Shown: positions 1 through 64,000 of the stretch, piece after piece | How positions within the stretch are numbered: the stretch's first letter is position 1 | How the letters are laid out: each line of letters starts with the position of its first letter | Source of the DNA: Candidatus Latescibacterota bacterium | GTDB lineage: Bacteria > Latescibacterota > UBA2968 > UBA8231 | Direction of reading: 5' to 3' | Length of the DNA stretch: 64,000 nt | Assembly (NCBI GenBank): GCA_965197905.1 | Contig: CBDAOB010000003.1 | Coordinates: forward strand, 704,001 to 768,000 | Program-made: the position numbers and the translations under genes | Notes under the pieces: model-generated | Told to the model about the DNA's origin: nothing | Databases searched by the model: none | The model's input: only the letters and a program-made list of their open reading frames with translations

Positions 1-53
1 GCCCAGATCGGTGCCGCGATCAAACAGCCGACCAGGCACAGAAATCTTGCCAT
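1..53 (-). CDS. 5' end (signal peptide) of a secreted protein paralogous to the giant gene starting at 17772; continues left of the window
   Basis: ATG at 53 reads MARFLCLVGCLIAAPIW, versus MARYLCLVGCLVAWPLA at 17772; the upstream DNA is also homologous. Confidence 0.75.
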   Translation of the reverse strand, partial: MARFLCLVGCLIAAPIW

Positions 54-204
54 CTTAGTCAGGGGTTTGAGCACAGCTCGATGTATCCGAATCTCGTTCA
101 CGGACACTGCGATCCTTTTGATCTTTGAGCCGCTGGGCCAACGTTGTCATACAATAACCAAAAAACGACCAATAATTGTGATGCGGATCAACATTTGAGT
201 AGAA
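21..204. repeat. Direct repeat copy 1 (signal-peptide region plus upstream region)
   Basis: Similar to 17740-17930; 150-204 and 17876-17930 differ by one base. Confidence 0.9.
174..196. promoter_or_regulatory. CRP/FNR-family-like binding box
   Basis: AATTGTGATGCGGATCAACATTT has a CRP-like TGTGA half-site and an FNR-like ATCAA half-site; identical copy at 17900-17922. Confidence 0.5.
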
Positions 205-338
205 TTGGTGCCGCGGTTGCGAGCCGCCTAGTCCTTCGTAGCGCCGAGACTACCGCAAAAGTCGCGGGGAGTCGGCTACATAGGCGATTCCAACCGGGAT
301 CATCGTGGACGGATCGCGTGCGTGGTTATCACTCCTGC

Positions 339-390
339 TTGACATGGAATATTATGGTCATTATGGTTAAACTGACCATAATGTAGGAGG
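339..390 (+). promoter_or_regulatory. Sigma70-type promoter with inverted-repeat operator and RBS of the phd-vapC operon
   Basis: TTGACA at 339; ATTATGGTCA (351-360) and TGACCATAAT (373-382) form an inverted repeat; AGGAGG at 385-390. Confidence 0.65.
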
Positions 391-396
391 TATCGA

Positions 397-675
397 ATGT
401 CGAGGAACGTCTCGATCGCCGAAGCCAAAGCCCATCTTTCCGTTTGCGTCCGGGAGGCTGAACAAGGGGAACCGATCATGATAACCAGGCACGGCAAGCC
501 GGTCGCGGCGCTGGTACCCGCGGCGGACCTGGATCAACTCGAAAGGCTCAGAATGGCCGGGCCCCAGAGCGGCTTGGCAAGCCTTGCCGGCGGATGGGAC
601 GGAGCGGACGAGTTGGCGGATCGCATTGAGGAATCCGAGCGCACCCCGACACGCCGGAACGAGTCTTCGGATTAG
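397..675 (+). CDS. Phd/YefM family antitoxin
   Basis: N-terminus 'VSIAEAKAHLS...GEPIMITRHGKPVAALVP'; abuts a PIN toxin. Confidence 0.9.
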   Translation: MSRNVSIAEAKAHLSVCVREAEQGEPIMITRHGKPVAALVPAADLDQLERLRMAGPQSGLASLAGGWDGADELADRIEESERTPTRRNESSD

Positions 676-1112
676 TGGCATTTCTCTTCGACACGGATGC
701 GATCTCCGAACTGTTGCGTCCGAAACCCTTGACAGATTACGTGGAATGGATCGAAAGGATTCCACGGGACGAACAATTCACCAGCGCTGTCGTCATTGGT
801 GAACTGTATAAGGGGGCATACCGCTCCCAGGCAAAGGAGCGTCATCTCGAAAACATCGAGACGCTGGTCCTTCCTGCGGTCACAGTTCTGCCCTATGACG
901 TCGCGACTGCCCGCGCCTACGGAGAACTGCGCGCGCAACTGGAGCAGATCGGTCAGTTGTTAGCCGAAGCTGACCTGCAGATTGCAGCCACGGCAATATA
1001 CCACGACCTGGAGTTGGTCAGTGGCAATCTGCGCCACTTCCGTCGCGTCGATCGACTGCGAACAAACGATGTCTTGTATCAAGCTCGGCAATCAAGGCGT
1101 CGCGTTTCATGA
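675..1112 (+). CDS. vapC: VapC PIN-domain toxin
   Basis: 'FLFDTDAISE...GEL...ADLQIAATA...LVSGNLRHF' PIN motifs. Confidence 0.9.
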   Translation: MAFLFDTDAISELLRPKPLTDYVEWIERIPRDEQFTSAVVIGELYKGAYRSQAKERHLENIETLVLPAVTVLPYDVATARAYGELRAQLEQIGQLLAEADLQIAATAIYHDLELVSGNLRHFRRVDRLRTNDVLYQARQSRRRVS

Positions 1113-1130
1113 GGGTGCCGGCTGTTTTCG

Positions 1131-1211
1131 GCGGCATTTCCCACCGACGACTCAGTGAACGAAGCCCTTCGTTCGCTGATCGACCCCACAGAAACCCCCG
1201 CGACAACGTAA
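1131..1211 (+). pseudogene. C-terminal remnant of a small antitoxin of the type usually paired with BrnT-like toxins
   Basis: Reads AAFPTDDSVNEALRSLID...stop with no start or N-terminal part. Confidence 0.5.
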
Positions 1212-1275
1212 CTGTATCGGCATTGAGAGCCGCTTAGTCCAGCAGACGAATTTCCTCCTCTCCGGCAAGGAGAAA

Positions 1276-1304
1276 TTGACGAAGTAGGATGATTATCCTA
1301 CTAT
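1276..1304 (+). promoter_or_regulatory. Promoter with palindromic operator of the RHH-MazF module
   Basis: TTGACG-N17-TACTAT; palindrome AGTAGGAT-GATT-ATCCTACT at 1283-1302. Confidence 0.65.
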
Positions 1305-1352
1305 TTGTAGTATAATCATACGCCAACGTTCATGCCTTGTGGAGATTCAGCA

Positions 1353-1583
1353 ATGAAAATCAAAGCCTCAGTCACGTTATCAGAAGAATTGATCAGTCAG
1401 ATTGACGCCCAAACGGACCGATACGGAAATCGATCAGCTTTTATCGAACGAGCTGTCCGCCATTTTCTCGCGGTCGAAACCCAAAGAGCCAGGGATGCTC
1501 AAGATTTGGAGATCCTCAATGCGCGGCACGAAGCGCTGAACGAGGAAGCATTGGATGTGCTGTCTTACCAGGTTGATTCATGA
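1353..1583 (+). CDS. Ribbon-helix-helix (CopG-like) antitoxin, MazE-type partner
   Basis: '[10 protein letters not shown]...[14 protein letters not shown]'; ATGA overlap with the toxin. Confidence 0.85.
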
Positions 1584-1930
1584 GAAGAGGGGAACTCTAT
1601 CGCGTTTACAAGGCTTCTGCCCAAGATCCAAGACGATTTCGCGTCTTTGTCATTGTAAGCCGTCAGACCCTATTGGATTCTCGATTCTCTACGGCAATTT
1701 GTGCGCCCGTATATTCCTCATTCGAGGGCTTGTCTACGCAAGTGCCGCTGGGGATTGAGCAAGGCCTAAAACAGGAAAGCAGTATCCATTGTGATGAACT
1801 TGTCAGCATTCCCAAAACGGCCTTGACCCACTTCATCGGAAGTCTCTCTTCTTCGATAATCGACGCACTGGACCGAGCATTGGCCATTGCTGTTGGCCTC
1901 AATCGGACTGCTGATTCAAATCTGTCTTAA
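1580..1930 (+). CDS. mazF: PemK/MazF family toxin
   Basis: 'MRRGELY...[10 protein letters not shown]...ICAPV...[13 protein letters not shown]...IGSLS'. Confidence 0.9.
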
Positions 1931-1957
1931 GAATGCCCGTCGAGTCAGCAGGTCCAT

Positions 1958-2272
1958 TCACCTTGCAGGAAAGTCCCGCTCCAGAACCAGCACCTCGGTT
2001 TCCAATCTCTCACCCAGACGATCCTTCTCCAATTCCAGATCGTATCGGGATTGTAGGTTGAGCCAAAACCGCTCAGTGGTACCGAAGTAACGCGCTAGTC
2101 GAAGAGCTGTATCAGCTGAGATTGCACGCTTGCCGTGTACTATCTCATTGATCCGCCGGGGAGACACCGAGATGTCCTTCGCCAGGCGGTATTGGCTAAG
2201 CCCCAGTGGCTCGAGAAACTCCTCGAGTAGAAGCTCTCCTGGGTGAATCGGGGACATTACAGTAGCAGACAT
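1958..2272 (-). CDS. higA: HigA family antitoxin
   Basis: 'PIHPGELLLEEFLEPLGLSQYRLAKDI...ISADTALRLARYFGTT..FWLNLQ'. Confidence 0.95.
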   Translation of the reverse strand: MSATVMSPIHPGELLLEEFLEPLGLSQYRLAKDISVSPRRINEIVHGKRAISADTALRLARYFGTTERFWLNLQSRYDLELEKDRLGERLETEVLVLERDFPAR

Positions 2273-2281
2273 GTGTACCTC

Positions 2282-2563
2282 CTAGTGGTAGTCGACAATT
2301 TCAACATTAGCAGCATGCCTGGCCTTCCATTCGAAGCAGATGCGCCATTGCTCGTTAATGCGAATGCTGTGCTGGCCTCTGCGATCCCCGGAGAGCCGCT
2401 CAAGGCGATTGCCAGGTGGAGAGCGCAAGTCTTGCACAGCATCGGCAGCGTCCAGCAGCAGAAGCTTCTTCAGAGCGGATCGAGCCAGCCTACCAGAAAA
2501 CCTTTTGGACGGCTGCCTAAGAAAGACCTTCTCTGTCTCACTGTCGCGGAACGAATCGATCAT
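2282..2563 (-). CDS. higB: HigB (RelE/ParE superfamily) toxin
   Basis: 'MIDSFRD...DLRSPPGNRLERL.GDRRGQHSIRINEQWRICF...VEIVDYH'; TTGACG-N17-TATTAT lies 7 nt upstream of the ATG. Confidence 0.95.
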   Translation of the reverse strand: MIDSFRDSETEKVFLRQPSKRFSGRLARSALKKLLLLDAADAVQDLRSPPGNRLERLSGDRRGQHSIRINEQWRICFEWKARHAANVEIVDYH

Positions 2564-2674
2564 CGAGACGATAATAACGCATCACAGTATTAACGTCAAC
2601 CGTTATCATTTATGGGGCTGATTTCAGGTAACTCTTGCTTACCGAGGCAACTTCAGCTTCTGGGCGGAAACCAC

Positions 2675-2703
2675 TTGACAAGTGTCACGTGACACATTAC
2701 AGT
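2675..2703 (+). promoter_or_regulatory. Promoter with palindromic operator of the second higBA module
   Basis: TTGACA-N17-TACAGT; perfect palindrome GTGTCACGTGACAC at 2682-2695. Confidence 0.7.
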
Positions 2704-2709
2704 TAGGCT

Positions 2710-2832
2710 GTGATAAAAACATTCGCAGATAGAGAAACACAACGTCTCTAGGCACTGGTCAATCCAAGCGGTTGCCCACCGATCTGGGTCGACGGGGACG
2801 CCTACGAAGTAGAAATCACGGACTATCATTGA
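2710..2832 (+). pseudogene. higB: HigB toxin pseudogene (nonsense codon plus internal deletion)
   Basis: GTG start reads MIKTFADRETQRL*, then TGQSKRLPTDL joined to VDGDAYEVEITDYH*. These are the two ends of a HigB with the middle missing. Confidence 0.8.
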
Positions 2833-2844
2833 AAGGACCCTGCA

Positions 2845-3159
2845 ATGGTCATCACAAATACTCAGAAACGCTCCATCCCGCCTACCCATCCTGGAGAGAT
2901 GTTACGTGAAGATTTCTTGCCAGATTACTCCTTGACGGCGACCGCCTTGGCGGCGGCACTGGGTGTCTCTCGTCAAACAATAAATGAGTTACTGCGAGAG
3001 CGGCGCGCCATTTCGCCCATCATGGCCTTGAAACTCGCCCGTCTGTTTGGGAATTCTCCTGAATTCTGGATGAAAGCCCAACACAACAGAGATCTCTGGG
3101 AATCGGAGCAGCAATACGAAAACGAACTGGCCCAGATTGAACCGCTCTCAACTACGTAG
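2845..3159 (+). CDS. higA: HigA family antitoxin (orphaned)
   Basis: 'PPTHPGEMLREDFLPDY...LGVSRQTINELLRERRAISPIMALKLARLFGNSPEFW'. Confidence 0.92.
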   Translation: MVITNTQKRSIPPTHPGEMLREDFLPDYSLTATALAAALGVSRQTINELLRERRAISPIMALKLARLFGNSPEFWMKAQHNRDLWESEQQYENELAQIEPLSTT

Positions 3160-3261
3160 ATGACGTACTTGTACAAACGCTACGAGAAGTGGAAGGACAT
3201 CGCTACGGAGTCCGGCCCCGCTGGACTGAGGCTCATCAAGGGCTTTCATGACGAAGCCCTG
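3160..3261 (+). pseudogene. Fragment of a RelE/YoeB-like toxin
   Basis: 'KRYEKWKDIATESGPAGLRLIKGFHDEAL', truncated on both sides. Confidence 0.6.
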
Positions 3262-3283
3262 GACCCCGCTGGCCACCGGTCGG

Positions 3284-3480
3284 CTAAAACGCGTGATCGC
3301 CTACCGGTTGGCACGATTTATGGAGGAAAACGAACTCTCCAAAACGGCGATGGCGAAACGAATGCAGACAAGTCGTTCCCTGGATCGGTTACTTGACCCG
3401 GCCAATCCTTCCATAACTCTCCAGACAATGACCGTGCAGCGCGTGTTTTGGGTAAGAACCTAAACATTGAGCTAACCTAG
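3284..3480 (+). pseudogene. Fragment of an XRE-type antitoxin/regulator
   Basis: 'LKRVIAYRLARFMEENELSKTAMAKRMQTSRSLDRLLDPANPSITLQTM'; no N-terminus, frameshifted near the end. Confidence 0.65.
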
Positions 3481-3578
3481 GTCCGTTGTCACGACTCGTT
3501 CCTATCCCACGCTAAATCTTCTGTCTATTCATGATCTGGTTGGAACACAGCCGTGTATTGCGCTGGAATCTACGCGAA

Positions 3579-3869
3579 TCAGTTGGGCTGCTTCACATCC
3601 GCCATCGCCTGCTTGATTGTTTTCGAGTCTACACCATGGTTCTGGAGACTCTCGACGAGCAAGTCAAGCCCGGGATTATTTTCGAGTCGCAAGAGATCCT
3701 GGCGAAGCCCTTGACCGATATAGGCTCGAATGAGTGGTTGGTATCCTGAGAATCCCAGTTGAGGGGCGATTCGCTTCAGATCATCTATTACGTCCTCCGG
3801 AATTCGAATACTCACGGGGACCATAGTCCGATCCTTCTTGAGACGTTTCTTCAAATCACTGCTCTTCAT
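3579..3869 (-). CDS. CopG/BrnA-like antitoxin
   Basis: 'VSIRIPEDVIDDLKRIAPQLGFSGYQPLIRAYIGQGLR'; overlaps the brnT 3' end; start placed at MKSSDLKK. Confidence 0.8.
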   Translation of the reverse strand: MKSSDLKKRLKKDRTMVPVSIRIPEDVIDDLKRIAPQLGFSGYQPLIRAYIGQGLRQDLLRLENNPGLDLLVESLQNHGVDSKTIKQAMADVKQPN

Positions 3870-4155
3870 AGTCGAGTCTTTCTGCTGAAGTTGCTGCGCG
3901 GGCGGAAATGAGGCGGAATCTGTCGCCATGCCGTTCGACGTAGACAACGCATAAGAGTCTCAAGTGGAGAGTCATGCCAACCAACACTTCTCTGGCTTCC
4001 TGCTGAGAGGTTTCGGTCGCCAGAGCTTTGACGAAAGGGTCGAAGAAGGTTTCGCACGCCGTCTCAAAATCTACTCCGTGCTTCGCGAGATTGGCCTCCG
4101 CTTTGTCGAGGTCCCATTCGAATTCGATACCATGCACGTGGTGAGTAACGTCCAT
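3856..4155 (-). CDS. brnT: BrnT family toxin
   Basis: 'FEWDLDKAEANLAKHGVDFE...RFRLISARAAT'; TTGACA-N17-TAAATT upstream, with the palindrome ATGTATATACAT in the spacer. Confidence 0.9.
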   Translation of the reverse strand: MDVTHHVHGIEFEWDLDKAEANLAKHGVDFETACETFFDPFVKALATETSQQEAREVLVGMTLHLRLLCVVYVERHGDRFRLISARAATSAERLDYEEQ

Positions 4156-4260
4156 CTCTGAATTTATCGTGATGTATATACATTGTCAATACAAAATTCT
4201 GGGCCAAAGTTGTCGAATCCAGCGCCAGCCGATTTCCTGCAAGGCGTTAGACTGCCCACG

Positions 4261-7200
4261 TCAACGCAGCAACATCACCTTCTGCGTGGCAACCGTCTTC
4301 CCCGTCTCGAGCTGCACCAGGTAGACCCCACTGGCCACCGGCCGGCCCTGCCCGTCCTTCCCATCCCACGTCACCCGGTGAAAACCGGGGTTCCACCCGA
4401 CAAGGTCCCATCGCCGAATCACCTGGCCCAACAGATTGTACAGGCGCAACTCCTGCCTTCCTGCAACTGCCGACGGGATGCCAACAGGTATGATGGTGGA
4501 CGGGTTGAACGGATTCGGGTAGTTGGGATACAGCGCATAAGTCGTGGGTAATACGCGCGCGCTGCCCAGCTGCTCCACGCGCCAGGCGCGGCCGGCGCCC
4601 CGCCCGAGAAACCCTTCCTGCACGAACAGCTCCACGTTCTGCGGCGGACCGTCCAGCGCGAACAACAACTCCAACGTCGATTCCTCTTCCAGATCTACAC
4701 CGGCTATCCGCCCTTTCAAGTGGTCGGCGAAGTTGAGCATCGCTCCGGTTTCGTGCACCAGCGTTAGACTGCGATCCAACGCGATCACGGACGACGAATC
4801 AGCACGACCCATGTATCTCAGGATAGGCGGCTCAGCATACACCGCCAGCCCATAACCACTCAACCTCGGCACGCCGGCAAACCGCAACCGTAGACGCACC
4901 TGATCGCCCAAAGCCTCCGCGTCCACATCCACCACCGACCCTTCTGCGACTTCTGCACCTTGTGAATACAGCAGCTTGCTGGCAATCTGTTTGCCAAACT
5001 GTGTTTTGAACCGGCTCAGATCGCCGGCACCCACCTTGCCGTCCCGGTCCAGATCGAGAATCGGATCGCTGCTGCCGAATCCGTTGGCGAGGATGAAAAA
5101 GTCGGAGAAGGAGACCGCGCCGTCGCCGTCGAAGTCTTCCGAGGTCAGCGGCACGACGGCCTGATTGGGCCGCAGCCGCACCGGCCGGCTCCACGGTCCA
5201 TCGAACGGACCGTAGGACGCGCGGGCGCGCCACCAGTAGCGGGCGGTGGGTATCAGCGATTTGGTCGTCCGCCAGCGGGTCATACCTCCGAAACCCTCGG
5301 CGATGTTGCCGCCACGGGCGATGATGGCGCGAAACGAGGTGTTGGTGGATATCTGCACGATGTAGGTCAACACATCTTCCGCTTGCACCGGCACCGCATT
5401 CTGGATCACCAGGATCGGGCGACTGGCAATGGCCCCCTGTTCCAGGCCGAGGATCGCCGGCGCCCCTGGTACGTTCGCCTCCTTCGGCGTGCCTTCGGCG
5501 AACTCGCTCAACGAGCTCTCGTTGGGCGGGTTCTCCTGGTCCACTGCGGTGACTCGATAGCGATAGAGCACCCCTTCCTCCAGGCTCTCGTCGAGAAAGC
5601 GTGGCTCCTCCAGCTGCGTCGCCGCAAGCTCGAAGGTTCCCGAGTCGTTCTCCCGGTAAACGGAGTAGCCACCGAGATCGTCTTCATCGTTCGCTGACCA
5701 TTCCAACAGTATCGAGCTGAAGCCGGCGGTGACCTGCAGGTCGGTGGGGGCCGCCGGCGGCTGGATATCCGGCGCCTCAAGCGTGGAGAATTCGGCAACC
5801 GCGGTGACGGTGGGACCGTTGTTGGCGCGATCCGCAGACCCAACGCGAAAGAAATAGGTGGAATCCGGCTCCAGGTTGGTGAGCATCACCTCGTGCTCGA
5901 GGCTGTAACGGGGTGAACCGACCACCGAACCAAGGTATGGGGTTACATGGTAGTCGACGTAGGAATCGGCCAGCTCATCGGTGGTCCAGACGATGGACGC
6001 ACTGCGATCGGTGATCGCCCTGACCTCCGGACCCGTCAGAATGCGCGGGGGCTCGAGATCGGGCTCGGCGTCTGTTGATACCCGCAGCAGAAATGGCTCG
6101 GGGGTTTCGTTCTGGCTGGCGTCGTTGACGAAGATGGACAGATCGTATTCCGTGTCGACGTCCAGATTGGGGACCGTGACCTGCTGCACCGTCTGTCGCC
6201 GATCCACGTAACGAGTGACCCTCTCCTCGGCCGTAGACTCGTACTCGATCCGCGCCGCCGCGGCTTCATCCGTGCGCCAGAACAACACTACTTCATCGTC
6301 GGTGCTGGCGGCCACCGCCGGCTCCTCGACGAAACGAGGCGGCACCAGGTCGACTTCGGCGGCGGTGGACACTACCGCGACGGTACTCTCTGTGGCCCCG
6401 TTTTCCGAAGGATCCGTAGAGGCAACCTTGTAGAAGTACTTTTGGGCGGCATCTAGATTGGTGATCGTCACCGCATGCTGCGTTACATCTTGCGCCGAAC
6501 CCACAACCTCACCCAGCTCGTCGCTCGAACCGTAGAGCACGAAGCTGTCGGCCAGCTCGTCGGTGTCCCAGGTGATGGTCAGACTGTTGGCGGTCTTCTC
6601 CCGCACCCGCGGTCCGTCCACGATGAGAGGGAGCTGGCTGTCGGCAACATTCTCGGTTACAAAGAAACCGGACCCTCCCGGAGGCTGCAGAATCTTCGCA
6701 GACCCTTCCACCGGCTTCATCGGTCCGTCGAGGGACCCCCAGGTGAGCTTGTTCCCCGCCTGGTCTTCAGCGGTGATCATGAAACGATAGGCGGTGCGCG
6801 GGATGAGACCCGTCGCGGTCAGGCTGTGATCCCGCACCAGTGCATTGTCCTCCACGAAGTTGAGCTCGCCGCCACCGCGCCAATCTAGGCGCAAAGCGGC
6901 GCGCTCGTTGGTGCCCCAGGCCACCACCGCGGTGCTGTTGGTCCAGGTGACCGTCGGGTTTACCGAAAATGTGGGTGCTTCCGTGTCGCGGCTGCCGCGG
7001 GTGGTGAACTTGTGATCCCGAGAGAAGAGCTCGGTGCCACTGGGATCGGTGGTTACCGAATTGGACGACAAATCCTTGCTGGTGACGACAATGTGGTAGG
7101 CAGTGCCCGGCACGAGATCGGCAAGGATCAACCGGTGTTGCTGCACCAGCTCTCCGCGCTCGACCCGTCCTAAGGTTTCTACGGTCTGGTGCGTTGCCGT

Positions 7201-10200
7201 GGCTTTCGCGGCTGCGATCTCGGCCGCAGCCGGATCGATGCTCCAGTCCACCAGCGAAGAGGCGGGCTCATCGGTGGTCCAGACGATGGTGGCACCGGTC
7301 TCGGTGATCCCCTGAAAGCTAGGACCAGCGGTGATGGCAGGTGGCGTGCGATCGCTCTCGTCCGCGGTGGTGAACCGTCGCGACCGACTGGAGGTTTGGT
7401 TTCCTGCGACGTCGGTAATCGTCGCTCCGTATTCGTAGGTGGTGCCCGGCTCGAGGCTAGAAAGCACCACTCGGTGAAAGGTGAGAAACTCCGGATCGGC
7501 CACGGCACGCTCGACAGTACCGGCCTCGTCGGCTCGATACCCCACTGAGATGTTCGTCGGCTCGTCCGTGGTCACTTCCACCACCACTTCCTCTGCCCCG
7601 GCGGAGACGACGATCGGCCCGGTGTTGATCCGCGGCGGGCGACGGTCGCCTGTTGCTCGCGTAGCCACAGCGAGATCGACGCAGGTAGGGCCGGTTGCCG
7701 CTGGCATCGGTGGCGCACACCGCCAGCTCGTAGGTCGTCTCCGCTTCCAGGCCGACTGCCCGCAGTTCGTGCGCGGTCTCCTGATTGCCCGAGGCCAGGT
7801 AGATCGCTCCATCGGCGGAGCGCACCGTCGCAATGGTCGGTTCGTTGGTGGTAAAGGCGATCAGGAAGCTGCTTACAGTAAGACCCCGCACGATCGGCCG
7901 GCCGATCATCACGGGTGGCGCAATGTCCGGACCGGCCGGGGTAAGGAAATCTAGCACCGACCACTCCACGCGATTGCCCGCTGGATCGGTACAGAACGAC
8001 TGGAAGAGGAAACGGGTGCCCGGAACCAGATTGGTCAGCGCGACCTCGTGATTCTTTACGTCCGCGGGCACGATCACCCGCTTGCCATCGTTGTCCGCCA
8101 GGATCTTCGCCGCCACGACCGGATCGAAACCGTTCGCAAGTGCCTTGGCGTTCGCTCCTCCCATCGGACTGAAGAGGATCTCGCTATCCGCCACCTCATC
8201 CGTATCCCATTCGATGCGCACGCGATCGTGTTTGCGGTCGACTACCACCGGCGGACCGAAGAACTTGGGCGGTTTGGTATCCGCTTCGGTCTCGGTGCGA
8301 AAACGGCCAGTCGCTGCTCCATCCACACCGAAACTGAGGGCGTAGGTGTAGTCGGTCCCAGGAAGGAGATTGCTCAGTACGACATTGTGCTCGGTAGCCA
8401 GCCCGCGGCTTTCAAACACCTCATTCTCAGGTTGCTCGTTGGGATAGTAGGTCACCACCGCTTCGGCGGCGCGATCCAACCGGAAGAAGATGGTGGCGCT
8501 GCGATCGCCGATCCGTCGCGCCACGGGCCCCGCGGTCAGCTGCACCGGCTGCAAGCTGCGACTAAGACTCTCGAAACGGATCACCGACGACATCGTCTGG
8601 TTGCCACCGGCATCCTCAGCCATGACTTGAAAGAAGTAAGGGGTGTTTGCGCGCAGACTGGTGAGCTCCAAGGCGTGCTGCTGCTGGCGTTCCAAACCGC
8701 GCGCCGAATGGGTGGGGGCCGAGAGGTCCTCCTCCGTGCTCGCCACAAGCTCGACGGAAGCAGGCTCGTCCAGCTCCATCAGCACGCGCGCAAAGGTGGA
8801 AGTGAGGTCCCCTGCAAACGGCGTTGTGACGAAAGACGGGGGGGTCTGATCCGCGTCGATGTCGGTTACGAACGACAACACCGGTCCTCTGGAGATGTTA
8901 CCGGACTGATCCCGCGCTTCCAGGCCCACCCAGTATGTGGTCCCCGGGTCCAGTCCGGCCAGCTCAACCCGGTGCGGCCGCTGGCGCTGGAGACTGGGAA
9001 TGGTGGTGGCGTCGTTCAGGTCAGCGTTGGCAGCAAAGCTCAGCTCGAGCTCGACCGGTTCGTTGTAGGTCACTTCGAGCACGGCGGAAACGGAGGAGAT
9101 GCCCAACACGTTGGGACCGGTCTCTATCAACGGCACATCTTCGTCCTCAGCTCTCAGGGTCCGCAAGGTAAATGACCGCTCCACCCCATTTCCCTGGGCA
9201 TCCAGGGCGAAAATATCGACGCTGTATGTCGTATTCGGTTGCAGTTGGGTCATCTGCGCCCGGTGTTGCCGCGCCGGCTTGGCGATCGTGATAAGCCCGC
9301 CCTCTGCTGACGCAGCTACCTTGGCCGGAGCGTCGACCTCAAAACGCAGCGACCCCGTCGTCGACTCGGTAGTGCGCCAAATAACCGTAGCCCGTTCGAA
9401 GCCAACCCCCTCCGCGAATAGCTCGACGATCTCGGGCGGAAGATCTTCCCCCTCGGACCGGGTATGAAAAGATCCGCGCACCTCGGGTGTCCGATTATCG
9501 GCCCCATCCCGAGTCAAAACCTCATAGAAGTACTCCGTGTCCGCTTCCAGATTGGTGAGCTGGAGCGTGTGGCTCATTTGCAGCTCGCCGCTTTCCTCGA
9601 GGATGGCGTCGTCGAGATCCGGATCGGTGCTAACAAGCAGTTGCACACGAACCGGCTCGTCGGTAGTGAGCACCACCACCGCGCTCCGGTCGGTCAACCC
9701 TTCGACGGCGGGACCGGAGAGCAGCTCCGCAGATATTTCGTCGGGAGCTGCCCGGGTTTCGAAATCGCGTACAGCGGAGCGGGTCTCGTTGCCGCTGGCG
9801 TCGCGCATGAGTACCTGGAAGTAATAGCGGGTGCCCGGGTCCAGCTCGATAAGCTGGATCTTGTGTTCGGACTGGACCTGCGCCGCCCCCACGAGACGGC
9901 CGTCGCTGACCTCGTCATCGGCGTCGAAGCGCACCTGCACCGTGACCAGTTCATCCGTTTCCAACGCGATAAGTGCCGAGACGTCGGAGATGGCGGTTGC
10001 GGCCGGGCCGGCAGTGAATTCGGGCGCCGTCTCATCCGCTTCGACTCCAGTCGTAAAACTGCCGCTGCGAATCATGGACAGATTACCCGCGGCATCCGCC
10101 GACTGCGCTTGGTACCCGTACTCCGCCCCTGCCTCCAGCCCACTAAGCTCCACGATGTGATCTTCGGTGAGCTCGTCGAGGACGATCTCGCTGACGCTTT

Positions 10201-13200
10201 CCTGGGTAGCCTTCGACGCCACCAGACGGGAAAAAGAGATGCGACTGTCGGCCGGCTCGTCGGTGCGCCAGCGGACGACGGCGCGTGCGGTAGTTGTGCT
10301 TTCTATATATGGATCCACCAGAAAAAGCGGCGCCACCTCATCCGGCGCCGACAAGGTCAACACGCGACCGGAATGGGACGCAGACTCGTTCCCCAACCCA
10401 TCGGTAGTGCGAATCTCGTAGCGAAAAAAGACGCCTGCCCGCAGGTCTTCGAACGTCAGCTGATGTGCTTGCCTCAGGTCAGCTCCAGATATCTCGACCG
10501 TGCTCGGATCCAGCTGGGCGGCGTTCGGGTTTACGGTCGCGGGTCCCCCATCCTCAGCCGTCAGCTGCACCAGGCTCGTCGCCGGCTCGTCCGTGTCCCA
10601 ATTGAAGACGATCGAGCTTTCGGTGGAAGCGGCGCGCACGTTGGAGATAAGCGGTGCCCGGAGATCGGCCTCGGTGGTGAAAGCGAAGCTCGCTTCCGAG
10701 GTGGCGCCGGATGGATCGTGGGCTCCCACCTTCCAGGTGTAGGGCGTGCCCGGGCCCAGCTCTGACGAACTGTAGGACGCGGCGTCTTGACGGCTGGCGA
10801 CCTGCACCAGCGAAGAACCGGTCGGACCCAGGAACAGATCGAACACCAGCGGATCGAAGTCGACGTCGCGGGCGGACCAGGAGATCAGTGGCGCCAGCGG
10901 GGTGTCCGCCGCTCCATCCGCCGGAAATCCGACGACCGGGGTCGACGGCGCATCGTTCACCCGCGTCCAGATCAGCGTCACCTCCTGGGTTGCCGTGGCA
11001 CCCGTCGCCGGATCGGTCACTAGGATGTCGGCCTGGGTCTCGCCGAACGCGTTTGCGACTGGAGCGAAGTCGACGCCGTTATTGCTTTGGGTAGCCGTTG
11101 CGACCAGCACGCCGTCGAATCCGGAAGCGGACCACAGCATGGTCGTGATGTCGGAATCGAGATCGGTGAGGTTGCCAGTCCCCCCTACGTGAATAGGGTT
11201 GTCTTCCGCCGCGGAATAGCGGAATCCCAGATCCACGATGGTGGGTGCATCGTCTACCGGCGCCCAGGTCAGGGTTACATCCTGAGCTGTGGTCAAACCG
11301 TGGACATTGGTGCGGGTGATCGTCACCAGGTCACTGCCGTTGGCGTGGGGCACCGGAGTGAAGTCGATCTTGTTGCCCTGAATCGAGGAGGCGGAAATGA
11401 GTGTTTGATCCGCGCCGGCCAGGGTCCAGGTACCACTCTCCGCATCGATGGCGTTCAGATCCAGCTCCAGTGTTTCGTCTTCGTTGGCGGTGGCGTCGGC
11501 GATCTTGGCAAGGTCGGGCGGTCCGTTGACGATGATGTCCAGTGAGCTCTGATGGGTGATGCCCACACCCCGAACCGTGAGGAAAACCGTATGAGTCCCC
11601 GGCGTCGAGTAGGTTACCGTAACCTCCTGGTTGCGATCTTCGTAGACCCGGTTATCGTCCGCCTTTGGCTCCAGAAACCAGGTTTCGACGGGTCCGGTAG
11701 ACTGATTGGAGAAGGTAACGGTAAGCGGCGGATTGCCTTGCAACGTCGATGCCGAGAACACCGCCCTGGGTGGCTCTGCAAGGAAAATCGTCAGCGTGCC
11801 GGTGGCGCTGCCCTGGTAGTTGGGATCGTTCACGGTGGCCGTGACCCCGTAGGCCCCCGGATCGATCGGCGGACTGGCCAGCGGTATACCGAATACGTTA
11901 TGGGTAAAGATCACATCCAGCCCCGGCGGGTCTGTCGTCGCACCGCCCACTTTCGGATTGCCGTCCGACTTGGCATCCAGATTGTTGAGGGTGACCGTGG
12001 CATCCGCCTTGGCCACGTCGAAGCTGGTACTGGTGCCGGTCAATCCCAGGCCGGTGGCGCTCAGAATGCGACCATCTCCCGCTCCGGATACGGTCAGACT
12101 GTCGATGACAACGCGGCCGTCGGCAGCGGTAAAGTCGCTTTGCGACAGCGTTCCGGCTGGTGACAGCGCCAGGCTCACCGTGCCATTGAAATCCTTGTCG
12201 CGATTACCGTGTTGGTCACGGGCTTCAAGGAAGGGTTGCGGCGAAAAAAGCTCCAGGTGGGTCGTGTTCGTTGGCTGTGACGTGAACTCCCAATGTGTGG
12301 CCACTACCTCGAAGGTCACCTTATTCGACTCGCTGACCGCTATTGCGGCCCCCTCATTGCCGGCGCTGGTGGTCACCCCGTTGAGGTCGAACCCCATCTT
12401 GAAGGCGTGGCCCTCTTCGCCTATAACGGTGTTCATGCGGGCGGTGATGATGTAGAAGGTGTGGCCGGTGGGTGTTTCCGTTGACGTGGGCGACACCGTC
12501 GTGGTACCACCGATGTTGATGGTGCTTTGCAGACCTATCTGGGTGTCTCCGCTGTCGAAGGTTTCATCGCTGCTGCGGTAGAGCACCAGATCCAGGTCGT
12601 TGGAAATCAGACCGGTGGGCGCGTCCAGGTCCGAGATGGTCAGGTCGATGCCGGTGACGGTGAAGGTTCCGAAGCTGGTGAGTCCGATGCTGAAAAGCTG
12701 GATTTCCGAACCAGCGCCTACGATCGCCGCGCCGACGTGGCCGGTGGTTTTCAGCGTAGATTGGTTGCGAAGGACGGAGATGGTGTTGTCAGTTAAATTC
12801 GCCACCGCCAGATCCGGCCGTCCGTCGCCATCCAAGTCCGCGATAATAGGACGAAGAGCACCGGCTGCCGCTGTGAAATCCACCTTCGCAGCTACTGTTG
12901 AAGCGTCGATCACACCGGGGGTCCCCGGTGTTCCGGAACACGGAGACCGTCGTACCCGCGCCCGAACCGAAATTCGCTACAGCCAGATCCAGCTTGCCAT
13001 CCCCGTTCAGATCTCCGACCGACAGCCGCCGCGGATCTGCATTCGTCGCAACATCCACCGTCGGAGCGAACGACGCGCCGTTAATGACCCCGAGGTGCTG
13101 GTGTTTCGAATCATGGAAAACGTGTTGTCCGAACTGTTGGCGACGGTAAGATCGGATTTCTCGTCTCCATCCATGTCGGCAATTATCACACCATTGGCGA

Positions 13201-16200
13201 AATCTCCGGCACCGAAGTCAACGTTGCCCGCAAATGAAGTACCGTCTACGATGCCGAAGGTAGCTGTGTTTCGCAGTACAGATACCGCATCTCCAGTTGC
13301 AGTGCCTACGGCCAGATCTGGTTTGCCGTCGCCATCGAGATCGGCGATGGACAGTCGTTGTGGGCCCAGGTCAGTGGCAAAATCAACTTTGGCCGCGAAC
13401 GAATTGGACGTGATGGCACCACTAACGCTCGTGTTACGAATCACCGAGACGGTATTGGCACCACCGTTGGCTGTTACAAAATCGAGCTTTCCGTCCCCGT
13501 CCAGATCGGCAATTTCGACTCCATGAGCACTCGTTCCCACCGTAAAGTCCACCTTCGTAGCGAAGGAGACGGCGCCGCTGGAACTGGTATTTCTGAACAC
13601 GGAGACCACGTTGGTCGGATTATCGTGCGCAGCAGCAATGTCGATGCTTCCGTCCCCGTCCAGATCACCCACAGAAATGCCGTCTGGCTTTACGGCAGAT
13701 GTCAGGTCGATCTTGGTAGCAAAGGATGAAGCGTCTATCAAGCCCGTTGAGGAGGTGTTTCGAAGAACGGAAACTGTGTTCGAGGTTCGGTTGGGCGCCG
13801 CCAAATCCGGTTTGCCGTCCCCGTCGAAATCGGCAATTGTCAGCGAAGATGGATCTGTGCCGGTTACGAAGTCGACCTTGGCTGCGAACGTCGACGCATC
13901 GATCGTGGCAGCGGCACTGGAGAAGGTCGGCACAAAGAATCCCTTCGACTCGGTGACCCGATTGCTCCTGTTCACCGTGATGGGACTGAAGGTGGCGCCC
14001 ACCGGCACGTCCACCGTAAGTGAAGTACTGGTAGCTGTAGATGCGTTCGCTTTTGTGGCGCCGAAGTAGACAGAGTTATTGCCGGCAATGGCGTCGAAGT
14101 TCGTTCCGGTAATGGAGATGGTCTTTCCGACACGTCCAGAAAGAGGACTGAAAGTGGCGATCGTGGGTAACGGTATAGTGGTCGTGAGGTTGCGATACAC
14201 CGATACCGTGTTCGCGTTGAAGTTCGTCGCTGTCACGTCCGGTTTGCCATCCCCGTCCAAATCCGCTATGGCGATTCCCGATGGGCCAGTTCCCGTCGAA
14301 AAATCAGCTTTGGGCGAAAATGAAGAAGCATCAATCGTACCAGATGTACTGGTGTTCCGGAAAACCGAAATTGTGTTGACGTTGAAATTCGGCGTTGCCA
14401 GATCCAGCTTGCCGTCCCCATCGATGTCGCCCGTCGCAACGACCTGGGGACCCGTTCCCGTGGCAAAGTTCACCCTGGCGGCGAACGATCCGGCGGTGAT
14501 CGTTCCCGGTGTGCTTGTGTTTCGAAACACCGAGATGTTGATGGAAGCAAGATTCTGGATGGCCATGTCGTTCTTTGAGTCGCCATCAAAGTCAGCAATC
14601 ACTACTTCGTTTGGACTTGTACCCGTGAGGAAATCGACCTTCGCAGCAAATGAGGAGGCATCGATCGTTCCGGGCGTCGAGGTGTTGCGAAGGACGGAGA
14701 TCTGAGAACCCGCCCGAGCCACGACTGCTAGATCGGGCACGCCGTCACCGTCAAGATCGCCGATCGCGGCATGATTTGCACCGTTGGCCGTTGTGAAATC
14801 GACTTTCGCAGCGAACGAGGAAGCATCGATAGTGCCGGCGGTCGTAGTATTTCGCAATACAGCGACCGCGTTATCAGTGTCCTTCGCAACGGCAAGATCA
14901 AGCTTTCCATCTCCATCCAAGTCACCAATAGCGGTGCCGGTCGGCGAGGAACCGGCTGTGAAATCCACCTCTGCAGCAAAGGACACAGTTCCGAGCGTAC
15001 TCAAGTTACGGAGTACGGAAACCTGAGTTCCCGCTCCGGAGCTCCAGTCCGAAACGGCCATATCCAGTTCCCCATCTCCGTCAACGTCACCGAAGGTCAC
15101 GTCTACCGGATCAGTGGTCTCCGCGTAATCCACTTTTGTCGCAAACGAAACAGTACCCGCACTACCCGAGTTGAGAAATACGGACACATTGTCGGAGTTC
15201 ACGTTGGCAACCGCCATATCAAGCTTTCCATCGCCGTCCACATCTCCAATAGCCATGAGACTTGGGAATGTCCCCGTCGAAAAATCGACTTTGTCGGCCA
15301 ACGATGACGCGTCAATCGTCGGGAATTCACCATCAAAGGTGGTCATGAAGAAGTCGTCTGATTGAGCCGTCCGGTTGTTGACCGTCACGCTCACCCGATC
15401 AAACGTCGCCCCGGCAGGCACACTGACCGTCAGCGAGGTCGTCGAGGCCGACGTCACCGTCGCCTGAGCACCCCCAATCCACACCACGTTACTCGCCGGC
15501 GTCGTATCGAAATTGGTCCCCGTGATCGTCACCGCATCACCCACCTTGCCCGACAATGGACTGATCGACGACACCGTCGGAGCCGGCGTGGTCAACGTCA
15601 GGTTGCGATACACCGAAACGTCGCTGTCACCCCAGTTTACGACCGCAATATCCGACTTCCCATCACCGTCATAATCATTGATGGCCAAAGCCAAGGCATC
15701 ATCACCGGCCGTGAAGTCCGCCTTCGTGTTAAAAGAAATCGCACCGACCGTGCTCTTGTTCTTGAGCACCGAAATGTTGTCGCTTATGCCGTTACCGGCG
15801 ACCACGTCGAGCTTGCCATCGCCGTCGACATCCCCAAGGGCAACGTCACGCGGCGAAGACCCACGGTAAGGTCTACCTTGGCAGCAAAGGAAGGCGACCC
15901 CACCGCGCTTGTACTACGAAGCACCGAAACCGTGTTGTCCGGTCCGTTTGAGGCAGCCATGTCGAGCTTGCCGTCGCCATCGATGTCTCCTAATCTGACC
16001 CGCCCCGAATTGGTGCCCGTTGTGAAGTCGACCTTTGCGGCAAACGTCGACGCGTCGATGGTCCCGGGCAGACCGGTGTATCTAAAGACTGAAATCGTGG
16101 CAACGTTGTTGTTTGCCACCGCCATGTCAGGCTCGCCGTCGCCATCAATATCGCCCAGAGCGACGTCCGTCGGCACCAGACCCGTAGTAAAATCAACTTT

Positions 16201-17772
16201 CGGAGCAAACGAGGACGCATCGATGGCGCCCAACACACTGGTATTGCGAAAAACCGAAATCGCATTGGATCCCGAATTGCTCGGAATCGCCATGTCGATC
16301 TTGCCATCACCGTCGATGTCCCCTAACTCAACCGCGTCCGGTCGCGTGAGCGCCGTGGCAAAATCAACCTTGGCCGTGAAAGAAATCGAGCCCGAAGTGC
16401 TGGTATTTTTGTAAACCGAGACGTTACTGCTGTTATCGTTGGTAACCGCCATATCGAGCTCGCCATCACCATCGATGTCTCCAAAACCGACGGAATAGGG
16501 AAAGGTATTGGCAGCGAAATCTACTTTCGGCGCGAAAGCTACAGTCCCGGAAGTGCTGGTATTGCGTAAAACAGAGGCCGTATTAGCAACGCTGTTGGGA
16601 ACTGCCAAGTCGACCTTTCCATCGCCATCCAGATCGCCAGAAACTATCCACAGAGGACTGGTGCCCGTTGCGAAGTCTACCTTGGCTGCAAACGTCGAGG
16701 CGTCGATCGCCGGAAACATGCCGTCAAACGTCGGCTTGAAGTATTCATCCGAATGGGCGGTGCGATTGTTGACGGTCACACTCACCCGATCATGAGGCGT
16801 ACCATCAGGCACCGTCGCCGTCAACGACGTCGCCGAGGCCGACGCTACCGTCGCCTCTGCACCGCCAAACCGAACCACGTTACTCGCCGGCGTCGTGCTG
16901 AAATTCGTCCCCGTGATCGTTACCGCATCACCTACCTTGCCAGACAACGGACTGATGGACGTCACCCTCGGCGCTGGTGTAGTCAACGTCCGATTGCGAA
17001 ATACGGATAGGTCGGCGTCGATGAGGTTAGGGACGAGGACGTCCGCTTTTCCGTCGCCGTCGAGGTCGGCAGTGGTGACGTCAAAAGGATCGTCGCCAGC
17101 CGGGAAGTCGACTTTTGTGTTGAAGACAATACTTCCAGGGGTACTCTTATTGCGGAGGAGCGATACGTTGTCAGTGGTGCGATTGCTTGTAACCAGATCG
17201 ATTTTACCATCGCCGTCGAGGTCGTCTATCCCCACGCCCGACGGTAGTGTGCCGACCGGCAAATCGACCTTCGCTGCGAATGATACAGTGCCAATGGAGC
17301 CGGTGTTTCGCAGGACCGAGACGGTGTTGTCTGGCGAGTTGAGAGCAGCCAGATCGAGCTTCCCGTCGCTGTCGACGTCACCAAGCTTTACGCGCCCCGA
17401 GTGGCGGGTGTGGGAGACTTGGACAACGACGGCGTCGAAGACATAGTAGTCGGAGCGGACCTGGATGACACCGGCGGCACTAATCGTGGTGCTCTTCACC
17501 GTGCCGTTGCTGTTCATGAATAGCACATAGACGGCGCCACGATTGGTGCCGCCCGTATCATCGAAAGGCGCGCCGACGGCGAGATCTTCCACTCCGTCAT
17601 TGTCGAGATCGCCCACAGCGGCCATCCCACTGCCGAAAAACTCGCTGTCGGTAAGGGTAACGCCGAAACCGCCGGTATTGTCGGCGATCTTCTGACTGCT
17701 CTTGACCTGTATGGTCTGGGCAGCGAGTGGCCACGCGACCAAACAGCCGACCAGGCACAGATATCTTGCCAT
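4261..17772 (-). CDS. Giant (~4,500 aa reconstructed) secreted adhesin-like protein: signal peptide, FG-GAP/VCBS-like repeats with 3 IPT/TIG domains, MBG-like, PKD, cadherin-like, many FN3-like repeats, EF-hand/dockerin-like, FlgD-Ig C-terminus. Split by 4 frameshifts
   Basis: ORFs 15784-17826, 13007-15805, 12789-13058, 7457-12913 and 4261-7833 join when single-base indels at ~15861, ~13089, ~12925 and ~7692 are corrected. Repeated GDxDGDGKxD and WxTDE motifs; ends 'YPNYPNPFNP...WDGKD...SGVY...KVMLLR'. Confidence 0.85.
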
Positions 17773-17930
17773 CGTATACGGGGAATTGAGCACAGCTCTG
17801 GGTATCCGAATCTCGTTCACAGGCAAATACTACGGTCCTTTTGCTCTTCGGCCGATCCAGCCCGACTGGTTGTTATACAATAACCAAAAAACGACCAAGA
17901 ATTGTGATGCGGATCAACATTTGAGTAGAA
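17740..17930. repeat. Direct repeat copy 2
   Basis: Homologous to 21-204, including the CRP/FNR-like box. Confidence 0.9.
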
Positions 17931-18037
17931 ATTGCACCCTTCATTCCAACTGTTGGAGCGTTTGACAACACCGTAGATGTGTTGTTGTTTTCTCCAACGT
18001 GAAGGCGACCCTTCTTGTTCGCACCCGCATTATCTTC

Positions 18038-19595
18038 GGGTGTAGGTTCTGATTTACGTATTTGTGCATAAAAAGCGGGACCCCAATTCCAGGCACGAAT
18101 GTACTTTGGGTGTAAGGACATACGCCCAAACCCGGAAGGAGGTCCCAGATGGAAAATACGCAGGATCTGAGCGCGTGTGTGACGAAATTGCAGGAGAATG
18201 TCCTGCAGTGGGAAAACCGGCTGCAATCCGAACAAGGAGGACCGGCAGCGTTTCGCCTGGCGATGAACGAGCTGCGAGCTGCTTTTGATGAGATCGGTCG
18301 GACCGGTTTCCTGCGATTGGCGCACGCCTGTGAGGTCGCCTCCGACACGTTGGGTAACGACGGTCGGCTGTACCGCTTCAAGCAAATGGTCGACAAGGAG
18401 TGGATGAGTCTGTGGGGCAAGGTCGTAGTGCCACGTCGGCTGTATCAGGAAGACCATGGCGGACCGAGCCGGGTGCCGCTGGATGAGCGTTGCGGCATGG
18501 TGAATCGATTCATGGTGCCGGAGTTGGAGCGTGTGACGGCGTTTTTGGGCGCCCGGTTGGTCCCGGCCGAAGTCGAGGACAGCTTGGGTGAAGTGCTGCC
18601 GGAGCCGCCATCGCGTACGGCTATCCAGCACGTATTGACCACCGTCGGACAGTGTGCCGAGGACGGGGCCGAACAGCTCGAGCTGGCCTTGCAAGGCGCG
18701 GCGCCGCTGGACGCCGAGGGCGACACGCTCGTTGTGAGCTGGGACGGCGTCACCGTCCCCCTGCGAGAGCCAGCGCCCAAGCGCGGACGTCCGGCCGAGC
18801 GACCGATGGCCACGGCCACCGACACCACGCCCACCGCCTGGAAGGAGGCGGGTGTGGGCATGGTCGCCACCTACCTGACGCCGCTGGATCCAGAGGTCGA
18901 AGAGCCGGAACGAGTCGATGTGCGCTATGCCGCGCGTATGCCGGAAGCGAAGATGACGACCCTGGTCAACGGCCTGGTGGAGCAGACGGCCCGGGCGTTG
19001 CAGCAGGGTGGCTACGACCATCGTGTCGTTTTGGCCGACGGCAAACGAGAGATCTGGCGCATCGTCGACGAGCATGGTGTGTTCGAGGGTTTCACCCGCA
19101 TTCTGGACTTCTATCACGCGGCGCAGCATCTGTCGATGGCGGCGGAGCACCTTTTCGGCAAAAAGTCGGCGAAGGCGGATCGCTGGTATCGATCCTGGCG
19201 GCACAAACTGCGCCATACACCCAACGCCGTGGCGGGCTTGATCCGCTCTTTTTCCTACCACCGTCGCAAACTCCGAAGACGATCGGACCGTTATCGCCAG
19301 GCGACCACCGAAATGGGCTACTTTCGCAACAACCGGGACAAAATGGAATACGCTGGCTATCACGCCTCGGGCTTGATCATCTCCAGTGGCCCTGTGGAGG
19401 CCGCCGCCAAGACCATCGTCGGCCACCGACTCAAACGCAGCGGCATGCGATGGACCCGCCACGGAGGTCAGCAGATCCTCAACCTACGAGTCCAGGTGCA
19501 ATCGAAACGATGGGATGCTTTCTGGAACTGGTATCTCCAGCAGACCACACCCATAACAACCCTGAAAAGGGCAGCGTAAAAACGAGGCTACACCC
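18038..19595 (+). mobile_element. ISKra4-family insertion sequence
   Basis: Imperfect terminal IRs GGGTGTAGGTTCTGATTT (18038) and AAAAACGAGGCTACACCC (ends 19595) bracket the transposase; no target duplication seen. Confidence 0.75.
18149..19579 (+). CDS. ISKra4-family DDE transposase
   Basis: 'VSWDG...VLADG..EIW...ILDFYHAAQHL...ISSGPVEAAAK...RLKRSGMRW'; GGAGG RBS. Confidence 0.9.
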   Translation: MENTQDLSACVTKLQENVLQWENRLQSEQGGPAAFRLAMNELRAAFDEIGRTGFLRLAHACEVASDTLGNDGRLYRFKQMVDKEWMSLWGKVVVPRRLYQEDHGGPSRVPLDERCGMVNRFMVPELERVTAFLGARLVPAEVEDSLGEVLPEPPSRTAIQHVLTTVGQCAEDGAEQLELALQGAAPLDAEGDTLVVSWDGVTVPLREPAPKRGRPAERPMATATDTTPTAWKEAGVGMVATYLTPLDPEVEEPERVDVRYAARMPEAKMTTLVNGLVEQTARALQQGGYDHRVVLADGKREIWRIVDEHGVFEGFTRILDFYHAAQHLSMAAEHLFGKKSAKADRWYRSWRHKLRHTPNAVAGLIRSFSYHRRKLRRRSDRYRQATTEMGYFRNNRDKMEYAGYHASGLIISSGPVEAAAKTIVGHRLKRSGMRWTRHGGQQILNLRVQVQSKRWDAFWNWYLQQTTPITTLKRAA

Positions 19596-19921
19596 ATTTC
19601 AAAGACGTAACCTTCGACGGCAGGCCGAGGGGGGAATTGTGGCCTGGCGGCCCAACGGCGCCCTCCGATGACGGCGCCTACACCATCGACTCGCGGGGTC
19701 GCTGGGTTGAGTTGGGGCGCGGAGTTGTTGATTTTCACTCCGTCACCCGCGTGTTGAGGGCTGCCGGATACGACGGCTGGATCACCGACGATTTCGATTT
19801 CAGTTGTTACCCAGCGCGATCATCGGCCCAGGCCTGTAAGGACTATCTCAACCAGGCGCTTGGGCTCTGGGGCGAAAGAGATATTCGCCGTGGCGTAGCG
19901 CCTGAAACGAACCAATCCTGA
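19595..19921 (+). pseudogene. 3' remnant of a sugar phosphate isomerase/epimerase (IolE-like TIM barrel), truncated at the IS end
   Basis: Starts at the right IR: HFKDVTFDG...WVELGRGVVDF...LRAAGYDGWI. Confidence 0.7.
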
Positions 19922-19955
19922 ATCGAGCCCACCCACCAAACAATGAGGGGACACC

Positions 19956-20774
19956 ATGGCAGACAAATGTATGACGGATGAGGAGCTGTATTTCTTCGAT
20001 ACCTTTGGCTATCTCAAGGTCGAGCAGGTGGTGGACAAACCGACGATAGAGAAGGCGTTCGAAGCCTCACAGCGCGTTATCAAGGAGCACCCAGAACTGT
20101 ATCAGGATTCCGGGTACGGCGACAAGTATCGCGGCGCGTTCATGTTCGACAAGACGCTGGAACGGCTACCCCGGAACCCGCGGATTCTGGGGTACGCCTG
20201 TGCCCTGTTAAACAACATGCCCCGCCTGCACGGCGGCCTGATGATGGTGAACGGGGCCAAACACTCCGACCATAAATTCCACTGTCAGAAGGAAATCGAC
20301 CGCTATCGAGTTGAAGATGCCCCCGGTTTCTTCGGCAACTACGGCACCAAATCCATATTCTGCGATCTGTTCTCCTGTTTCCTCTACCTGACCGACGTTC
20401 GTCCTGGGGACGGAGGGTTGGTCATCATCCCTGGGTCCCACAAATCGGAGTTTTACTATCCGAAAGAGAATCCGTATCCCCTGGACATGGAGGGGGCGAT
20501 AACGGTGACCGCCAATGCCGGCGACATGATCATCATGCCCTTGAGGTTGGTACACGCAGCGCACAAATGGCAACCGACCGATCGCGATCGCGTGGTCATG
20601 TTTTACGGCTTTACCCCGCAGGATTATTACCGCGCCGGTTACGAGGAAGACTTGCAGATGGCGAAGGCTGCGGGTATCGAGCTCGATCCGGAAACTGTGG
20701 AGCTGATGAGCATCAAAGAGAAGGGGCTCAAAGGAGACCGGAAACAGGTGGTAATCGATCTAGTAGGTGAGTAG
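19956..20774 (+). CDS. Phytanoyl-CoA dioxygenase (PhyH) family protein
   Basis: 'ELYFFDTFGYLKV...YLTDV.PGDGGLVIIPGSHKS...AGDMII...LVH'. Confidence 0.85.
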   Translation: MADKCMTDEELYFFDTFGYLKVEQVVDKPTIEKAFEASQRVIKEHPELYQDSGYGDKYRGAFMFDKTLERLPRNPRILGYACALLNNMPRLHGGLMMVNGAKHSDHKFHCQKEIDRYRVEDAPGFFGNYGTKSIFCDLFSCFLYLTDVRPGDGGLVIIPGSHKSEFYYPKENPYPLDMEGAITVTANAGDMIIMPLRLVHAAHKWQPTDRDRVVMFYGFTPQDYYRAGYEEDLQMAKAAGIELDPETVELMSIKEKGLKGDRKQVVIDLVGE

Positions 20775-20791
20775 GGGCCTGATCGAGTTAC

Positions 20792-20959
20792 CTAGTGCCC
20801 TGTATCGGAAGTAGGCTTGTGAAATGAGGGCAACGAGTCGCCCGGTCTGCAAGGCACGCGATCGAGGCGTATTGGTGAAATACGCCGAGTGAGCGTAATG
20901 CAGCAGAGCGGGATGAATCGGCGAATTAATACAGGCATATTTTCGATACAGGGCACTAG
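20792..20959. mobile_element. MITE-like element, 168 bp including both CTAG ends
   Basis: 29-bp imperfect terminal IRs beginning CTAGTGCCCTGTATCG (4 mismatches); internal hairpin GGCGTATT-GGTGA-AATACGCC; no ORF. Confidence 0.8.
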
Positions 20960-22023
20960 TGCTTCTTGCCGCCGGCTTTCAGCTCCGTGATGAGTACCCA
21001 GGCGCCCAATGTGGCTGGCAGGAAGAGATGGAAGGCGCGGTACAACACAGCGTAGATAGGCAATAGATGCAATGGCATCACGGTGGCCATGATGGCGCCG
21101 ATGGTAACTTCCCCTACGCCGCTGCCGCCAGGAGTCGGGATGAAATATAACGCAAAGCGCAGCAGCGCCAGGAGAGCCAGGGCGGTGAGGTAATCAACTT
21201 CCAGACCCAGGCCTCGCAAGAGGAAGTAGGAAAGGTTCAGCCGGTTCAGATAGTAGAAACTGGTGATCACGAAGCTTGCCACGACGGACGAACGGTGTTC
21301 GCGCCACAACACCAATCCGTGTTCCTGATACTTGTGGATGGAGCCTTCGAGCCCTTCGCCCCAACGGACCAGACGGTCGCGCCAGCGGCCCGGCTTGCGA
21401 CGGGCGATTCGAATCCCCGCCTCGATAGCGCTTTCTACCATGTGGGGCTTCCACAGGCTGAAGAAGAGAGCGCAGAACAATCCAGTGCAAACCAGAAAGC
21501 CGTAGCGCAGCCACGAGATGGGTGGCTGCTCGCTGAGCAGATCGTCCAATGCCGCCAGCGACAGAACGGTCGCCACCAGAAAGAAAGCCAGCGTCGATAA
21601 GAAGATGAGGACACTGCTGGCCACGGCGCCGGAAATAGGAATCCCCCCGCGGTACATGATGTAGATCCAAGCTGGACCTCCGCCACTCTGGCCCGGGGTG
21701 GCAGCGGCGCCGAACTCGTTGGCCAGTTGCCCCCGGATACACAGCAATGGCGATATGCCCGGTTTCAATCGGCGCACCAGCAGAAAGGTGCGCCATGCCC
21801 CCAATCCGACGTCGACCCCTTTGAGAGCCGCCGCCAACAGGATGAACTGCACGTCCAGATGGCGGAGCGCCTCCACGGTTTGCCGCGTTGCCGTGGCGTA
21901 GAACAATACGGCGAGACCTGCCACGGTGAGGATGGCGCAATACCGTAATCCACGATAGATCCTCTCCTTGGGGAGGTGGAAGCCGGAGTCGGGGGTTACA
22001 GATTCGATGTCACTTGATGGCAT
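20956..22023 (-). CDS. Lysylphosphatidylglycerol synthase TM / flippase-like (UPF0104) membrane protein
   Basis: Multiple TM segments; 'TPGQSGGGP' and 'PTPGGSGVGE' motifs; start uncertain (22023 or 22101). Confidence 0.8.
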   Translation of the reverse strand: MPSSDIESVTPDSGFHLPKERIYRGLRYCAILTVAGLAVLFYATATRQTVEALRHLDVQFILLAAALKGVDVGLGAWRTFLLVRRLKPGISPLLCIRGQLANEFGAAATPGQSGGGPAWIYIMYRGGIPISGAVASSVLIFLSTLAFFLVATVLSLAALDDLLSEQPPISWLRYGFLVCTGLFCALFFSLWKPHMVESAIEAGIRIARRKPGRWRDRLVRWGEGLEGSIHKYQEHGLVLWREHRSSVVASFVITSFYYLNRLNLSYFLLRGLGLEVDYLTALALLALLRFALYFIPTPGGSGVGEVTIGAIMATVMPLHLLPIYAVLYRAFHLFLPATLGAWVLITELKAGGKKH

Positions 22024-22252
22024 AAGCGAGCATTTCTTCCGGGGACCGCCAGCGGTTCGAAATGCGCCATCAACATAGAGATAATCTGAGTCACCGGCCA
22101 TGGACCGTACTTGAACTCAGCTGGTGGATTGCTGTTGTTTTCGACCGGAGTTGGGGCAAAGATTGCCCGCCAAACCCGAAATCCACGAGAATCATGGTAC
22201 CGTGCCGGCAACTGCCGGCGATCGTAGAATCTGACAAGATCGGAGTCCGTCG

Positions 22253-23776
22253 ATGCGCGTACTGAACACGAGCACCATCGATAACGTCGATGAAGCGGTG
22301 CTCTTTCCCTTTGACGAATGCAGCGTGCCGTTCACCCGCGACCTGCTTCTAAACCTGCAGTCCGGCCGCACCAACAAAGCCGAGATGGACTACGGGCACA
22401 ACATCGATATGGACGATCGTCACCCGGAAGGCCCGGTGGTCACCTACGGCCCTCCCGGGTCTCCCGATTCCACCGAGGTCCTGAGCCCCAACGTGTTCTA
22501 CGTCGATGGCGAGTACCGCATGTACTACCTGGGTGCCGATGACAATCGCAAGCGGCGCACCGGGCTCTACGCCACCTCCAAAGACGGTTTCAACTGGGAG
22601 AAACCTAACCTGGGGTTGAGGGAGATGAATGGGAACACCAACAACAACCTGGTGGAAGAGGCGTGCGGCGAGTGGGTATTCCACGAACCGGAAGACGAAG
22701 AATACCCGTTTAAATCGGTCAGCAGCAACGGCGAGAACACCTCCGTCAGTAAAGATGGCCTGCACTGGACCTCAACCGGCGAGAACCGGCGGGTGTTCGG
22801 CGGGATCCATATGGAGATCGCCTCGATCTACAAGTGGGATGGCTGTTATTACATCAACGGCCAGAACGGTCCCTCGGCCTGGACCCGATCGCTGCCCCAC
22901 CCGATCTCCCTCGCTTCCAAACGTACGGTCATAACCTTTGCTTCCTACGACCTGAAGAACTGGACCCACGCTCCGGCGAACAGCTTTCGCCGCGACCCGA
23001 TACCCCCGGAGGCACCGGAAAATTTCGAATGCCATGCCGGCGAACAGATCCACGAAGGCATGGTGCCGTGGAATCGCGGCAATGTGCTGCTCAGTCTCTA
23101 CGGCCAGTACCACGGCCCCAGCAACGATCGCCGCGACGTGGCGGTGGACCTCGGTTTCGCCATCAGCCACGACGCTCTGCATTTCAAGGAACCGATCCCC
23201 GACTTCCAGATGGTGCACTCCTACGAGATCAGAGGACCCGAGGGCAAAGGGTTCGCGGCACCCCGACTGATGCACAATTCCTGGGCTACCATCGGCGACC
23301 GCACGGTGATCTGGTTCAGCGTCTGGCGCGAGGAGTCCTCCGTCTGGCACGACGGGTTATGGTCTCTGGACAACCCGCGCTCGCTGGCGCAGGTATGGGT
23401 GGCCACCTGGGAACGGGATCGACTCGGTTTCTTCAAACCGTGCGAGCGCGACATCAGCTGGGGGGCCGGCGATTACGAACCGCACTTCGTCACCTGCCCG
23501 GTGGAGCTCGACGGCGAGGGCGAGGTATTCGTCAATGCAGACCGGCTCAACGAACACAGTCAGCTCCGCGTCGAGCTGCTGGATCGGGAGTTTCGCCCGA
23601 TCCCCGGCTATTCGGGAGATGACTGCATTCTGCTGGGGAAACCGGGATTGCGCCTGCCGGTGCGCTGGCGCGACAAAGACAAGCTCGAGAGGTTCGGCCA
23701 CCCCGTCCGTGTTCGCGTCAACTGGGAGGGGTTGCGCCCGGAGGATGCCCGTCTCTTCGCCGTCTACGTCAATTAA
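22253..23776 (+). CDS. Putative five-bladed beta-propeller glycoside hydrolase-like protein (paralogue 1)
   Basis: 'GEYRMYY...YATSKDGFNWEKPNLG...SKDGLHW...SHDALHF'; C-terminal 'LRVELLD...PIPGYS..DC'. Confidence 0.65.
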   Translation: MRVLNTSTIDNVDEAVLFPFDECSVPFTRDLLLNLQSGRTNKAEMDYGHNIDMDDRHPEGPVVTYGPPGSPDSTEVLSPNVFYVDGEYRMYYLGADDNRKRRTGLYATSKDGFNWEKPNLGLREMNGNTNNNLVEEACGEWVFHEPEDEEYPFKSVSSNGENTSVSKDGLHWTSTGENRRVFGGIHMEIASIYKWDGCYYINGQNGPSAWTRSLPHPISLASKRTVITFASYDLKNWTHAPANSFRRDPIPPEAPENFECHAGEQIHEGMVPWNRGNVLLSLYGQYHGPSNDRRDVAVDLGFAISHDALHFKEPIPDFQMVHSYEIRGPEGKGFAAPRLMHNSWATIGDRTVIWFSVWREESSVWHDGLWSLDNPRSLAQVWVATWERDRLGFFKPCERDISWGAGDYEPHFVTCPVELDGEGEVFVNADRLNEHSQLRVELLDREFRPIPGYSGDDCILLGKPGLRLPVRWRDKDKLERFGHPVRVRVNWEGLRPEDARLFAVYVN

Positions 23777-23791
23777 AGGAATTACGCTACG

Positions 23792-25324
23792 ATGAACGTC
23801 CTAAACGGAATCACACCACGGTCCATCGACGAGGCGGTACTCTTTCCGTTCGATGCCAGGAGCATGCCTTTCCAGCGCGACCTTATCCTCAACCTGCAGT
23901 CTGGCCGCACCAACAAGGCGGAGATGGATTACGGCCACAACATCGACATGGACGATCGCCACCCGGAGGGCCCTGTACTCACCTATGGCCCGCCCGGCTC
24001 GCTCGACTCCACCGAGATCATTTGTCCCCAAGTGTTTTTCGTCGACGGGGAGTACCGCATGTGGTACACCGGCGCCGGCGACGACCGCAAACGGCACGAA
24101 GGCCTCTACGCCACCTCCAAGGATGGGTTCAACTGGGAGCGACCAATCCTGGGTTTGACCGAGGTAAACGGCAGCAAGGAGAACAACAAGGTCGCCGGCC
24201 CCTGTGGCGAATGGATGATCTACGACCCCGAGGATCCCGATCCCCAGCGCCGTTTCAAATCCTTGTTCTATTCCGGTGCGGGTGCCATGCGAGCCAGTAC
24301 CTCATTCAGCGCCGACGGATTACACTGGGTACGCGCCACCGAGAACGGCGACATCTTCGGCACCGGTATCGAGGCCGGCAACATCTGCAAATGGGGCGAC
24401 TGTTATTACATCAATGGGCAAGGCGGTCCGTCGCCGATGAACCGTCCCATCCCCCACCCGATCAAGAATGCCAACAAACGGATCGTGGTCACTTACGCCT
24501 CCTACGATTTCATCCACTGGACCCATGCCGCCGCCATGAGTCTGCGGCGGGATCCGATCCCGCCGCGGGCACCGGAGTCGTTCGATGGCCACTCGGGAGA
24601 ACAGATCCACGAAGGTGTCGCCACGTGGAGCCGCGGGAACCTTTTGGTGGGGCTCTACGGCCAGTACCGCAGTGCCAGCAACGACCGCCGCGACGTGGTC
24701 CTCGACCTGGGCTTCGCCATCAGTCACGACGCGTTGCATTTCACCGAGCCAATCCCAGGTTTCAAGATGGTCCATTCCTACGAGATCCGCGGCCCCCACT
24801 ACGACTGCTTCGTTGCTCCGCGCCTGATTCAACGCAATGCCTGGGCGAACATTGGCGACCGCACCGTCTACTGGTACAGCATCTGGCGTGAAGAGGCCTC
24901 CACTTGGAGCGCTGTGAACCCGAGATCGATGACGGGGGTCTGGGTGGCGACCTGGGAGAGGGATCGCTTTGGCTGGATCGCGCCCTGCCCGCCCAACTAC
25001 GGCTCCCAGGCCGGCGAGCACGATCCCCACTGCATCTCCTGCCCCGTCGAGTTGGAAAGTGAAGGCAAGAAACTCTACGTGAATGCGGATCGGTTGGGAG
25101 AGCACGCCGAATTACAGGTGTCGCTTCTCGACAAGCAGTTCCGCCCTGTGCCCGGCTATTCAGGGGACGACTGTATTCCGGTGAGCGAATCGGGCCTCAG
25201 GCAACAGGTGAAATGGCGCGGCAAGGAAACACTGGAGAAGTTCGACCAGCCGATTCGGGTGCAGGTCAAGTGGGGCGGCGTGAGACTCGAAGATCCGCGG
25301 TTGTTTGCGGTCTATGTGAGTTAA
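23792..25324 (+). CDS. Putative five-bladed beta-propeller glycoside hydrolase-like protein (paralogue 2)
   Basis: Collinear with the preceding gene, with long identical peptide stretches. Confidence 0.65.
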   Translation: MNVLNGITPRSIDEAVLFPFDARSMPFQRDLILNLQSGRTNKAEMDYGHNIDMDDRHPEGPVLTYGPPGSLDSTEIICPQVFFVDGEYRMWYTGAGDDRKRHEGLYATSKDGFNWERPILGLTEVNGSKENNKVAGPCGEWMIYDPEDPDPQRRFKSLFYSGAGAMRASTSFSADGLHWVRATENGDIFGTGIEAGNICKWGDCYYINGQGGPSPMNRPIPHPIKNANKRIVVTYASYDFIHWTHAAAMSLRRDPIPPRAPESFDGHSGEQIHEGVATWSRGNLLVGLYGQYRSASNDRRDVVLDLGFAISHDALHFTEPIPGFKMVHSYEIRGPHYDCFVAPRLIQRNAWANIGDRTVYWYSIWREEASTWSAVNPRSMTGVWVATWERDRFGWIAPCPPNYGSQAGEHDPHCISCPVELESEGKKLYVNADRLGEHAELQVSLLDKQFRPVPGYSGDDCIPVSESGLRQQVKWRGKETLEKFDQPIRVQVKWGGVRLEDPRLFAVYVS

Positions 25325-25343
25325 CAGACCACGTGAGCTGCCC

Positions 25344-25460
25344 TTGAAATACCTGTTTTTCGATGACAGCCATGTCGAACGGATCGAGAACCTGGCGCGC
25401 AAGCTGCACCAGCCCAGACATTTTCCGAACAACGTGGTGCTGCGGCCCGAGCATCACGAG
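25344..25460 (+). pseudogene. N-terminal stub of another beta-propeller hydrolase-like gene
   Basis: 'MKYLFFDDSHVERIENLARKLHQP..FPNNVVLRPE', then an abrupt switch to unrelated sequence. Confidence 0.55.
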
Positions 25461-25527
25461 GCGTCGGTGACGGCGGCGTGCATCGCGGCGCACTTGGGTT
25501 CCGAGTCCATCATGCCGGAGGAGCGGA

Positions 25528-25952
25528 ATGAGTACAGATTACGAAGTGCTCGGTCGAGAGCGAACGGTTATGAACAGTTTTCCAAGATGGTCGGCGAAGA
25601 GAATATCGAGTCCCTGGTGTCGCGTTTTCGGTCTGTGTGTCCAGATTTTGAGAAGGAGGTTGTTGCCGTTGTTGGCGGGAGAATATGGACGCGCGGCGGT
25701 ATCGATCTCAAGACGAGATCACTTTGCAGTATCTGCGTCCTGGCCGCGTTGGGACGTCAGAATGCCCTGCGGCTGAATTTTCAGATGGCGCTGCGCAACG
25801 GAGCGAAAATTCCGGAAATTTTTGAAGCGATTTTTCAAGTCGCGGCCTATGCTGGTTTCCCCGCTGCATGGGACGCGTTGGAACAGCTGGCTGAAGTTCT
25901 GAACGACGAGAAGACCGCACATCCACCACATACGCAGGACGGAGCGAAATAG
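25528..25952 (+). CDS. Carboxymuconolactone decarboxylase (CMD) family protein
   Basis: 'GRIWTRGGIDLKTRSL....LAALG...ALRNGA...EI.EAIFQVAAYAGFPAA'. GGAGGAG precedes ATG 25528, which needs a frameshift near 25555; the in-frame alternative start is 25512. Confidence 0.75.
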
Positions 25953-26015
25953 CAGTCACCTGATTAAAGCAATGGATGAGTTTTCTACTGAATCCTGATT
26001 CTCTGAAAGGCACCC

Positions 26016-27038
26016 ATGGACATCCTCGAACGCTACATCGCCATCGACAACAAATGCGCCTGGCCAAACCTCACTCTCATGCCCGACGGCAGTATCGTTG
26101 CGGCGATCTTCGGCGAGCCCTGTCACCAGCTCTGGGAAGGATCCTCGGAGTGCTGGATCAGCCGCGATGGCGGCCAACTCTGGTCGTATCTCTCCGTGCC
26201 GGCTGACAACGAACCGGGAACGTGCCGAGGAGATCTGGCCGCCGGTCTGACCCACGAAGACACCTACGTCGTCCTGGTTGCTGGCCGCAAATTTGCGCCA
26301 CCCAAGGGTGTCATTCTCGACCACCCCCGGACTCCGGATGAGCAGGGCGACCGGGAGGCCGTAGTTTGTCGCTCAGAAGATGGGTGCAAAACGTGGACCA
26401 GCGCGCCAGGCATCAACTACCCCAAGGGTGTCACGAGCGCCATTCCCTTCGGAGATGTGGTGAAACTTCCAGAGGGACGCCTTGGCGTTTCGTGCTATGC
26501 GATGGAGGAGGGTGTGGACAGCGCCTGGATCTACTTCAGCGAGGATGACGGCCGCACCTGGGGCGATGCTCGTCTCATCAAAGCCGACACCTGCAACGAA
26601 ACCGACCTGCTGCACTTGGGAGATGGCAGGCTGCTGGCGGCGGGTCGGACCCGTCCGGTTGGGGATACGGTGATATTTGCTTCCGAGGACTGTGGCCAAA
26701 CCTGGACCTGTCGCGGTTCAGCTTCGATGCCGCGGCATATGCCGGCGCATCTATGTCAGTTGCAGGATGGCTCGATTCTGCTCAGTTACGGCGTGCGTAA
26801 CAGTGGAATGTTGGGCGTCTGCGCCCGCATCAGCAACGACGAAGGCATCAGCTGGGATCCGCCACGGGTGCTGTTCAGCACCAACGTAAAGATCGCCAAC
26901 GCCTCCCCCCAGGGGACCGACGGCGGGTATCCTGCCAGTGTGCAGCTGGAAGACGGCACCATCGTCACCGCCTATTATTGTCAACGCATTCCCGATCATC
27001 AGCGCTATCATATGGGGGTCGTCCGCTGGAAAGACTGA
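26016..27038 (+). CDS. Sialidase/BNR (Asp-box) family protein
   Basis: Five S-x-D-x-G-x-x-W Asp boxes; C-terminal 'DGGYPASVQLEDGTIVTAYY'. Confidence 0.85.
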   Translation: MDILERYIAIDNKCAWPNLTLMPDGSIVAAIFGEPCHQLWEGSSECWISRDGGQLWSYLSVPADNEPGTCRGDLAAGLTHEDTYVVLVAGRKFAPPKGVILDHPRTPDEQGDREAVVCRSEDGCKTWTSAPGINYPKGVTSAIPFGDVVKLPEGRLGVSCYAMEEGVDSAWIYFSEDDGRTWGDARLIKADTCNETDLLHLGDGRLLAAGRTRPVGDTVIFASEDCGQTWTCRGSASMPRHMPAHLCQLQDGSILLSYGVRNSGMLGVCARISNDEGISWDPPRVLFSTNVKIANASPQGTDGGYPASVQLEDGTIVTAYYCQRIPDHQRYHMGVVRWKD

Positions 27039-27095
27039 GGCGGTCTGCGGCCACAGGTATCATGAGTTCATTGGGGATGCGCGACGTGTACCGCG

Positions 27096-29270
27096 CTAGC
27101 GAAGCAACAGCAGTTTGCGCGTTTCCGCGCCGGCGTCGGTGCGAAGTCGATAGAGGTAGACCCCGCTAGACATTTCTCGACCCAGCTTGTTGCGACCGTC
27201 CCATCGAACGCGGTGGGTACCGGCTCCCCGTGTACCACGCGTCAAGGTTCTGACCTTCTGCCCGGTCACGTCGAATAGCTCGAGCACAACTTCTGCAGGA
27301 TGAGCGAGCGAGAAGCGGATCTCAGTTCGACTGTTGAAAGGATTGGGGAAATTCGGTTCCAGTCGAAGCGATTGCGGAAGAGCGTCGTCGGGCCGCAACA
27401 CCTCCGAAACTACTGTGCGCCGGTAGCCGGCGAAGTGCATGTCATCGAGGTAAAAGGTACCCGCCCAGGTCCCCCCCAAACCGACGCGCTTTATCTGGCT
27501 CAGCTCGCGATCGTGCAGGGGTACCTCTGCCACCTGCCAACCCGAGATGTTGGGGTCGATGAAATCGGATTCGAGCAGATCGATCGTATCACCCCCGATG
27601 TGTAGGGAGAATCGGTCGTCCGGCCCGAGCTCGGCTTGTCCTGGGTGGAAAGCGAATCTCAACATCTCATACCCGTAAGGTGTCACCGGACTCTCCGCAT
27701 CGAAGCTGACAAACCAGGTGCGTCCGCGGCCTGCGGGCATGGCGTTGAAGGCGTTTGCGGCCCCACGATAACCGGGCTCCTTCGTTCCCAGATGGGTGGC
27801 CGCGGTCGTATTGATCTGCCAGCCCGCTCCAGGGCCATCATCCAGCACCGGTAACTCGGTTTCGATCAAGGCCGCGGGCCCCGCCGTGGTGTCGGTGTAG
27901 TAGATGAAGAACACGAACTGCATCTCGTCCGAATTCTGCAGGCCATAGTCGATGGTCCGGTTGGTCCAGTTGTGATAAGTGGTAATCAGCCGGAAACCTT
28001 CGCCCTGCTGGACAGTGAGCGGCGGATCGAACTCCAGTAAGGGTGGATGCTCCCAGTCGTTGGTCCAGTACAGGAGCTGACCGTCGTGCTCGCCGCCCAC
28101 CCGTTCGACGCTGAACTCCAGCATCTTCTCGTGGGCATGGGACCACATTTGAACGATATGTTTTTTCTCGGAGAACTCGAAGGTCTCGGTGAGGGTGGTA
28201 ACCTTTTGCGCCGGCAGGTTGATATTGAAGTTGCTGAAGTGACCCGGCAAGGCTACATGCTCGACCGCTATCGGGTCCATGGTGTAAAGATTGGCGTACA
28301 CCTCGCCGAAGATCTCCTCGTTATCGGTTTTCACATAGTGTGAGTTCAGATCGAACCCGGAGCCGGGCGGAAGTCTCAGAGCGACGCCAGGGGGGAAGCT
28401 GTAATTCACCGAGGGAGTTTGAGTTCCGATGAAATAACGCAGCGGAAAAAGGTTCGCGGCTTCGGATACGTCGGAGCTTCGACGCGCGTCCCTGATATCG
28501 CGATAGACTCCAGGATCAGGCGTCGATTGGTCGCCAGAGTAGTTGTACAGAATGAAATGGTGGCTACCGGGCCGCATGGAGATTTCGTAGCCGGCAATAA
28601 ATTGCGGCCTCGGCGTAGCCATCGGTTCAAAATAAAGAACCTCGCGATCGATATTCGACCACACATCAAACGGTCCGAGGTGGAACTGGAATCCGCTCTT
28701 CGGCGGTTCAAGCACCACGAACGGGGGCGGTTCGAACCTCGTGTTGTCCGCCAGCAACCCGGGATCGGCTACCACGCCAGCTTGTGGCGCTTCCGCCTCG
28801 ATCCACGCCTGGATGAATTCAAGCTGGCCGTTGGTGAGAAACGGCTGTCCTAGCGGCATGAGCGCGCCGTAGTGTGGATGATCGCTATAGAAATGATCCT
28901 GCTGGGGAGCGTTGATCTTCTCCCAGAGGAAACTCTTCTCCATACCCGGAAGTCCCCCCAACCTGCTGACACGCACCAGTCGATCTGTCTGAGCGGCCGC
29001 ATTGCGCGGCTCCACATCTACCAGCTGAGCGAACGCAACGTCATCGGTCAGCACCAACCCCGACTGGCGGGCAAAGGAGGTTCCGGCGCTATGGCAGCTG
29101 GTGCAGTTGGGATCCAGAATGTCGCGCTGAATCTGCGTCCAGGTGGAGATCTCGTCGGAGGAACCATCTGTGTCGGACGATTGCCCGAAGCCGTGAGTCG
29201 GCCCCACTATAGCAGCGGCCACGAGCAGCACTGTAGGCGGGATGGCACGTATGATGGTGGATGCGTCCAT
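27096..29270 (-). CDS. Secreted c-type cytochrome + copper type II monooxygenase-like protein with FlgD-Ig C-terminus
   Basis: Signal peptide; CTSCH...LMP heme motif; HH, H, HAH and DEM copper ligands; 'NFPNPFN...WDG...SGVYLY' tail. Confidence 0.7.
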   Translation of the reverse strand: MDASTIIRAIPPTVLLVAAAIVGPTHGFGQSSDTDGSSDEISTWTQIQRDILDPNCTSCHSAGTSFARQSGLVLTDDVAFAQLVDVEPRNAAAQTDRLVRVSRLGGLPGMEKSFLWEKINAPQQDHFYSDHPHYGALMPLGQPFLTNGQLEFIQAWIEAEAPQAGVVADPGLLADNTRFEPPPFVVLEPPKSGFQFHLGPFDVWSNIDREVLYFEPMATPRPQFIAGYEISMRPGSHHFILYNYSGDQSTPDPGVYRDIRDARRSSDVSEAANLFPLRYFIGTQTPSVNYSFPPGVALRLPPGSGFDLNSHYVKTDNEEIFGEVYANLYTMDPIAVEHVALPGHFSNFNINLPAQKVTTLTETFEFSEKKHIVQMWSHAHEKMLEFSVERVGGEHDGQLLYWTNDWEHPPLLEFDPPLTVQQGEGFRLITTYHNWTNRTIDYGLQNSDEMQFVFFIYYTDTTAGPAALIETELPVLDDGPGAGWQINTTAATHLGTKEPGYRGAANAFNAMPAGRGRTWFVSFDAESPVTPYGYEMLRFAFHPGQAELGPDDRFSLHIGGDTIDLLESDFIDPNISGWQVAEVPLHDRELSQIKRVGLGGTWAGTFYLDDMHFAGYRRTVVSEVLRPDDALPQSLRLEPNFPNPFNSRTEIRFSLAHPAEVVLELFDVTGQKVRTLTRGTRGAGTHRVRWDGRNKLGREMSSGVYLYRLRTDAGAETRKLLLLR

Positions 29271-29283
29271 TGGTAGAATCTTT

Positions 29284-30450
29284 TCAGTCCGGCCTGAAAG
29301 CCAGACTCGCATCCGCTGCCCGCACCTCCGCCTGAGCTATGCCCAGTTCCCGGCGAACCAGATTGGTTCCCTCCACGATTGCAACGCACTTGTAGAAGGC
29401 GATTCGCCGTGAAAGGCCCTCTCGTCCAAATCCGCAGTCGGAGGTGATGATGAGCCGCTCGGGCGGCAGGAATTCCAGTGCCGTGCGGATCAGCTTCGCC
29501 ACCTCTTCCGCCGGTTCTACCACGGTGTTGGTGTGACTGACCACCCCGATGGCCACCTTCTTGTCGGATGGAAGATCGGCGAACAACGCCAGATCCTTGC
29601 CACCGGTGCTGGCGCACTCAAAGGTCAGAACGTCGGCATTCAGCTTCGACAGATGACGCAGGGCGGGTTCGTAACTCGGGCGTTCCCAGAACAGCGCCTG
29701 CTGGTTCGGATTGCCCCAACAGGTGTGCACCCAGATCTCGGCATTTACGCCTTCCACCTCACGGTTGAAAGCGTCGGTTAGGAAATCGAGATCGTCGGTA
29801 GTGGTCTGTGGATTCAACGAGCGGAAATGGTGTTGTGGCTCCTCAACCTGGATCACCTGGCACCCCGCCGCTGCAACGGCGCGCAGCTCGGTGTTCACCG
29901 CTGTTGCCAGATCGTGGATCATCTCACGCTCGTCCTGGTAGGCCTCGTTCCACAACATACTGGGCAAGGTCTGGGCGCTGACGGAACCGAACTTGACCGG
30001 ACGCTCGGAGAAACGCTGGGCCGTTTGCCACACAGCGGCGTACTCCAGCGGCCCACCCGTCACCTTCTCCCGGGCAATGAGCGCCTGATACGCCTCCTGC
30101 ACCTCCCAGAGGATGTGCCCAGGACGCAGATCGAAACGTTGCGACCATCCGGGCGAGCTGTCCCGATGACCGCCTACGCCGTTCAAACGTTCCAGGGTAT
30201 AGGTGAACCAGGATCGACCGCCCACGTCCATGTCGAAGCGGGCGTCGCCGTCGGTGAGGATATCGAGGCCGGCGCGGGTTTGGTCGCTCAGAATGCAGGC
30301 CACTGCGTCGAGGTACTGCTCGCGGAAGAGGGCATCCGCCAGGGCGAGCTTGAACGGCCGCCCACGCAAGCTTTCACGAAACCAGTGCGGTCGCGGATAA
30401 GAACCGACGATGGTGGTTGGAAGGATTTTGTCGGCTGTGACCTTAAACAT
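29284..30450 (-). CDS. Cobalamin-independent methionine synthase II family protein (single barrel)
   Basis: 'LPTTIVGSYPRP...GLDILTDG...HTCWGN...SDCGFG'. Confidence 0.88.
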   Translation of the reverse strand: MFKVTADKILPTTIVGSYPRPHWFRESLRGRPFKLALADALFREQYLDAVACILSDQTRAGLDILTDGDARFDMDVGGRSWFTYTLERLNGVGGHRDSSPGWSQRFDLRPGHILWEVQEAYQALIAREKVTGGPLEYAAVWQTAQRFSERPVKFGSVSAQTLPSMLWNEAYQDEREMIHDLATAVNTELRAVAAAGCQVIQVEEPQHHFRSLNPQTTTDDLDFLTDAFNREVEGVNAEIWVHTCWGNPNQQALFWERPSYEPALRHLSKLNADVLTFECASTGGKDLALFADLPSDKKVAIGVVSHTNTVVEPAEEVAKLIRTALEFLPPERLIITSDCGFGREGLSRRIAFYKCVAIVEGTNLVRRELGIAQAEVRAADASLAFRPD

Positions 30451-30492
30451 CGTGCCGCCTCCAGATCGAGAACCGTCGCGGCCCGAGCTGGA

Positions 30493-30969
30493 CTACAGAC
30501 CGAGAAGCATAAAGCCGACGACGGCGTGGAATACGTCGATGCCCGCCGCGTGGCGCAGCAGTTCGTGCAGTATCAGCGGGGCTGCAAGAATTACCGGGAC
30601 TTTGAGCAGCGGCGCAAGCCGAAAGCGAATCCTGACCGAATGATAGAGGGCCCACGCGAACAGGATGGACGACCCACCGATTATCAAGGCTGGAATTAAG
30701 AAGGCAACCCAGGATGTGCCGCTGCCGTCAGCGAGAAAACTGCCGTATCCGCCGTGCAGCAATGGCACTGCGTTCACCCAGAAGAGGCGGTGAATGGCAA
30801 TGACCCCGTAGACCAGAAACGTCGTGCCGAGCGCTGTTTCGGTCAGCACCACCGGGTCGATGGGTCGACGGGTGATGACACCGAACCAGACGGCAGATGT
30901 GGTATAAAGCGACGTCGCGAACAGGGAATAAAACAGAGCTCGTGGGTGATCTGGTGCAGTAAATAACAT
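30493..30969 (-). CDS. Hypothetical membrane protein (~4 TM)
   Basis: AGGAG RBS before ATG 30969; hydrophobic segments; 7 nt downstream of the XRE gene. Confidence 0.6.
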   Translation of the reverse strand: MLFTAPDHPRALFYSLFATSLYTTSAVWFGVITRRPIDPVVLTETALGTTFLVYGVIAIHRLFWVNAVPLLHGGYGSFLADGSGTSWVAFLIPALIIGGSSILFAWALYHSVRIRFRLAPLLKVPVILAAPLILHELLRHAAGIDVFHAVVGFMLLGL

Positions 30970-30976
30970 TGTGCTC

Positions 30977-31540
30977 CTACGCGACTCGTCCCATCGAATT
31001 GTTCTTGCCTTCCCCGACCGGGATCTCGCTGACCAACTGGATGAGCCCCTCGTCGCGGTGCTCCTGATCGGCGGTTCCGATCTCCTCTTCGCGGGCACCA
31101 TGTCGGCCGACGAAATCCTTCATCTCCTTCATCAGCCGCGCGTGCAGCGACGCCAGCAGGCCACCGTTCTCGACATCCCGAGAGATGTGTTCGTCGAAAA
31201 AGCGTTCCGCCGCCTGGCGCACGGAGGGTTCCGTATAGATCTCTTCTCGATTGTCCTGAACCGGAGCCAGCGTGAGCGAAACCAGCTCAGCGATAAAACG
31301 CTCGCGGAAAGAATCCGGATCACGACGAGCGGCTACGTTGCGGTACTCGATCAACTCGTCGACGCTGTCGCAATCCAAAGCTTCGTACAGCTTGTCGAGG
31401 GTTTTGAGGTCGATGCGTTCGATATCCCCGTTGACGAGACGGTTGATCTGCTGCCGCGGTACGCCGATGCTGCGGGCAAGCTCGGCTTGACTTGGCGCGC
31501 CCGGCCGTTCCAAAAGCTGCTTCAACCTGAACTTCATCAT
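30977..31540 (-). CDS. XRE/Cro-C1 helix-turn-helix regulator with C-terminal extension
   Basis: 'RLKQLL...SQAELARSIGVPRQQINRL.NG..ERIDLKTLDKL..AL.C..V.ELIEY'. Confidence 0.88.
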   Translation of the reverse strand: MMKFRLKQLLERPGAPSQAELARSIGVPRQQINRLVNGDIERIDLKTLDKLYEALDCDSVDELIEYRNVAARRDPDSFRERFIAELVSLTLAPVQDNREEIYTEPSVRQAAERFFDEHISRDVENGGLLASLHARLMKEMKDFVGRHGAREEEIGTADQEHRDEGLIQLVSEIPVGEGKNNSMGRVA

Positions 31541-31567
31541 GATCCGACTCCCTTTGGGGATACTTAA

Positions 31568-31654
31568 AGTATAGACGAAATTGGGACGACCGTCAACAAA
31601 ATGATTGACTCAAGAAACAAAAGTATTGACATATATCAACAGTAACGCTACCTT
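31568..31654. promoter_or_regulatory. Back-to-back sigma70-type promoters with repeated candidate operators
   Basis: Minus strand TTGACG-N17-TATACT (31596-31568); plus strand TTGACA-N17-TACCTT (31626-31654); AACAAAA-NN-ATTGAC occurs twice and overlaps the -35 boxes. Confidence 0.6.
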
Positions 31655-31728
31655 CGTCATCACTGCCGATGCCAGATGTGGTATCTGATTACATAAAGTA
31701 GTATTAACTTCAATATCAGGAGGATGTT

Positions 31729-32019
31729 ATGATTCGCACCGAAGTTCGCATGGGAATCCAGACAGCGTCGGAAGGCGAGCTTGAGATCGAGGAAGTAAGT
31801 CGCACGGTCGGCGAGCACATTGCGTCGCTGAGCAAGGAAACCGTAGGCCCCGCGGCGGACAGGTTGCGCGCCGCCATGCAGAACCCGCAGTCGACCATCG
31901 AGCTGCGTTCGGGCGATAAGGTCCAGGTGGTCACGCCCGATACCCCTCTCCGGGAACTGCTGCCCCCGGACGGAAGCAAGCTCGAGATCACGGTAAGCGA
32001 ACCCCATGTCGGCGGCTGA
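31729..32019 (+). CDS. Putative ubiquitin-like small protein ending in Gly-Gly
   Basis: 96 aa; AGGAGG RBS; C-terminus 'LEITVSEPHVGG*'; first gene of an operon with an E1-like gene. Confidence 0.7.
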   Translation: MIRTEVRMGIQTASEGELEIEEVSRTVGEHIASLSKETVGPAADRLRAAMQNPQSTIELRSGDKVQVVTPDTPLRELLPPDGSKLEITVSEPHVGG

Positions 32020-32021
32020 TC

Positions 32022-33357
32022 GTGCCTTACGGTGCCACGGTCAGACGGCTGCACCGCGAGCGACAGGATCGCCTGACTGCCCGGCGCATGCAGCATCGCT
32101 TGGAGAGAAGGGCTCGTGCAGCTCCCAACCTTGCGCGGCGCCCTTTCGCGCTGCCCCGCGACACACGGCCCGAAACGCTGGTGGCGCTAGCTCCGGTAAG
32201 GAGGGTCGAAGCTCGAATCGCCCCGGAGAGCGACAGTCGGTGCCCGCTCCACGTGGTCGAACTGCTTTCGACCTGGAGCGGCGGCGAGACGGCGGTGGTC
32301 GCCGGCAAGGTTTTTGAGCTGCGGCGCCAACCCAAAACCTCAGGTTCGGTGCGAGGATATTCAGCCCGGCCCCTGGCGGACATCGCTGATCGACTGCAGC
32401 ACCTGGCCGATCGGGGAGCTGCGCGTTTGGAAGCCTGGGCGACGGGTCACGGAGGTGGTGATCCGGAGCTGGATCGCTACCTCCCACCTCCAGCCCCCGC
32501 TACGGCTGAAGCAATATCCGACTTCATAGCTAGCAAACTCGTGCCCCGGTTATCCGCCGTGAACGGTTCTGTGGAAGTGGTGGAAGAGCAGGAAGCCACC
32601 CACCCCACAGCCAAGGTGGGCGAGCGTTTCGCGAATGAACTCAGGTCCGACTTTGCACTGGTTGGCGACGCGCTGTACAAACTGGCACGTTTCTATGGAA
32701 AACCGGACGACCAGGAACTATATCTGGAGACACCCATGGGTCCATTCGTTGGTATGCGGGCCGAACCTCGGCAAGCGGCGTTGCATCGCTGCCAAACGCA
32801 GTTGGTCGAGGTCCTCCGCAGCGCCTTCAGCTCCAGGTCTCATACTAAGGAGCTCTACAGGTCGGGAGACCACTATGTGCTCAACACGCCGCGAGGCAGG
32901 TTCTACTATTGCCGCCATTGCCCGCCCTACGTTGTGGAAGCATCCGATGGACGACTCTATTATTTCGATGCAGTGCAGATCGGTATGCAGCTGACCCATC
33001 TCTGCTCGCGCGTTCTTATTTCGCGATCACGTTGTGCAAGCCCTGCACCCGTACGCCCATGTGTTCGTCCAGAATGCCTTCGGGGGCCGCATCGTCTGCA
33101 TGCCGCGGACACAGGAGTACTACGACCGTCTGCGTGACCTGCCACCCGAGGATGCACTGACAGAACACCTGGAGAATGCTCGCCTGACCTTGTGCGCCGG
33201 CTACTTACCCCACACCGCACCCTTTCATCCGATCGAAGAGGTGGGGCGCAAAACCATATCGGAAAATCGCGCACAGTCGCGCAACCTGCCGATCTACCGC
33301 TACGCTTCCAGAGCCGGATCTCATCGCTTCTCACACATCTTCGAGATGGATGAATAG
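32022..33357 (+). CDS. Hypothetical protein with a putative E2 (UBC-fold)-like C-terminal domain; one frameshift near 33020
   Basis: ORFs 32022-33137 and 33034-33357 join by removing one T; 'YAHVFVQNAFGGRIVC' resembles the E2 H-P-x-V...G-x-I-C signature. Confidence 0.5.
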
Positions 33358-34634
33358 GTACTCGCGGCAGGAAGCCATTGGGGGTTGGGATCAATCCAGG
33401 TTGGCAGACGCCTGTGTCGTCGTTGCGGGATCGGGCGCCGCCGCTTTGCTGACGGCCCTCGCTGCCGTAGCCATGGGATTCGGCTCTATCGAGCTTCTTA
33501 AGCTGCGAGGACGCACCAGAGAAAACGGTATGTTCAGCCGCCTGGTATCTGGCACTGGAAGGGCGTGGGTAGATTTCCTACGCCAGGTGAATCCGACTAT
33601 TCGCATTGCAGAGGTATCAACTGGCAACGCATCCTCCCTGCGACGAACCTTCAGTCGTGCAAGCTGCGTTGCGCTTGTCGGCAGCACCGCCATCGAAAAC
33701 CGTTTTCACAGCCTGCTCGAACGATGCCCGGGTGTCCCGATCATCCGCGGGTGGACCGGCTCCTCCGGCATGTGTTGGGGCCCGGTCACCGCTTCCGCCG
33801 TAGAGGCGAGCGATCGGGGAGATGGGGTTTCTGATCTTTTGCTGGCAGGTTTTGTGGTGGAGGAGCTGCGTCAGACGATTTTGCCGCTGCCAGGCGATCC
33901 CGATGATCTTGACTTGGTGAAGCGGAGCACCCTGGCACGGGCTCCCTTCGTGCGGTCGCCTCCGCCGTGTGGCCGGCTTTCGATGGTGGGGGCGGGCGCG
34001 CTTGGAACCTGGGTCAGCCTTGGGCTGGGCTTGGCTAATGCCGCCGTCGAGCTCCACATATTCGATGCGGACCATGTGGAGGAGAACAACCTCAATCGAC
34101 AGGTGCTCTACTTTGGCGCTGTGGGGAAACCGAAATCACTTACCCTGGCAAGGCGAATCGCCAGGTTGTTTCCTTCCGTAAAGGCCAGCGGCTACGCCCT
34201 CTTTCTCGAAGAGAGTACGATGAACTGGCTGCCGCCATCTGGTCAGCTGGTTGCCTGCCCGGATAACTACGCAGTCCGTGACGTCCTCAATGACTGCGCG
34301 GTAGCAGCAGGCCACAGCCTCGTATCCGGGATCCTGCACCACCTATCTACCGGGCGGATCTCCATGTCTGGATTGTCAAATCGGCATCAAGCAACTCGCG
34401 CACCGAGAAGCGGCTGGCAACAGCTGCATGAGGCTCGACCCATCCGTAGTGACCAGCAACGTCATAGTGGGCGGCCTCATGGCTTGGCAGATTGTCGAAC
34501 TGATGAACGGGAAACTACAACCTGGAGTCTGGGAATACGACGGGCGTGCATCCGGATCGAGGTTTGGGGTACACTCGCAGCGGCCGGCGTGCGAGTGCCA
34601 CGTGCGATCTCCTGGTACCGCCGTCTGCAAATGA
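33350..34634 (+). CDS. E1-like ThiF/MoeB protein with two tandem ThiF domains; frameshift or short deletion near 34330
   Basis: N-domain 'RYSRQ..IGGWDQSRL...VVVAGSG' is degenerate. C-domain has 'VGAGALG...D.DHVEENNLNRQ...VGKPK...CPDN', and the shifted frame continues 'PGGSPCLDC...NSC...PSVV...GGLMA...CECH'. Confidence 0.8.
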
Positions 34635-34912
34635 TCGTGTGCCGCAAGCGGCATACCGCCTTGCGTATCGAATAAAAGCAGTTTATGCCGCTATCTTTCG
34701 GATGCCATCACGCCATTGCCGCTCCGCGATCTTAGACGCAGCCTTCGAAGCTTTTGACCGAACCTGACACAACGCAACTCGCTTGTGTATCTGAAAGACC
34801 CTCGCTATCTTTGCGGCATCCTGTGTATCCAGAATTATCACAACTCCCTCTGTCGCATCACAGTTCCCCCGTCACGCATGACACTTTCATTCCATTCTAC
34901 GGAGGAGAAGAA

Positions 34913-35620
34913 ATGAAAAAAGTGTTCATTCTGTTGGCCCTGTGCGCCCTGGTTGGCGCCAATGGGGCCGATGCCCAAGCGATGCATTACGATCTCTACT
35001 ACGGCTTGCCCGGTGAGATGGGCACGCGCACGGTCGACGTCGGCCTTGCAGCCGCCGACATCAGCAGCATCGGTGACGTTGGCGATGTCAACGTCATGGG
35101 CAAGTATTCCGTCAGTGACAAACTCGAAGTCGGCGCCGTCGCCACACTCGGTTTCCTCAACGATTTTCGGGACGACCTCTCGACCGTTTCCGCCGGCGGC
35201 AAGTGGAGTCTGTCCGACATGGGTGCTTTGACCGCGACCGCCGCGATTCCGGTCGGCGACGTCGATGACCTAGGCATTTCTTTGGGAATCATGCACACCA
35301 GAGCGGTTAGCGGCATAACGATCAACCACCTGCTGGCGGTAGGTTTGCTGGATGGCTACACTGGTGGCACGGGTATCGCCATTGCTGCCTTGATTGAACC
35401 GACCAAAGAGCTCAATGAGAAGCTGATCGGCTATCTGGATGTGATAATTGGCACCAATACAGACAGCATTGGAGACAATCTGGCGATTGATTTGGGACCA
35501 AACGTCGATATCATGGTCAACGACATGATCACCGTCAATGCCGGTGTCACCCTCGGCATCGCGGGCGATCTGAAGCAGGACGACCTGGGCATAGTGGCGA
35601 CTGCCATTATCGGCCTGTAA
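34913..35620 (+). CDS. Hypothetical exported protein, probable outer-membrane beta-barrel
   Basis: GGAGG RBS; signal peptide MKKVFILLALCALVG..ADAQ; alternating beta-strand pattern. Confidence 0.65.
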   Translation: MKKVFILLALCALVGANGADAQAMHYDLYYGLPGEMGTRTVDVGLAAADISSIGDVGDVNVMGKYSVSDKLEVGAVATLGFLNDFRDDLSTVSAGGKWSLSDMGALTATAAIPVGDVDDLGISLGIMHTRAVSGITINHLLAVGLLDGYTGGTGIAIAALIEPTKELNEKLIGYLDVIIGTNTDSIGDNLAIDLGPNVDIMVNDMITVNAGVTLGIAGDLKQDDLGIVATAIIGL

Positions 35621-35642
35621 CAACGATTTAGATTCCGCTCAG

Positions 35643-35680
35643 AGAAAACGGGTTCGATCGCATGATCGAGCCCGTTTTCT
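35643..35680. terminator. Bidirectional intrinsic terminator
   Basis: AGAAAACGGGTTCGATC-GCAT-GATCGAGCCCGTTTTCT between convergent genes. Confidence 0.8.
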
Positions 35681-35710
35681 TCGTTCTGCTAGTAGGCGAG
35701 CTGTCGCTCT

Positions 35711-37315
35711 CTATTGGCAGTTCGCCGCCAATCTTTCCTGACGCATCCAGCGCTCCAGTATGTTGCGCGAGCGCATGAGCAGGCGGTAGTACCGATTCTC
35801 CACGGCCGCTTTGCCCCGCGAGCGTCTGCCGTTCGGCACCAGGTTGAAACGGCCGCGAACCTGGGTAATGATACGCGCTCGCGGATCCACAGCGATGGTT
35901 AGAATTCGTTCCAGTGGCTTGCCGTCTTCTCGGGCGCTCAACGACCAGATGGATGTGCTCCGCATGCGGCAGCTCTTGGCGTAGGACATGATGCAATGGT
36001 GCATATGTTGGCCCTCCGCCACCAGCTCGCGATTGCTAAGTAGCTCGCTAACCGTCCACCTGCAGCTTCGGCCGCCGCTGCTCCTGTCGATCTCTTCGAG
36101 AGAGAATTCACCCACCTCTGAATGCTCCCACACCATGAGGCGATGCCACTTCTTCTTGCTGCGTTTGAGGTCGAGCGGCGGTTCCTCGGGGTGCACCTGA
36201 TTGGCGAGCTCTTCGTGCCAATCATCCATCTGCCGCAGAAGCTTGCTAACGCTGCGCCCGCCCATGGAAAAGTTGGGTTGAGGCGGTTCTTCCGTTTCGA
36301 TATGCCCACCCGGACGCACGACTTGGCGCGATGCGAACTTCTGGTTGTGGATGTAATCGACCATGGGACCAACCTGGGCGGGATCCAACATCGGATTGCG
36401 GGCGAAGAAGATGATGACCGTCGCCCAGAACTCCTCGTTGTCGAAACAGGAGCCGAGACGAGAACCGATGACGGCCCCGGCCTGGTGTTCATTACCTCCT
36501 TGTCCCACCAACTGTCCCCATCGTAAGGCTTGGGCGACAGTGACATCACAAGGCGCCCGTAGGAATTCATGGGCCATCTTCTTGGTCAATCGCACCGGAG
36601 TGTCGGCCGTGCGAATATTGCCGCCGCGACCAACGTGGAGGAACCAATCCTGTTCCCGTTGAGTTGCCGTAGTGGCGCCCTGCAGCCAGGCGGCGTCCAT
36701 GAAGGCGGGGACGTCGTACTCCGCCGCCAGGTGTTGAACGAGACTTCTGAACTGACGTCGAGGATTGTGGATGTCGGGATTCCATCTCTCAACCGGCCGA
36801 ATCCAATCGGCGTGACGGCGAGCAAGCGCGGTCATACCCTCGATGTAGGTATTGCCCTCGATCTCACCCAGCTGTTCCAATGCCGGTCGCAGATCGAAGA
36901 GATCGCCTACTCGTTCAACCCTGGCAAATAGCCGGAACAGCGCGTGGCGCTCGGGACCATGGCCGATATGGTTGAACTGGCTGCGGATGCGGTAGAGGTA
37001 TGGGAGCCCCAGGCGACCCTTGTGGCCGGAGTGTTCATAGAGCTCTTTGATGGCATTTCCCGGTCGCCTGCTGTTGCGCCGCTTCGCGGCGAGAATCGTG
37101 TCCCCGGCTATGCGGTTCGCGAGCCGTCGTTCGTTCTCAATCTGACGATCGCTCTTGGCGATGCCGTTTCCAAGTCCCCGACGCTGGCACCAGGCCCGGT
37201 ACTCCTTTTCGGATTGGAGACCGAGCTTCTTGTAATGGCGTCTGATGTGCGCGCGGTTGTTGGCGCGTTCAATCTCCTGACTGTTCGATCTTCGCCGTCG
37301 CCGCTTGTGTGCCAT
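35711..37315 (-). CDS. PcfJ domain-containing protein (paralogue 1)
   Basis: C-terminal 'ELVAEGQHMHHCIMSY...SIWSL...LTIAV...QVRGRFN'. Confidence 0.8.
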   Translation of the reverse strand: MAHKRRRRRSNSQEIERANNRAHIRRHYKKLGLQSEKEYRAWCQRRGLGNGIAKSDRQIENERRLANRIAGDTILAAKRRNSRRPGNAIKELYEHSGHKGRLGLPYLYRIRSQFNHIGHGPERHALFRLFARVERVGDLFDLRPALEQLGEIEGNTYIEGMTALARRHADWIRPVERWNPDIHNPRRQFRSLVQHLAAEYDVPAFMDAAWLQGATTATQREQDWFLHVGRGGNIRTADTPVRLTKKMAHEFLRAPCDVTVAQALRWGQLVGQGGNEHQAGAVIGSRLGSCFDNEEFWATVIIFFARNPMLDPAQVGPMVDYIHNQKFASRQVVRPGGHIETEEPPQPNFSMGGRSVSKLLRQMDDWHEELANQVHPEEPPLDLKRSKKKWHRLMVWEHSEVGEFSLEEIDRSSGGRSCRWTVSELLSNRELVAEGQHMHHCIMSYAKSCRMRSTSIWSLSAREDGKPLERILTIAVDPRARIITQVRGRFNLVPNGRRSRGKAAVENRYYRLLMRSRNILERWMRQERLAANCQ

Positions 37316-37321
37316 CTTGCT

Positions 37322-38386
37322 CTACCTCGTTTTCAGATAGATCGAGATCCTGCGCAACCCTTCTTCGATCGACTCCAGATCCAACGCGTAGGAGAGCCGC
37401 ACCCGCTGCGGCGCCCCGAACCATTCTCCAAGGTAGGTGATCACCTTGTGGTTTTGGTACAGATCCCAGACGAAATCCCGGGGTGATTCGATCTTTGGCA
37501 TCACGTAGAACGCCCCTTCCGGTTTCCACAGCTCCAGCCCAAGGTCCTGCAGCCCTTGATAAATGCGATCGCGACGTTGGCGCCAGACTACCAGTTGCTC
37601 CTCGATGAAGCTGGCAGGCACACCAATGGCGGCCAGTGCCATCTCCTGACCGAGGATGTTGGTATTCATGGAGGTATGGGTCTTCATGGCGATGACGTTT
37701 TCTACCAACACCTGATCCAGGGACCACAGGTAACCCACACGAAAGCCGCACATAGCGTAGGTCTTGGAGAAGGAATTGATCGTCACAACGTGGGGCCCGT
37801 TGAGCAGGTAGTTCTCGCGCACATAGATGAGGTCTTTGTAGACCTCGTCGGAGAGCACATACACCCCTCGTTCGCTGGTTAGGCGCTCGACTGTCTTCAA
37901 GGTTTCGATCGCTTCGACGCGGCCGGTGGGATTACAGGGGGAATTGATGATCACTGCCTTGCATTCGCCGACCTTGGCCGCAAAGTCGTCCACGTCGATA
38001 AGCCCATCGACGGTTTCAGTATATAGAGGTTCCAAACCGGCAAATCTCACCATGTGTGGGTAGGAATAATAGTAGGGGCGTGTAACGAGGACCTTATTCC
38101 GATCACCGGGCATGTTGGCGATCGCCCGCAACGCCAGGTCGAGCGCCTCGGAGGCGCCATTGGTCACGACAAAACTCTCGGCCGTGGAATCGGGATACTG
38201 GCGCGCCAGGGCCTGGCGCAGCTCGTCCATTCCCTGAATCAGTCCGTACTTGAAGTCGCGGTAGTTTGGGAGAATCTTGTATGCTTCCGGTGGGGGCGGC
38301 AAATCGGGCTGCCCCGATCCGAAGGAAATAATGTCGTCGCCCTGGACCCCGATGAAAAGGGAGGGCGAGAGTTCGTCTTTACCCAT
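37322..38386 (-). CDS. PLP-dependent aminotransferase class I/II
   Basis: 'GQPD...TNGASEAL...NSPCNPTG...SDEVY...SFSKTYAMCGFRVG'. Confidence 0.92.
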   Translation of the reverse strand: MGKDELSPSLFIGVQGDDIISFGSGQPDLPPPPEAYKILPNYRDFKYGLIQGMDELRQALARQYPDSTAESFVVTNGASEALDLALRAIANMPGDRNKVLVTRPYYYSYPHMVRFAGLEPLYTETVDGLIDVDDFAAKVGECKAVIINSPCNPTGRVEAIETLKTVERLTSERGVYVLSDEVYKDLIYVRENYLLNGPHVVTINSFSKTYAMCGFRVGYLWSLDQVLVENVIAMKTHTSMNTNILGQEMALAAIGVPASFIEEQLVVWRQRRDRIYQGLQDLGLELWKPEGAFYVMPKIESPRDFVWDLYQNHKVITYLGEWFGAPQRVRLSYALDLESIEEGLRRISIYLKTR

Positions 38387-38804
38387 GTTGTGCTGCAGAC
38401 CTTTCTGTCTTTGCAAAGGTACTCGTCGCAACGAATTTCGTCACGGGAATCTGCGACCGATCATTCATTGTGGCACGATTGATTTCAATTGCCAGGCGTC
38501 TAGTTTCTGGTTCGTGGGTAACACCGTTCGATCAATCTGATGGTGTTGGCCGCGCAGGGATCCGATATTGCTGGTAGGCTCGATTCCCAGAGATGGAGCG
38601 TGTTGTGCGCCGCCCACCAGATTTGGCTTCATCTCAATTCTAAAATCGATCGTTGATAGTCACAAGATCGGCTCTGCGAACCGCGCGACCTTGCAGCTCC
38701 TCTGCACCAAGCCCGGCTAACCGCCAGAATCCGCTTGTGATACCTAGCCTGGGATATTATTCTGGTACAGATTGTGACGCTGGATAAATTTTCGGAGGAC
38801 CACT

Positions 38805-39819
38805 ATGTCCGAGCGAGTCGACGACACCCAAACTGCGCCGGATGCGACATCGTGCAGCTACACGCGCAGCGACGGTAGCCGTTGCCCTGGAGAGATCGTA
38901 GATACCGAGACCAACCTCTGTTTCTGGCACGATAGCTCCAGCCCCAAGGAAGGGCCCCAGGTACGGGTGCAGCTGGAGGAATGGGCGGAGAGCGGACGTT
39001 CGATGGAAGGTTTCGAGCTACGCTATGCCTCCCTAGAAGGACTCAAGCTCAGCAACAAACCGAACCGCGACCTGCGCAAGGCCAACTTGTTTCGCGCCAG
39101 TTTGCAGGGGGCTAGCCTGTTCAACGTCGACCTGCGCGGTGCCGAGCTGATGAAAGCAAATCTCGCCGGCGCCAACATGAACGAAACGAAAATGCAGGAT
39201 GTGAACCTCCTGGGCGCTACCCTGGACGCAACACGTCTCGAGCATGTGGAATGGAGCGATCTTTGCCTTAACGAACGGCAGGCGCTCGATGCGCGGCGCG
39301 CGGGCGACGAGGAGGACGCTCTGCAGAAGTTGAAGGAAGCTCAAGAGGTGTATCGCGCTCTACGCCGGGCGTACGGGAGCACAGTCTGAGCCGATACAGG
39401 CAGGTGTTTTTTTTCGGCGTGAGATGATTATGCGCCGCTGGCAGATGCCGCGGTGGTCGGGCGGCCGTCTCTGGTCTTGGATCGTGGACGCCTCTTGTGC
39501 CTACGGCGAGAGCCCGCCGCGGGTGATCGTGTCGTCTCTCGTTCTCAACATCGTGTGTGCGGTGGGTTATTTCTTCGCGGGTATCAACGGACCTGAAGGC
39601 CTAGCGGTATTCGATCCCGGTGCGGGGCTCAAGGCCAACGTCATTGCCTTCTTCGAATGCATCTACTACAGCGTCGTTACCTTCACCACCTTGGGATACA
39701 GCGATGAAGCGCGTCAGATCTGGATCGTTCGACCCCTGGCGTCGGCGCAGGCATTCATCGGCGCTTTTATGATGGCGCTGTTCGTGGTCACCTTTGGCAA
39801 GAGGATGACGCGAAGCTGA
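38805..39819 (+). CDS. Pentapeptide-repeat protein with C-terminal ion-channel (pore-loop) domain; one frameshift near 39376
   Basis: Pentapeptide repeats of the 'ANLFR/ASLQG' type; 'YGESP.RV' and 'YYSVVTFTTLGYSD'; the two ORFs join at the GGG at 39375-39377. Confidence 0.8.
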
Positions 39820-39844
39820 GCCGCACCATTAGACTGGTAATCGG

Positions 39845-40576
39845 TTAGCCGCCGAAGTCATACGCCACACCCACTCCCCATTGGAAATAGAACTCCTCGT
39901 CGGCGGGATCCCAAAGAAATCCGAATCCCGGATCGAGCAACACGCCGAGCTCCGGATGGAAAGAAATATCGCTCCATTTGGGCGTCAGGCGTGCCCCCAG
40001 GTTCAATGCCCAGAAATCGTCCGCCCCCTGCTTCACAAACCAGATGCCTTTGAGCGCAAGATTGAGTTCAGCGAGTTCGTTGATACGCTCGCTGGCCAGG
40101 AGGGTAGGATGCAATTGGTAGGAATCCCCGCGATCGATTCCGTCACCGAAGAAGAATCCGATCGGAAGGGAAAACGACAGTCGTTCCCGAGCGATACCTA
40201 CCTTGGGATCGATGGCGATAAACTGATAACCGTCCCCGATGCCGATACGACTGCACTTGATTCCCAAATCCAGCCTGGAACTCACTCCGTGCCGCACCTG
40301 AAGGTCAGCAACGGACCACAGATCGTCATACCTTCCGTCTGCTACGAACGCTTGACGGCTGATGCTTGGAGTTATCGATGTTTGTCCCGCATCCAATAAC
40401 CGGGCAGACTGAAACGTCGAAAACGAATAGCACCCCGAAATCGAGATCGAACCAATCAGGAGTACCGCCTTCGACGCCAGCCGCGGGAAGCAGCCGGCGC
40501 GCCGTTGCGGTGATTGGGAGCCAACCGCCCCGTCCACGTCTCGCGTTTGCAGCGATCGTCCACCAACCAGCGTCAT
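39845..40576 (-). CDS. Hypothetical outer-membrane protein/lipoprotein
   Basis: 'SISGC' lipobox-like sequence, beta-strand pattern, C-terminal 'FQWGVGVAYDF'; start uncertain. Confidence 0.55.
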   Translation of the reverse strand: MTLVGGRSLQTRDVDGAVGSQSPQRRAGCFPRLASKAVLLIGSISISGCYSFSTFQSARLLDAGQTSITPSISRQAFVADGRYDDLWSVADLQVRHGVSSRLDLGIKCSRIGIGDGYQFIAIDPKVGIARERLSFSLPIGFFFGDGIDRGDSYQLHPTLLASERINELAELNLALKGIWFVKQGADDFWALNLGARLTPKWSDISFHPELGVLLDPGFGFLWDPADEEFYFQWGVGVAYDFGG

Positions 40577-41313
40577 GATACTGCAGCCAGTCCAAGGTCG
40601 CAGAGTTCGGCTACTGGACCTTCGGACCAGCCGATCCAGCCGCGCAAGGTCGCGGTTTCGCCCGGTGCAACGTGCAAGGCATCCGGTCCTCCGTGAATGC
40701 AGTTGACCCCCGGATCCGAATTGCCGCTGTATTCGCTGTGCGTCTCCCAAGCGATTGCTGTGGCGCCACCGCTGCGCGCTTCAACGGCGATGACCGCGGG
40801 ACCGCGTTCCTTGTCTGGCATACTCATACCGCATCTCAGGGTGGGGTGGTGATGTTCGTGGCACTCGGGTGGAATACCGTCCTTAGCAATGTTGGCCAGG
40901 CGTCCATCCGCCCACGCGTAAGTGCGTTCGCCCTCCGGGTCACGGAAGTCTTCAGCCGCCGCCATCTGATAGCAGGTGCCGATGCCCGCTCGCTCCCACG
41001 TCAGACCGCTTTTGTTGTGCAGCTCGTATTGCAGCTCGAGATCATCGTCCCGAATGCGCGCCCACGCGGTCAATGCAGCATTCTCATTGTCGAAGGCCAG
41101 ACAACGGAAGGTGGCGCCACCATCCTCGACGGACCAGGTCTGAGGCCCCTCTTTGGCCTGACTGTAGAGGGCAACTCCATCCGTTCCCGAACCCTCCGGG
41201 AGCCAGAGGCGAAACACCTGCCGCGGAAACAATGAGGTGGAGATGTGTAGTACGGTCATCTTTTGGGCGTAGAACCGGATGGGAATTGTTTTTGGGTCGA
41301 TCGTGATCTGCAT
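40573..41313 (-). CDS. Hypothetical protein
   Basis: 246-aa ORF with globular composition; ATGA overlap with the next gene. Confidence 0.6.
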   Translation of the reverse strand: MQITIDPKTIPIRFYAQKMTVLHISTSLFPRQVFRLWLPEGSGTDGVALYSQAKEGPQTWSVEDGGATFRCLAFDNENAALTAWARIRDDDLELQYELHNKSGLTWERAGIGTCYQMAAAEDFRDPEGERTYAWADGRLANIAKDGIPPECHEHHHPTLRCGMSMPDKERGPAVIAVEARSGGATAIAWETHSEYSGNSDPGVNCIHGGPDALHVAPGETATLRGWIGWSEGPVAELCDLGLAAVS

Positions 41314-41459
41314 GTGGCGCTATCCCTGTTGGAAGATTACTGACCGGTCGCGTCAACCATCACAATATATGCCACCGTCCTTGAGTTCAAGATTCGGCTC
41401 AAAGAAACGTGTCGGGTATTGGCCCCCTACGGGAAGTAGGTCGCGTCGTTTGAGATACA

Positions 41460-43007
41460 TTGACCTTGATAGGGCGACGGTGTAGGTTGGCCGGCGTGGC
41501 CACACCTTCCGCAAAATGGTTCTCCTTTGGGGATCTGCTGGCGGGCATCAGTGTCGCGTTTGTCGTTATACCCCAGTCAATCGCCTACGCCGAATTGGCC
41601 GGCATGCCGCCGTACACTGGGCTGTTGGCCGCCGCCCTGCCCTCCATCGCCGCCTCTTTTTTCGTCTCCTCACCCTATCTGCAAACCGGACCGGTTGCCC
41701 TTACTTCGCTGCTGACGTTTGGAGTTCTCACCCAGCTTGCGACCCCTGGGACGACCGAGTACATCTCGCTGGCGGCCAGCCTTGCGTTGGTGGTCGGCGT
41801 CTTCCGGATCGCCATCGGCTTGCTCCGCCTGGGTCAGATCGCTTTTCTGATCTCCCAGCCCGTCCTCCAGGGTTTCACCACCGCCGCCGCTCTTTTGATT
41901 ATCTGTGCACAGCTGCCCAAGACCCTGGGGATGCACAGCGGTAGTCGCGGTGTGATCGAGGGGGCGCTTTTCAGCCTCAGTCGACCCCTGGAGTGGTTCG
42001 CGCCAGCCGCCGTTGTAGCTTTGGCCTCGGTCCTAATCATCGTATTGGGGCGGAAGATCCACCGAATCTTCCCGGGCACCCTGGTAGCGGTGGTTCTCGG
42101 ACTCGCCCTCTCGGCTTGGTTGCCCTACGAAGGAGCCGTGGTGGGTGAGATACCAGCCGCCTTCCCGTCTCTCTCGTTGCAGTTGCCGTGGTCCAGTTTG
42201 CCAGGCATCGTATTGGGGGGATTGATCATTGCCCTCGTGGGTTTCGCGGAGCCGGCTTCAATAGCCCGGCGTTATGCCATTCTGGACAAGCTGCCATGGA
42301 GCTCGAACCGGGAGTTCATTGGCCAGGGGGTCGCCAATGTCACCTCCGGCCTGATCGGTGGGTTTCCGGTCGGCGGGTCATTCTCGCGCACCTCCATCAA
42401 TAGGTTGGCCGGCGCCAGAAGCCGCGTCAGCGGCCTCGTCACCGGATGCGCGGTTCTCGCCTTCACTCCCTTCTGCCATGTTCTGGCACAACTGCCAACC
42501 GCCGTGTTGGGTGCGGTGGTCATCGCCGCCGTGCTGAATCTGATGAACTTCAAGGAGCTCTGGCATCTCCAGGTCTACTCCAAACCGCAAGCGATCATCG
42601 GTTGGCTCACCTTCGTGTCCTGTGTGGCCCTGGCGCCGCGGATTGATATCGCCATTCTCCTCGGTATCGGGGTTGCTGTCGGCCACCACTTGCGGCGCGA
42701 GCAACAACTGATCATCGACAGCTGGGTGTACGACAACGCTATTCACATCAAACCGAAGGGCGTGCTCTGGTTCGGATCGATCGCAAACTTCGAGGTAGAG
42801 TTTCGGCATCTTCTCAACGTCAACAGGGAAGCTGACCGTGTGGTCGTACAGCTTGAAGGGCTGGGTCGAATCGACTTGAGCGCGGCAATCAGTCTCTCGC
42901 ATCTCGTGCAGGACGCGGAGCAAATCGGGTTGGAGGTGAGCCTGGAGAACGTCCCACCGATGGCGAAAGCATGGACCGAGCGCCTGTGGAATCAGCCGCT
43001 CAAATAG
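41460..43007 (+). CDS. SulP family anion transporter with STAS domain
   Basis: 'DLLAGISVAFVVIPQSIAYAELAG...TGP...GGSFSRT' plus a C-terminal STAS-like region. Confidence 0.92.
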   Translation: MTLIGRRCRLAGVATPSAKWFSFGDLLAGISVAFVVIPQSIAYAELAGMPPYTGLLAAALPSIAASFFVSSPYLQTGPVALTSLLTFGVLTQLATPGTTEYISLAASLALVVGVFRIAIGLLRLGQIAFLISQPVLQGFTTAAALLIICAQLPKTLGMHSGSRGVIEGALFSLSRPLEWFAPAAVVALASVLIIVLGRKIHRIFPGTLVAVVLGLALSAWLPYEGAVVGEIPAAFPSLSLQLPWSSLPGIVLGGLIIALVGFAEPASIARRYAILDKLPWSSNREFIGQGVANVTSGLIGGFPVGGSFSRTSINRLAGARSRVSGLVTGCAVLAFTPFCHVLAQLPTAVLGAVVIAAVLNLMNFKELWHLQVYSKPQAIIGWLTFVSCVALAPRIDIAILLGIGVAVGHHLRREQQLIIDSWVYDNAIHIKPKGVLWFGSIANFEVEFRHLLNVNREADRVVVQLEGLGRIDLSAAISLSHLVQDAEQIGLEVSLENVPPMAKAWTERLWNQPLK

Positions 43008-43019
43008 TGAGGGAAACCT

Positions 43020-43802
43020 TCACTCGGAGTCGTAGAATTGCGGGTAGATCGGCGAGAACAAGGTATTTTCCCACCCCAACGTGCGTATTTGCCACAGCCG
43101 CAGGATCCGACCCGGATTTCCTCTGAACTCCAGATAACCTCCAGGAAGCCGGCTGTAGAACCAGTGCTCGATCTGTAGCGCCGTTCCCGGGATCAGGTTG
43201 CGATAGTCTTTCTCGTTCAATACCGCGAACTGGCCCCAATTCAAGATGACGCCGTTGAGATCCTCGGCCGACCCCCACAGCGCGCTGACCTCGCTCGTTG
43301 CCAAAGACCTGGATAGATCAACCCTCACTACCCTGATCGGTATGTCGACATAGATGTCGCGGAACCCTACAACTATGCTGGTCTGACCCTCATCGCCGAA
43401 CAGCACCTCGCCCACCTCCGTTACCAACGCAATGGATGGGTTCCGGCTCACATAGGTTAATTCCACGGTCGAGTTTTGAATCCGAAAAAACCGGTTGTTC
43501 TCCAGGAAGGTAGCGCCTTGCAGTGGGCGGATCATGTATCCCCGAACCGATCGGAAACTCTCGTTGCTGGAGCGGTAGAACAGACTGTCGCCGTAGAGGA
43601 TCGTCAATGGGGAGATTGGAATGTCGAGCTCGGCGGGGTTTTCCCATTGAATCCGGGGCTCTTCGTACCCCAGTTCAGCCAGCAGAGCATCGGCGTCTTC
43701 CTGGGTGCTGGCCAGCGGCGAGTTGCCGCCGCTGCCGCACCCCACCACACCGACGGCAATGCCGATAAGTGATAAGAGAAGGTAGTGGCGCAACCGTGAC
43801 AT
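43020..43802 (-). CDS. Hypothetical lipoprotein
   Basis: 'MSRLRHYLLLSLIGIAVGVVGC' lipobox; Ig-like segment 'YVSRNPSIALVTEVGEV'. Confidence 0.65.
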   Translation of the reverse strand: MSRLRHYLLLSLIGIAVGVVGCGSGGNSPLASTQEDADALLAELGYEEPRIQWENPAELDIPISPLTILYGDSLFYRSSNESFRSVRGYMIRPLQGATFLENNRFFRIQNSTVELTYVSRNPSIALVTEVGEVLFGDEGQTSIVVGFRDIYVDIPIRVVRVDLSRSLATSEVSALWGSAEDLNGVILNWGQFAVLNEKDYRNLIPGTALQIEHWFYSRLPGGYLEFRGNPGRILRLWQIRTLGWENTLFSPIYPQFYDSE

Positions 43803-43812
43803 GGTTGGTAAG

Positions 43813-44601
43813 TCAACAATTGGCGCCGGCAGGATCCTGCGCCGCCGGCGGCACCCGATACCAGTAGGTGTAGACATCCTCGAATCCCAGCTTGTGCTGC
43901 AAGCCCCGTGCCGGCTGATTGTTCGCCATCACCTGCAGATACGCCAGTCGGGCGCCCTGCTCATACCCCCAGCTCATGCGCGCGCCCACCAGCTTGGTAC
44001 CAAGGCCCTGGCCTCGATGCTCCGGGGCGACAAGCAGGTCAAACAGTCCAAGAAGGTCGCCCGAGCAGGCGGCGCGGGCGCAACCGACCGCCTCTCCATT
44101 CTCTCTCGCCAGCGCATACGCACTAGACGGCGGTGCGCTCCCGAGGAGTGTCCGGAGAATCTGACTGTGCTGGGTGCGGGACGAGAGCCGCTCCCAGGTC
44201 TCGAACCATTCATCCTCGGGTTCTTCACGGAGTTCGATATTGCTCGGAATCGAAGAGCCGGCATCGATCCGACGCGTCTGCACAACGGTGTCCGCATCCC
44301 GTTCATATCCCATGACCTTGAGGTGCCGATCTAGATCGACTGGTTGAGACGCAATGGTCATCTTGAAGACACAGGGCAGCGCGGCATCCTCGAAGATGGA
44401 TTCACAATGTGCCAACTTGCGATCCAAAGGCATGGTGGAATGGTACAGGGGTGTGACCGAGTTGGCGCGGCGACTGTACCCCTCCGACAGGCGCAATATC
44501 CAGCCGTCGTAATACTGGGTGCGCAGCGCCGGCAGTCCGTTGAGGGCAGCCTCCTCAAGTAAGACGATCAAGCGGGGGTTGGCCGTTTCGTCGATGTTCA
44601 T
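43813..44601 (-). CDS. GNAT family N-acetyltransferase
   Basis: 'GYSRRANSV'; 'VAPEHRGQGLG...AYLQV...N.PA..L..KLGF'. Confidence 0.9.
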   Translation of the reverse strand: MNIDETANPRLIVLLEEAALNGLPALRTQYYDGWILRLSEGYSRRANSVTPLYHSTMPLDRKLAHCESIFEDAALPCVFKMTIASQPVDLDRHLKVMGYERDADTVVQTRRIDAGSSIPSNIELREEPEDEWFETWERLSSRTQHSQILRTLLGSAPPSSAYALARENGEAVGCARAACSGDLLGLFDLLVAPEHRGQGLGTKLVGARMSWGYEQGARLAYLQVMANNQPARGLQHKLGFEDVYTYWYRVPPAAQDPAGANC

Positions 44602-44605
44602 CTTG

Positions 44606-45304
44606 TCAAAACGCCTTGCGAAACTCTTCTACCGCCTTTGGTCCGTTGCGCTCCAAACCTTTGTAAAACGCCTCTTCGTCATGGTTGCGGAAGTCCAGGC
44701 GCTCGACATGAAAAGGTGCCAGAGGCTCGCGGTTCTTTCGGCGCTGGACCACATCCAGAAAGTAGTCGACGGCGTTGGAGAGGCTGCTGGCATCCGTCCA
44801 GTCGGACTTGTAGACGGGGAGCAGGTTGTTTCTGAAAATCCAGGACATGTTGGGCATCGAGCCATACGCCCGATGACAGGCGCCGTCCAGCACATCGAGG
44901 TAAATCTGCCGTGTGATTCCCAGCTTGTCGTGCAGGTCCCGCGCGTGGCTCGTCTTCTGTTCCATCGTCGTGAGGTGTGGGTAGTGCTCTCCCGGGTGCG
45001 CCTCATGAGTATAGATGAAAATCGAACCGACATCGCTGTTGGCCACGCGCTCGGCCAGCCTGTTCATGGATGGACCCGCCATCCCGCAATACGGTCAGGT
45101 GAAGCTCCCGAACTCTACGATCGTGTAGGTAGACGCCGCCACCACCTCCCTGAGCCTGGTTTCATTGCCGTCTAGATCCACCAGGACGAAATCGGGCGCG
45201 ACTTGACCCAAGGGGGGACTCTCTTCGAACCGCATCCAGGGTTCGAAGTTCTCTGGAACGAAAGAGTCGTAATTGTATCGAGATAGGAGATCGGTGTCGG
45301 TCAT
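44606..45304 (-). CDS. Deiodinase-like / peroxiredoxin-like thioredoxin-fold selenoprotein (232 aa, in-frame UGA)
   Basis: ORFs 45095-45304 and 44606-45082 are in frame across TGA: 'FGSFT-U-PYC'; downstream 'FIYTHEAHPGE' deiodinase-like motif. Confidence 0.85.
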
Positions 45305-45405
45305 CGGTTTCGGAACAAAAACGTCATCGAAACGATCGCAAACGTCAAACCGCGCTACGAAATCGTCGCAACGCGGCTAAACAATCGCCTCTCGGCGGGA
45401 GGACG

Positions 45406-45449
45406 GGTTCGGCGCCTTGCCGCCGGTTGGTTCGGCGCCTTGCCGCCGG
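45406..45449. repeat. 21-bp tandem duplication
   Basis: GGTTCGGCGCCTTGCCGCCGG at 45406-45426 and 45429-45449. Confidence 0.8.
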
Positions 45450-46040
45450 CTACTCGGCCATTCGACGTTTTAGCCGGCCCCAACTCTCGGTTTGAACCGA
45501 GGTCGTAACAGCGCCTACCGAAATAACAGCAGGTGGCGAGTACTGGGTTGCTTCAAGAGCGCGACGCACTGAAGATACACCCCACGTTGAGTTGGTTTCG
45601 TCGTCGTACCGCATCACCGTGGCAAATACCCGAGCGCCCGCTGGGAGCGGATCGTCAGCACTCCACTCAATCCGATCAACGAGCGGCTCGGCAAGACGCA
45701 CGGTTGCGCCGCTGCCCTCTCGCCGATGGGTAACCTCAATCTCGATCCAAAGACTCTCGATGCTCCACGGTACCAGCCCGACGAACCCTTCGGCAGATCT
45801 CGTTACGCGCCCATCGCTGGCGCGCACATAATTGACTTCCACTTGCCGCCAAACCAAATAGCTGGCCTCATACGGCAGCGACTTCCAGCTGATAGTGATC
45901 GAGCGATCTGACTCCAATGCGGCTGACAGCAACTGAGGCGATTCGAGATCCCGATTCTCGACCAGGCTGCCACGCTCATCGGCAACGGTTCCCGAAGCCA
46001 GAATCAACACCGCCAGTATCAGTTTCGCGAAATACCGCAT
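45450..46040 (-). CDS. Hypothetical secreted protein with C-terminal 'SWGxxK' motif
   Basis: AGGAGG RBS; signal peptide MRYFAKLILAVLILAS; ends 'TSVQTESWGRLKRRMAE'. Confidence 0.65.
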   Translation of the reverse strand: MRYFAKLILAVLILASGTVADERGSLVENRDLESPQLLSAALESDRSITISWKSLPYEASYLVWRQVEVNYVRASDGRVTRSAEGFVGLVPWSIESLWIEIEVTHRREGSGATVRLAEPLVDRIEWSADDPLPAGARVFATVMRYDDETNSTWGVSSVRRALEATQYSPPAVISVGAVTTSVQTESWGRLKRRMAE

Positions 46041-46258
46041 CCACGCCTCCTTATACGGACCCACCAGTTCTCCTCCTAAAACTACAATAATTTCTCCACT
46101 ATCCAAAATAAATAGCAGAGGGCCCCAATCACTCCGTTTTCATCCGCTCCAGGAAGTCCCTCTACGGCGGACGCTGACCCTGCGATAGTTTAACGCTGCT
46201 TCGACTCCCATTTTCCTAGTTGGCTGGCACGGCACCCATGCCGCTCACCCTGCTGAAT

Positions 46259-48635
46259 CTAGAACGCCCAGCTCGCGCCGATGGAGGGCAGTAGTGGGAA
46301 CCACTCCTCGTCGAAGTGTCTCTCCGTGATGAGATCGGTTCCCGGACCCAAGTACCGTACGTCGCCGGGATAACGCGCCTGGACATTGCCCCGATTATAG
46401 AGATTGACCACCTCACCGAAGACGGTGAGGCGCCCGCCGCGGAGCTTGAAGTACCTGCTGATCCTCAGATCCATCCTGTGATACGGAGGAAGTCGTGCTG
46501 CATTCCGCGGGCCGAAGGTCTCAGCGTACGGAAACGTTCCTTCGGGTACCTCGATCTGTACGTAGACCCGCTCGCTGTACGGCCACCCGGATCGATACTG
46601 CCAGGCCAGGTTGATCTGCCAGCGTGGGTTCGGACGGTAATAGCAGTCAAAGTAGATGGTATGCCGCTGATCCTGGTTCTTCGGCACGTCGATTCCGTTG
46701 AACCGCTCCTGGGCGCGAGCCAGGCCATAGCTCGTCCACCAGCTGAACCTGCCCCCGACGTCACGTTTCAGGTAGAGTTCGACGCCCCGTGCATCGCCGT
46801 GGTCCGGCTCGAGGAAGACACTTTCCTCTTCCAACTCGGGAAAGAACAAAACCTCCTTGGAGAAGTTTTCGTAGCGTGGACGAATTCGGGTAAGTTTCTT
46901 CTGATATCGTTCGAGACGCAGATCTATGCCGTTTCGGAACCCGTGCTCGAGCCCGACAACTCGGTGCTCTGCCCGCTGGCTGCGGTAAAAGATGGCCTCG
47001 CCGTAAGCCACATCCAGATCGCTGATGCTTTGTGCCTGATGGAACCGTCCCCATCCACCGCGAATAACGGTTCTCTTTCCGAAGCTGTAGACAAGGTTCA
47101 ACCGAGGACTGATGTCGTTGTCGTCGGTGTACGACGTATGGTCGTAGCGGGCACCAACCTCCAGAGTGAGTGGAGACGTTACCCTGAACCGGGTGCCAAA
47201 GTGGATCCCCAGATTGTAGCCGTCCGGCTTCAAGTCGACGTCGATGGTGTCGGTGACCGCCACTATTTCGCCGGCAGGATCTCCGGTGAGGTATTGCAGG
47301 TCCCAATTGAAATAGTCGAAGTCGGAATTGAGCCGCTTGAGGTCGAGCCCGAAGTTCAGATGTTGACGGTCGGTTGCCTCCCAGATCCAATCCTGCTTCA
47401 GATTGGCGACGTCGAAGGATCGTTGCTCGCGTATATCGAACCCGGTCAGGTTGATCTCCCGCTGTATCTCCGGTGTCCTTATGAAGATGGTGCGAAAATC
47501 GGTACCCGAGCGCCCATCGGCTACCCGGCCAAAACCCAACACGGTTTGCGCACTGAGCGTGGCGCCCAAAGAAGACCTGAGGCGTAACCAACCGTAGGTA
47601 TTCGCATAGTCGGTTTTGGCGATATCTCCGTCCTCGTTTTCGACAAACTCGAGATCGTCGTCGGCACGCAGGACATGGGCCGACAGCCGGTGACGGTCGT
47701 TCAGCTGGTACTCCGTTTTCGCCATTACGTCGTAATACTGCGGGGATATATCGTCTTCGTTCATGAGTGAGAGAACGATATCGAGATAGCCGCGGCGGGC
47801 GGAAAGGAACCAGCTACCGCGACCCTGGCCATACCGACCTTCGGTGAGGAACCGGGCATTCATCAGACTGATGCCGACAGCAGTACGGCCCGTTGCGTTC
47901 GGTTTCACCGAGGCAATGTCGAATACGCCGCTCATGTGGTTGCCGTACTGAGCCGGGAACCCACCAGTCATCATATCGATCCCGCCGATCGCCACGACGT
48001 CGACGATGCTGAGCGCCCCACCGTAGATATCCTTCATGTGGAAAGGCTCGTACATCTTGAGGCCATCCAGCATGACCAGCACCTCCTCATGCTCGCCCCC
48101 ACGAACGGTGAATTTGGATGAGAAGTCGTTTCCCGAGATGCCGGGTAGCCGTTTGATGGCGCGGTAGATATCCTCGCCGAGCTGCGGCAGGGTGTGGATG
48201 TCTTCTTTGGTAAGGGTCTGCTTGCGGACAGGGTCGTCGTGCATGATCGCGAAGCGCCCAGGTGTGACCACGATCTCACCCAGGGTGATGGGCTCGGGCT
48301 CCAAGCTGAAGTCCAGTCGAACCGCGCCGTCCGCTATCTTCACCATCGTCGCCTGCTGTGGACGATATCCCAACAGCGAAGCTTCGATCGTGTATTCGCC
48401 CGCGGGCACGCGGACGATGACGTAGCGCCCGTCCTTGTCTGCAACGGTCCCGATCGATTCAACCCACCACACGCACGACGGCGAACCCCAGGCCTTCGCC
48501 ACTACCCGCTTCCTCTGCGCGGCCCTCGACGGTACCCTGAGCGAGGCAGACACCCTTCATCAGATGTGCCGCCGCAAATGCTGCCAAGTGGGGCCGAAAA
48601 ATGTGTTTGATCAGGTATGACAGACGGATCTTCAA
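46259..48635 (-). CDS. TonB-dependent receptor with N-terminal carboxypeptidase-regulatory-like domain; frameshift near 48460
   Basis: 'LPGI...VRGG..E...LDG...YEPFH...GGFPAQYG..MSGV' plug, 'RLPPYHRMDL', terminal Phe. The signal peptide lies in a shifted frame from TTG 48635. Confidence 0.85.
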
Positions 48636-48689
48636 TTCACCAACGTCGTTCCTATGAGAGGACCGCGTGCGCAGGTGTAGACTCCTGGT

Positions 48690-49640
48690 TCATGACCACG
48701 TGTCGATCTCGATCAAGGCTCGGGCGATCTTCGACTTCAGCTCGGCCACCGATTCCGGCGTCCACTCGTAGAACCCCTTGCCTGCCTTCACCCCTAAATC
48801 GCCTTTTTCGACCTTCTCCTTCAACACCTGAGGCACCTCGGAGGTTGCCGAGAGGTGCGGCAGCACCCCCGATGCGACGTTCGAGATCAGGTCCCACCCG
48901 GCGATCTCGAGAATCTCGAAGATGCCTGCTACCGCCCAACGTCGACCTATGCTATTACACAACGCCATGTCGACGTCCTGCGCCTCGACCACCCCATTCT
49001 CCACCAACCAACACGCTTCCCGCAGCAATGCCATCTGCAGCCGATTGAGCACAAAACCAGGCACTTCCTTGCGTATGACGATGGGTCGCTTCCCGATCCC
49101 CTTGAGCAGTTCGGTGATGGCCGTTACGGTCTCTTCAGACGTCTGTTCGGTGGGGACCACCTCCACCAGCGGCACCAGATGGGGCGGATTGACATAATGC
49201 ACCACCAGCGCCTTGTCGCGACGGTGAATATCTGCGGTGAAGCTGCTCGGCATGAACCCCGAGGTATTGCTCGCCAGGATCGTCCGCTCGGGGCAGAGGT
49301 CGTCCAGCTCACGGAAGATCTGTTGCTTCAGTGCCAGATCCTCATGGACCGACTCGATGACTACATCCGCTGCTTGCACGGCTTTCCCTAGTTCGGCGTA
49401 TCCGTCAATCCTGACCAACGCCGCTGCAGCTCCATCTCTTGTGGTCTTCCCCACGCTCACAAGCTGATCCAAACTGGCCTCAACGTTTTCGATGCCCCGT
49501 TGCACACTCGCGTCCGACCGGGAATAGAGTGCGATCTGGTAACCACCGAGGGCGAACTCGAGGGCTAGCGCGTGCCCCATGAGGCCGGCGCCGAGCACGG
49601 TTATCTGCTTGATCTCATCAGGCTTCATCGAACCATCCAA
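48690..49640 (-). CDS. 3-hydroxyacyl-CoA dehydrogenase family protein
   Basis: 'VLGAGLMG...VIESV.EDLALK...LASNTS...H..NPP..VPLVEV...PGFVLNRLQ'. Confidence 0.92.
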   Translation of the reverse strand: MDGSMKPDEIKQITVLGAGLMGHALALEFALGGYQIALYSRSDASVQRGIENVEASLDQLVSVGKTTRDGAAAALVRIDGYAELGKAVQAADVVIESVHEDLALKQQIFRELDDLCPERTILASNTSGFMPSSFTADIHRRDKALVVHYVNPPHLVPLVEVVPTEQTSEETVTAITELLKGIGKRPIVIRKEVPGFVLNRLQMALLREACWLVENGVVEAQDVDMALCNSIGRRWAVAGIFEILEIAGWDLISNVASGVLPHLSATSEVPQVLKEKVEKGDLGVKAGKGFYEWTPESVAELKSKIARALIEIDTWS

Positions 49641-49650
49641 TCCTTTCGAA

Positions 49651-50724
49651 TCAAAGCCCCGGCTGGGCTACCCGACCCGGGCTTAAGGCCATGTGCTCAG
49701 GTTGCTTGTTCCCCTTTATCCGCTCCCACAAAAGCGAAAAGAGATCGTTTCGCGAAAAATCTGCAGGGCGCCGCCGAAAATCTGTCACCGAGTTCGGATC
49801 ATCAAGGCCCCGCAACAATCGGAAGGAAAAAACATAGCTTCCGGCCGGGGTCAGCCAGCTGTCCGAGCGCCCGAATCGCAGATCGTTGAAATCGAGCTCA
49901 CCGTCATTTGCGGTAATCGTATAGTAGCCGCGCGAGAACCAAAGCAGCTTCTTCACCGGCTTCTCCTCAAGCATTGTGGCGATGAGATTCTGGTTCTTCT
50001 CGATTCGGTGAAATCGAATGTGAGAGTCCTGGTCGAATAAGGAGCGAAGACCGATCCACATATGGTCTCCGTTGTCTGCCACCCCCATCCACAGGAGGTT
50101 ATTGAGAGGCGTAGGCGTGGCGAAAAGGCGTTCGTAGGCAAGCTGCTGATCATCCAATGCAGCGGCAAATGCCGATTTCACGTGCGATTGGTTGGCCACG
50201 CCTACTAGCAGGTAGATCGTGCTCAGTCCGAGACCTACCCGATTGATCAAACGTCTCTTTGGGGAGGTCGGGTCGAAGAAAAGAGCGAGGAGCAATCCCA
50301 CAATTAGTGGCATGGTGTAGAGCGGGTCGATGATGAAGATAGTGGAAAACGCCACCGGGTAGGTGCTGAACGGGCTGAACAGCTGCGTGCCGTACATGGT
50401 AAAGCAATCGAGCAGAGCGTGCGTGAAAAATCCCAGGAAAGCCAGCAAACTCCACTCTTGCCACGTGGCACCTGTCTGTCGGTGAATTGCGAGTAGGAGT
50501 CTCCCCACTCCGACGCCCGCCACAACGGCAAAGACGACAGAGTGAGTGATGCCGCGATGGATGCCAAGCTGGGCCGTTTGCGAGACGAATGGCGAAACGA
50601 GCACATCCAGGTCCGGAATGGTTCCGGCGACGGCTCCCCAGATGGCGGCCTTCTTGCCAACCTTGCGGCCGAGGACGGCTTCCCCGACTGCCGCCCCAAG
50701 GGCGACTTGGGTTACCGTATCGAT
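49651..50724 (-). CDS. YdjM-like inner-membrane metal-dependent hydrolase
   Basis: 'DTVTQVALGAAVGE...IPDLD...HRGITHS...THALLD..T.YGT...IIDP'; start codon uncertain (ATC at 50724 or GTG at 50787). Confidence 0.85.
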   Translation of the reverse strand: MDTVTQVALGAAVGEAVLGRKVGKKAAIWGAVAGTIPDLDVLVSPFVSQTAQLGIHRGITHSVVFAVVAGVGVGRLLLAIHRQTGATWQEWSLLAFLGFFTHALLDCFTMYGTQLFSPFSTYPVAFSTIFIIDPLYTMPLIVGLLLALFFDPTSPKRRLINRVGLGLSTIYLLVGVANQSHVKSAFAAALDDQQLAYERLFATPTPLNNLLWMGVADNGDHMWIGLRSLFDQDSHIRFHRIEKNQNLIATMLEEKPVKKLLWFSRGYYTITANDGELDFNDLRFGRSDSWLTPAGSYVFSFRLLRGLDDPNSVTDFRRRPADFSRNDLFSLLWERIKGNKQPEHMALSPGRVAQPGL

Positions 50725-50870
50725 GGGACGATCTCCAGTACCAAATAATAATTGGCAGACACTGCACCTGGCCCCCAAGATACACAATCGTCGCGGACAC
50801 TTCAGGCAGAGGAAGGAGCTGCGAGAGAATGGAGAACGAAGAGGGGTGAGCTGCCGACGTGCTGGTGACC

Positions 50871-51200
50871 TTATCCGTCACGTGTGTCGGTAAGCTGAAT
50901 ATCTACCGCCTGGCACCAACCCGTGCTTGACGCATCGATCCGAATCCGATACCACGTCTCCATCTTCGACTCACCGCGTTTACCCGCATCTATGCAGAAC
51001 TTGGCCATCACCTTGATGGGGGTGCCCGGCTTCAGATGGGTGTTGACCGGCGAATGCCATCCCGGCTGCTGGCGCACCGGGAGATCCTCTTTACCCACCA
51101 CCCTGGCAGCACGCTCGGGATCGTACTCCTCGATCCCGTTGTCGCAGCCGAGGATGAACAAACTCAATAAGAAAGAGAGCGCTATCTTGGCCATATACAT
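50871..51200 (-). CDS. Small lipoprotein, SH3-like
   Basis: 'LFILGC' lipobox; 'LPVRQQPG...LKPGT.IKV...WYRI...GW'. Confidence 0.55.
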   Translation of the reverse strand: MYMAKIALSFLLSLFILGCDNGIEEYDPERAARVVGKEDLPVRQQPGWHSPVNTHLKPGTPIKVMAKFCIDAGKRGESKMETWYRIRIDASSTGWCQAVDIQLTDTRDG

Positions 51201-51448
51201 CAATGCATTGACCGACGTGAACAATGTCAACAAGCGGGCAAGTGAACGTCCGACCATCCCAGGCGTGCTTTCCGATGCTCTCGCCGGGACCATTCGGCGC
51301 GCGATACGTGCCCGAACTACCCGAGTGCGCGATTGCCGGTCTCATACTATTTTAGTAGGTATCTTATATCTTGAGTATTCTATGTTTGCAAATAATATTT
51401 TGAATCAGAAAGTGTCGGTCTACGAGCGGCGCGGCAGAAACGTCGAAC

Positions 51449-52522
51449 ATGGCAAAGCTGTCACTGCCTGACGGAGCCAAGATTGTCGACGGTAGCATTC
51501 GGTTCCAGGCTGCCGACGATCCCGATGAAACAATCAACCAGCTCCGCGGCAAACCTTTCAACGACGATGAATGCGAGGGTGTGCGGGAATTCCTCGTTGG
51601 CAATCTGTCGCTGAAGGAAACCGTAACAAAGCATCTCAGCCGCTTTCAGAATGAGGAAGAGACATCTCGTCTATTGGTCCGAGTCTGGATGCTGACCAAG
51701 TTCGGTGCGCGGTTCTCCTCCGTGCTCGACCAATTGAGTAAAAGTGTCGAAGCCGAACACGAAGACTTCACCGTAGTTTTCATGAAGCTGTATCAGCAGC
51801 TGGAGGATTACCGCAAGCGTTCGACGGAGTTGAATATTCGGCGACCTCCTGCCGTGGAACGGATCCAACTGAACATCGAGGAGTCGGCGGGGCGCAGGGT
51901 ATACTCTTGCGACGTCGAATCTCAAGGCAAACCCGTAGAGCATGCCGCGACAGACGATCGGAAGGATTCCGTCCTGCGCCGGCATATCGAGCAATTCAGG
52001 CGCATGACCGATGTGCCTGCACTGCGCAAGAGCGTCACAGCCATCGAAGAATTTCTGCTCGGACGAAAGTCACTGCAGAATTCAGTGACGTCGATGGCTG
52101 CCATGCCTTCCGGGTCTTCGCCCGCGGTTAGCGAAACCGCGGAAGAGAGAGAAGTCAATGCGGTTTCCAGTTTAATGGCAGCGTGGGTGGCGGTAGCGTT
52201 CGATCTGGCGTGGCGGGAGTTGAACGAGTACGTGAGATGGCTGTTGCGTCGTGGTGTGCCGCCGCTGGAGGAACTCTTCTACGGCCTGGTTGGTAGATTC
52301 GATAGCGTCGCAAACCTGGAAGAGGAGTACAAGCTGCACCATTCGACCATCGTTTCGCTAATGCAATACGCTATGGCACAATTGCAGCCTGCCGAAAATG
52401 AAAAAAGCGACTTGTCAAAGATCAGTTGGAAGCGGTTTGACGGCGACTCGGTGCCAGTCGAGCAGCGCCCGGAGGTTGCCGAGAAATTGATGCAGGCGCT
52501 TCAAGATTCGGACTCGTCTTAG
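51449..52522 (+). CDS. Hypothetical protein
   Basis: 357-aa ORF with helical, acidic composition and AT-rich upstream region; no motif recognised. Confidence 0.65.
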   Translation: MAKLSLPDGAKIVDGSIRFQAADDPDETINQLRGKPFNDDECEGVREFLVGNLSLKETVTKHLSRFQNEEETSRLLVRVWMLTKFGARFSSVLDQLSKSVEAEHEDFTVVFMKLYQQLEDYRKRSTELNIRRPPAVERIQLNIEESAGRRVYSCDVESQGKPVEHAATDDRKDSVLRRHIEQFRRMTDVPALRKSVTAIEEFLLGRKSLQNSVTSMAAMPSGSSPAVSETAEEREVNAVSSLMAAWVAVAFDLAWRELNEYVRWLLRRGVPPLEELFYGLVGRFDSVANLEEEYKLHHSTIVSLMQYAMAQLQPAENEKSDLSKISWKRFDGDSVPVEQRPEVAEKLMQALQDSDSS

Positions 52523-52603
52523 CACAGGAAACCAAGGTTCCCACCTCGGGGTCAGCTCACCTAGAATTCATACTCCCGCCGCCGGCGCGCCCTCTCCTCA
52601 CGA

Positions 52604-54106
52604 CTAGGTAAGAATCGACGGCTCCAATCCCGGGGCATCGCTATCCGCGGGGAAGTAGGGGCGCTCCAATTTCTTGAACTCCACGTGTTTGAGCGTCGCC
52701 GGTGTTGGTCCCGGCGTATCGAGAACGATCGCTCCTTGGGCGATTTTGCCGTAGGCCAGGCGGTAATTCATCGGGTTCTTGGCGACGATGAACTTGGCGG
52801 CCGCGGGATCGAGGTCGACAGCGCGAAACTGCTCGTCCGACCAGTCGTAGGTCGCGCGGCTCATGATGAGCACGTGGACAGCGCCGATGGAGAATACGAC
52901 CGAAGGACCCATCTCGGCGTGAAGACCCTCCCATTGCCCACCTGTGTAGGTGAAGTAACCTGCGCTCAATTGCTCAACCCGACCCTTGAAGGTGCGCGAC
53001 TCTCCCCAACGCGGATCGAGTTTGTGCCCGAGTCGGATCTCCAATTCCGCACCGTCGCCAGCACCATGACATTGGGCGGCCGCTTCCGGGTCGACCACCG
53101 GTACAAGGGAAAGCTCTTGCACGCCACAGTCGACCAGCGCCGACAAGGTAGCGATGCTGTCGCCGGCAGCCCCACCGCCGCAGCAGTCGGCCGCCTCTAC
53201 AAGAATGACCGGGCCGCCATCGATCTCGAGCCCTTCGCGGATGGCTACATCGGGAAGCAGGATCTCCGGTTCCAGGTCGTATCGGCGGTCCCAGTATCGG
53301 CGGGCAATATCTGCGGCCAACTCCCGCGCCAGATTGATATCGTCGTCGGTAATGACCAGGCCGCCACTGCCCATTTGCGCCACGTCCATGTACGGATGGA
53401 TCAGGAAGAGGCTGGTGGACAACACCCCGTCCCTTTGCTCCAGACTCTTGGCGTGGCGCATCAGCTCGGCGAACGGATCATCGTCGTTGGTGGAGCCGTT
53501 GATGGCACTGGTTATTACGGGAACCTTCGCCATCGCCATCGTGGGACGGCAATCCCCTCTCAACATCCGCAGAATCAGACGTGCAGTACGCTGGCCAGTG
53601 CCATACTGGTCATGGTGCGGATAGGTTTCCCAACCGAGCATCGCGTCGGCGTCCCGCACCATCGCAGCCGTGACATTGGCGTGTAGATCCAAGCAGGTAC
53701 CGATGGGCGTATCCGGGCCCACGATCTCGCGTACGGCGCGAATCATGTCCCCTTCCGGATCGTCGTTGCCTTCTGCGAGAGCCGAGCCGTGGATCGGCAT
53801 CAAAACGCCGTCTACCGGTGAGACCCTTCGAAGGCCGTCGAGAAGCTCTTCGCGCAGTTGCTCGTAACAGGAGGCAACGATGGGTCCCCCGGCGCAAGCG
53901 GAAGCGTAGAGGATCGGGAGGGGATCGGCCTCTTCCATCCGCAGTGCGTCGAGCATGCCACCGACAACGCTGGTATCACAGTTGAGGAGTTGATCGCCGC
54001 GCAGCAGCTCGTTTTGCTCGTAGGTTTGCAGATTTATGGGCAACCCTCCGAGATGGTTGCACTCGGTGAGGATGCCCCCAATGGCAATGCGAAATCTATC
54101 GCTCAC
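52604..54106 (-). CDS. M81 family metallopeptidase (MlrC-like)
   Basis: 'IAIGGILTECN...HGS...DDPEGD...LDLHANVT...TYPH.D'. Confidence 0.9.
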   Translation of the reverse strand: MSDRFRIAIGGILTECNHLGGLPINLQTYEQNELLRGDQLLNCDTSVVGGMLDALRMEEADPLPILYASACAGGPIVASCYEQLREELLDGLRRVSPVDGVLMPIHGSALAEGNDDPEGDMIRAVREIVGPDTPIGTCLDLHANVTAAMVRDADAMLGWETYPHHDQYGTGQRTARLILRMLRGDCRPTMAMAKVPVITSAINGSTNDDDPFAELMRHAKSLEQRDGVLSTSLFLIHPYMDVAQMGSGGLVITDDDINLARELAADIARRYWDRRYDLEPEILLPDVAIREGLEIDGGPVILVEAADCCGGGAAGDSIATLSALVDCGVQELSLVPVVDPEAAAQCHGAGDGAELEIRLGHKLDPRWGESRTFKGRVEQLSAGYFTYTGGQWEGLHAEMGPSVVFSIGAVHVLIMSRATYDWSDEQFRAVDLDPAAAKFIVAKNPMNYRLAYGKIAQGAIVLDTPGPTPATLKHVEFKKLERPYFPADSDAPGLEPSILT

Positions 54107-54993
54107 GGTCGTCCGTTTCTAGCTGATGGAGTCACCTGATGGCGCTCGAATTCCTCTGAAATGAATCTCGCGACGCTGTCCTCTTCGTTGGAGCCGATTA
54201 CCGCCGTGGCTGCTCTACGCAAGACCTCCTTGGCGTTGGAAACAGCATAACATCTGTCTGCAACTTCAAACATCTTCAGGTCGTTCACGTGATCGCCGAA
54301 ACAAACGGTCTCCGTGCCGTTGAGACCGACCATAGCCATCATGCACTCTATACCACTGGCCTTGGTGGCCTTTGCGTCGTGAACGGTCAGCCAATGCCAT
54401 CCGGGATGATAGAGATTCTCCATAACGTGAACCTCGACGCCCCGTGGGATCTCCTTCTCCACCCGCGCCCTGATCTGCTCTACCGTGGAATGACGCTCGA
54501 TTGTCGTCAAACAGACCACGCTTTCCTCGAAATGGTCACTGACGTGTTCGACAACGGCGAACCGAGGGTCGCCGGCGACCTGCCTGTCGTGCACATACCA
54601 GTTCATTCCCTTATTTATGGAACTCTCGTAATAGACCCGGTCCGATTCGCCGTTGAATGTGGATACAAAAGGTTGGACCCCGAAGCTGATGATGATTTCG
54701 TACGCTGTTTCGAGAATGGCTTTCTCGAGGTCGTTGACCACCAGTTTCCGATCGGATCCCATATCGGTAACGAAAGCACCATTGAACTCGATTACGGGGA
54801 GCGGCAGTTCCAGCCCACGGAGCATCGGTCGCATGGATACGACACTGCGTGCGCTCGCGACCGTGAATTTCAAGCCGGCGTGGATCAGACGGCACAGAGC
54901 AGAGTGCGAATAGTCGGAAAGCGTAGCATCGCCGCGAAGCAACGTTCCATCTAGATCCGATATGTAAACGGGAGTTGACGACGTACGCGACAT
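54103..54993 (-). CDS. Cof-type HAD-IIB hydrolase
   Basis: 'SDLDGTLL...ASAR...FNGA...ATKA...FGDHVNDLKMF'. Confidence 0.92.
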   Translation of the reverse strand: MSRTSSTPVYISDLDGTLLRGDATLSDYSHSALCRLIHAGLKFTVASARSVVSMRPMLRGLELPLPVIEFNGAFVTDMGSDRKLVVNDLEKAILETAYEIIISFGVQPFVSTFNGESDRVYYESSINKGMNWYVHDRQVAGDPRFAVVEHVSDHFEESVVCLTTIERHSTVEQIRARVEKEIPRGVEVHVMENLYHPGWHWLTVHDAKATKASGIECMMAMVGLNGTETVCFGDHVNDLKMFEVADRCYAVSNAKEVLRRAATAVIGSNEEDSVARFISEEFERHQVTPSARNGRP

Positions 54994-55008
54994 GAACCCT
55001 GCGAGCTT

Positions 55009-56754
55009 CTAAAGGAAAGAACTGCGCACCAGTCCCTCCTGCTCTTCCCATTGATGCAGGATGGAGCGGGACCGACGCAAATAGTGACGATAGCGGTCGT
55101 CGAGCAAGTTTTTCGACCTGTTTCCCAAGCGACCTCCAATCAGCGCATTGTATTTTCCCCGGGCTTGGGTAACGCGCCGGCCCTTTGGGTTGACGGCGAT
55201 CGTCATCAAGCGCTGTGAGTTGCCACTCCCGTCGGAGATCTGTAGGGAAAACACCGCCTTGGAGCCGCGCCGGCAGGTGTGCACGTAGGTCCGCACACAG
55301 TGATGCATCGCTTTGCCTTCTGCTACCAGCTCGTGGGTAGTGGTCACCTCCGAGATGGACCATGTGAGCATCTTGTCGGTCTCTTCGTCGTGCTCTGTGA
55401 CGGAAAGCTCACCCACGCCACAGGGTTGCCATTGATTCGAGGGGACCCGTTGATCTCGCACCAACCTCGCATGCCATTGTTCAACGTAGCGCAACAGCTT
55501 GTCCACGCTGCGACTCTTCATCGAGAGATTCGCTTGGAGAGGATCTTGTAACTCTATGCGCCCACCCGGCAAAACCACCTCCTGTCGTTCGAATTTCTGA
55601 TCCTGTATGTAGTCGACGATCGGTCCGATCCATTCGGGATCTAGCATGGGGTGTAACGTCAGCCAATGAATGAAAGTGGACCAGAAGGCCTCGTTCTCGA
55701 GTGATTCTCCAAGGCGGGTGGCGACCACTGCTTCGACCAATTCCTCGGATCCGTCCTGGCCAACGATCTGACCATAGCGCAACGCTTCGAACAGGGAGTA
55801 GCGATCCGGGGCAAGCAGAAACTCATGAGCCATTCGTTTTGTGAGGTTCACCGCGAGATCGGGGGCCGTCCGAATGTTGGCCCCCATACCCACGTGTATG
55901 AACCATCTCTGCTGCCGGTCCGTCTCCAGGGCATCCTCGGTCGGATCATGAAAGAAGGCGGTGTCGAAAAAGGCGGGCACGTGATACCTGGCCAGCAGAT
56001 GGCGGGCCAACGATCCGAACTGAAGGCGGGGATTGTGTCTCTCCGGTCGCCAATGGTCGGGACCGCGCAGCCAGTCCGCCTGCCGTCTGGCAAGAGCGGC
56101 CAGGCCGTCGATCCAGGTATTGCCCGTCCGGGCGCCAAAGCGGGTGATGGCTGGCGTTGAAACATCGAACAGATCCGCCCGCGACCGATCGACATCGAGC
56201 AGTAGGTCGCGAAACGCCTGGCGAACCGGCTGTTGATCGGACAACTGCCCGGCAATCTCCGCGATGCGGGCCATGTACTCGGGTCGCAGATCGTCCGTGG
56301 CAACCGAACCTTCGAAAATCCCGGTGATCGTATCCCGGGGTCGTCGGGTAATCCGGCGCACCTTGCGCAGAACCGCCTGGCTGGTCAGGACGCGTACCAT
56401 GTCCAGCTCTTTGCGTCGTGGACGGTCCCCTTTGTGCAGCGCGTCACTCAAATTCTGCTCCCGACACCAAGCCTGATAGGCCTGCGTCGAACCCAATCCC
56501 AAAGCTTTTACGTGGGCAAGAACCGCTTTGTCCGCCGCCGCCGCTTTAGCATCGCGTTTAACTGCGGCGCGCTCAACCCGGCGATCTTGCCAGCTCTTGT
56601 TGAGGGCAGCCGTAAAACCGTGCTCACGACACCAGTATTGATATTGGGCGACCGTCTGTAGTCCCAGAGACTCGATGTGATCGGTCAGATGAGCATTGGC
56701 CCGTGCCTGAGCACCCCGGCGACGACGTTTCCTTTTTTCGTTGGTCTTTGGCAT
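55009..56754 (-). CDS. PcfJ domain-containing protein (paralogue 2)
   Basis: Collinear with 35711-37315; 'ELVAEGKAMHHCVRTY...QARGKYN'; start placed at MPKTNEK. Confidence 0.8.
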   Translation of the reverse strand: MPKTNEKRKRRRRGAQARANAHLTDHIESLGLQTVAQYQYWCREHGFTAALNKSWQDRRVERAAVKRDAKAAAADKAVLAHVKALGLGSTQAYQAWCREQNLSDALHKGDRPRRKELDMVRVLTSQAVLRKVRRITRRPRDTITGIFEGSVATDDLRPEYMARIAEIAGQLSDQQPVRQAFRDLLLDVDRSRADLFDVSTPAITRFGARTGNTWIDGLAALARRQADWLRGPDHWRPERHNPRLQFGSLARHLLARYHVPAFFDTAFFHDPTEDALETDRQQRWFIHVGMGANIRTAPDLAVNLTKRMAHEFLLAPDRYSLFEALRYGQIVGQDGSEELVEAVVATRLGESLENEAFWSTFIHWLTLHPMLDPEWIGPIVDYIQDQKFERQEVVLPGGRIELQDPLQANLSMKSRSVDKLLRYVEQWHARLVRDQRVPSNQWQPCGVGELSVTEHDEETDKMLTWSISEVTTTHELVAEGKAMHHCVRTYVHTCRRGSKAVFSLQISDGSGNSQRLMTIAVNPKGRRVTQARGKYNALIGGRLGNRSKNLLDDRYRHYLRRSRSILHQWEEQEGLVRSSFL

Positions 56755-56911
56755 CGAAATCGTTGATGGCGGTGTCCAGTCAATCTGCCTCTTCCGCGTG
56801 GTCAATGTCAAGCAGTAGCCTGACCCTCGAAGTTGACCCGGCCTTCCTTTTCGGTTTGATTGAAAACACATCTTCGGCTGTCGGCATTCCTTTTTGCAAA
56901 CTTGGGAAACA

Positions 56912-57940
56912 ATGGTAGAGATTGATGATGATCGTGAGGGGGAAGAGCCCGATATTCCCGTATTGCAAAAGGTGGGTATCGTCATGGTGGCCCTAGGTGA
57001 GGAGGTCTCGGGCGAAGTCATGAAGCACCTCAGCGACTACGAAATCGAAGAGATCACTCAGGCGATCGCCTCCCTCAAGAACATCTCTACCGAGTTGATA
57101 GACCAGGTTCTCGACGAGTTTGAGCAACACTTGATGGCCGGCGAGTGGATAGCTCAGGGCGGCATGGACTTCGCGCGTGCCGCTTTGGAACGCGCCGTGG
57201 GACCGCGACGGGCGCAGGAAATCCTTGAACGGGTCGGCAGCAAGGTCTCCTCCGGGTTCTACATTCTCAAGAATGTCGCATCGGACCAGATCGCCCCGTT
57301 TATTTCCAACGAGCACCCTCAAACCATTGCCCTGATTCTATCTCAGCTGGATTTTGCCCAGAGCGCCGGAATCCTGGCGCAACTTGCGGAGCGCCTGCAG
57401 GCGGATGTCGCCTACCGCCTGGCAACAATGGAGAATATTACGCCCAACGTCATCAAGGAGATCGAAGAAGCCCTCGAACAGTCCTTGAAGGATATTCTTG
57501 GCGGCGATCAGGACGTAGGCGGGCCGAAGGTGGTCGCGGACATACTGAATCTAACCGGTTCCAGCGTGGAAAAGAGTGTTCTCGATCAGATGGATGGTCA
57601 GGATCCGGAAGTGGCCGAAGCCGTCCGCAACCTCATGTTCGTTTTTGCCGACATCGTCAAACTGACCGATCGCGAAATTCAGACTCTGCTGCGGGAAGTC
57701 GATCAGAAGGACCTGGTTATCGCCTTGAAGACTGCCGAGGACGAACTCAAGGACAAGGTGCTGGGCAACATGTCCGAGCGCGTGCGCACCTTCGTAAACG
57801 AAGAGATGGAATTCCTCGGGCCGATGCGTGTAAGCGAGGTCGAAGAGGTTCAACTGAGAGTAGTGCAACAGGTCCGTCAGTTGGAGGAACAAGGTCAGGT
57901 TACGATCGTCCGCGGCGACTCCGAGGATGAGTTCGTATAG
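56912..57940 (+). CDS. fliG: Flagellar motor switch protein FliG or paralogue
   Basis: 'EHPQTIALILS', 'GGPKVVADILN', 'MFVF.D', 'NMSER', 'LGPMRVSEVEE.Q'. Confidence 0.9.
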   Translation: MVEIDDDREGEEPDIPVLQKVGIVMVALGEEVSGEVMKHLSDYEIEEITQAIASLKNISTELIDQVLDEFEQHLMAGEWIAQGGMDFARAALERAVGPRRAQEILERVGSKVSSGFYILKNVASDQIAPFISNEHPQTIALILSQLDFAQSAGILAQLAERLQADVAYRLATMENITPNVIKEIEEALEQSLKDILGGDQDVGGPKVVADILNLTGSSVEKSVLDQMDGQDPEVAEAVRNLMFVFADIVKLTDREIQTLLREVDQKDLVIALKTAEDELKDKVLGNMSERVRTFVNEEMEFLGPMRVSEVEEVQLRVVQQVRQLEEQGQVTIVRGDSEDEFV

Positions 57941-57959
57941 CTATTAGATTCAGCGTCTG

Positions 57960-58724
57960 TTGAGGCCAGTCTCGTTATTAATTTGCATCGTAATCGTCGC
58001 CTCGCATCCGGTATTCGCTCAAGTGAATATGGAGAAGCTCCGGAGGCTGGATGAGGGGAAGGATCTGTCGGGGTCGTTAGAGTTCGATCTATCCTTCCGC
58101 ACGGGAAATGTCGAGACCGTTGAAGTGGGATTGGGTGGACGGGTCGACTACGTGGGCGATACAGCGACGACCCTGTTTGTTAGCGACGGCGACCTGGGGT
58201 GGCAGGGGGGACGGCGTTATTCCAATCAAGGGCTGGCTCATTTGCGCCAGGTGTATCGGCGCCAATTCCGCGTACAACCAGAATTCTTCGTGCAATCCGA
58301 TTATGACAGGTCGCGGAATCTGAGCTTCCGCGGTCTTCTAGGTGCGGGATTTCGAACGAGCCTGTTTAGCAGCCATGCCGCGCAGTTCTGGTGGGGTTCC
58401 GCTTACATGTTCGAACACGAACGGCTCGAGCTCAAGGCCAAAGACGATCATTCGGAGCGGGCGTCGGTCCACCGCTTGAGCAGCTACGTCTCGTCCAGGG
58501 TCAGACTCGAGAAGACGACGGCGCTGGCTTGGACGATCTACCTGCAACCCAAGTTGGACGAAATTGGCGACCTGCGAGTCCTGAGTGAGGGAGACGTGGA
58601 GCTGAAGCTGAGGCGTTCGCTTGTGCTCGTAACTACCGCTAGCATGCGCTACGACAGCCGCCCGCCCGCGAAAACGAAGTCGTTGGACACGGCGCTGAAG
58701 AGCGGCATCGCGTTTCGATTCTGA
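57960..58724 (+). CDS. DUF481-like outer-membrane beta-barrel protein
   Basis: Signal peptide, 'QVNMEKLR...GN', 'YDSRPP', terminal Phe. Confidence 0.75.
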   Translation: MRPVSLLICIVIVASHPVFAQVNMEKLRRLDEGKDLSGSLEFDLSFRTGNVETVEVGLGGRVDYVGDTATTLFVSDGDLGWQGGRRYSNQGLAHLRQVYRRQFRVQPEFFVQSDYDRSRNLSFRGLLGAGFRTSLFSSHAAQFWWGSAYMFEHERLELKAKDDHSERASVHRLSSYVSSRVRLEKTTALAWTIYLQPKLDEIGDLRVLSEGDVELKLRRSLVLVTTASMRYDSRPPAKTKSLDTALKSGIAFRF

Positions 58725-58787
58725 TCCGGAAGCGTGGCCGTGGAGGCAGCGATGACTGCCTACCGATCGCTTTGGCCAGTGGCAGGC

Positions 58788-60176
58788 TCAGTTGGTAGGC
58801 AACCCCGCAGCCAGCCAAGCTTCGAGTCCACCAACAAAGTCCAAAACCCTGGTTTCGGACCGGTCACGCATGATTAGACTGGTCGCGACCGAAGACCGAT
58901 ATCCGCTGGCGCAATGAATGACCACTTCGCCATTTGGAATCTCCTCCAGCCGCCTGCTGAGCTGACTCAGAGGTAGATTGACGCTCCCGGGGATGTGACT
59001 CTCTTGCCATTCGGCCGGGGCCCGCACATCGATCACCTGCAAAGCCTTCGACTGAAGTCGTTCTGACAACGTCGCGGCCGTGATGCGGTCCACCCTGCAG
59101 ATCAGCTCCTGTTTGGATTCGAGCGCCAGCATGCCGCTCTCCAAATACCCTGCTACCCCATCGAAGCCGATGCGTCCCAACCGCATCGCCGACTCTTCTT
59201 CGCGCCCGGGCTCGGCGATCAGTACGATCGGATCTTCGGCATCCAGCAGGGTGCCCGCCCATGTGGCATATTTTCCCTGGAGACCGACGTTGAGAGACCC
59301 CCTCCAGTGGGCGCCTGCGAACTCGGACGGCTCGCGGGTGTCGAGCAGAATAGCGCCTTGCTGCTGACGCTCGCAGACCTCATCTACAGACAGTCCCTTG
59401 AGCCCGTGACTGAGGGATGTGGCCAGCGTCGGATGTTCCCTGGTGTTCAAAATGGCGTCGTAGGTGAAATAGTCGGGGGTGTCCGGCTGATCGGCGGTGA
59501 CGATGCGAATGAACTCGTCCCTGCTCATCGGCTGCAGCGCATAGTTGTACTGGCGCTGGACGCCGATGGTAGAGACAGTGTCTTCGCTCATGTTCTTGCC
59601 GCACAGCGAGCCCGCTCCGTGTGCCGGATAGACCAGGGTCTCGTTCGGTAGCGGCAGCAGCTTTTGATGCACACTGTCGTACAACAACGCCCCAAGTTCA
59701 TCGGCGCTCCACCCCAACGCGGCGCGAAGATCCGGCCGGCCCACATCGCCAATGAAAAGAGTGTCTCCGGTGAGCACCGCATGGGGTTTGGTGTCATCCG
59801 CTTCCAGATCGTACACGAGAATCGAAATCGACTCGGGTGAGTGCCCGGGGGTCTCTAGAATCTGGAGTCGCACCTGGCCGAACTCGAGGGTGTCCCGGTC
59901 CTTCATCGGCGTAAACTCGTATTCCGCCTGCGCCCTAGATCCCAGATAGATCGTGGTACCCACCTGGTCCCTGAGTTCCAGATGCCCGGCCAGGAAGTCG
60001 GCGTGGAAGTGGCTGAGAAAGACGTGGCGAATCTCCATATCCAGGCTCTGCGCGTCTTCGAGGTAGCGGTCTATATCCCTTTGGGGATCGACAACGGCTG
60101 CAGTTCCGCTCTCCACATCGCCAATTAAGTACGAAGCGTGCGCGAGGCACCCGAGGTAGTACTGATTTAGGATCAT
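58788..60176 (-). CDS. MBL-fold hydrolase / rhodanese fusion (persulfide dioxygenase-sulfurtransferase-like)
   Basis: 'SHFHADF..GH...TPGHSPE...TGDTLFIGDVGRPDL...PAHGAGSLCG' plus two rhodanese domains (CASGYRS). Confidence 0.9.
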   Translation of the reverse strand: MILNQYYLGCLAHASYLIGDVESGTAAVVDPQRDIDRYLEDAQSLDMEIRHVFLSHFHADFLAGHLELRDQVGTTIYLGSRAQAEYEFTPMKDRDTLEFGQVRLQILETPGHSPESISILVYDLEADDTKPHAVLTGDTLFIGDVGRPDLRAALGWSADELGALLYDSVHQKLLPLPNETLVYPAHGAGSLCGKNMSEDTVSTIGVQRQYNYALQPMSRDEFIRIVTADQPDTPDYFTYDAILNTREHPTLATSLSHGLKGLSVDEVCERQQQGAILLDTREPSEFAGAHWRGSLNVGLQGKYATWAGTLLDAEDPIVLIAEPGREEESAMRLGRIGFDGVAGYLESGMLALESKQELICRVDRITAATLSERLQSKALQVIDVRAPAEWQESHIPGSVNLPLSQLSRRLEEIPNGEVVIHCASGYRSSVATSLIMRDRSETRVLDFVGGLEAWLAAGLPTN

Positions 60177-60227
60177 GGTCCTCTCCTATCCAAAAACCCA
60201 AGAAATCCTGGGTTAAAGGTAGGTCGA

Positions 60228-61151
60228 TCAGTCCGGCAAACAATCGAAGTTCTTAAAAATCCACAGCCGGCGCACGGTATTGACCCCCTGCCACTTCTTC
60301 TTCGCTGCTTCCCAGGCCTCGGGAAAGCTATCGCCCCAATTGTGCGCCGGCTCCCAACATCCGTTCTCTGCTTGTGCTTCGATTTCGAACGAGAGGTTTG
60401 CGGTGACCGCATCCTTGTGTTCGGAGAACAACCTGGAGTTTGGCGACGGAATTATCTCGAGGGGAGTGGTGCAGTAGGTGTGCCACTTGGTGGGATCCGT
60501 CTCGATGCTCCGATTCACGATTCCGGGAAGGTGTTTCTGCAACGCCTCCTCCAGAGAGCGGGGCAAAGATTCGACCTCGAACAGTCTGGTGTAACAAGCC
60601 AGATCGTGTACCTGCAGAGTTTCGATTGCAGGGAGACGATCGACTACGGCATCCAGCACCTCCTGCTGGATATCCGCGGTAGATCCGAAATTATACAGAT
60701 AGCCCAATACTTCGGGCCGTGGGTTATCTCGGTAGAAACTCCAGATCTCGTCGAAGTTTTCGGTATAGTGCCACCAGGGGGCGTGTGGTTTGCTGTTGTC
60801 GTGCGGCGTGATGAGCGGCCAGCTCTTGTACTTCTCAACGTAGGACTCAGCCAGAAAGTTCACGGCCTCCTGCGCCAGCTGGTGAGATTTGTCCAGCCCG
60901 AGTTCCATGAAGGTCTGCAGCGCGTGGGTGGTGCTGAGAACGTTCGGCTCGTTCGACCCGAAATCCGACTCGATGGCGCCGAATCCCCCATCCGCATGCC
61001 TGAACTCGGTCAACTCGTCAATAACCTGCTCGGGAGTTCCGCCTTCGAACAGAAACGAGAACTTCGCCTTCTCCAGGGGTCTGGCGTGCGCTTTGATGTA
61101 ACCGGCGGCCCTGTCGAACGCTTCGCGTGAAAACCGGGGCACCTTCGCCAT
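60228..61151 (-). CDS. Hypothetical protein, prenyltransferase/squalene-oxidase-repeat-like helical fold
   Basis: 'ARPLE...F..ADGGFG.IE.D...PHAPWW...Q.ENG.W'. Confidence 0.6.
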   Translation of the reverse strand: MAKVPRFSREAFDRAAGYIKAHARPLEKAKFSFLFEGGTPEQVIDELTEFRHADGGFGAIESDFGSNEPNVLSTTHALQTFMELGLDKSHQLAQEAVNFLAESYVEKYKSWPLITPHDNSKPHAPWWHYTENFDEIWSFYRDNPRPEVLGYLYNFGSTADIQQEVLDAVVDRLPAIETLQVHDLACYTRLFEVESLPRSLEEALQKHLPGIVNRSIETDPTKWHTYCTTPLEIIPSPNSRLFSEHKDAVTANLSFEIEAQAENGCWEPAHNWGDSFPEAWEAAKKKWQGVNTVRRLWIFKNFDCLPD

Positions 61152-61242
61152 GAGAATCTCCTCTCCCAACAATAAATCAACTGCCAAACGGTGGTTGGCA
61201 AATAATCATTACAACTTTCAAGCAGGTTCGCAATAGCAGACC

Positions 61243-61308
61243 TTGCCTTTGAGTCTCCTTAAGCGTATTATTCAACAATCTGGTTTTCTTTAGCGAACTA
61301 AATGGAGG
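61243..61308 (+). promoter_or_regulatory. Sigma70-type promoter and RBS of the RNAP-like gene
   Basis: TTGCCT-N17-TATTAT (61243-61271); GGAGG at 61304-61308. Confidence 0.6.
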
Positions 61309-61312
61309 TTCT

Positions 61313-64000
61313 ATGACTGTCGGGGAATGTGCAACCCATTCAAAGAGATCCGCAACGCTGCGGTTGGGTCCGCTGATGCGCTCGACCGCTGAGGAATTCG
61401 GATCAGCGTTGCGTCGAACCTTGATGCGCTTGCCGGGTCTGGCCGCACGCGCCGTGAAAATGGAGGCGGCTCACGAATTCTCTTTGCTCCCGGGGGTCGT
61501 CGAGGACGCGCTAGAGATCGTGGAGAATCTAAGATTGATCCAGTTCCGGGGTGGCGATGGACCGCACTACGTGACCATCGATGTGGAGGGGCCGGCTGCA
61601 GTGACCGGATCGGATCTGGCTGGTCCCGGACTGCAGGTGGTGAACCCGAATCAACCGATTGCCACGGTGAATCACGGTGGACGCCTCGAAATGAAGGTTG
61701 AGGTGGCTCTCTCGTTGGATCGGGAATCAGGCCGAGACCGTCGCACCGGGGGTTTCCTGGAGGTCGGCGGCGTCTCTCATCCCGTTACTCGGGTGCAGCT
61801 ACACGTGGAAGAGCGCGATAAAGGGGCGTTCTTGAGCTTGAGCGTGGCGACCAACGGAAGCGTCGAGCCCCGGGTGGCCATCGATCAGGCGGCAACTCTG
61901 CTAGCGTCAGTAGCGACAGGCGAAAGGACTCGGGCCCTCTGCCGCCAGGTTTTGAACGCAAAGACGTTGTCGGAGCCGGCGACTAAGGCGCCACCTCCGG
62001 TCCCGACAGCCCGTGACCTGAGCAAGATGCCACCGGGCATCGAAGTTCCAGACCTTACGGAGTTGTGCCACAGTTCGTTCGAATCCTTTGCACAGCGCGG
62101 GGTGGCACCCAGCCGGCGCCGAAACTCGGGGTTGCAACGATTGCTAAAAGAGGCCTTCGCGGTACAGGAGGAAGCCGAGTTCTCCAGCTACACCCTTAGC
62201 GAGCCGCACTCTGAACCCTCGGAATGTGTGAAATACGGTACGAGCTACCAAGCCGAGTTGACGGTTCGTCACAAGCGGAATGGTGCCCATACAGCCGAAG
62301 ATACGGTTGTGGGTCACCTACCCGTGATGACGGCTCGCGGAACCTTCGTGGTCTCTGGTGTGGAGAAGGTGGCGATGGGCGAGTTGGTGGACGCCTGCGC
62401 GAACAGGACCACGCGGGAGAACGATCTGGCCGAGCGCCGTATAAGGCTCGTAGGAGAGCAGCTGTTCGAGGCATTGGCCGGTGCTTTCGACAGTGCCACC
62501 GAGCAGGAGAATGAACTCCGATTTCCTTACTTCGCTGAAACCGTTAGTAGTTTTTTTACCGCAAATCCGTTGGTGCAACGAGCGGAGACCACAAACCCGC
62601 TGGCGCTCTTGACCCAGCTGCGCCGGGTGGTGCAAACGGATGTGGGTCGGCAACGGGGCTATCTGCCGCGCCAGATTCACCGGTCCCATTGGGGCCGTCT
62701 CTGCAGCATCGATACGCCGGAAGGGGAGCGGATCGGTCTGAATCTGACCGTGGCGGTCCTCGCAGGGGTAGACGAGGATGGCTTCCTTACCGCACCGTAC
62801 CGGCGTCGAACGGACGGCGATCTGGCGTATCTCAACGCCGCCGAGCAGGCGGCCACGACCGTCACCGACGGTTGCTGCTCGGATGGTGACCTGGTCGCCC
62901 GCTACGGCGGCAAGATTCTGGCGCTGAAAGCGGGCGAGATCGTGCGAACCGAGGAAGGTGATGTTGAGTACCTCACCACTCACTCGGCGCACACCCTGGG
63001 TCCTTCCGCCAGCCTCATTCCGTTTCTGGCCAACGACGATTCCAACCGTGCGTTGATGGGGAACAATATGCAAAAGCAGGCGCTGCCTCTGCTCCATCCT
63101 CAGGCTCCGATGGTGCGGACGGGAATGGAAGGCCGCGTCGCCACAGATGCGCGCGCCGCCGTTCTGGCGCCCGCTGAAGGGGTGGTTGAGCGGGTGTCGG
63201 CGGAAGAGATCGTCGTCCGCGGTCACGGCGAACACTCCTTTGGACTGGAAGGGTTTGTTCCCTCTGCCCTCAGTACCTGTCAACGGCAACGACCGTTGGT
63301 TCGACGCGGCCAGAGTGTCACCGCAGGTCAGGTCCTGGCGGACGGTCCTGCCACCGACCATGGAGATCTGGCGCTGGGTCGCAACGTCCTGGTCGGTTTC
63401 CTGCCGTGGGATGGGTTCAATTTCGAGGATGCTGTCGTTGTAAGTCAGCGACTGGTTGACGAAGAAGCGTTCACCTCAGTCAAGGTGAAGGAATACATCG
63501 ACGTGATCCGGAATACCGACACAGATCGCCTCTCCATCGGGATCGGCCACTTGCCACGCAGCACCGGTGACAACCTGTCTCCGTCCGGAATCGTACGCGA
63601 GGGAGCGTCGGTCGCGGGAGGCGATATTTTGGTCGCCAAGTCGACCTCCGGAGCGGAGAGGATCGACCGCTCGCTGCGCCTGCCGTCCGGGCATGCGGGC
63701 ACCGTAATCGGAGTCGATCATTTCATCGCGGACCAGGGCGACCCGTTGGCCGCGAATGTCGAGCAGCTCATCAAGATAAGGGTGGCTGTGCGCCGGCCAC
63801 TGAAGGTTGGGGACAAGCTGGCCAGTCGTCATGGCGCCAAGGGAGTGGTGGGATTGGTTCTTCCCGAAGACGAGATGCCGGTGTTGCCCGACGGAAGGGC
63901 GCTGGAGATGTTGGTGAGCCCGCTGGGATTGCCCAGCCGCATGAACTTCGGCCAGATCCTCGAAGCCCACACCGGCTTTGCTGCCCACGCGCTCAATTGC
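61313..64000 (+). CDS. RNA polymerase alpha-NTD fused to a divergent, minimised beta subunit (partial: 896 codons, no stop before window end)
   Basis: Hand translation gives one open frame. Alpha-like: 'GSALRRTLMRLPG...HEFSLLPGVVED..EI..NL...TNGSVEP'. Beta-like: 'GTFVVSGVEKV', 'HWGRLCSIDTPEG.RIGL', 'LIPFLANDDSNRALMG.NMQKQA', 'GFNFEDA', 'GDKLASRHGAKGVV', 'PSRMNFGQILE'. Confidence 0.9.
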   Translation, partial: MTVGECATHSKRSATLRLGPLMRSTAEEFGSALRRTLMRLPGLAARAVKMEAAHEFSLLPGVVEDALEIVENLRLIQFRGGDGPHYVTIDVEGPAAVTGSDLAGPGLQVVNPNQPIATVNHGGRLEMKVEVALSLDRESGRDRRTGGFLEVGGVSHPVTRVQLHVEERDKGAFLSLSVATNGSVEPRVAIDQAATLLASVATGERTRALCRQVLNAKTLSEPATKAPPPVPTARDLSKMPPGIEVPDLTELCHSSFESFAQRGVAPSRRRNSGLQRLLKEAFAVQEEAEFSSYTLSEPHSEPSECVKYGTSYQAELTVRHKRNGAHTAEDTVVGHLPVMTARGTFVVSGVEKVAMGELVDACANRTTRENDLAERRIRLVGEQLFEALAGAFDSATEQENELRFPYFAETVSSFFTANPLVQRAETTNPLALLTQLRRVVQTDVGRQRGYLPRQIHRSHWGRLCSIDTPEGERIGLNLTVAVLAGVDEDGFLTAPYRRRTDGDLAYLNAAEQAATTVTDGCCSDGDLVARYGGKILALKAGEIVRTEEGDVEYLTTHSAHTLGPSASLIPFLANDDSNRALMGNNMQKQALPLLHPQAPMVRTGMEGRVATDARAAVLAPAEGVVERVSAEEIVVRGHGEHSFGLEGFVPSALSTCQRQRPLVRRGQSVTAGQVLADGPATDHGDLALGRNVLVGFLPWDGFNFEDAVVVSQRLVDEEAFTSVKVKEYIDVIRNTDTDRLSIGIGHLPRSTGDNLSPSGIVREGASVAGGDILVAKSTSGAERIDRSLRLPSGHAGTVIGVDHFIADQGDPLAANVEQLIKIRVAVRRPLKVGDKLASRHGAKGVVGLVLPEDEMPVLPDGRALEMLVSPLGLPSRMNFGQILEAHTGFAAHALNC

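Follow-up and report, generated by a model that had tools for sequence, protein, structure and literature searches.

Operon layout and regulatory genes

Can a bacterial operon that encodes a ubiquitin-like protein (Ubl), a putative E2, and a two-domain E1, with no deubiquitinase gene beside them, attach the Ubl to other proteins? The question is raised by a locus of a Candidatus Latescibacterota bacterium (5-contig assembly; GCA_965197905.1 CBDAOB010000003.1:704001-768000), which lies within a 64,000-nt stretch referred to as a whole as the window. We put the probability at roughly 70% that the operon family conjugates a ready-made Ubl to proteins through thioesters on E1 and E2 cysteines, with no linked deubiquitinase, and that it has recently been inactivated in this genome.

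The Ubl-gene 2-E1 operon is real and conserved. The Ubl gene (31729..32019, + strand) lies behind an AGGAGG site, is intact, and encodes 96 amino acids ending in VGG-stop, in line with an earlier note, made from the sequence alone, that described a protein of this length ending exactly in GG. Gene 2 (32022..33357, + strand), a large E2-like gene and here a pseudogene, starts 2 bases past the Ubl ORF, and its stop overlaps the start of an E1-like ThiF gene (33350..34634, + strand) with an inactive and an active adenylation domain, also a pseudogene here, in which both pieces match Pfam ThiF. A synteny check proposed by the earlier note found the order Ubl-gene 2-E1 at every locus covering two or more of the genes.

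The module extends to the left of 31729. A Cro/C1-type helix-turn-helix (HTH) regulator of 187 amino acids (30977..31540, − strand; Pfam HTH_26, E value, 1.6e-12) is divergent from the operon and is followed by a gene for a probable membrane protein (30493..30969, − strand; ∼157 amino acids, hydrophobic, no known family). Both genes belong to the module and flank the operon in the window and at loci L001, L010, L011, L012, L016, and L017; L001 is a syntenic Ca. Latescibacterota metagenome-assembled genome, 83% identical over the operon. The C-terminal part of the HTH protein matches no known family, and the protein is 60 to 64% identical at L010 to L012, with a dN/dS of 0.085 against L001. The membrane gene occurs in 6 of 168 genomes, always at this locus (dN/dS of 0.12 against L001); a 202-aa ORF at its position overlaps the HTH gene, and homologues start with MSFxxPNH.

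A predicted promoter (TTGACA, 17 nt, TACCTT; 31626..31654, + strand) is overlapped by a palindrome, TTGAC-N5-TCAAC. The motif RTTGAC lies about 75 to 112 bases upstream of the Ubl gene at seven of seven distinct HTH-linked loci and at none of the four HTH-less loci, mostly inside a GTTGAC-N3-GTCAA palindrome over the −35 box. The palindrome match in the window alone is not significant, and the predicted operon promoter was missing from the output of a promoter scan. The genome has 16 copies of the palindrome, so that only its conservation counts. This conservation points to the palindrome as the likely HTH operator and to the HTH protein as the likely repressor of the operon.

The small protein is a predicted beta-grasp Ubl

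The GG end is found in 95 of 99 Ubl homologues, 88 of which end in PH(V/A)GG; of the remaining four, two are cut short and two have altered ends. Searches of Pfam, NCBIfam, and PADLOC returned no match for the Ubl. Its AlphaFold model (pLDDT, 90.9) adopts a beta-grasp fold, and the top structural match was 8tyz_B, the Ubl chain of a bacterial E1-E2-Ubl complex (Z score, 8.1; rmsd, 2.6; 80 residues aligned), with a lead over eukaryotic and archaeal Ubls of within one Z unit. Foldseek of the model against the PDB gave nothing at an E value of ≤0.001. A beta-grasp fold, one of the checks suggested for 31729 to 32019, is thus what the model and the 8tyz_B match predict.

Gene 2 is a predicted E2 with a split UBC fold

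Intact relatives of gene 2 encode 430 to 445 amino acids. The assignment of an E2, which the earlier note considered its weakest link, gained support from structure and none from sequence: profile searches with Pfam, PHROG, PADLOC, NCBIfam, and the PDB provided no E2 support. The intact 443-aa homologue from L012 was folded with 56 sequences (pLDDT, 84; pTM, 0.61). In a wide structure search, 49 of the 50 top matches were by title E2/UEV/RWD chains of the UBC superfamily, some of these chain identities being presumed. Pex4 was the best match (Z score, 7.5; rmsd, 4.5; 138 residues aligned), and chains of BubB (Z score, 6.3), Cap2, and BilB were among the others. A Z score of 7.5 is below the tool's safe level for the E2 fold, yet the match list was uniform, and a second structure search gave E2-type chains in 50 of 50 matches. 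With an Atlas model of gene 2, UQ_con clusters were matched at TM scores of 0.44 to 0.47. Foldseek of the model found nothing in the PDB at an E value of ≤0.001 and nothing useful among viral models; its weak matches to Pur-alpha and polo-box domains (probability, 0.12 or less) might concern the accessory modules described below.

The fold matches span residues ∼162 to 418, with only ∼130 residues aligned. In the model, a helix at residues 166 to 192 stands in place of UBC helix 1 and the sheet begins at ∼301, with ∼110 residues inserted between them. The predicted layout is therefore a ∼160-residue N-terminal extension, UBC helix 1, a ∼110-aa insertion, and the UBC core. A large N-terminal domain, as proposed earlier, accounts for the extension, and the rest of the extra mass sits in the insertion after helix 1. 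Both the N-terminal part and the insertion are modeled as a four-strand-plus-helix module, and the two modules are weakly alike (HHalign probability, 51%; E value, 1.5e-4; 57 columns).

Alignment of homologues placed the predicted E2 active-site segment, H-x-F-V...G-x-I-C, at 33058..33099 (+ strand), out of frame in the window; HVFV occupies 33058-33069, and the Cys of GRIVC is encoded by 33097-33099. The description of gene 2 as ∼444 amino acids with one frameshift and the pattern H-x-x-V...G-x-I-x-C agrees with the sequence, the frameshift being an extra base near 33019. Each of His354, Phe356, and Cys364 is retained by 54 of the 56 sequences aligned, which answers the question of whether the GRIVC Cys is conserved. 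Only P0144, apparently frameshifted at this point, and P0151 depart from the pattern; once these two and P0105 were removed and two intact homologues included, all three residues were invariant in 55 sequences. The His-to-Cys spacing is 10 to 14, compared with 10 in the canonical E2 motif HPN...C, and no His column conserved at 90% or more follows the Cys in the alignment. Structurally, the E2 call for gene 2 holds, with a predicted UBC domain that is split by an insertion. As the structure tools gave ranges only, it is the order of motifs that places this Cys at the putative E2 active site.

The E1 combines an inactive and an active adenylation domain

The two halves of the E1 are homologous (HHalign probability, 97.8%; E value, 7.7e-13). 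The N-terminal half keeps RYxRQ, has a degenerate Gly loop, and lacks NLNRQ. In the C-terminal half, GAGALG (GxGxxG), Asp, NLNRQ, and Lys are kept in 68 to 71 of 71 sequences. A CxxC motif (34365-34376, + strand) is found in 65 of 71, the six without it being distant, and a terminal CxC (34590-34598, + strand) in 59 to 60 of the 60 that reach that far. The predicted catalytic Cys (Cys374; 34425..34427, + strand, within NSC at 34419-34427) lies in a short crossover loop, is out of frame in the window, and is present in 70 of 71 homologues. The distance from CxxC to this Cys is 17 to 20 residues in all 64 sequences having both, which leaves no room for the ∼80-residue CYS domain found in BilD.

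When the E1 profile was compared with the PDB, the best match was human UBA7, whose inactive (IAD; E value, 3e-4) and active (AAD; E value, 1e-22) adenylation domains were aligned in order, followed by MoeB. MoeB also matches the profile twice, so the double match to UBA7 may reflect an independent duplication rather than closer kinship. None of the best 60 of the 76 sequence matches was a chain of 8TYZ. The best curated families were ThiF/MoeB, far below cut-off (best, 95 bits versus 275), and TIGR03736 scored 27 bits against a cut-off of 145. PADLOC, which the earlier note had recommended, gave a weak partial BilD match (E value, 8.8e-6) for two of three intact E1s, ranked below CBASS E1-E2 models, and its matches on the E1 cover the adenylation domain only. 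The homology of the halves and the double UBA7 match support a single-chain IAD-AAD E1, the layout originally read from the sequence.

The window copy is a recently inactivated pseudogene

Comparison with L001 identified two lesions in the window: gene 2 has one added base near 33019, and the E1 gene lacks 20 bases after 34328. The earlier note mentioned only the former. Its account of the E1 motifs, the degenerate N-terminal domain, and the candidate Cys stands, whereas the C-terminal adenylation domain that it called intact is broken by the 20-bp deletion, and the copy is dead. Each lesion precedes the predicted catalytic Cys of its gene (33097 in gene 2 and 34425 in the E1), which is therefore missing from the encoded product: gene 2 yields 371 amino acids without the E2 site, the frameshift preceding both His and Cys, and the E1 gene yields 441 amino acids without CxxC, catalytic Cys, or CxC, which are out of frame past the deletion. 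Intact relatives are known for gene 2 (P0268; 444 amino acids, 94% identical over residues 1 to 334) and for the E1 (L001, P0194, and P0270).

It is very improbable that both frameshifts are sequencing or assembly errors and that the operon is functional in this organism. The 5-contig state of the assembly was counted for such errors, as was the position of one lesion, a single base in a short T run. A Logan contig from run X1 (depth, 4.8) spans 30900-34800 with 0 differences and 0 gaps against the window; X1 may be the source sample and is probably not independent, so this exact agreement excludes an assembly error better than a read-level error. The extra base is not seen in contigs from X3 and X4, and the 20 bp are present in X3. 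Against errors, however, a 20-bp deletion is not of the homopolymer-error type, and P0001, from another contig, is broken in gene 2 at the same place as the window. Further, the window and L001 differ by five frame-breaking indels in the 2.9-kb operon, compared with one inside seven flanking genes plus one at a start codon. The lesions of L001 lie elsewhere (−1 in the Ubl gene and +13/−10 in gene 2).

Other close relatives show the same decay, the assignment of database proteins to shared contigs being inferred. One such contig combines a cut Ubl, the gene 2 break of the window, and an intact E1; another has an intact Ubl and 444-aa gene 2 with an E1 cut at 326 amino acids; two have gene 2 interrupted by foreign sequence; and one bears the +13 shift. 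Counting the window, a lesion is seen in seven of the eight close-relative contigs for which gene 2 is recorded, and the eighth ends at residue 387. Against L001, dN/dS is 0.06 for the Ubl, 0.07 for the E2 core, and 0.08 for the active adenylation domain, and 0.30 to 0.35 in the accessory parts. Judged from these substitution patterns, purifying selection acted on the operon until recently, and the operon is decaying now. The window copy is a recently inactivated pseudogene with two lesions, and distant loci are intact; in this genome, neither enzyme can very probably be produced with its catalytic Cys.

Distribution and gene neighborhood

The operon was found in 9 of 168 genomes of the Latescibacterota phylum, in some as remnants. 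By gene, gene 2 is present in six, the Ubl in seven, and a family-level E1 in eight plus one remnant. Clear lesions occur in six genomes (G000, G098, G100, G105, G042, and G162): G042 has an AT-rich insert in gene 2, and in G162 the Ubl and gene 2 are gone together with most of the E1, the HTH-membrane pair surviving beside the deletion. No lesion was seen within the covered parts in G163 and G093, and in G096 the E1 is visible by its C-terminal half alone. The ten metagenome loci, which include a repeat of the G163 contig (L018) and two pairs of near-duplicates (L015/L016 and L019/L020), have no break within the covered parts, and complete, compact, and intact sets are present at L016 (5894-8812) and L020.

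Among database proteins, 99 matched the Ubl, 55 matched gene 2, and 80 matched the E1. The few named homologues are from Latescibacterota and Gemmatimonadota, with Chloroflexota for a distant gene 2 clade; gene context was observed within Latescibacterota only. Distant E1-like matches (P0226-P0238) come with no gene context and mostly no taxon. A phage link hinted at by Atlas feature matches was dropped, as no relatives were found in viral contigs (narrow patterns) or GenBank phages; nor were plasmid relatives of the Chloroflexota homologue. An RNA run shared 6% of words and gave no evidence of expression or habitat.

Pfam searches of flanking ORFs showed metabolic or signalling genes that vary by locus, and no defence islands among the loci scanned. 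The neighbors also bear on an improbable alternative, namely, that the genes serve sulfur carriage or the modification of a small molecule or peptide, as in ThiS-ThiF or MoaD-MoeB, with gene 2 as the acceptor and no protein-lysine conjugation. This would accommodate the GG terminus, the ThiF/MoeB models that best match the E1, and the MoeB-like short crossover loop, and thiC is about 2 kb from the operon at L013. However, L013 is the one locus with thiC; no conserved rhodanese, desulfurase, or cofactor gene surrounds any scanned locus, and Pfam identified no thiamine or molybdopterin genes among the flanking ORFs scanned in the window, as the earlier note had observed. Homologues placed in sulfur-carrier pathways, which it named as a finding that would speak against a conjugation system, were likewise not seen as a conserved context. 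The predicted UBC fold of gene 2, with its near-invariant His and Cys, also argues for protein conjugation, and the genome has a separate ThiF/MoeB-type gene (C5:1936363) and, on C4, a small GG-ended protein that resembles ThiS/MoaD by eye.

No deubiquitinase gene is linked to the operon

The family lacks a linked deubiquitinase, as first proposed for the window. Gene 2 and the E1 gene abut at all loci covering both, with no gene between. No linked JAB gene was identified by Pfam in two sets of flanking ORFs (63 and 30), nor was one found in the window or in 17 related loci when all six frames were searched with the JAB of this genome, several contigs ending near the operon. The GG end of most homologues fits the proposal that the Ubl needs no maturation.

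The same chemistry could instead serve reversible regulation of the cell's own proteins, with the tag removed in trans by an unlinked JAB, a reading we regard as possible and rather unlikely. An unlinked Prok-JAB gene is present in five of five operon-carrying genomes tested, FHA/sigma-54, Ser/Thr kinase, and PP2C genes precede the operon in G093, and the lack of defence-island context would also suit regulation, as would the finding that the Bil deubiquitinase is essential even with a Gly-ended Ubl (10.1101/2023.09.04.556158). Prok-JAB also scores in 8 of 14 control genomes, though, so its unlinked presence says little. In this genome it is on another contig, beside a cysteine-synthase-type gene, a setting like the sulfur-carrier context of PMC1779556 row 4c. 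An accessory system would be expected to show such patchy occurrence (9 of 168) and to be lost repeatedly.

Comparison with known systems

The closest described system is type II BilABCD (CEHH/6C; Ensifer aridi TW10, PDB 8TYZ; 10.1101/2023.09.26.559546). It shares with our operon the order Ubl-E2-E1, a single beta-grasp Ubl, a single-chain IAD-AAD E1 with N-terminal Arg, catalytic Cys, and four Zn-type Cys, a standalone Cys-type E2, and the absence of an E3. Bil has a JAB gene between E2 and E1, whereas here there is none, gene 2 and E1 abut, and the Ubl ends directly in GG. The crossover loop of 17 to 20 residues replaces the ∼80-aa helical CYS domain; the E2 is ∼440 amino acids with a split UBC and a His before the Cys, whereas CEHH follows the Cys in Bil; and an HTH and a membrane regulator take the place of CapH/CapP. 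The BilB motif, a His 13 residues after the Cys, is absent here, and the conserved His lies 10 to 14 residues before it.

In type I BilABCD, the ISG15-like systems, BilA ends in a free Gly, and Bil subtypes that lack a JAB gene or have a single Ubl domain have been reported (10.1101/2023.09.04.556158; 10.1101/2022.05.11.491447). A Ubl with a free terminal Gly, an E1, and an E2 are common to such systems and ours. PADLOC gave no match for the Ubl or gene 2 and only the weak partial BilD match mentioned above. A free C-terminal Gly and a missing deubiquitinase have already been reported for Bil-type systems, so these features are less novel than the earlier note implied. The operon would work like Bil and falls outside Bil on the JAB gene, the CYS domain, and the BilB motif; the JAB-less subtypes may overlap with it.

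Bub (6E/DUF6527) resembles the operon in its Ubl, a diverged UBC fold (the BubB match), and a type II typically without JAB. In Bub, oxyesters form on Tyr (E1) and Ser (E2), the genes are fused, and the protease is of the DUF6527 type (PMC11601596), whereas here both Cys are conserved and the genes are separate; no conserved further gene resembling DUF6527 was linked at the loci scanned. Canonical eukaryotic E1s (UBA7/UBA1) provided the best PDB sequence match, human UBA7, and their E2s place a His before the Cys, as in HPN...C, but the FCCH, SCCH, and UFD domains are missing here. PRTRC/6d and type II CBASS Cap2 likewise pair a ThiF-like E1 with an E2-like partner. The former has a JAB, an alpha-helical protein, and an E2 without the upstream His (PMC1779556 Table 1), compared with no linked JAB here and PRTRC ThiF below cut-off; in the latter, Cap2 fuses an E1 to an E2 and is encoded next to a cGAS-like enzyme, whereas the genes here are separate and no such enzyme is linked. 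ThiS-ThiF and MoaD-MoeB have single-domain E1-like proteins and cofactor or sulfur-donor genes, in contrast to the below-cut-off matches and unconserved neighbors of this operon. Classes 6a to 6e of PMC1779556 all come with a JAB gene or domain in their descriptions, save some 6e versions. A literature search, with most subscription journals outside its coverage, revealed no paper describing the family by title or abstract. The operon is an uncatalogued variant of probable bacterial Ubl conjugation, distinguished by an E2 whose predicted fold is unusually split and by a minimal E1 of two domains.

Proposed mechanism and role

We infer the following chemistry, targeting, and regulation. In intact relatives, the inactive and active adenylation domains of the single-chain E1 would pair as a pseudo-dimer, and the Arg of the N-terminal RYxRQ would complete its one active site. 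It could adenylate the C-terminal Gly of the Ubl and load the Ubl onto its crossover-loop Cys, from which the Ubl would pass to the Cys of the large E2 and end on a protein lysine; for type II Bil, an E1-to-E2 thioester relay onto protein lysine has been shown (10.1101/2023.09.26.559546). In the absence of an E3, the two extra beta-rich E2 modules are natural candidates for target choice and would act in its place. The HTH protein would repress the operon at the palindrome, and the membrane protein could relay an inducing signal.

An inducible stress or anti-phage role is our single best guess, at slightly less than even odds. Patchy presence, shifting neighbors, tight repression, and repeated loss would suit an inducible, costly stress or defence function, and no scanned locus lies in a defence island, which holds defence at those odds. 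The defence role proposed earlier is backed by analogy only and gains nothing from the neighbors scanned.

A bolder, doubtful reading makes the family a distinct class: the E2 would be self-targeting through its two related beta-rich modules, the minimal E1 would act without a CYS domain, the tag would be one-way, and the membrane sensor and HTH repressor would keep the system silent until envelope stress or infection, the E1 being intermediate between MoeB/UBA5-type dimers and canonical eukaryotic E1s. The cost of one-way tagging would then explain the many independent breakages in one lineage.

The value of the window copy is limited to its testimony of repeated loss. With the family, the few bacterial ubiquitination pathways gain an E2 and a Ubl that are uncatalogued and that Pfam, NCBIfam, and PADLOC do not detect. 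The layout of its E1, the simplest inactive-plus-active one among those compared, bears on the origin of canonical E1s. To our knowledge, bacterial ubiquitination systems have no E3s, and target recognition is believed to fall to their E2; in an E2 that carries its own accessory modules, such recognition is directly testable by deletion.

Genetic context of the operon in related loci

The genes bordering the Ubl, gene 2 and E1 operon differed between relatives. At L020, which carries a complete and intact set, the position usually held by the HTH regulator gene was occupied by a gene for an unknown 537-aa protein (L020:4260-5870, minus strand), divergent from the operon. Downstream (L020:9269-14453, minus strand) lay a gene encoding a caspase-domain/FGE-sulfatase fusion and one for a large protein of at least 1177 aa, for which a Pfam scan returned no match. 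In the Latescibacterota genome G093 (L034:190-7300, contig C244), regulatory and signaling genes, rather than the HTH and membrane-protein genes, stood immediately 5′ of the operon. Their predicted products are an ECF sigma factor, an FHA-GAF-sigma-54 activator, a TPR-containing Ser/Thr kinase and a PP2C phosphatase.

Interruptions in operon copies

In contigs from sequencing runs X3 and X4, foreign sequence was joined at window-equivalent positions 33348 and 34302 in other strains, probably representing insertion elements. The foreign sequence at the 34302 junction matched the end of a truncated E1 homologue, P0269. One X4 contig skipped the span 31561-33959. At L013 (genome G042), gene 2 was divided by an AT-rich insert of ∼220 bp (L013:8810-9027), and an IS3-type transposase gene abutted the start of the Ubl gene.

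Other genes in the window

Two PcfJ-like genes were found within this one 64-kb window (35711-37315 and 55012-57021, both minus strand); the counterpart of the first in the syntenic relative L001 was frameshifted. On the plus strand were tandem paralogues of ∼510 aa each with near-identical starts (22253-23776 and 23792-25324), the first without a Pfam match at an E value of 1e−5, a lone FliG-like gene (56894-57937), and an ORF (61313-64000) that continues past the window end and in which Pfam domains resembling RNA-polymerase alpha and beta share a single frame.

Distant relatives

Protein matches, taken without their loci, included more distant two-domain E1-like proteins of 413 to 521 aa (P0226-P0238), one group of which (P0230-P0233, P0235 and P0236) retained the predicted crossover Cys and had lost the CxxC motif. 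In the ESM Atlas, unnamed clusters that include Thermodesulfobacteriota members were similar to the Ubl (score, 0.82) as well as to gene 2 (TM, 0.62). In a comparison of features, phage clusters were similar to the E2 core (0.90). As leads, these look-alike clusters could possibly represent a wider family.

Follow-up and report, generated by a model that had tools for sequence, protein, structure and literature searches.

What is a gene that begins as the RNA polymerase subunit alpha and continues, in the same reading frame, as beta? The question arises at the right-hand end of a 64,000-nucleotide stretch of DNA (the window) from a Candidatus Latescibacterota bacterium. A textbook bacterium has one RNA polymerase (RNAP) core, in which alpha, beta and beta' are chains of their own. 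The original prediction, made from the window, was of a stand-alone fusion of the RpoA N-terminal domain (alpha-NTD) with beta. Alpha and beta are indeed joined, but the gene is really a triple fusion, alpha-NTD::beta::beta'. We consider it probable, at roughly 70%, that the product is an accessory single-polypeptide RNAP core to which canonical initiation through sigma region 4 and the flap, and through the alpha-CTD, is closed.

One reading frame for three subunits

The ORF listing and the translation bear out the uninterrupted frame reported for this locus (Table 1). Its full length is 1917 aa (G000:C3:765313-771066), and in window numbering its end would fall at position 67066. Along the chain the RpoA N-terminal domain is followed by a trimmed beta and then by a trimmed beta' that retains NADFDGD; the suggestion that beta' might follow thus proved right within the same ORF. 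Upstream, both signals said to belong to the gene are present, a ribosome-binding site and a promoter candidate. One sigma-70-like site was found versus 0.2 expected in shuffled sequence, as a consensus match only, and the sigma-70 consensus may not be that of this phylum.

Table 1. Features of the fusion gene, in window positions
Feature	Position	Strand	Basis
Sigma-70-like promoter candidate, TTGCCT-17-TATTAT	61243..61271	+	9/12 consensus matches
Shine-Dalgarno-like GGAGG	61304..61308	+	4 nt 5' of the fusion ATG, read from sequence
alpha::beta::beta' fusion ORF	61313 to past window end	+	ATG start, 896 codons stop-free within window
RpoA N-terminal (assembly/dimerisation) domain, aa 1-205	61313..61927	+	Pfam PF01000, PF01193; TIGR02027; aligned to host RpoA
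Connector, aa 204-230	61922..62002	+	Predicted secondary structure, pLDDT, family alignment
Trimmed beta, aa 231-896 in window	62003..64000	+	Pfam, superposition on solved beta
Beta active-site motif GFNFED, aa 701-706	63413..63430	+	N[F/Y]ED in 22/22 family sequences
Beta active-site motif GDKLASRHGAKG, aa 833-844	63809..63844	+	G-D-K-L-x-x-R-H-G-x-K-G invariant in 22/22
Beta motif PSRMNFGQ, aa 874-881	63932..63955	+	P, S, R, N invariant in alignment A1

An RpoA N-terminal domain without an alpha-CTD had been claimed for codons ~1-200, and Pfam and TIGR02027 agree on it. RNA_pol_A_bac matches aa 52-138 (E 2.3e-15) and RNA_pol_L aa 20-197 (E 6.3e-8), and the NCBIfam rpoA model TIGR02027 matches over its positions 3-202 of 298. 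In the structure prediction this domain has pLDDT mostly of 85-94. PF03118, the alpha-CTD, has no match in the fusion, and the alignment with host RpoA stops at the end of the NTD. The connector is predicted to consist of an extra helix (aa 204-214, conserved in the family), a short strand and a low-confidence tether. A Pro/Ala-rich stretch, described earlier as a linker, is present at aa ~220-245, but only about 10 of its residues (aa ~221-230) are of low confidence in the model.

By superposition, beta begins at aa ~231 and runs to aa ~1046; beta' occupies aa ~1050-1917, beyond the window. Over the whole chain Pfam recognises Rpb2_3, Rpb2_6, Rpb2_7, Rpb1_2, Rpb1_3, Rpb1_4 and Rpb1_5, with E down to 5e-79; the matches within the window are Rpb2_3 (aa 423-485) and Rpb2_6 (aa 621-892, E 7.9e-59). 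The predicted models have pLDDT 82.7 and pTM 0.83 for aa 1-1050, and 84.1 and 0.82 for aa 1041-1917. VIA-align places aa 231-960 on solved beta with Z 37.8-40.6 (rmsd 2.2-3.6 A, 605-729 residues aligned; about 40 with rmsd 2.5-3.0 A where ~720 residues align), and Foldseek matches aa 1041-1917 to solved beta' chains with E 5e-55 and TMq 0.75-0.83. The predicted structures of the two halves follow the folds of solved beta and beta'.

Active centre and trimmed surfaces

RpoB blocks in their usual order, with the catalytic motifs GFNFED, GDKLASRHGAKG and PSRMNFGQ, had been read from the window; the motifs are found in the translation and the domains by Pfam. In beta', the metal-binding motif FNADFDGD lies at aa 1325-1332, and NAD[F/Y]DGD occurs in all 21 family sequences that span the site. 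The bridge helix, GARRGLADCTLKAARSGYLFKR, aligns throughout the family and is predicted as a long helix (aa ~1600-1635), and the second beta' Cys cluster is kept across the family. The trigger loop is short, without an insert. Only 7 of 21 family members keep the loop's His, for which the query has Thr, and this variability counts against the chain being an active single-chain core.

Alignment with the host's own subunits indicates what has been removed. From beta these are the lobe, most of the protrusion and the flap tip; from beta', the zinc-ribbon N-terminus, parts of the lid and rudder, the jaw and the trigger-loop insert. Some 1690 residues replace beta plus beta', versus 2650 in the host's pair. 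The flap tip, 28 residues between VGK and DASLK in the host, has shrunk to 8 in the query and to about 6-16 across the family, and the host's four-Cys zinc-ribbon cluster, CHCGKY...CDRCG, is without counterpart. In precomputed Pfam lists, PF04997, PF04563, PF04561 and PF10385 appear in no family row, and canonical rows have them. Rpb1_1, Rpb2_2 and Rpb2_45 were undetected in the fusion, and Rpb2_1 fell under its cut-off. In the clamp region the prediction shows a helix hairpin (aa ~1153-1188) and LQEAVDxL is retained; the basic run of the first clamp helix, YRRVINRNNR in the host, reads YLALAAVNDI here.

The beta flap-tip helix is the dock for sigma region 4, and the beta' clamp helices are the dock for sigma region 2. 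With the flap tip, lobe, protrusion, zinc ribbon, lid and rudder parts, jaw and alpha-CTD lost, a canonical start through sigma region 4 and the flap and through the alpha-CTD would be impossible. Deletion work in E. coli indicates that trimming of such parts can impair promoter opening or RNA displacement. In the fusion trimming has reached lid, rudder, zinc ribbon and flap tip alike, so either process could suffer, which counts against our main reading. So does the number of alpha modules. The chain has one alpha-NTD, a canonical core has two, and the genome yielded no stand-alone gene for a second alpha-like or Rpb11-like protein (PF13656 had 0 matches; PF01193 matched rpoA and the fusion only). 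A related longer chain, P0142, differs in that a second Rpb11-like module (PF13656, aa 234-301) comes after its alpha-NTD.

Host genes, family and distribution

An accessory role implies that rpoA and rpoBC exist separately, and full canonical rpoA, rpoB and rpoC are present on contig C5, all above cut-offs (377, 1835 and 1766 bits, respectively). The fusion falls under the cut-off of all 22 NCBIfam equivalog models. It scores 638.8 against 801.15 for rpoB (TIGR02013), 486.3 against 963.5 for rpoC (TIGR02386) and 93.7 against 227.8 for rpoA (TIGR02027); for the full-length beta::beta' models the values are 789.8 against 5372 (NF007172) and 741.9 against 4632 (NF011417). The genome also carries a third polymerase-like gene, a mini beta::beta' of ~1007 aa that is coupled with the gene of an ECF sigma.

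The fusion belongs to a family of 15 full-length alpha::beta::beta' clusters (1917-2003 aa, 43-100% identity), with 6 beta::beta' clusters as relatives without alpha; mean column identity in family alignment A1 is 58%. Scans of genome and metagenome contigs, each with one or two peptide patterns, gave at least 3 and at least 8 loci. Against the same-genus orthologue (G002), dN/dS is 0.219 overall, with 0.33 for the alpha-NTD, 0.21 for beta and 0.19 for beta' (dS 0.43). The whole chain evolves under purifying selection. For the same genome pair rpoB gives 0.047 (dS 0.39) and rpoC 0.032 (dS 0.48), so that the fusion's value is ~5-7 times as high as in these housekeeping subunits and the constraint, though real, is relaxed. 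Between G000 and G002 the dS of the fusion equals that of housekeeping genes, so its inheritance has been vertical, at least inside the genus.

The alpha-beta junction is bridged by contigs of two other studies, X1 record 4 (61202-62754, 0 differences) in one and X6 record 23 (61220-62644) in the other. Contigs of run X3 end at 61934 and resume at 61978, and run X5 spans 17 of 30 bins; we take these as coverage holes. Three findings had been named as speaking against a genuine accessory fusion: a junction that nothing spans, no homologue with the fusion and a dN/dS near 1, or a genome with no other rpoB. What we found instead is that independent contigs span the join, the architecture is common to the 15 clusters, dN/dS is 0.22 and rpoB stands apart.

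The fusion is carried by 4 of 168 Candidatus Latescibacterota genomes, and its absence from the other 164 indicates a role that is not generally required. A same-genus genome lacks it at the syntenic position, and the locus is a variable segment. This rarity, the variable locus and the relaxed constraint together point to a dispensable, specialised gene rather than a housekeeping one. The observation that the usual rpoA and rpoB surroundings are lacking upstream holds: no ribosomal-protein or rplL context is found at the locus, and the neighbours are unrelated genes (FliG, DUF481, MBL-rhodanese, an unknown ORF, Ldh_2 and TonB receptors). Around the alpha-containing loci no gene family is shared outside the genus. 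A PcfJ-like ORF lies 4.3 kb upstream of the fusion. We rejected a divergent 319-aa ORF (60228-61187, minus strand) as a dedicated partner, given that 64 of 168 phylum genomes have it and only 4 have the fusion; searches of Pfam, PADLOC and PHROG gave no match to it, and its Atlas neighbours are all 'hypothetical'.

In the beta-core tree the family stands apart from host rpoB, outside a cluster of 91 canonical-like rows, and adjoins other alpha-fused chains. In the viral collection neither the 1 nor any of the 67 pattern matches (P0002; alignment A2) was a confirmed relative. Apparent viral relatives of a longer, P0026-type chain, at 45-47%, were set aside as they are really ordinary rpoB and rpoC, encoded separately in different frames and lacking alpha; in the tree the beta of L045 places with canonical betas.

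Proposed function and its alternatives

The literature that we searched holds no description of an alpha-beta or alpha-beta-beta' fusion, in keeping with the novelty first claimed for it. With the canonical core (alpha2-beta-beta'-omega) the chain shares folds, catalytic motifs and a bacterial-type alpha-NTD, and its conserved blocks are 36-46% identical to canonical beta and beta'. The canonical enzyme has five chains; here there is one, and no alpha-CTD. Housekeeping beta::beta' fusions occur in Helicobacter and Wolbachia. They are also described for Wolinella and Ca. Adlerbacteria in one report (PMC11515920). These share with our chain a single ORF in which the C-terminus of beta directly joins the N-terminus of beta', but they serve as the sole RNAP of the cell, have full length (~2800-2900 aa) and are free of alpha, whereas ours is a trimmed paralogue with alpha.

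Phage enzymes offer other parallels. The single-chain RNAPs of YonO (SPbeta prophage), crAss-like and P23-45 type have both barrels in one polypeptide, are phage-borne and are so distant from cellular RNAP that homology is hard to detect (PMC5467207, PMC7481178, 10.1101/2022.12.01.518664). Like the fusion, the YonO/crAss type is accessory to the host RNAP and has few regulatory modules. Unlike YonO (~100 kDa, by these accounts), the fusion is twice the size, has strong Pfam matches and an alpha-NTD, and lacks phage context. The jumbo-phage RNAPs of phiKZ and AR9 are streamlined beta/beta' homologues that do not need host sigma (PMC7598289, PMC5449584, PMC7824862). As described there, they resemble the fusion in their streamlining and in having no alpha-CTD-type regulation; they are viral, with beta and beta' split further and no alpha homologue, whereas in the fusion the two are joined, with alpha.

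Second copies of subunits beside the housekeeping gene are a further likeness. Nocardia rpoB2 is an extra rpoB copy in actinomycetes. Francisella has two RpoA paralogues (PMC3294249). In both cases the copy is a single subunit of full length that becomes part of the normal multisubunit enzyme, and the fusion differs in being self-contained and in combining three subunits. Vaccinia Rpo35, as portrayed in one report (PMC13374769), has Rpb3-like and Rpb11-like features on one chain. Like the fusion, it merges alpha-like platform functions into a single polypeptide, but it is separate from the catalytic subunits, whereas alpha in the fusion is joined to beta.

These results support the original prediction of an accessory, possibly single-chain polymerase, and that the fusion transcribes is what we infer. 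The alpha-NTD is tethered through the short connector to the beta N-terminus, and the beta C-terminus continues directly into beta'. On DNA, such a chain would make RNA through the usual two-metal mechanism. The E. coli core assembles from alpha through alpha2 and alpha2-beta to alpha2-beta-beta'; the fused alpha-NTD would serve in cis as the assembly platform, the role of free alpha. Initiation would be either sigma-free or by means of a factor encoded elsewhere than beside the fusion. Going further, one family of free-living Latescibacterota may run a second self-sufficient RNAP, a single alpha-beta-beta' polypeptide that initiates without sigma region 4, alpha-CTD or free alpha. With the operon of mini beta::beta' and ECF sigma, one such cell would then have three different cellular-type RNAP catalytic cores, and the trimmed, fused chain would offer a minimal design of the bacterial core enzyme as found in nature. 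We hold this proposal with somewhat more doubt than belief.

The chain may, on the other hand, not be self-sufficient. It is possible, if on balance unlikely, that it is an alternative core that borrows host RpoA as second alpha, with one alpha-CTD, and host sigma on the beta' clamp-helix hairpin; it would then transcribe a subset of ordinary genes, for example from promoters free of -35/region 4 contact. In alignments, the fusion alpha-NTD and host RpoA both carry the helix motifs LRRxL and HEF..GVxED..I.ENL, whose retention suggests a preserved partner surface. The predicted hairpin sits at the clamp-helix position, the genome has no further alpha-like module, no dedicated factor gene adjoins the fusion, and E. 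coli core deprived of its flap tip remains active on extended -10 promoters, all in favour of borrowing. Counter to this, the basic run of the clamp helix has changed, and flap tip and zinc ribbon are gone. A complex prediction of the fusion alpha-NTD with the host RpoA NTD scored 0.07 and is evidence for neither side. Lost surfaces could also mean escape. Known inhibitor targets include the beta' jaw, the beta flap tip and the beta' N-terminus, all missing here, and the rifampicin-cluster segment has changed from THKRRLSALGPGG in the host to TQLRRVVQTDVG, including His and Ser positions that we take to be classic resistance sites. A back-up RNAP insensitive to phage RNAP inhibitors or to rifamycin/sorangicin-type antibiotics, whose binding surfaces are lost or changed, would also fit a patchy accessory distribution, as expected of a conflict-related gene, and a CapP-like protease gene near two loci of the alpha-less branch. 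We judge this unlikely, as PADLOC has no match for the fusion, the defence library is empty for its neighbours too, and the alpha-containing loci have no biosynthetic, phage or defence-island context.

The same patchiness, the variability of the locus within the genus, the PcfJ-like ORF and a tree position away from host rpoB and next to other alpha-fused chains could be read as a mobile-element or viral origin, with a polymerase that transcribes or primes that element and is a passenger in these genomes. This is improbable: no viral relative was confirmed, no integrase, capsid or replication genes adjoin the fusion in 7 loci, dS is as in housekeeping genes, GC content is not anomalous, and the deep tree branches have support of only 80-94, none starred. 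More improbable still is a decoy or scaffold that polymerises no RNA and soaks up RNAP-binding factors or nucleic acids, the mimic that had been offered as an alternative. The many deleted regulatory surfaces and the variable trigger-loop His would suit it, but metal- and substrate-binding motifs that are (near-)invariant across 43-100% identity would be superfluous in a decoy, and the surfaces needed to catch sigma, NusA or phage inhibitors are those that are missing; because every catalytic motif is conserved family-wide, the mimic finds no support. An assembly chimera or decaying pseudogene might be suspected in a metagenome-type assembly (91% complete, 4.5% contamination) with run X3 contigs that break near the junction. 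The architecture shared by 15 independent clusters, the two bridging contigs, 1917 uninterrupted codons and the selection on them in effect refute it.

Should the preferred reading of an accessory single-polypeptide core be true, the trimmed, fused chain would reveal which core parts nature can drop with the active centre preserved. Alpha's role as assembly platform becomes testable in a natural, cis-tethered form, and structural and synthetic biology would gain a single-gene cellular-type RNAP of ~210 kDa. The fusion would also raise the question of which templates a second or even third RNAP would serve in an uncultured phylum, how it would find its start sites and whether it would escape inhibitors of the housekeeping enzyme.

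A single gene for alpha, beta and beta'

The original prediction was a stand-alone fusion of the RNA polymerase alpha N-terminal domain (alpha-NTD) to beta. The frame reads as described, from an ATG and stop-free to the window end, and the motifs GFNFED, GDKLASRHGAKG and PSRMNFGQ are all in its translation. As claimed, a Pfam search gives the RpoA insert and dimerisation domains without an alpha-CTD, and Rpb2 domains 3 and 6 in the beta part; positions 3-202 of 298 of the NCBIfam rpoA model are covered. Past the window, Rpb2 domain 7 comes next, with Rpb1 domains 2, 3, 4 and 5 after it. The joining of alpha-NTD and beta stands, and the suspicion that beta' follows was correct; the stand-alone character falls, as beta' lies in the same ORF. 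Given the Rpb1 domains and FNADFDGD after beta, the gene is an alpha-NTD::beta::beta' triple fusion. The expected RBS is present (GGAGG, 4 nt 5' of the ATG); the promoter-like signal comes down to one sigma-70-like hexamer pair, a consensus match only.

The fusion is not the cell's RNA polymerase. Separate canonical genes were recovered on contig C5 (rpoB 1835 bits, rpoC 1766, rpoA 377), all above curated cut-offs, and the fusion falls below the cut-off in 22 of the 22 NCBIfam equivalog models it matched. The canonical beta and beta' of this genome are separate chains of 1266 and 1384 aa. Among 40 relatives, 17 have canonical rpoB and rpoC matches in one stop-free frame of ~2635-2700 aa (genomes G003, G007, G012, G016, G019, G020, G021, G023, G027, G030, G031, G033, G034 and G036-G039; one TAG lies within a match in G033), in which case many members of the class would have their housekeeping beta and beta' fused.

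Bacterial RNA polymerase architecture was reportedly analysed by Iyer and Aravind in 2012. No alpha-beta or alpha-beta-beta' fusion was found in the openly available literature searched (full text of main articles), and our claim of novelty comes from this negative alone. In the parts consulted, a 2026 review of alpha-like subunits does not use the words 'fused' or 'fusion' (PMC13374769), the only fusions named in a 2024 survey of beta/beta' architectures join beta to beta', in Wolinella and Ca. Adlerbacteria (PMC11515920), and a Caudovirales RNA polymerase paper (PMC7481178) and a jumbo-phage survey (PMC7824862) cover crAss, YonO and split phage enzymes.

Features of the fusion, its locus and other genes (window positions, the window being G000:C3:704001-768000, unless a contig or locus is named; aa, residues of the fusion)
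Feature	Position	Strand	Remark
Frame in window	61313..64000	+	896 codons
Full ORF	G000:C3:765313-771066	+	1917 codons
Hexamer pair	61243-61271
RpoA insert and dimerisation domains	aa 20-197		Pfam
Extra helix	aa 204-214
beta start	aa ~231		superposition
Rpb2 domain 3	aa 423-485		Pfam
Rpb2 domain 6	aa 621-892		Pfam
beta end	near aa 1046
beta' HIELA..HPW-type motif	aa ~1112-1123
Predicted helical hairpin	aa ~1153-1188		clamp-helix position
FNADFDGD	aa 1325-1332		beta' part
beta N-terminal third			~245 residues missing (lobe, much of protrusion)
beta flap-tip segment, VGK to DASLK			host 28 residues; query 8; family about 6-16
Insert before GDK..RHG			~120 residues missing
beta' N-terminus			first ~95 residues with four-Cys ribbon missing
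beta' after HIELA motif			~100 residues missing
Lid and rudder loops			missing in part
Trigger-loop insert			~175 residues missing
Jaw and C-terminal tail			missing
alpha-CTD			missing
Replaced block	58788-61187 onward to G000:C3:771066		differs in G001
Corresponding locus in G001 (L135)	G001:C15:41500-47500
PcfJ-like ORF	55009-57021	-	670 aa
Mini beta::beta'	G000:C5:903587-907203 (L041:8587-12203)	-
Alpha-less member, metagenome contig	L035:3423-10507		1643 aa
Alpha-less member, metagenome contig	L037:2-7277		1659+ aa

A shared fusion gene under purifying selection

The similarity search scored 7997 candidates, 334 with E <= 0.001, and the best 120 of these were examined. Homologues share the fusion: among the matches listed, at least 15 full-length clusters (1917-2003 aa, 43-100% identity) carry alpha, beta and beta' domains, and at least six alpha-less clusters (1589-1712 aa) begin exactly at the beta N-terminus. 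Clusters P0005 and P0025 are truncated forms. Source names among these matches are 'hypothetical protein' and 'RNA polymerase beta subunit' only. Two alpha-less members, at loci L035 and L037, have a gene for a CapP-like IrrE/M78 peptidase ~1.2-1.4 kb downstream (the two peptidases 58% identical; PADLOC capP E 2e-42, full length), with a weakly similar ORF in between; CapP is a DNA-damage-sensing protease that de-represses CBASS operons.

The fusion is a real gene under selection. Against the same-genus orthologue (83% identity), overall dN/dS is 0.219 (Nei-Gojobori script), far from the value near 1 that had been raised as a concern; by part it is 0.33 for alpha-NTD, 0.44 for the linker, 0.21 for beta, 0.20 for the junction and 0.19 for beta'. 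Values for other genes of this genome pair are 0.047 (rpoB), 0.032 (rpoC), 0.028 (FliG) and 0.11-0.17 (three neighbours); dS is 0.23-0.48 in every case. By these comparisons the fusion diverged in step with the genome, and purifying selection on it is ~5-7x more relaxed than on the housekeeping core. The alpha-beta junction is crossed by contigs of other public runs, X1 record 4 (61202-62754, 0 differences) and, out of a separate study, X6 record 23 (61220-62644, 54 differences). Contigs of X3 break at 61934/61978, and X5 spans the stretch in part only.

Distribution and origin

Searching one peptide pattern in the species-representative genome collection returned three related loci, all in Candidatus Latescibacterota. 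With the family-specific clamp segment, the fusion was found in 4 of 168 phylum genomes including this one, all in one family (3/75 without it; 0/92 in 13 other families). Carriers span three genera, each of which also has members where the fusion was not found, and two of the 40 nearest relatives carry it. When aa 1-1100 were searched exhaustively with HMMER, just a handful of 50%-identity clusters outscored canonical betas.

The fusion lies alone between divergently oriented genes. G001, a genome from the same genus (89% complete), has the flanking Ldh_2 and DUF481 genes in syntenic positions; between them, a pair of unrelated ORFs of 280 and 346 aa takes the place of the fusion together with an MBL-rhodanese gene and a 319-aa ORF. 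The genomes differ further on the block's other side, in two TonB-receptor/glyoxalase genes. The neighbourhood is common to the genus only; L031, L033 and L036 are flanked by unrelated metabolic and transport genes, and no sigma, alpha-like or other candidate partner gene adjoins the fusion in the loci examined. The divergent 319-aa ORF was rejected as a specific partner: it occurs in 64 of 168 phylum genomes and does not track the fusion. No viral relative of the family was found in the viral collection, and the GC content of the gene is ordinary. A PcfJ-like ORF (domain E 1.4e-11; weak PHROGs matches of unknown function) lies elsewhere in the window, with no other mobile-element genes seen near it; the PcfJ family is known from conjugative plasmids.

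In a beta-core FastTree (125 rows, 708 columns, root arbitrary; 14 fragments or near-duplicates and every second of 164 canonical-like rows omitted), a single clade (support 100, starred) unites 17 alpha-containing with 6 alpha-less forms, the latter within an unresolved polytomy. The family's nearest neighbour is P0166, another alpha-fused chain (support 94), and 91 canonical-like rows form a cluster that takes in host rpoB (support 89); separating branches have support 80-94, none starred. The fusion shares 42-45% of residues with canonical betas in conserved blocks, and between host beta and another canonical beta of the tree set identity is as high as 69%. Tree position and identity values together support the view that the fusion is not a recent copy of host rpoB.

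Other alpha-fused single chains, metagenomic and less trimmed, comprise P0026, P0027, P0030, P0142, P0149, P0166, P0170 and P0199 (1948-2437 aa, Rpb1_1 present, Rpb2_1 or Rpb2_2 in most); their place in the beta tree is close to the query family and not in the canonical cluster. In P0142, alpha-NTD is followed by a second Rpb11-like module (PF13656, aa 234-301); P0027 has an alpha-CTD at the far C-terminus past beta', and P0199 (1005 aa) is alpha::beta only. A third RNA polymerase-like gene in this genome encodes a mini beta::beta' chain (P0138; 1019 aa from GTG, or 1007 aa from ATG as in P0286) with Rpb2_3, Rpb2_6 and Rpb1_2 matches and intact MNADFDGDQ. It is just 27-46% identical, patchwise, to the 1917-aa fusion, and its ATG start codon shares bases with the TGA that ends an upstream ECF sigma gene (ATGA), a neighbour kept in 4 of 6 loci examined. 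The mini chain occurs in 18 of 41 genomes searched, this one included; its relatives, which form at least 120 clusters (44-59% identity, all with just 'hypothetical' as name), are in Hydrogenedentes, Chloroflexi, Armatimonadetes, Poribacteria and other phyla.

A trimmed, probable polymerase with an intact active centre

Losses were read from alignments of the fusion to the host's own subunits (table). In precomputed Pfam lists for the matches listed, PF04997, PF04563, PF04561 and PF10385 are absent from all family rows and carried by canonical rows. The active centre is retained. Across 22 aligned members (mean column identity 58%), the beta motifs GDKL..RHG.KG, PSR.N and N[F/Y]ED occur in 22/22 and NAD[F/Y]DGD in all 21 covering the site; bridge helix, second beta' cysteine cluster and short trigger loop align throughout. 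The trigger-loop His is kept in just 7/21 (all six alpha-less forms and P0013), with Thr in the query.

AlphaFold2 models of the two halves, built separately with family alignments, are of good confidence: pLDDT 82.7 and pTM 0.83 for aa 1-1050, and 84.1 and 0.82 for aa 1041-1917. Residues 231-960 superpose on solved beta chains (Z 37.8-40.6, rmsd 2.2-3.6 A, 605-729 residues), spanning T. thermophilus beta 1-1006 and E. coli beta 10-1244; for the beta' half, Foldseek finds solved beta' chains at E 5e-55 and TMq 0.75-0.83. Long low-confidence stretches are confined to aa ~1764-1780 (trigger loop) and aa 957-1011, the beta C-terminal segment, which packs against beta', absent from that model. Our analyses thus show an intact two-barrel active centre, native-like predicted folds and purifying selection.

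From its sequence, the chain would act as an RNA polymerase by the standard two-metal mechanism. In the model, an extra helix kept across the family and then ~10 low-confidence residues lead to beta residue 1; so short a connector would hold alpha-NTD close to the beta N-terminus, where it probably acts in cis as an assembly platform. The high pTM of the alpha-NTD and beta model agrees with such a fixed arrangement. Canonical enzymes bind sigma region 4 at the flap tip and sigma region 2 at the clamp helices. At the place of the clamp helices the model of the fusion has a helical hairpin, in which other residues replace the basic ones of the host's first helix. With flap tip, zinc ribbon and alpha-CTD gone, the canonical sigma region 4/-35 and UP-element/activator routes of initiation would be closed; initiation may be sigma-independent, may use the clamp-helix contact alone, or may use another factor.

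Follow-up and report, generated by a model that had tools for sequence, protein, structure and literature searches.

Does a bacterial gene that joins parts of three RNA polymerase subunits in one chain, and from which the beta lobe is absent, encode a working enzyme, and if so, on what kind of template would that enzyme act? The question is raised by the right-hand end of a 64,000-nucleotide stretch of a Candidatus Latescibacterota genome (contig CBDAOB010000003.1, positions 704,001 to 768,000), referred to in the following as the window. The initial annotation had proposed that the lobe was cleanly removed in frame, that this reflected selected miniaturisation, and that the enzyme might use single-stranded or pre-opened templates.

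Architecture of the single-chain polymerase and its lobe junction

The gene encodes a single chain of 1,917 amino acids that runs from an alpha N-terminal domain through beta to beta' (Table 1). It ends beyond the window at G000:C3:771066 (L001:5313-11066), and the NADFDGD motif, the bridge helix and the trigger helices are encoded past the window end. The NCBIfam rpoA models cover residues 8–199 only, and the alpha C-terminal domain is absent. In the family consensus an LC motif marks the extra helix that follows the alpha domain (residues 204–214), and this helix may shield the face through which alpha dimerises. More distant, lobe-bearing paralogues have a second, shortened alpha-like segment; the lobe-less family has only the extra helix, and some of its members have no alpha part. 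Intact rpoA, rpoB and rpoC genes are found elsewhere in the same genome, together with a third polymerase gene, encoding a 1,019-aa beta–beta' protein behind an ECF sigma factor. The single-chain polymerase scored below all NCBIfam cut-offs, those of the rpoB and rpoC equivalogs included.

Table 1. Coordinates of the features discussed, given as window positions except for the regulator pair.
Feature	Position	Strand	Basis or remark
Operator 1, imperfect palindrome of GGTTCGC-N4-GCGAACC type (candidate)	61225..61242	+	abuts -35 box; 22.3 bits
Predicted sigma-70-type promoter, TTGCCT-17-TATTAT	61243..61271	+	read from sequence
Operator 2 (candidate), 57 bp after operator 1	61282..61299	+	23.5 bits
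5' part of the 1,917-aa alphaNTD-beta-beta' gene	61313..64000	+	continues beyond window
Alpha N-terminal (assembly) domain, one copy	61361..61909	+	Pfam RNA_pol_A_bac, RNA_pol_L
Extra helix after alpha domain, residues 204-214	61922..61954	+	AlphaFold2 pLDDT ≈85
Beta N-terminal (protrusion) part	62018..62386	+	ends in GTFVVSGVEKVAMGEL
12-residue linker in place of the beta lobe	62387..62422	+	alignment, contigs
DLAERRIRLVGEQL block, RpoB homology resumes	62423..62464	+	alignment
Fork region	62579..62767	+	Pfam Rpb2_3, alignment
Beta ED motif (second metal site)	63425..63430	+	invariant, 22/22
Short turn instead of flap-tip helix	63647..63664	+	alignment with host RpoB
GDKLASRHGAK, two catalytic-site lysines	63809..63841	+	K835 and K843 in 22/22
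XRE gene + HExxH (M78) peptidase	G000:C1:112606-113933		capH-capP-like pair

At the junction, GTFVVSGVEKVAMGEL (62339–62386) lies in a single open frame with the linker and with DLAERRIRLVGEQL. Between equivalent points, the host RpoB has 238 residues and the single-chain polymerase 10–11, so about 230 lobe residues are missing; the initial annotation put the E. coli lobe at ≈300. The clean in-frame deletion was thus confirmed against the host RpoB, and the joint is short, as described initially, but it is 12 residues long and not ≈13. Pfam found no match to RNA_pol_Rpb2_2 (PF04561) in the single-chain polymerase at E ≤ 1, in agreement with the absence that had been anticipated. All 22 family members that were aligned have the short junction, with 26–29 residues at the lobe position; these relatives are not independent and represent about three lineages.

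The genome is metagenome-derived, and the junction could in principle be an assembly artefact or a deletion private to this genome. We rejected this explanation, since the same junction was present in 22/22 relatives and in a single-contig genome, and since contigs from three of four runs, belonging to three studies, spanned it with no extra sequence at 62387–62420. One of these studies may be the source sample, and the fourth run has a hole at the junction. An artefact is therefore exceedingly improbable.

The structure was predicted as two half-models, comprising residues 1–1060 and 718–1917. In the AlphaFold2 model of the first half (mean pLDDT 66.6), the flanks of the junction were confident, with pLDDT values of 85–90 in the block before it and 73–92 after it, and only the linker was poor. 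The superposition on bacterial polymerase that had been suggested as a check gave a mixed outcome, since the flanks were modelled confidently but the global fit of this half on RpoB was weak (TM 0.39). The second half-model (pLDDT 79.5, pTM 0.79) superimposed on RpoC chains with TM 0.56–0.60, at ≈5 Å over ≈960 columns. The beta barrel had low confidence in both half-models, which consequently lend no support to the assembly of the active site.

Eight residues that we take to be the two-barrel catalytic set, assigned by motif (D1328/D1330/D1332, D706, R1293, P1295, K835 and K843), were invariant in 22/22 aligned members. Such polymerases are defined by a DxDxD motif, a beta D, a beta' R and P, and two beta K (PMC2919709). 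The switch-2 lysine K1204 was likewise kept in 22/22, as were the funnel residues R1562 and R876, with G1560 in 21/22; a switch-2 lysine and funnel G, K(R) and R have been linked to the transcription of dsDNA (PMC2919709). Two adjacent switch-2 arginines were lost in 22/22, one being replaced by W and the other by A or T, and the trigger-loop histidine was kept in 7/22 and is a T in the window protein. Four zinc cysteines were invariant at ≈45% identity across the family. Against a same-genus orthologue, dN/dS was 0.22 over 1,917 codons, and two neighbour genes gave 0.11 and 0.03.

Compared with the host enzyme, many peripheral parts are reduced in the single-chain polymerase. (The lid, rudder, clamp head and other elements were delimited by motif.) The flap tip has 7 residues compared to 27 in host RpoB (5–19 across the family), the clamp head 11 compared to 121, the rudder 2–8 compared to 19, the lid 14 compared to 23 and SI3/jaw 34–38 compared to 258, while the beta' zinc-binding domain is reduced from 70 residues to 25 without cysteines. 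By alignment with host RpoB, the fork loop is shortened and the rifampicin-pocket segment is remodelled. What is kept comprises the fork, the motifs of both barrels, the bridge helix, the trigger helices, the funnel and the second zinc site. The missing beta insertion SI2 was discarded as a special trait, as canonical RpoBs also lack it. The proposal of selected miniaturisation is supported by the family-wide deletion, the invariant catalytic residues, the dN/dS of 0.22 and these other peripheral losses.

The same data could be read in another way, with catalysis being unimportant and the protein either acting as a decoy for alpha, for sigma or for proteins of phages, or decaying as a duplicate. 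The dN/dS does exceed that of the neighbours, many parts are lost, and two cluster relatives look truncated or split. However, all catalytic residues and the four zinc cysteines have remained invariant at ≈45% identity, and the surfaces that a decoy would require for binding are those that have been lost, making this reading very unlikely.

Relatives, distribution and known polymerases

Family members, all of them devoid of the lobe domain, make up the best 23 of 334 matches and one further fragment, and a profile search with 50% clustering gave 8 representatives above 300 bits. A match in G001 was rejected as a family member, since it is a broken piece of an ordinary rpoB-rpoC. The alpha part is present in most members, and five start at beta. 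The polymerase gene was found in 4/168 Latescibacterota genomes, in two Lentisphaerae-type genomes and at 9 metagenome loci, and viral contigs gave 38 pattern matches, none of them a relative. The polymerase stands as a single gene among housekeeping-type genes; its surroundings are syntenic in G002 and show neither the marks of an island nor a step in GC content. No repair gene adjoins the polymerase at any locus examined, and no conserved target genes were seen near the polymerase loci.

Close homologues are without the lobe, in keeping with a family-wide loss, and only more distant alpha-fused paralogues of 1,950–2,440 aa keep it (P0024, P0025, P0028, P0263 and P0268). P0261 and, largely, P0280 are without the lobe but retain the clamp head and lid. 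In trees, all fused paralogues were on one side, opposite the canonical enzymes (SH-aLRT 95–100). Separate beta and beta' trees joined the single-chain family to a family of 1,030-aa polymerases (SH-aLRT 87 and 92, unstarred), whereas a joined tree with more paralogues gave the lobe-bearing P0263 as the sister (97) and placed the lobe-less P0261 elsewhere. All trees were quick ones with long branches, excluding L053, for which the full frame was not recovered, and they disagree on the number of lobe losses. A single origin of the loss is not established, as the beta and beta' trees conflict with the joined tree.

How does the protein compare with known systems? It resembles core RpoA, RpoB and RpoC, with 30–45% identity in the kept blocks, the same block order and the same active site. 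Unlike the core enzyme and the RpoBC fusions of the Helicobacter/Wolbachia type, it is an extra copy of 1,917 aa with a fused alpha N-domain, without lobe, flap tip, zinc domain, clamp head, lid, rudder, jaw or alpha C-domain. Judged by its sequence, it is not a housekeeping bacterial core RNA polymerase. A single chain, a reduced periphery and the eight invariant residues also characterize YonO of phage SP-beta and the NCgl1702-like polymerases; YonO has only a few catalytic residues in common with cellular enzymes and no trigger loop (PMC5467207). The window protein differs in being plainly RpoA/B/C-derived, in keeping the trigger helices and in its absence from the viral contigs searched, and is not YonO-like at the sequence level. 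The yeast plasmid polymerase pGKL2 Orf6 is another fused, halved enzyme without lid and rudder, but it has a eukaryotic origin, a plasmid location, no trigger homology and no alpha-like part. Closest in its deletion is the ≈1,030-aa beta–beta' mini polymerase with an ECF sigma factor, which is also represented in this genome, from which the lobe has been removed at the same boundaries and which keeps DFDGD. It differs in having no alpha part, flap or trigger and only half a bridge helix; its gene has no operator upstream, and sisterhood to the 1,917-aa family is not established.

The main texts searched gave no description of the single-chain family, and the passages of PMC8103513 and PMC7824862 that were covered contained nothing on it. 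We conclude that this is a real feature, distinct among two-barrel polymerases.

Candidate operators and putative regulators

The predicted promoter of the gene lies between two candidate operators (Table 1), and a like layout between paired operators was seen in G002, G157 and L041. Palindromes of this type occur upstream of 6/6 alpha-bearing loci with upstream DNA. The operator matrix was trained on 12 sites from loci of other genomes; since the motif had first been noticed by eye among sequences to which this genome also contributed, the genome scan was not blind. The four best of 6.69 million positions were two at the polymerase, where operator 2 is the best site of the genome and operator 1, kept in G002, the second-best of the 6.69 Mb, and two on contig C1, which have the same 57-bp spacing and lie in front of an XRE gene. 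Single sites below 19 bits were at chance level, with 66 observed at 13 bits and 56 expected. A paired scan yielded 3 pairs, the best one at the polymerase and the second at the XRE gene. A paired pattern built from these sites matched in 8 of the 14 genomes with this repressor. The matches fell at the promoters of seven repressor genes and two polymerase genes, and the control gave none. These data point to a palindromic candidate operator common to the regulator and the polymerase gene.

The motif resembles a Geobacter-type LexA box. An SOS/LexA box was nevertheless rejected, since the motif scored below zero upstream of both LexA-domain genes. No recognisable repair gene was found among the 66 listed operator sites, as judged by eye from N-terminal sequences.

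A gene for an HExxH (M78) peptidase follows the XRE gene. The best PADLOC hits were capH (1.7e-14) for the XRE protein and capP (1.5e-20) for the peptidase, in an output that holds no curated cut-offs. In CapH-CapP-regulated operons the regulator pair is expected upstream and divergent. The pair is on another contig than the polymerase gene in the window genome; among the six alpha-bearing loci, it is directly upstream of the polymerase in two, divergent in L033 and on the same strand in L048, and not adjacent in four. The repressor occurs in 14/168 genomes, including 4/4 with the polymerase and 10 without it, and has the peptidase beside it in 14/14 loci (one fragmentary) and the operator in 12/14; these genomes are kin of one another. 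An XRE repressor beside an HExxH M78 peptidase is also the arrangement of CapH-CapP, DdrO-IrrE and ImmR-ImmA, and a variant with a sigma factor is a further point in common; here, unlike in those systems, the switch seems to act on a polymerase gene, which in many cases lies on a different contig. Single-stranded DNA activates CapP (bioRxiv 2022.04.27.489752), and the passages covered of that work and of PMC13228613 do not mention an RNA polymerase as a CapH-CapP target. By analogy with CapP and IrrE, the XRE protein probably binds both promoters and is cleaved by the peptidase when the latter senses ssDNA. The polymerase gene appears to sit under a DNA-damage switch.

Such a switch might also serve immunity. 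Induced through CapH-CapP in infection, the enzyme would make untemplated or loosely templated polymers, or drain NTPs, and thereby arrest the cell. A defence function is known or presumed for most operons linked to CapH-CapP, and capH-capP plus a sigma factor is reported for 24 CBASS systems (bioRxiv 2022.04.27.489752). The patchy spread of the gene over 4/168 genomes of the phylum and Lentisphaerae, and the altered template-holding arginines and trigger histidine, are consistent with this role. However, its neighbours are of the housekeeping type without any mark of an island, the polymerase has no PADLOC match and was not found in viral contigs, and it retains the parts that serve templated synthesis (fork, hybrid-binding and switch elements). 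We consider an immune effector unlikely.

In the alpha-less subfamily, the genes after the polymerase in 3/4 distinct loci encode a sigma factor, a small protein of 125 aa whose capH hit is weak (E 2e-4), and a capP-like peptidase; the fourth genome has this sigma–small protein–capP cassette on another contig. The ESM Atlas returned nothing for the small protein. A motif built around a dyad core, TGTCACG-N5-RCGT, is found before the polymerase gene in 3/3 loci with upstream DNA and before the sigma gene in 3/4. In G168 this pattern matched only at the polymerase and the sigma gene, and in G169 at the same two plus one site inside an unrelated ORF, which was rejected as regulatory; the control gave 0. 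The motif may be the promoter of the sigma factor or an operator; in both cases, the cassette seems to regulate the alpha-less polymerase gene. A complex prediction of an alpha-less relative (residues 420–1075) with its neighbouring sigma factor scored 0.00, which counts neither way.

The sigma factors bring in a further possibility, in which the enzyme, once induced, would act as a second transcriptase in the manner of YonO, starting at normal duplex promoters of a small gene set, guided by a specificity of its own or by a sigma factor, and insensitive to pausing and to factors and drugs that affect the host enzyme. A sigma gene adjoins not only these 3/4 alpha-less loci, but also the smaller lobe-less relative in 13/18 genomes; the switch-2 lysine, the funnel G and R, and the bridge and trigger helices are kept, and the rifampicin pocket is remodelled. 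On the other side, the flap tip, the lid and much of the clamp helices, which are sigma-binding surfaces, have been lost. That one motif is found before the sigma gene as well as before the gene of the alpha-less polymerase fits a cassette that regulates the gene rather than one that serves the enzyme, and the window genome has neither a homologue of that sigma factor nor conserved target genes nearby. YonO itself is a precedent, and since the work on it found these domains dispensable in mild in vitro conditions (PMC5467207), ordinary transcription of a small regulon is conceivable, even if we think it rather unlikely.

Possible function and significance

Our preferred reading, to which we give a probability of roughly 40%, is an accessory RNA polymerase, encoded on the chromosome as one chain, whose gene is under repression in normal conditions and is induced by ssDNA, and which works on single-stranded or opened DNA independently of sigma factors. 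Damage or infection would expose ssDNA, the peptidase would sense it and cleave the XRE repressor, and the host polymerase would then transcribe the single-chain polymerase gene; we regard this first part as quite probable. Without a downstream-DNA channel, sigma docking surfaces and an RNA-peeling lid, the enzyme would not open promoters, and would instead copy ssDNA, gaps or bubbles into RNA that remains annealed, for which we would put the chances at somewhat below even. Such annealed RNA could serve damaged DNA as a primer or a patch, or form a coat on invading DNA. That the family represents a one-chain, damage-induced ssDNA polymerase of this kind, laying RNA primers or patches or coating invading DNA and with two separate ssDNA-sensing switches wired to it, is a tentative proposal.

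Synthesis on ssDNA or opened DNA with annealed RNA is favoured by data on other polymerases: deletion of the E. coli lobe hampers downstream unwinding as well as escape, a defect that pre-melted DNA rescues (PMC3632114), extended hybrids are prevented by the lid (PMC5467207), and RNA displacement needs the non-template strand (PMC7598289). The initial suggestion of single-stranded or pre-opened templates is therefore plausible from the lobe data and from the apparent ssDNA-sensing gate, but YonO and the lobe-less relatives that accompany sigma factors speak against it. YonO, without these domains, forms stable elongation complexes (PMC5467207), and pGKL2 Orf6, without lid and rudder, is taken to be the transcriptase of its plasmid (PMC2919709). 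Also weighing against the preferred reading are the retained switch-2 lysine and funnel residues, tied to dsDNA transcription, the occurrence of the repressor in 10 genomes without the polymerase, and the lack of repair-gene neighbours.

Textbooks give bacteria a single RNA polymerase; this chromosome encodes three, the normal enzyme and two miniature relatives. The one-chain polymerase might belong to a natural series in which fused RNA polymerases have been stripped step by step, an idea we put forward with some doubt. It is a natural combination of deletions so far studied singly in E. coli (lobe, lid, rudder and flap tip), and because they are combined in a single expressible gene, the question of the minimal cellular-type polymerase becomes directly testable. 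If the damage switch is real, it would connect DNA repair or immunity with an RNA polymerase, a link absent from the literature searched, and the single-chain polymerase may serve in emergencies, when DNA is damaged or foreign DNA invades.

Polymerases of the same genome and of relatives

The source genome encodes a second miniature polymerase, a beta-beta' chain in which the lobe, flap and trigger are all absent. An ECF sigma gene lies upstream of its gene and overlaps it, and the polymerase was present in 18 of 41 relatives. In about half of the 41 relatives (including loci L009-L025), a single open frame of ≈2,640–2,700 codons spans rpoB and rpoC, representing either a fusion or in-frame spacing. 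Many more beta-beta' fusions of 1,900–2,200 aa, with the DFDGD motif present, were found as a subset of the proteins P0287-P0380. These are distant both from canonical polymerases and from the family of the 1,917-aa main polymerase, and are perhaps of organellar or phage origin.

The more distant alpha-fused polymerases P0024, P0025, P0028, P0261 and P0268 carry a second, shortened alpha-like segment. By eye, the two segments resemble an Rpb3/Rpb11 pair within a single chain. In P0025, an alpha C-domain is located at the extreme C-terminus.

In genome G023, the main polymerase gene is divided between the ends of contigs C28 and C65 (loci L033 and L034), where the matches overlap by ≈90 codons, reflecting either a break in the assembly or two gene copies.

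Other genes in the window

The FliG gene, which has no other flagellar genes adjoining it, is 99% identical to its counterpart in G002, the genome with a syntenic main polymerase locus. The G002 counterpart of the PcfJ-like protein is broken into two frames. The 357-aa ORF, for which no Pfam family was found, is kept in G002.

Coordinates of the features described
Feature	Position	Strand
357-aa ORF	window 51449-52522	+
PcfJ-like protein	window 55009-57021	-
FliG gene	window 56894-57940	+
Second miniature polymerase, beta-beta', 1,019 aa	L003:8587-12203 = G000:C5:903587-907203	-
capH-like XRE and capP-like peptidase, paired operators	L075:8606-9933 = G000:C1:112606-113933	-
Single strong operator, unpaired, ≈190 bp upstream of a small two-gene pair	L109:1501-2272 (G011)	

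The capH-capP-like pair and its possible targets

The two genes downstream of the lone G011 operator resemble a toxin-antitoxin module (DUF4160-like), and the operator is possibly an additional target or the leftover of a promoter. The capH-like XRE/capP-like peptidase pair is kept in 14 of the 168 genomes of the phylum set. Because ten of those 14 do not have the main polymerase, the pair may have targets besides the main polymerase gene.
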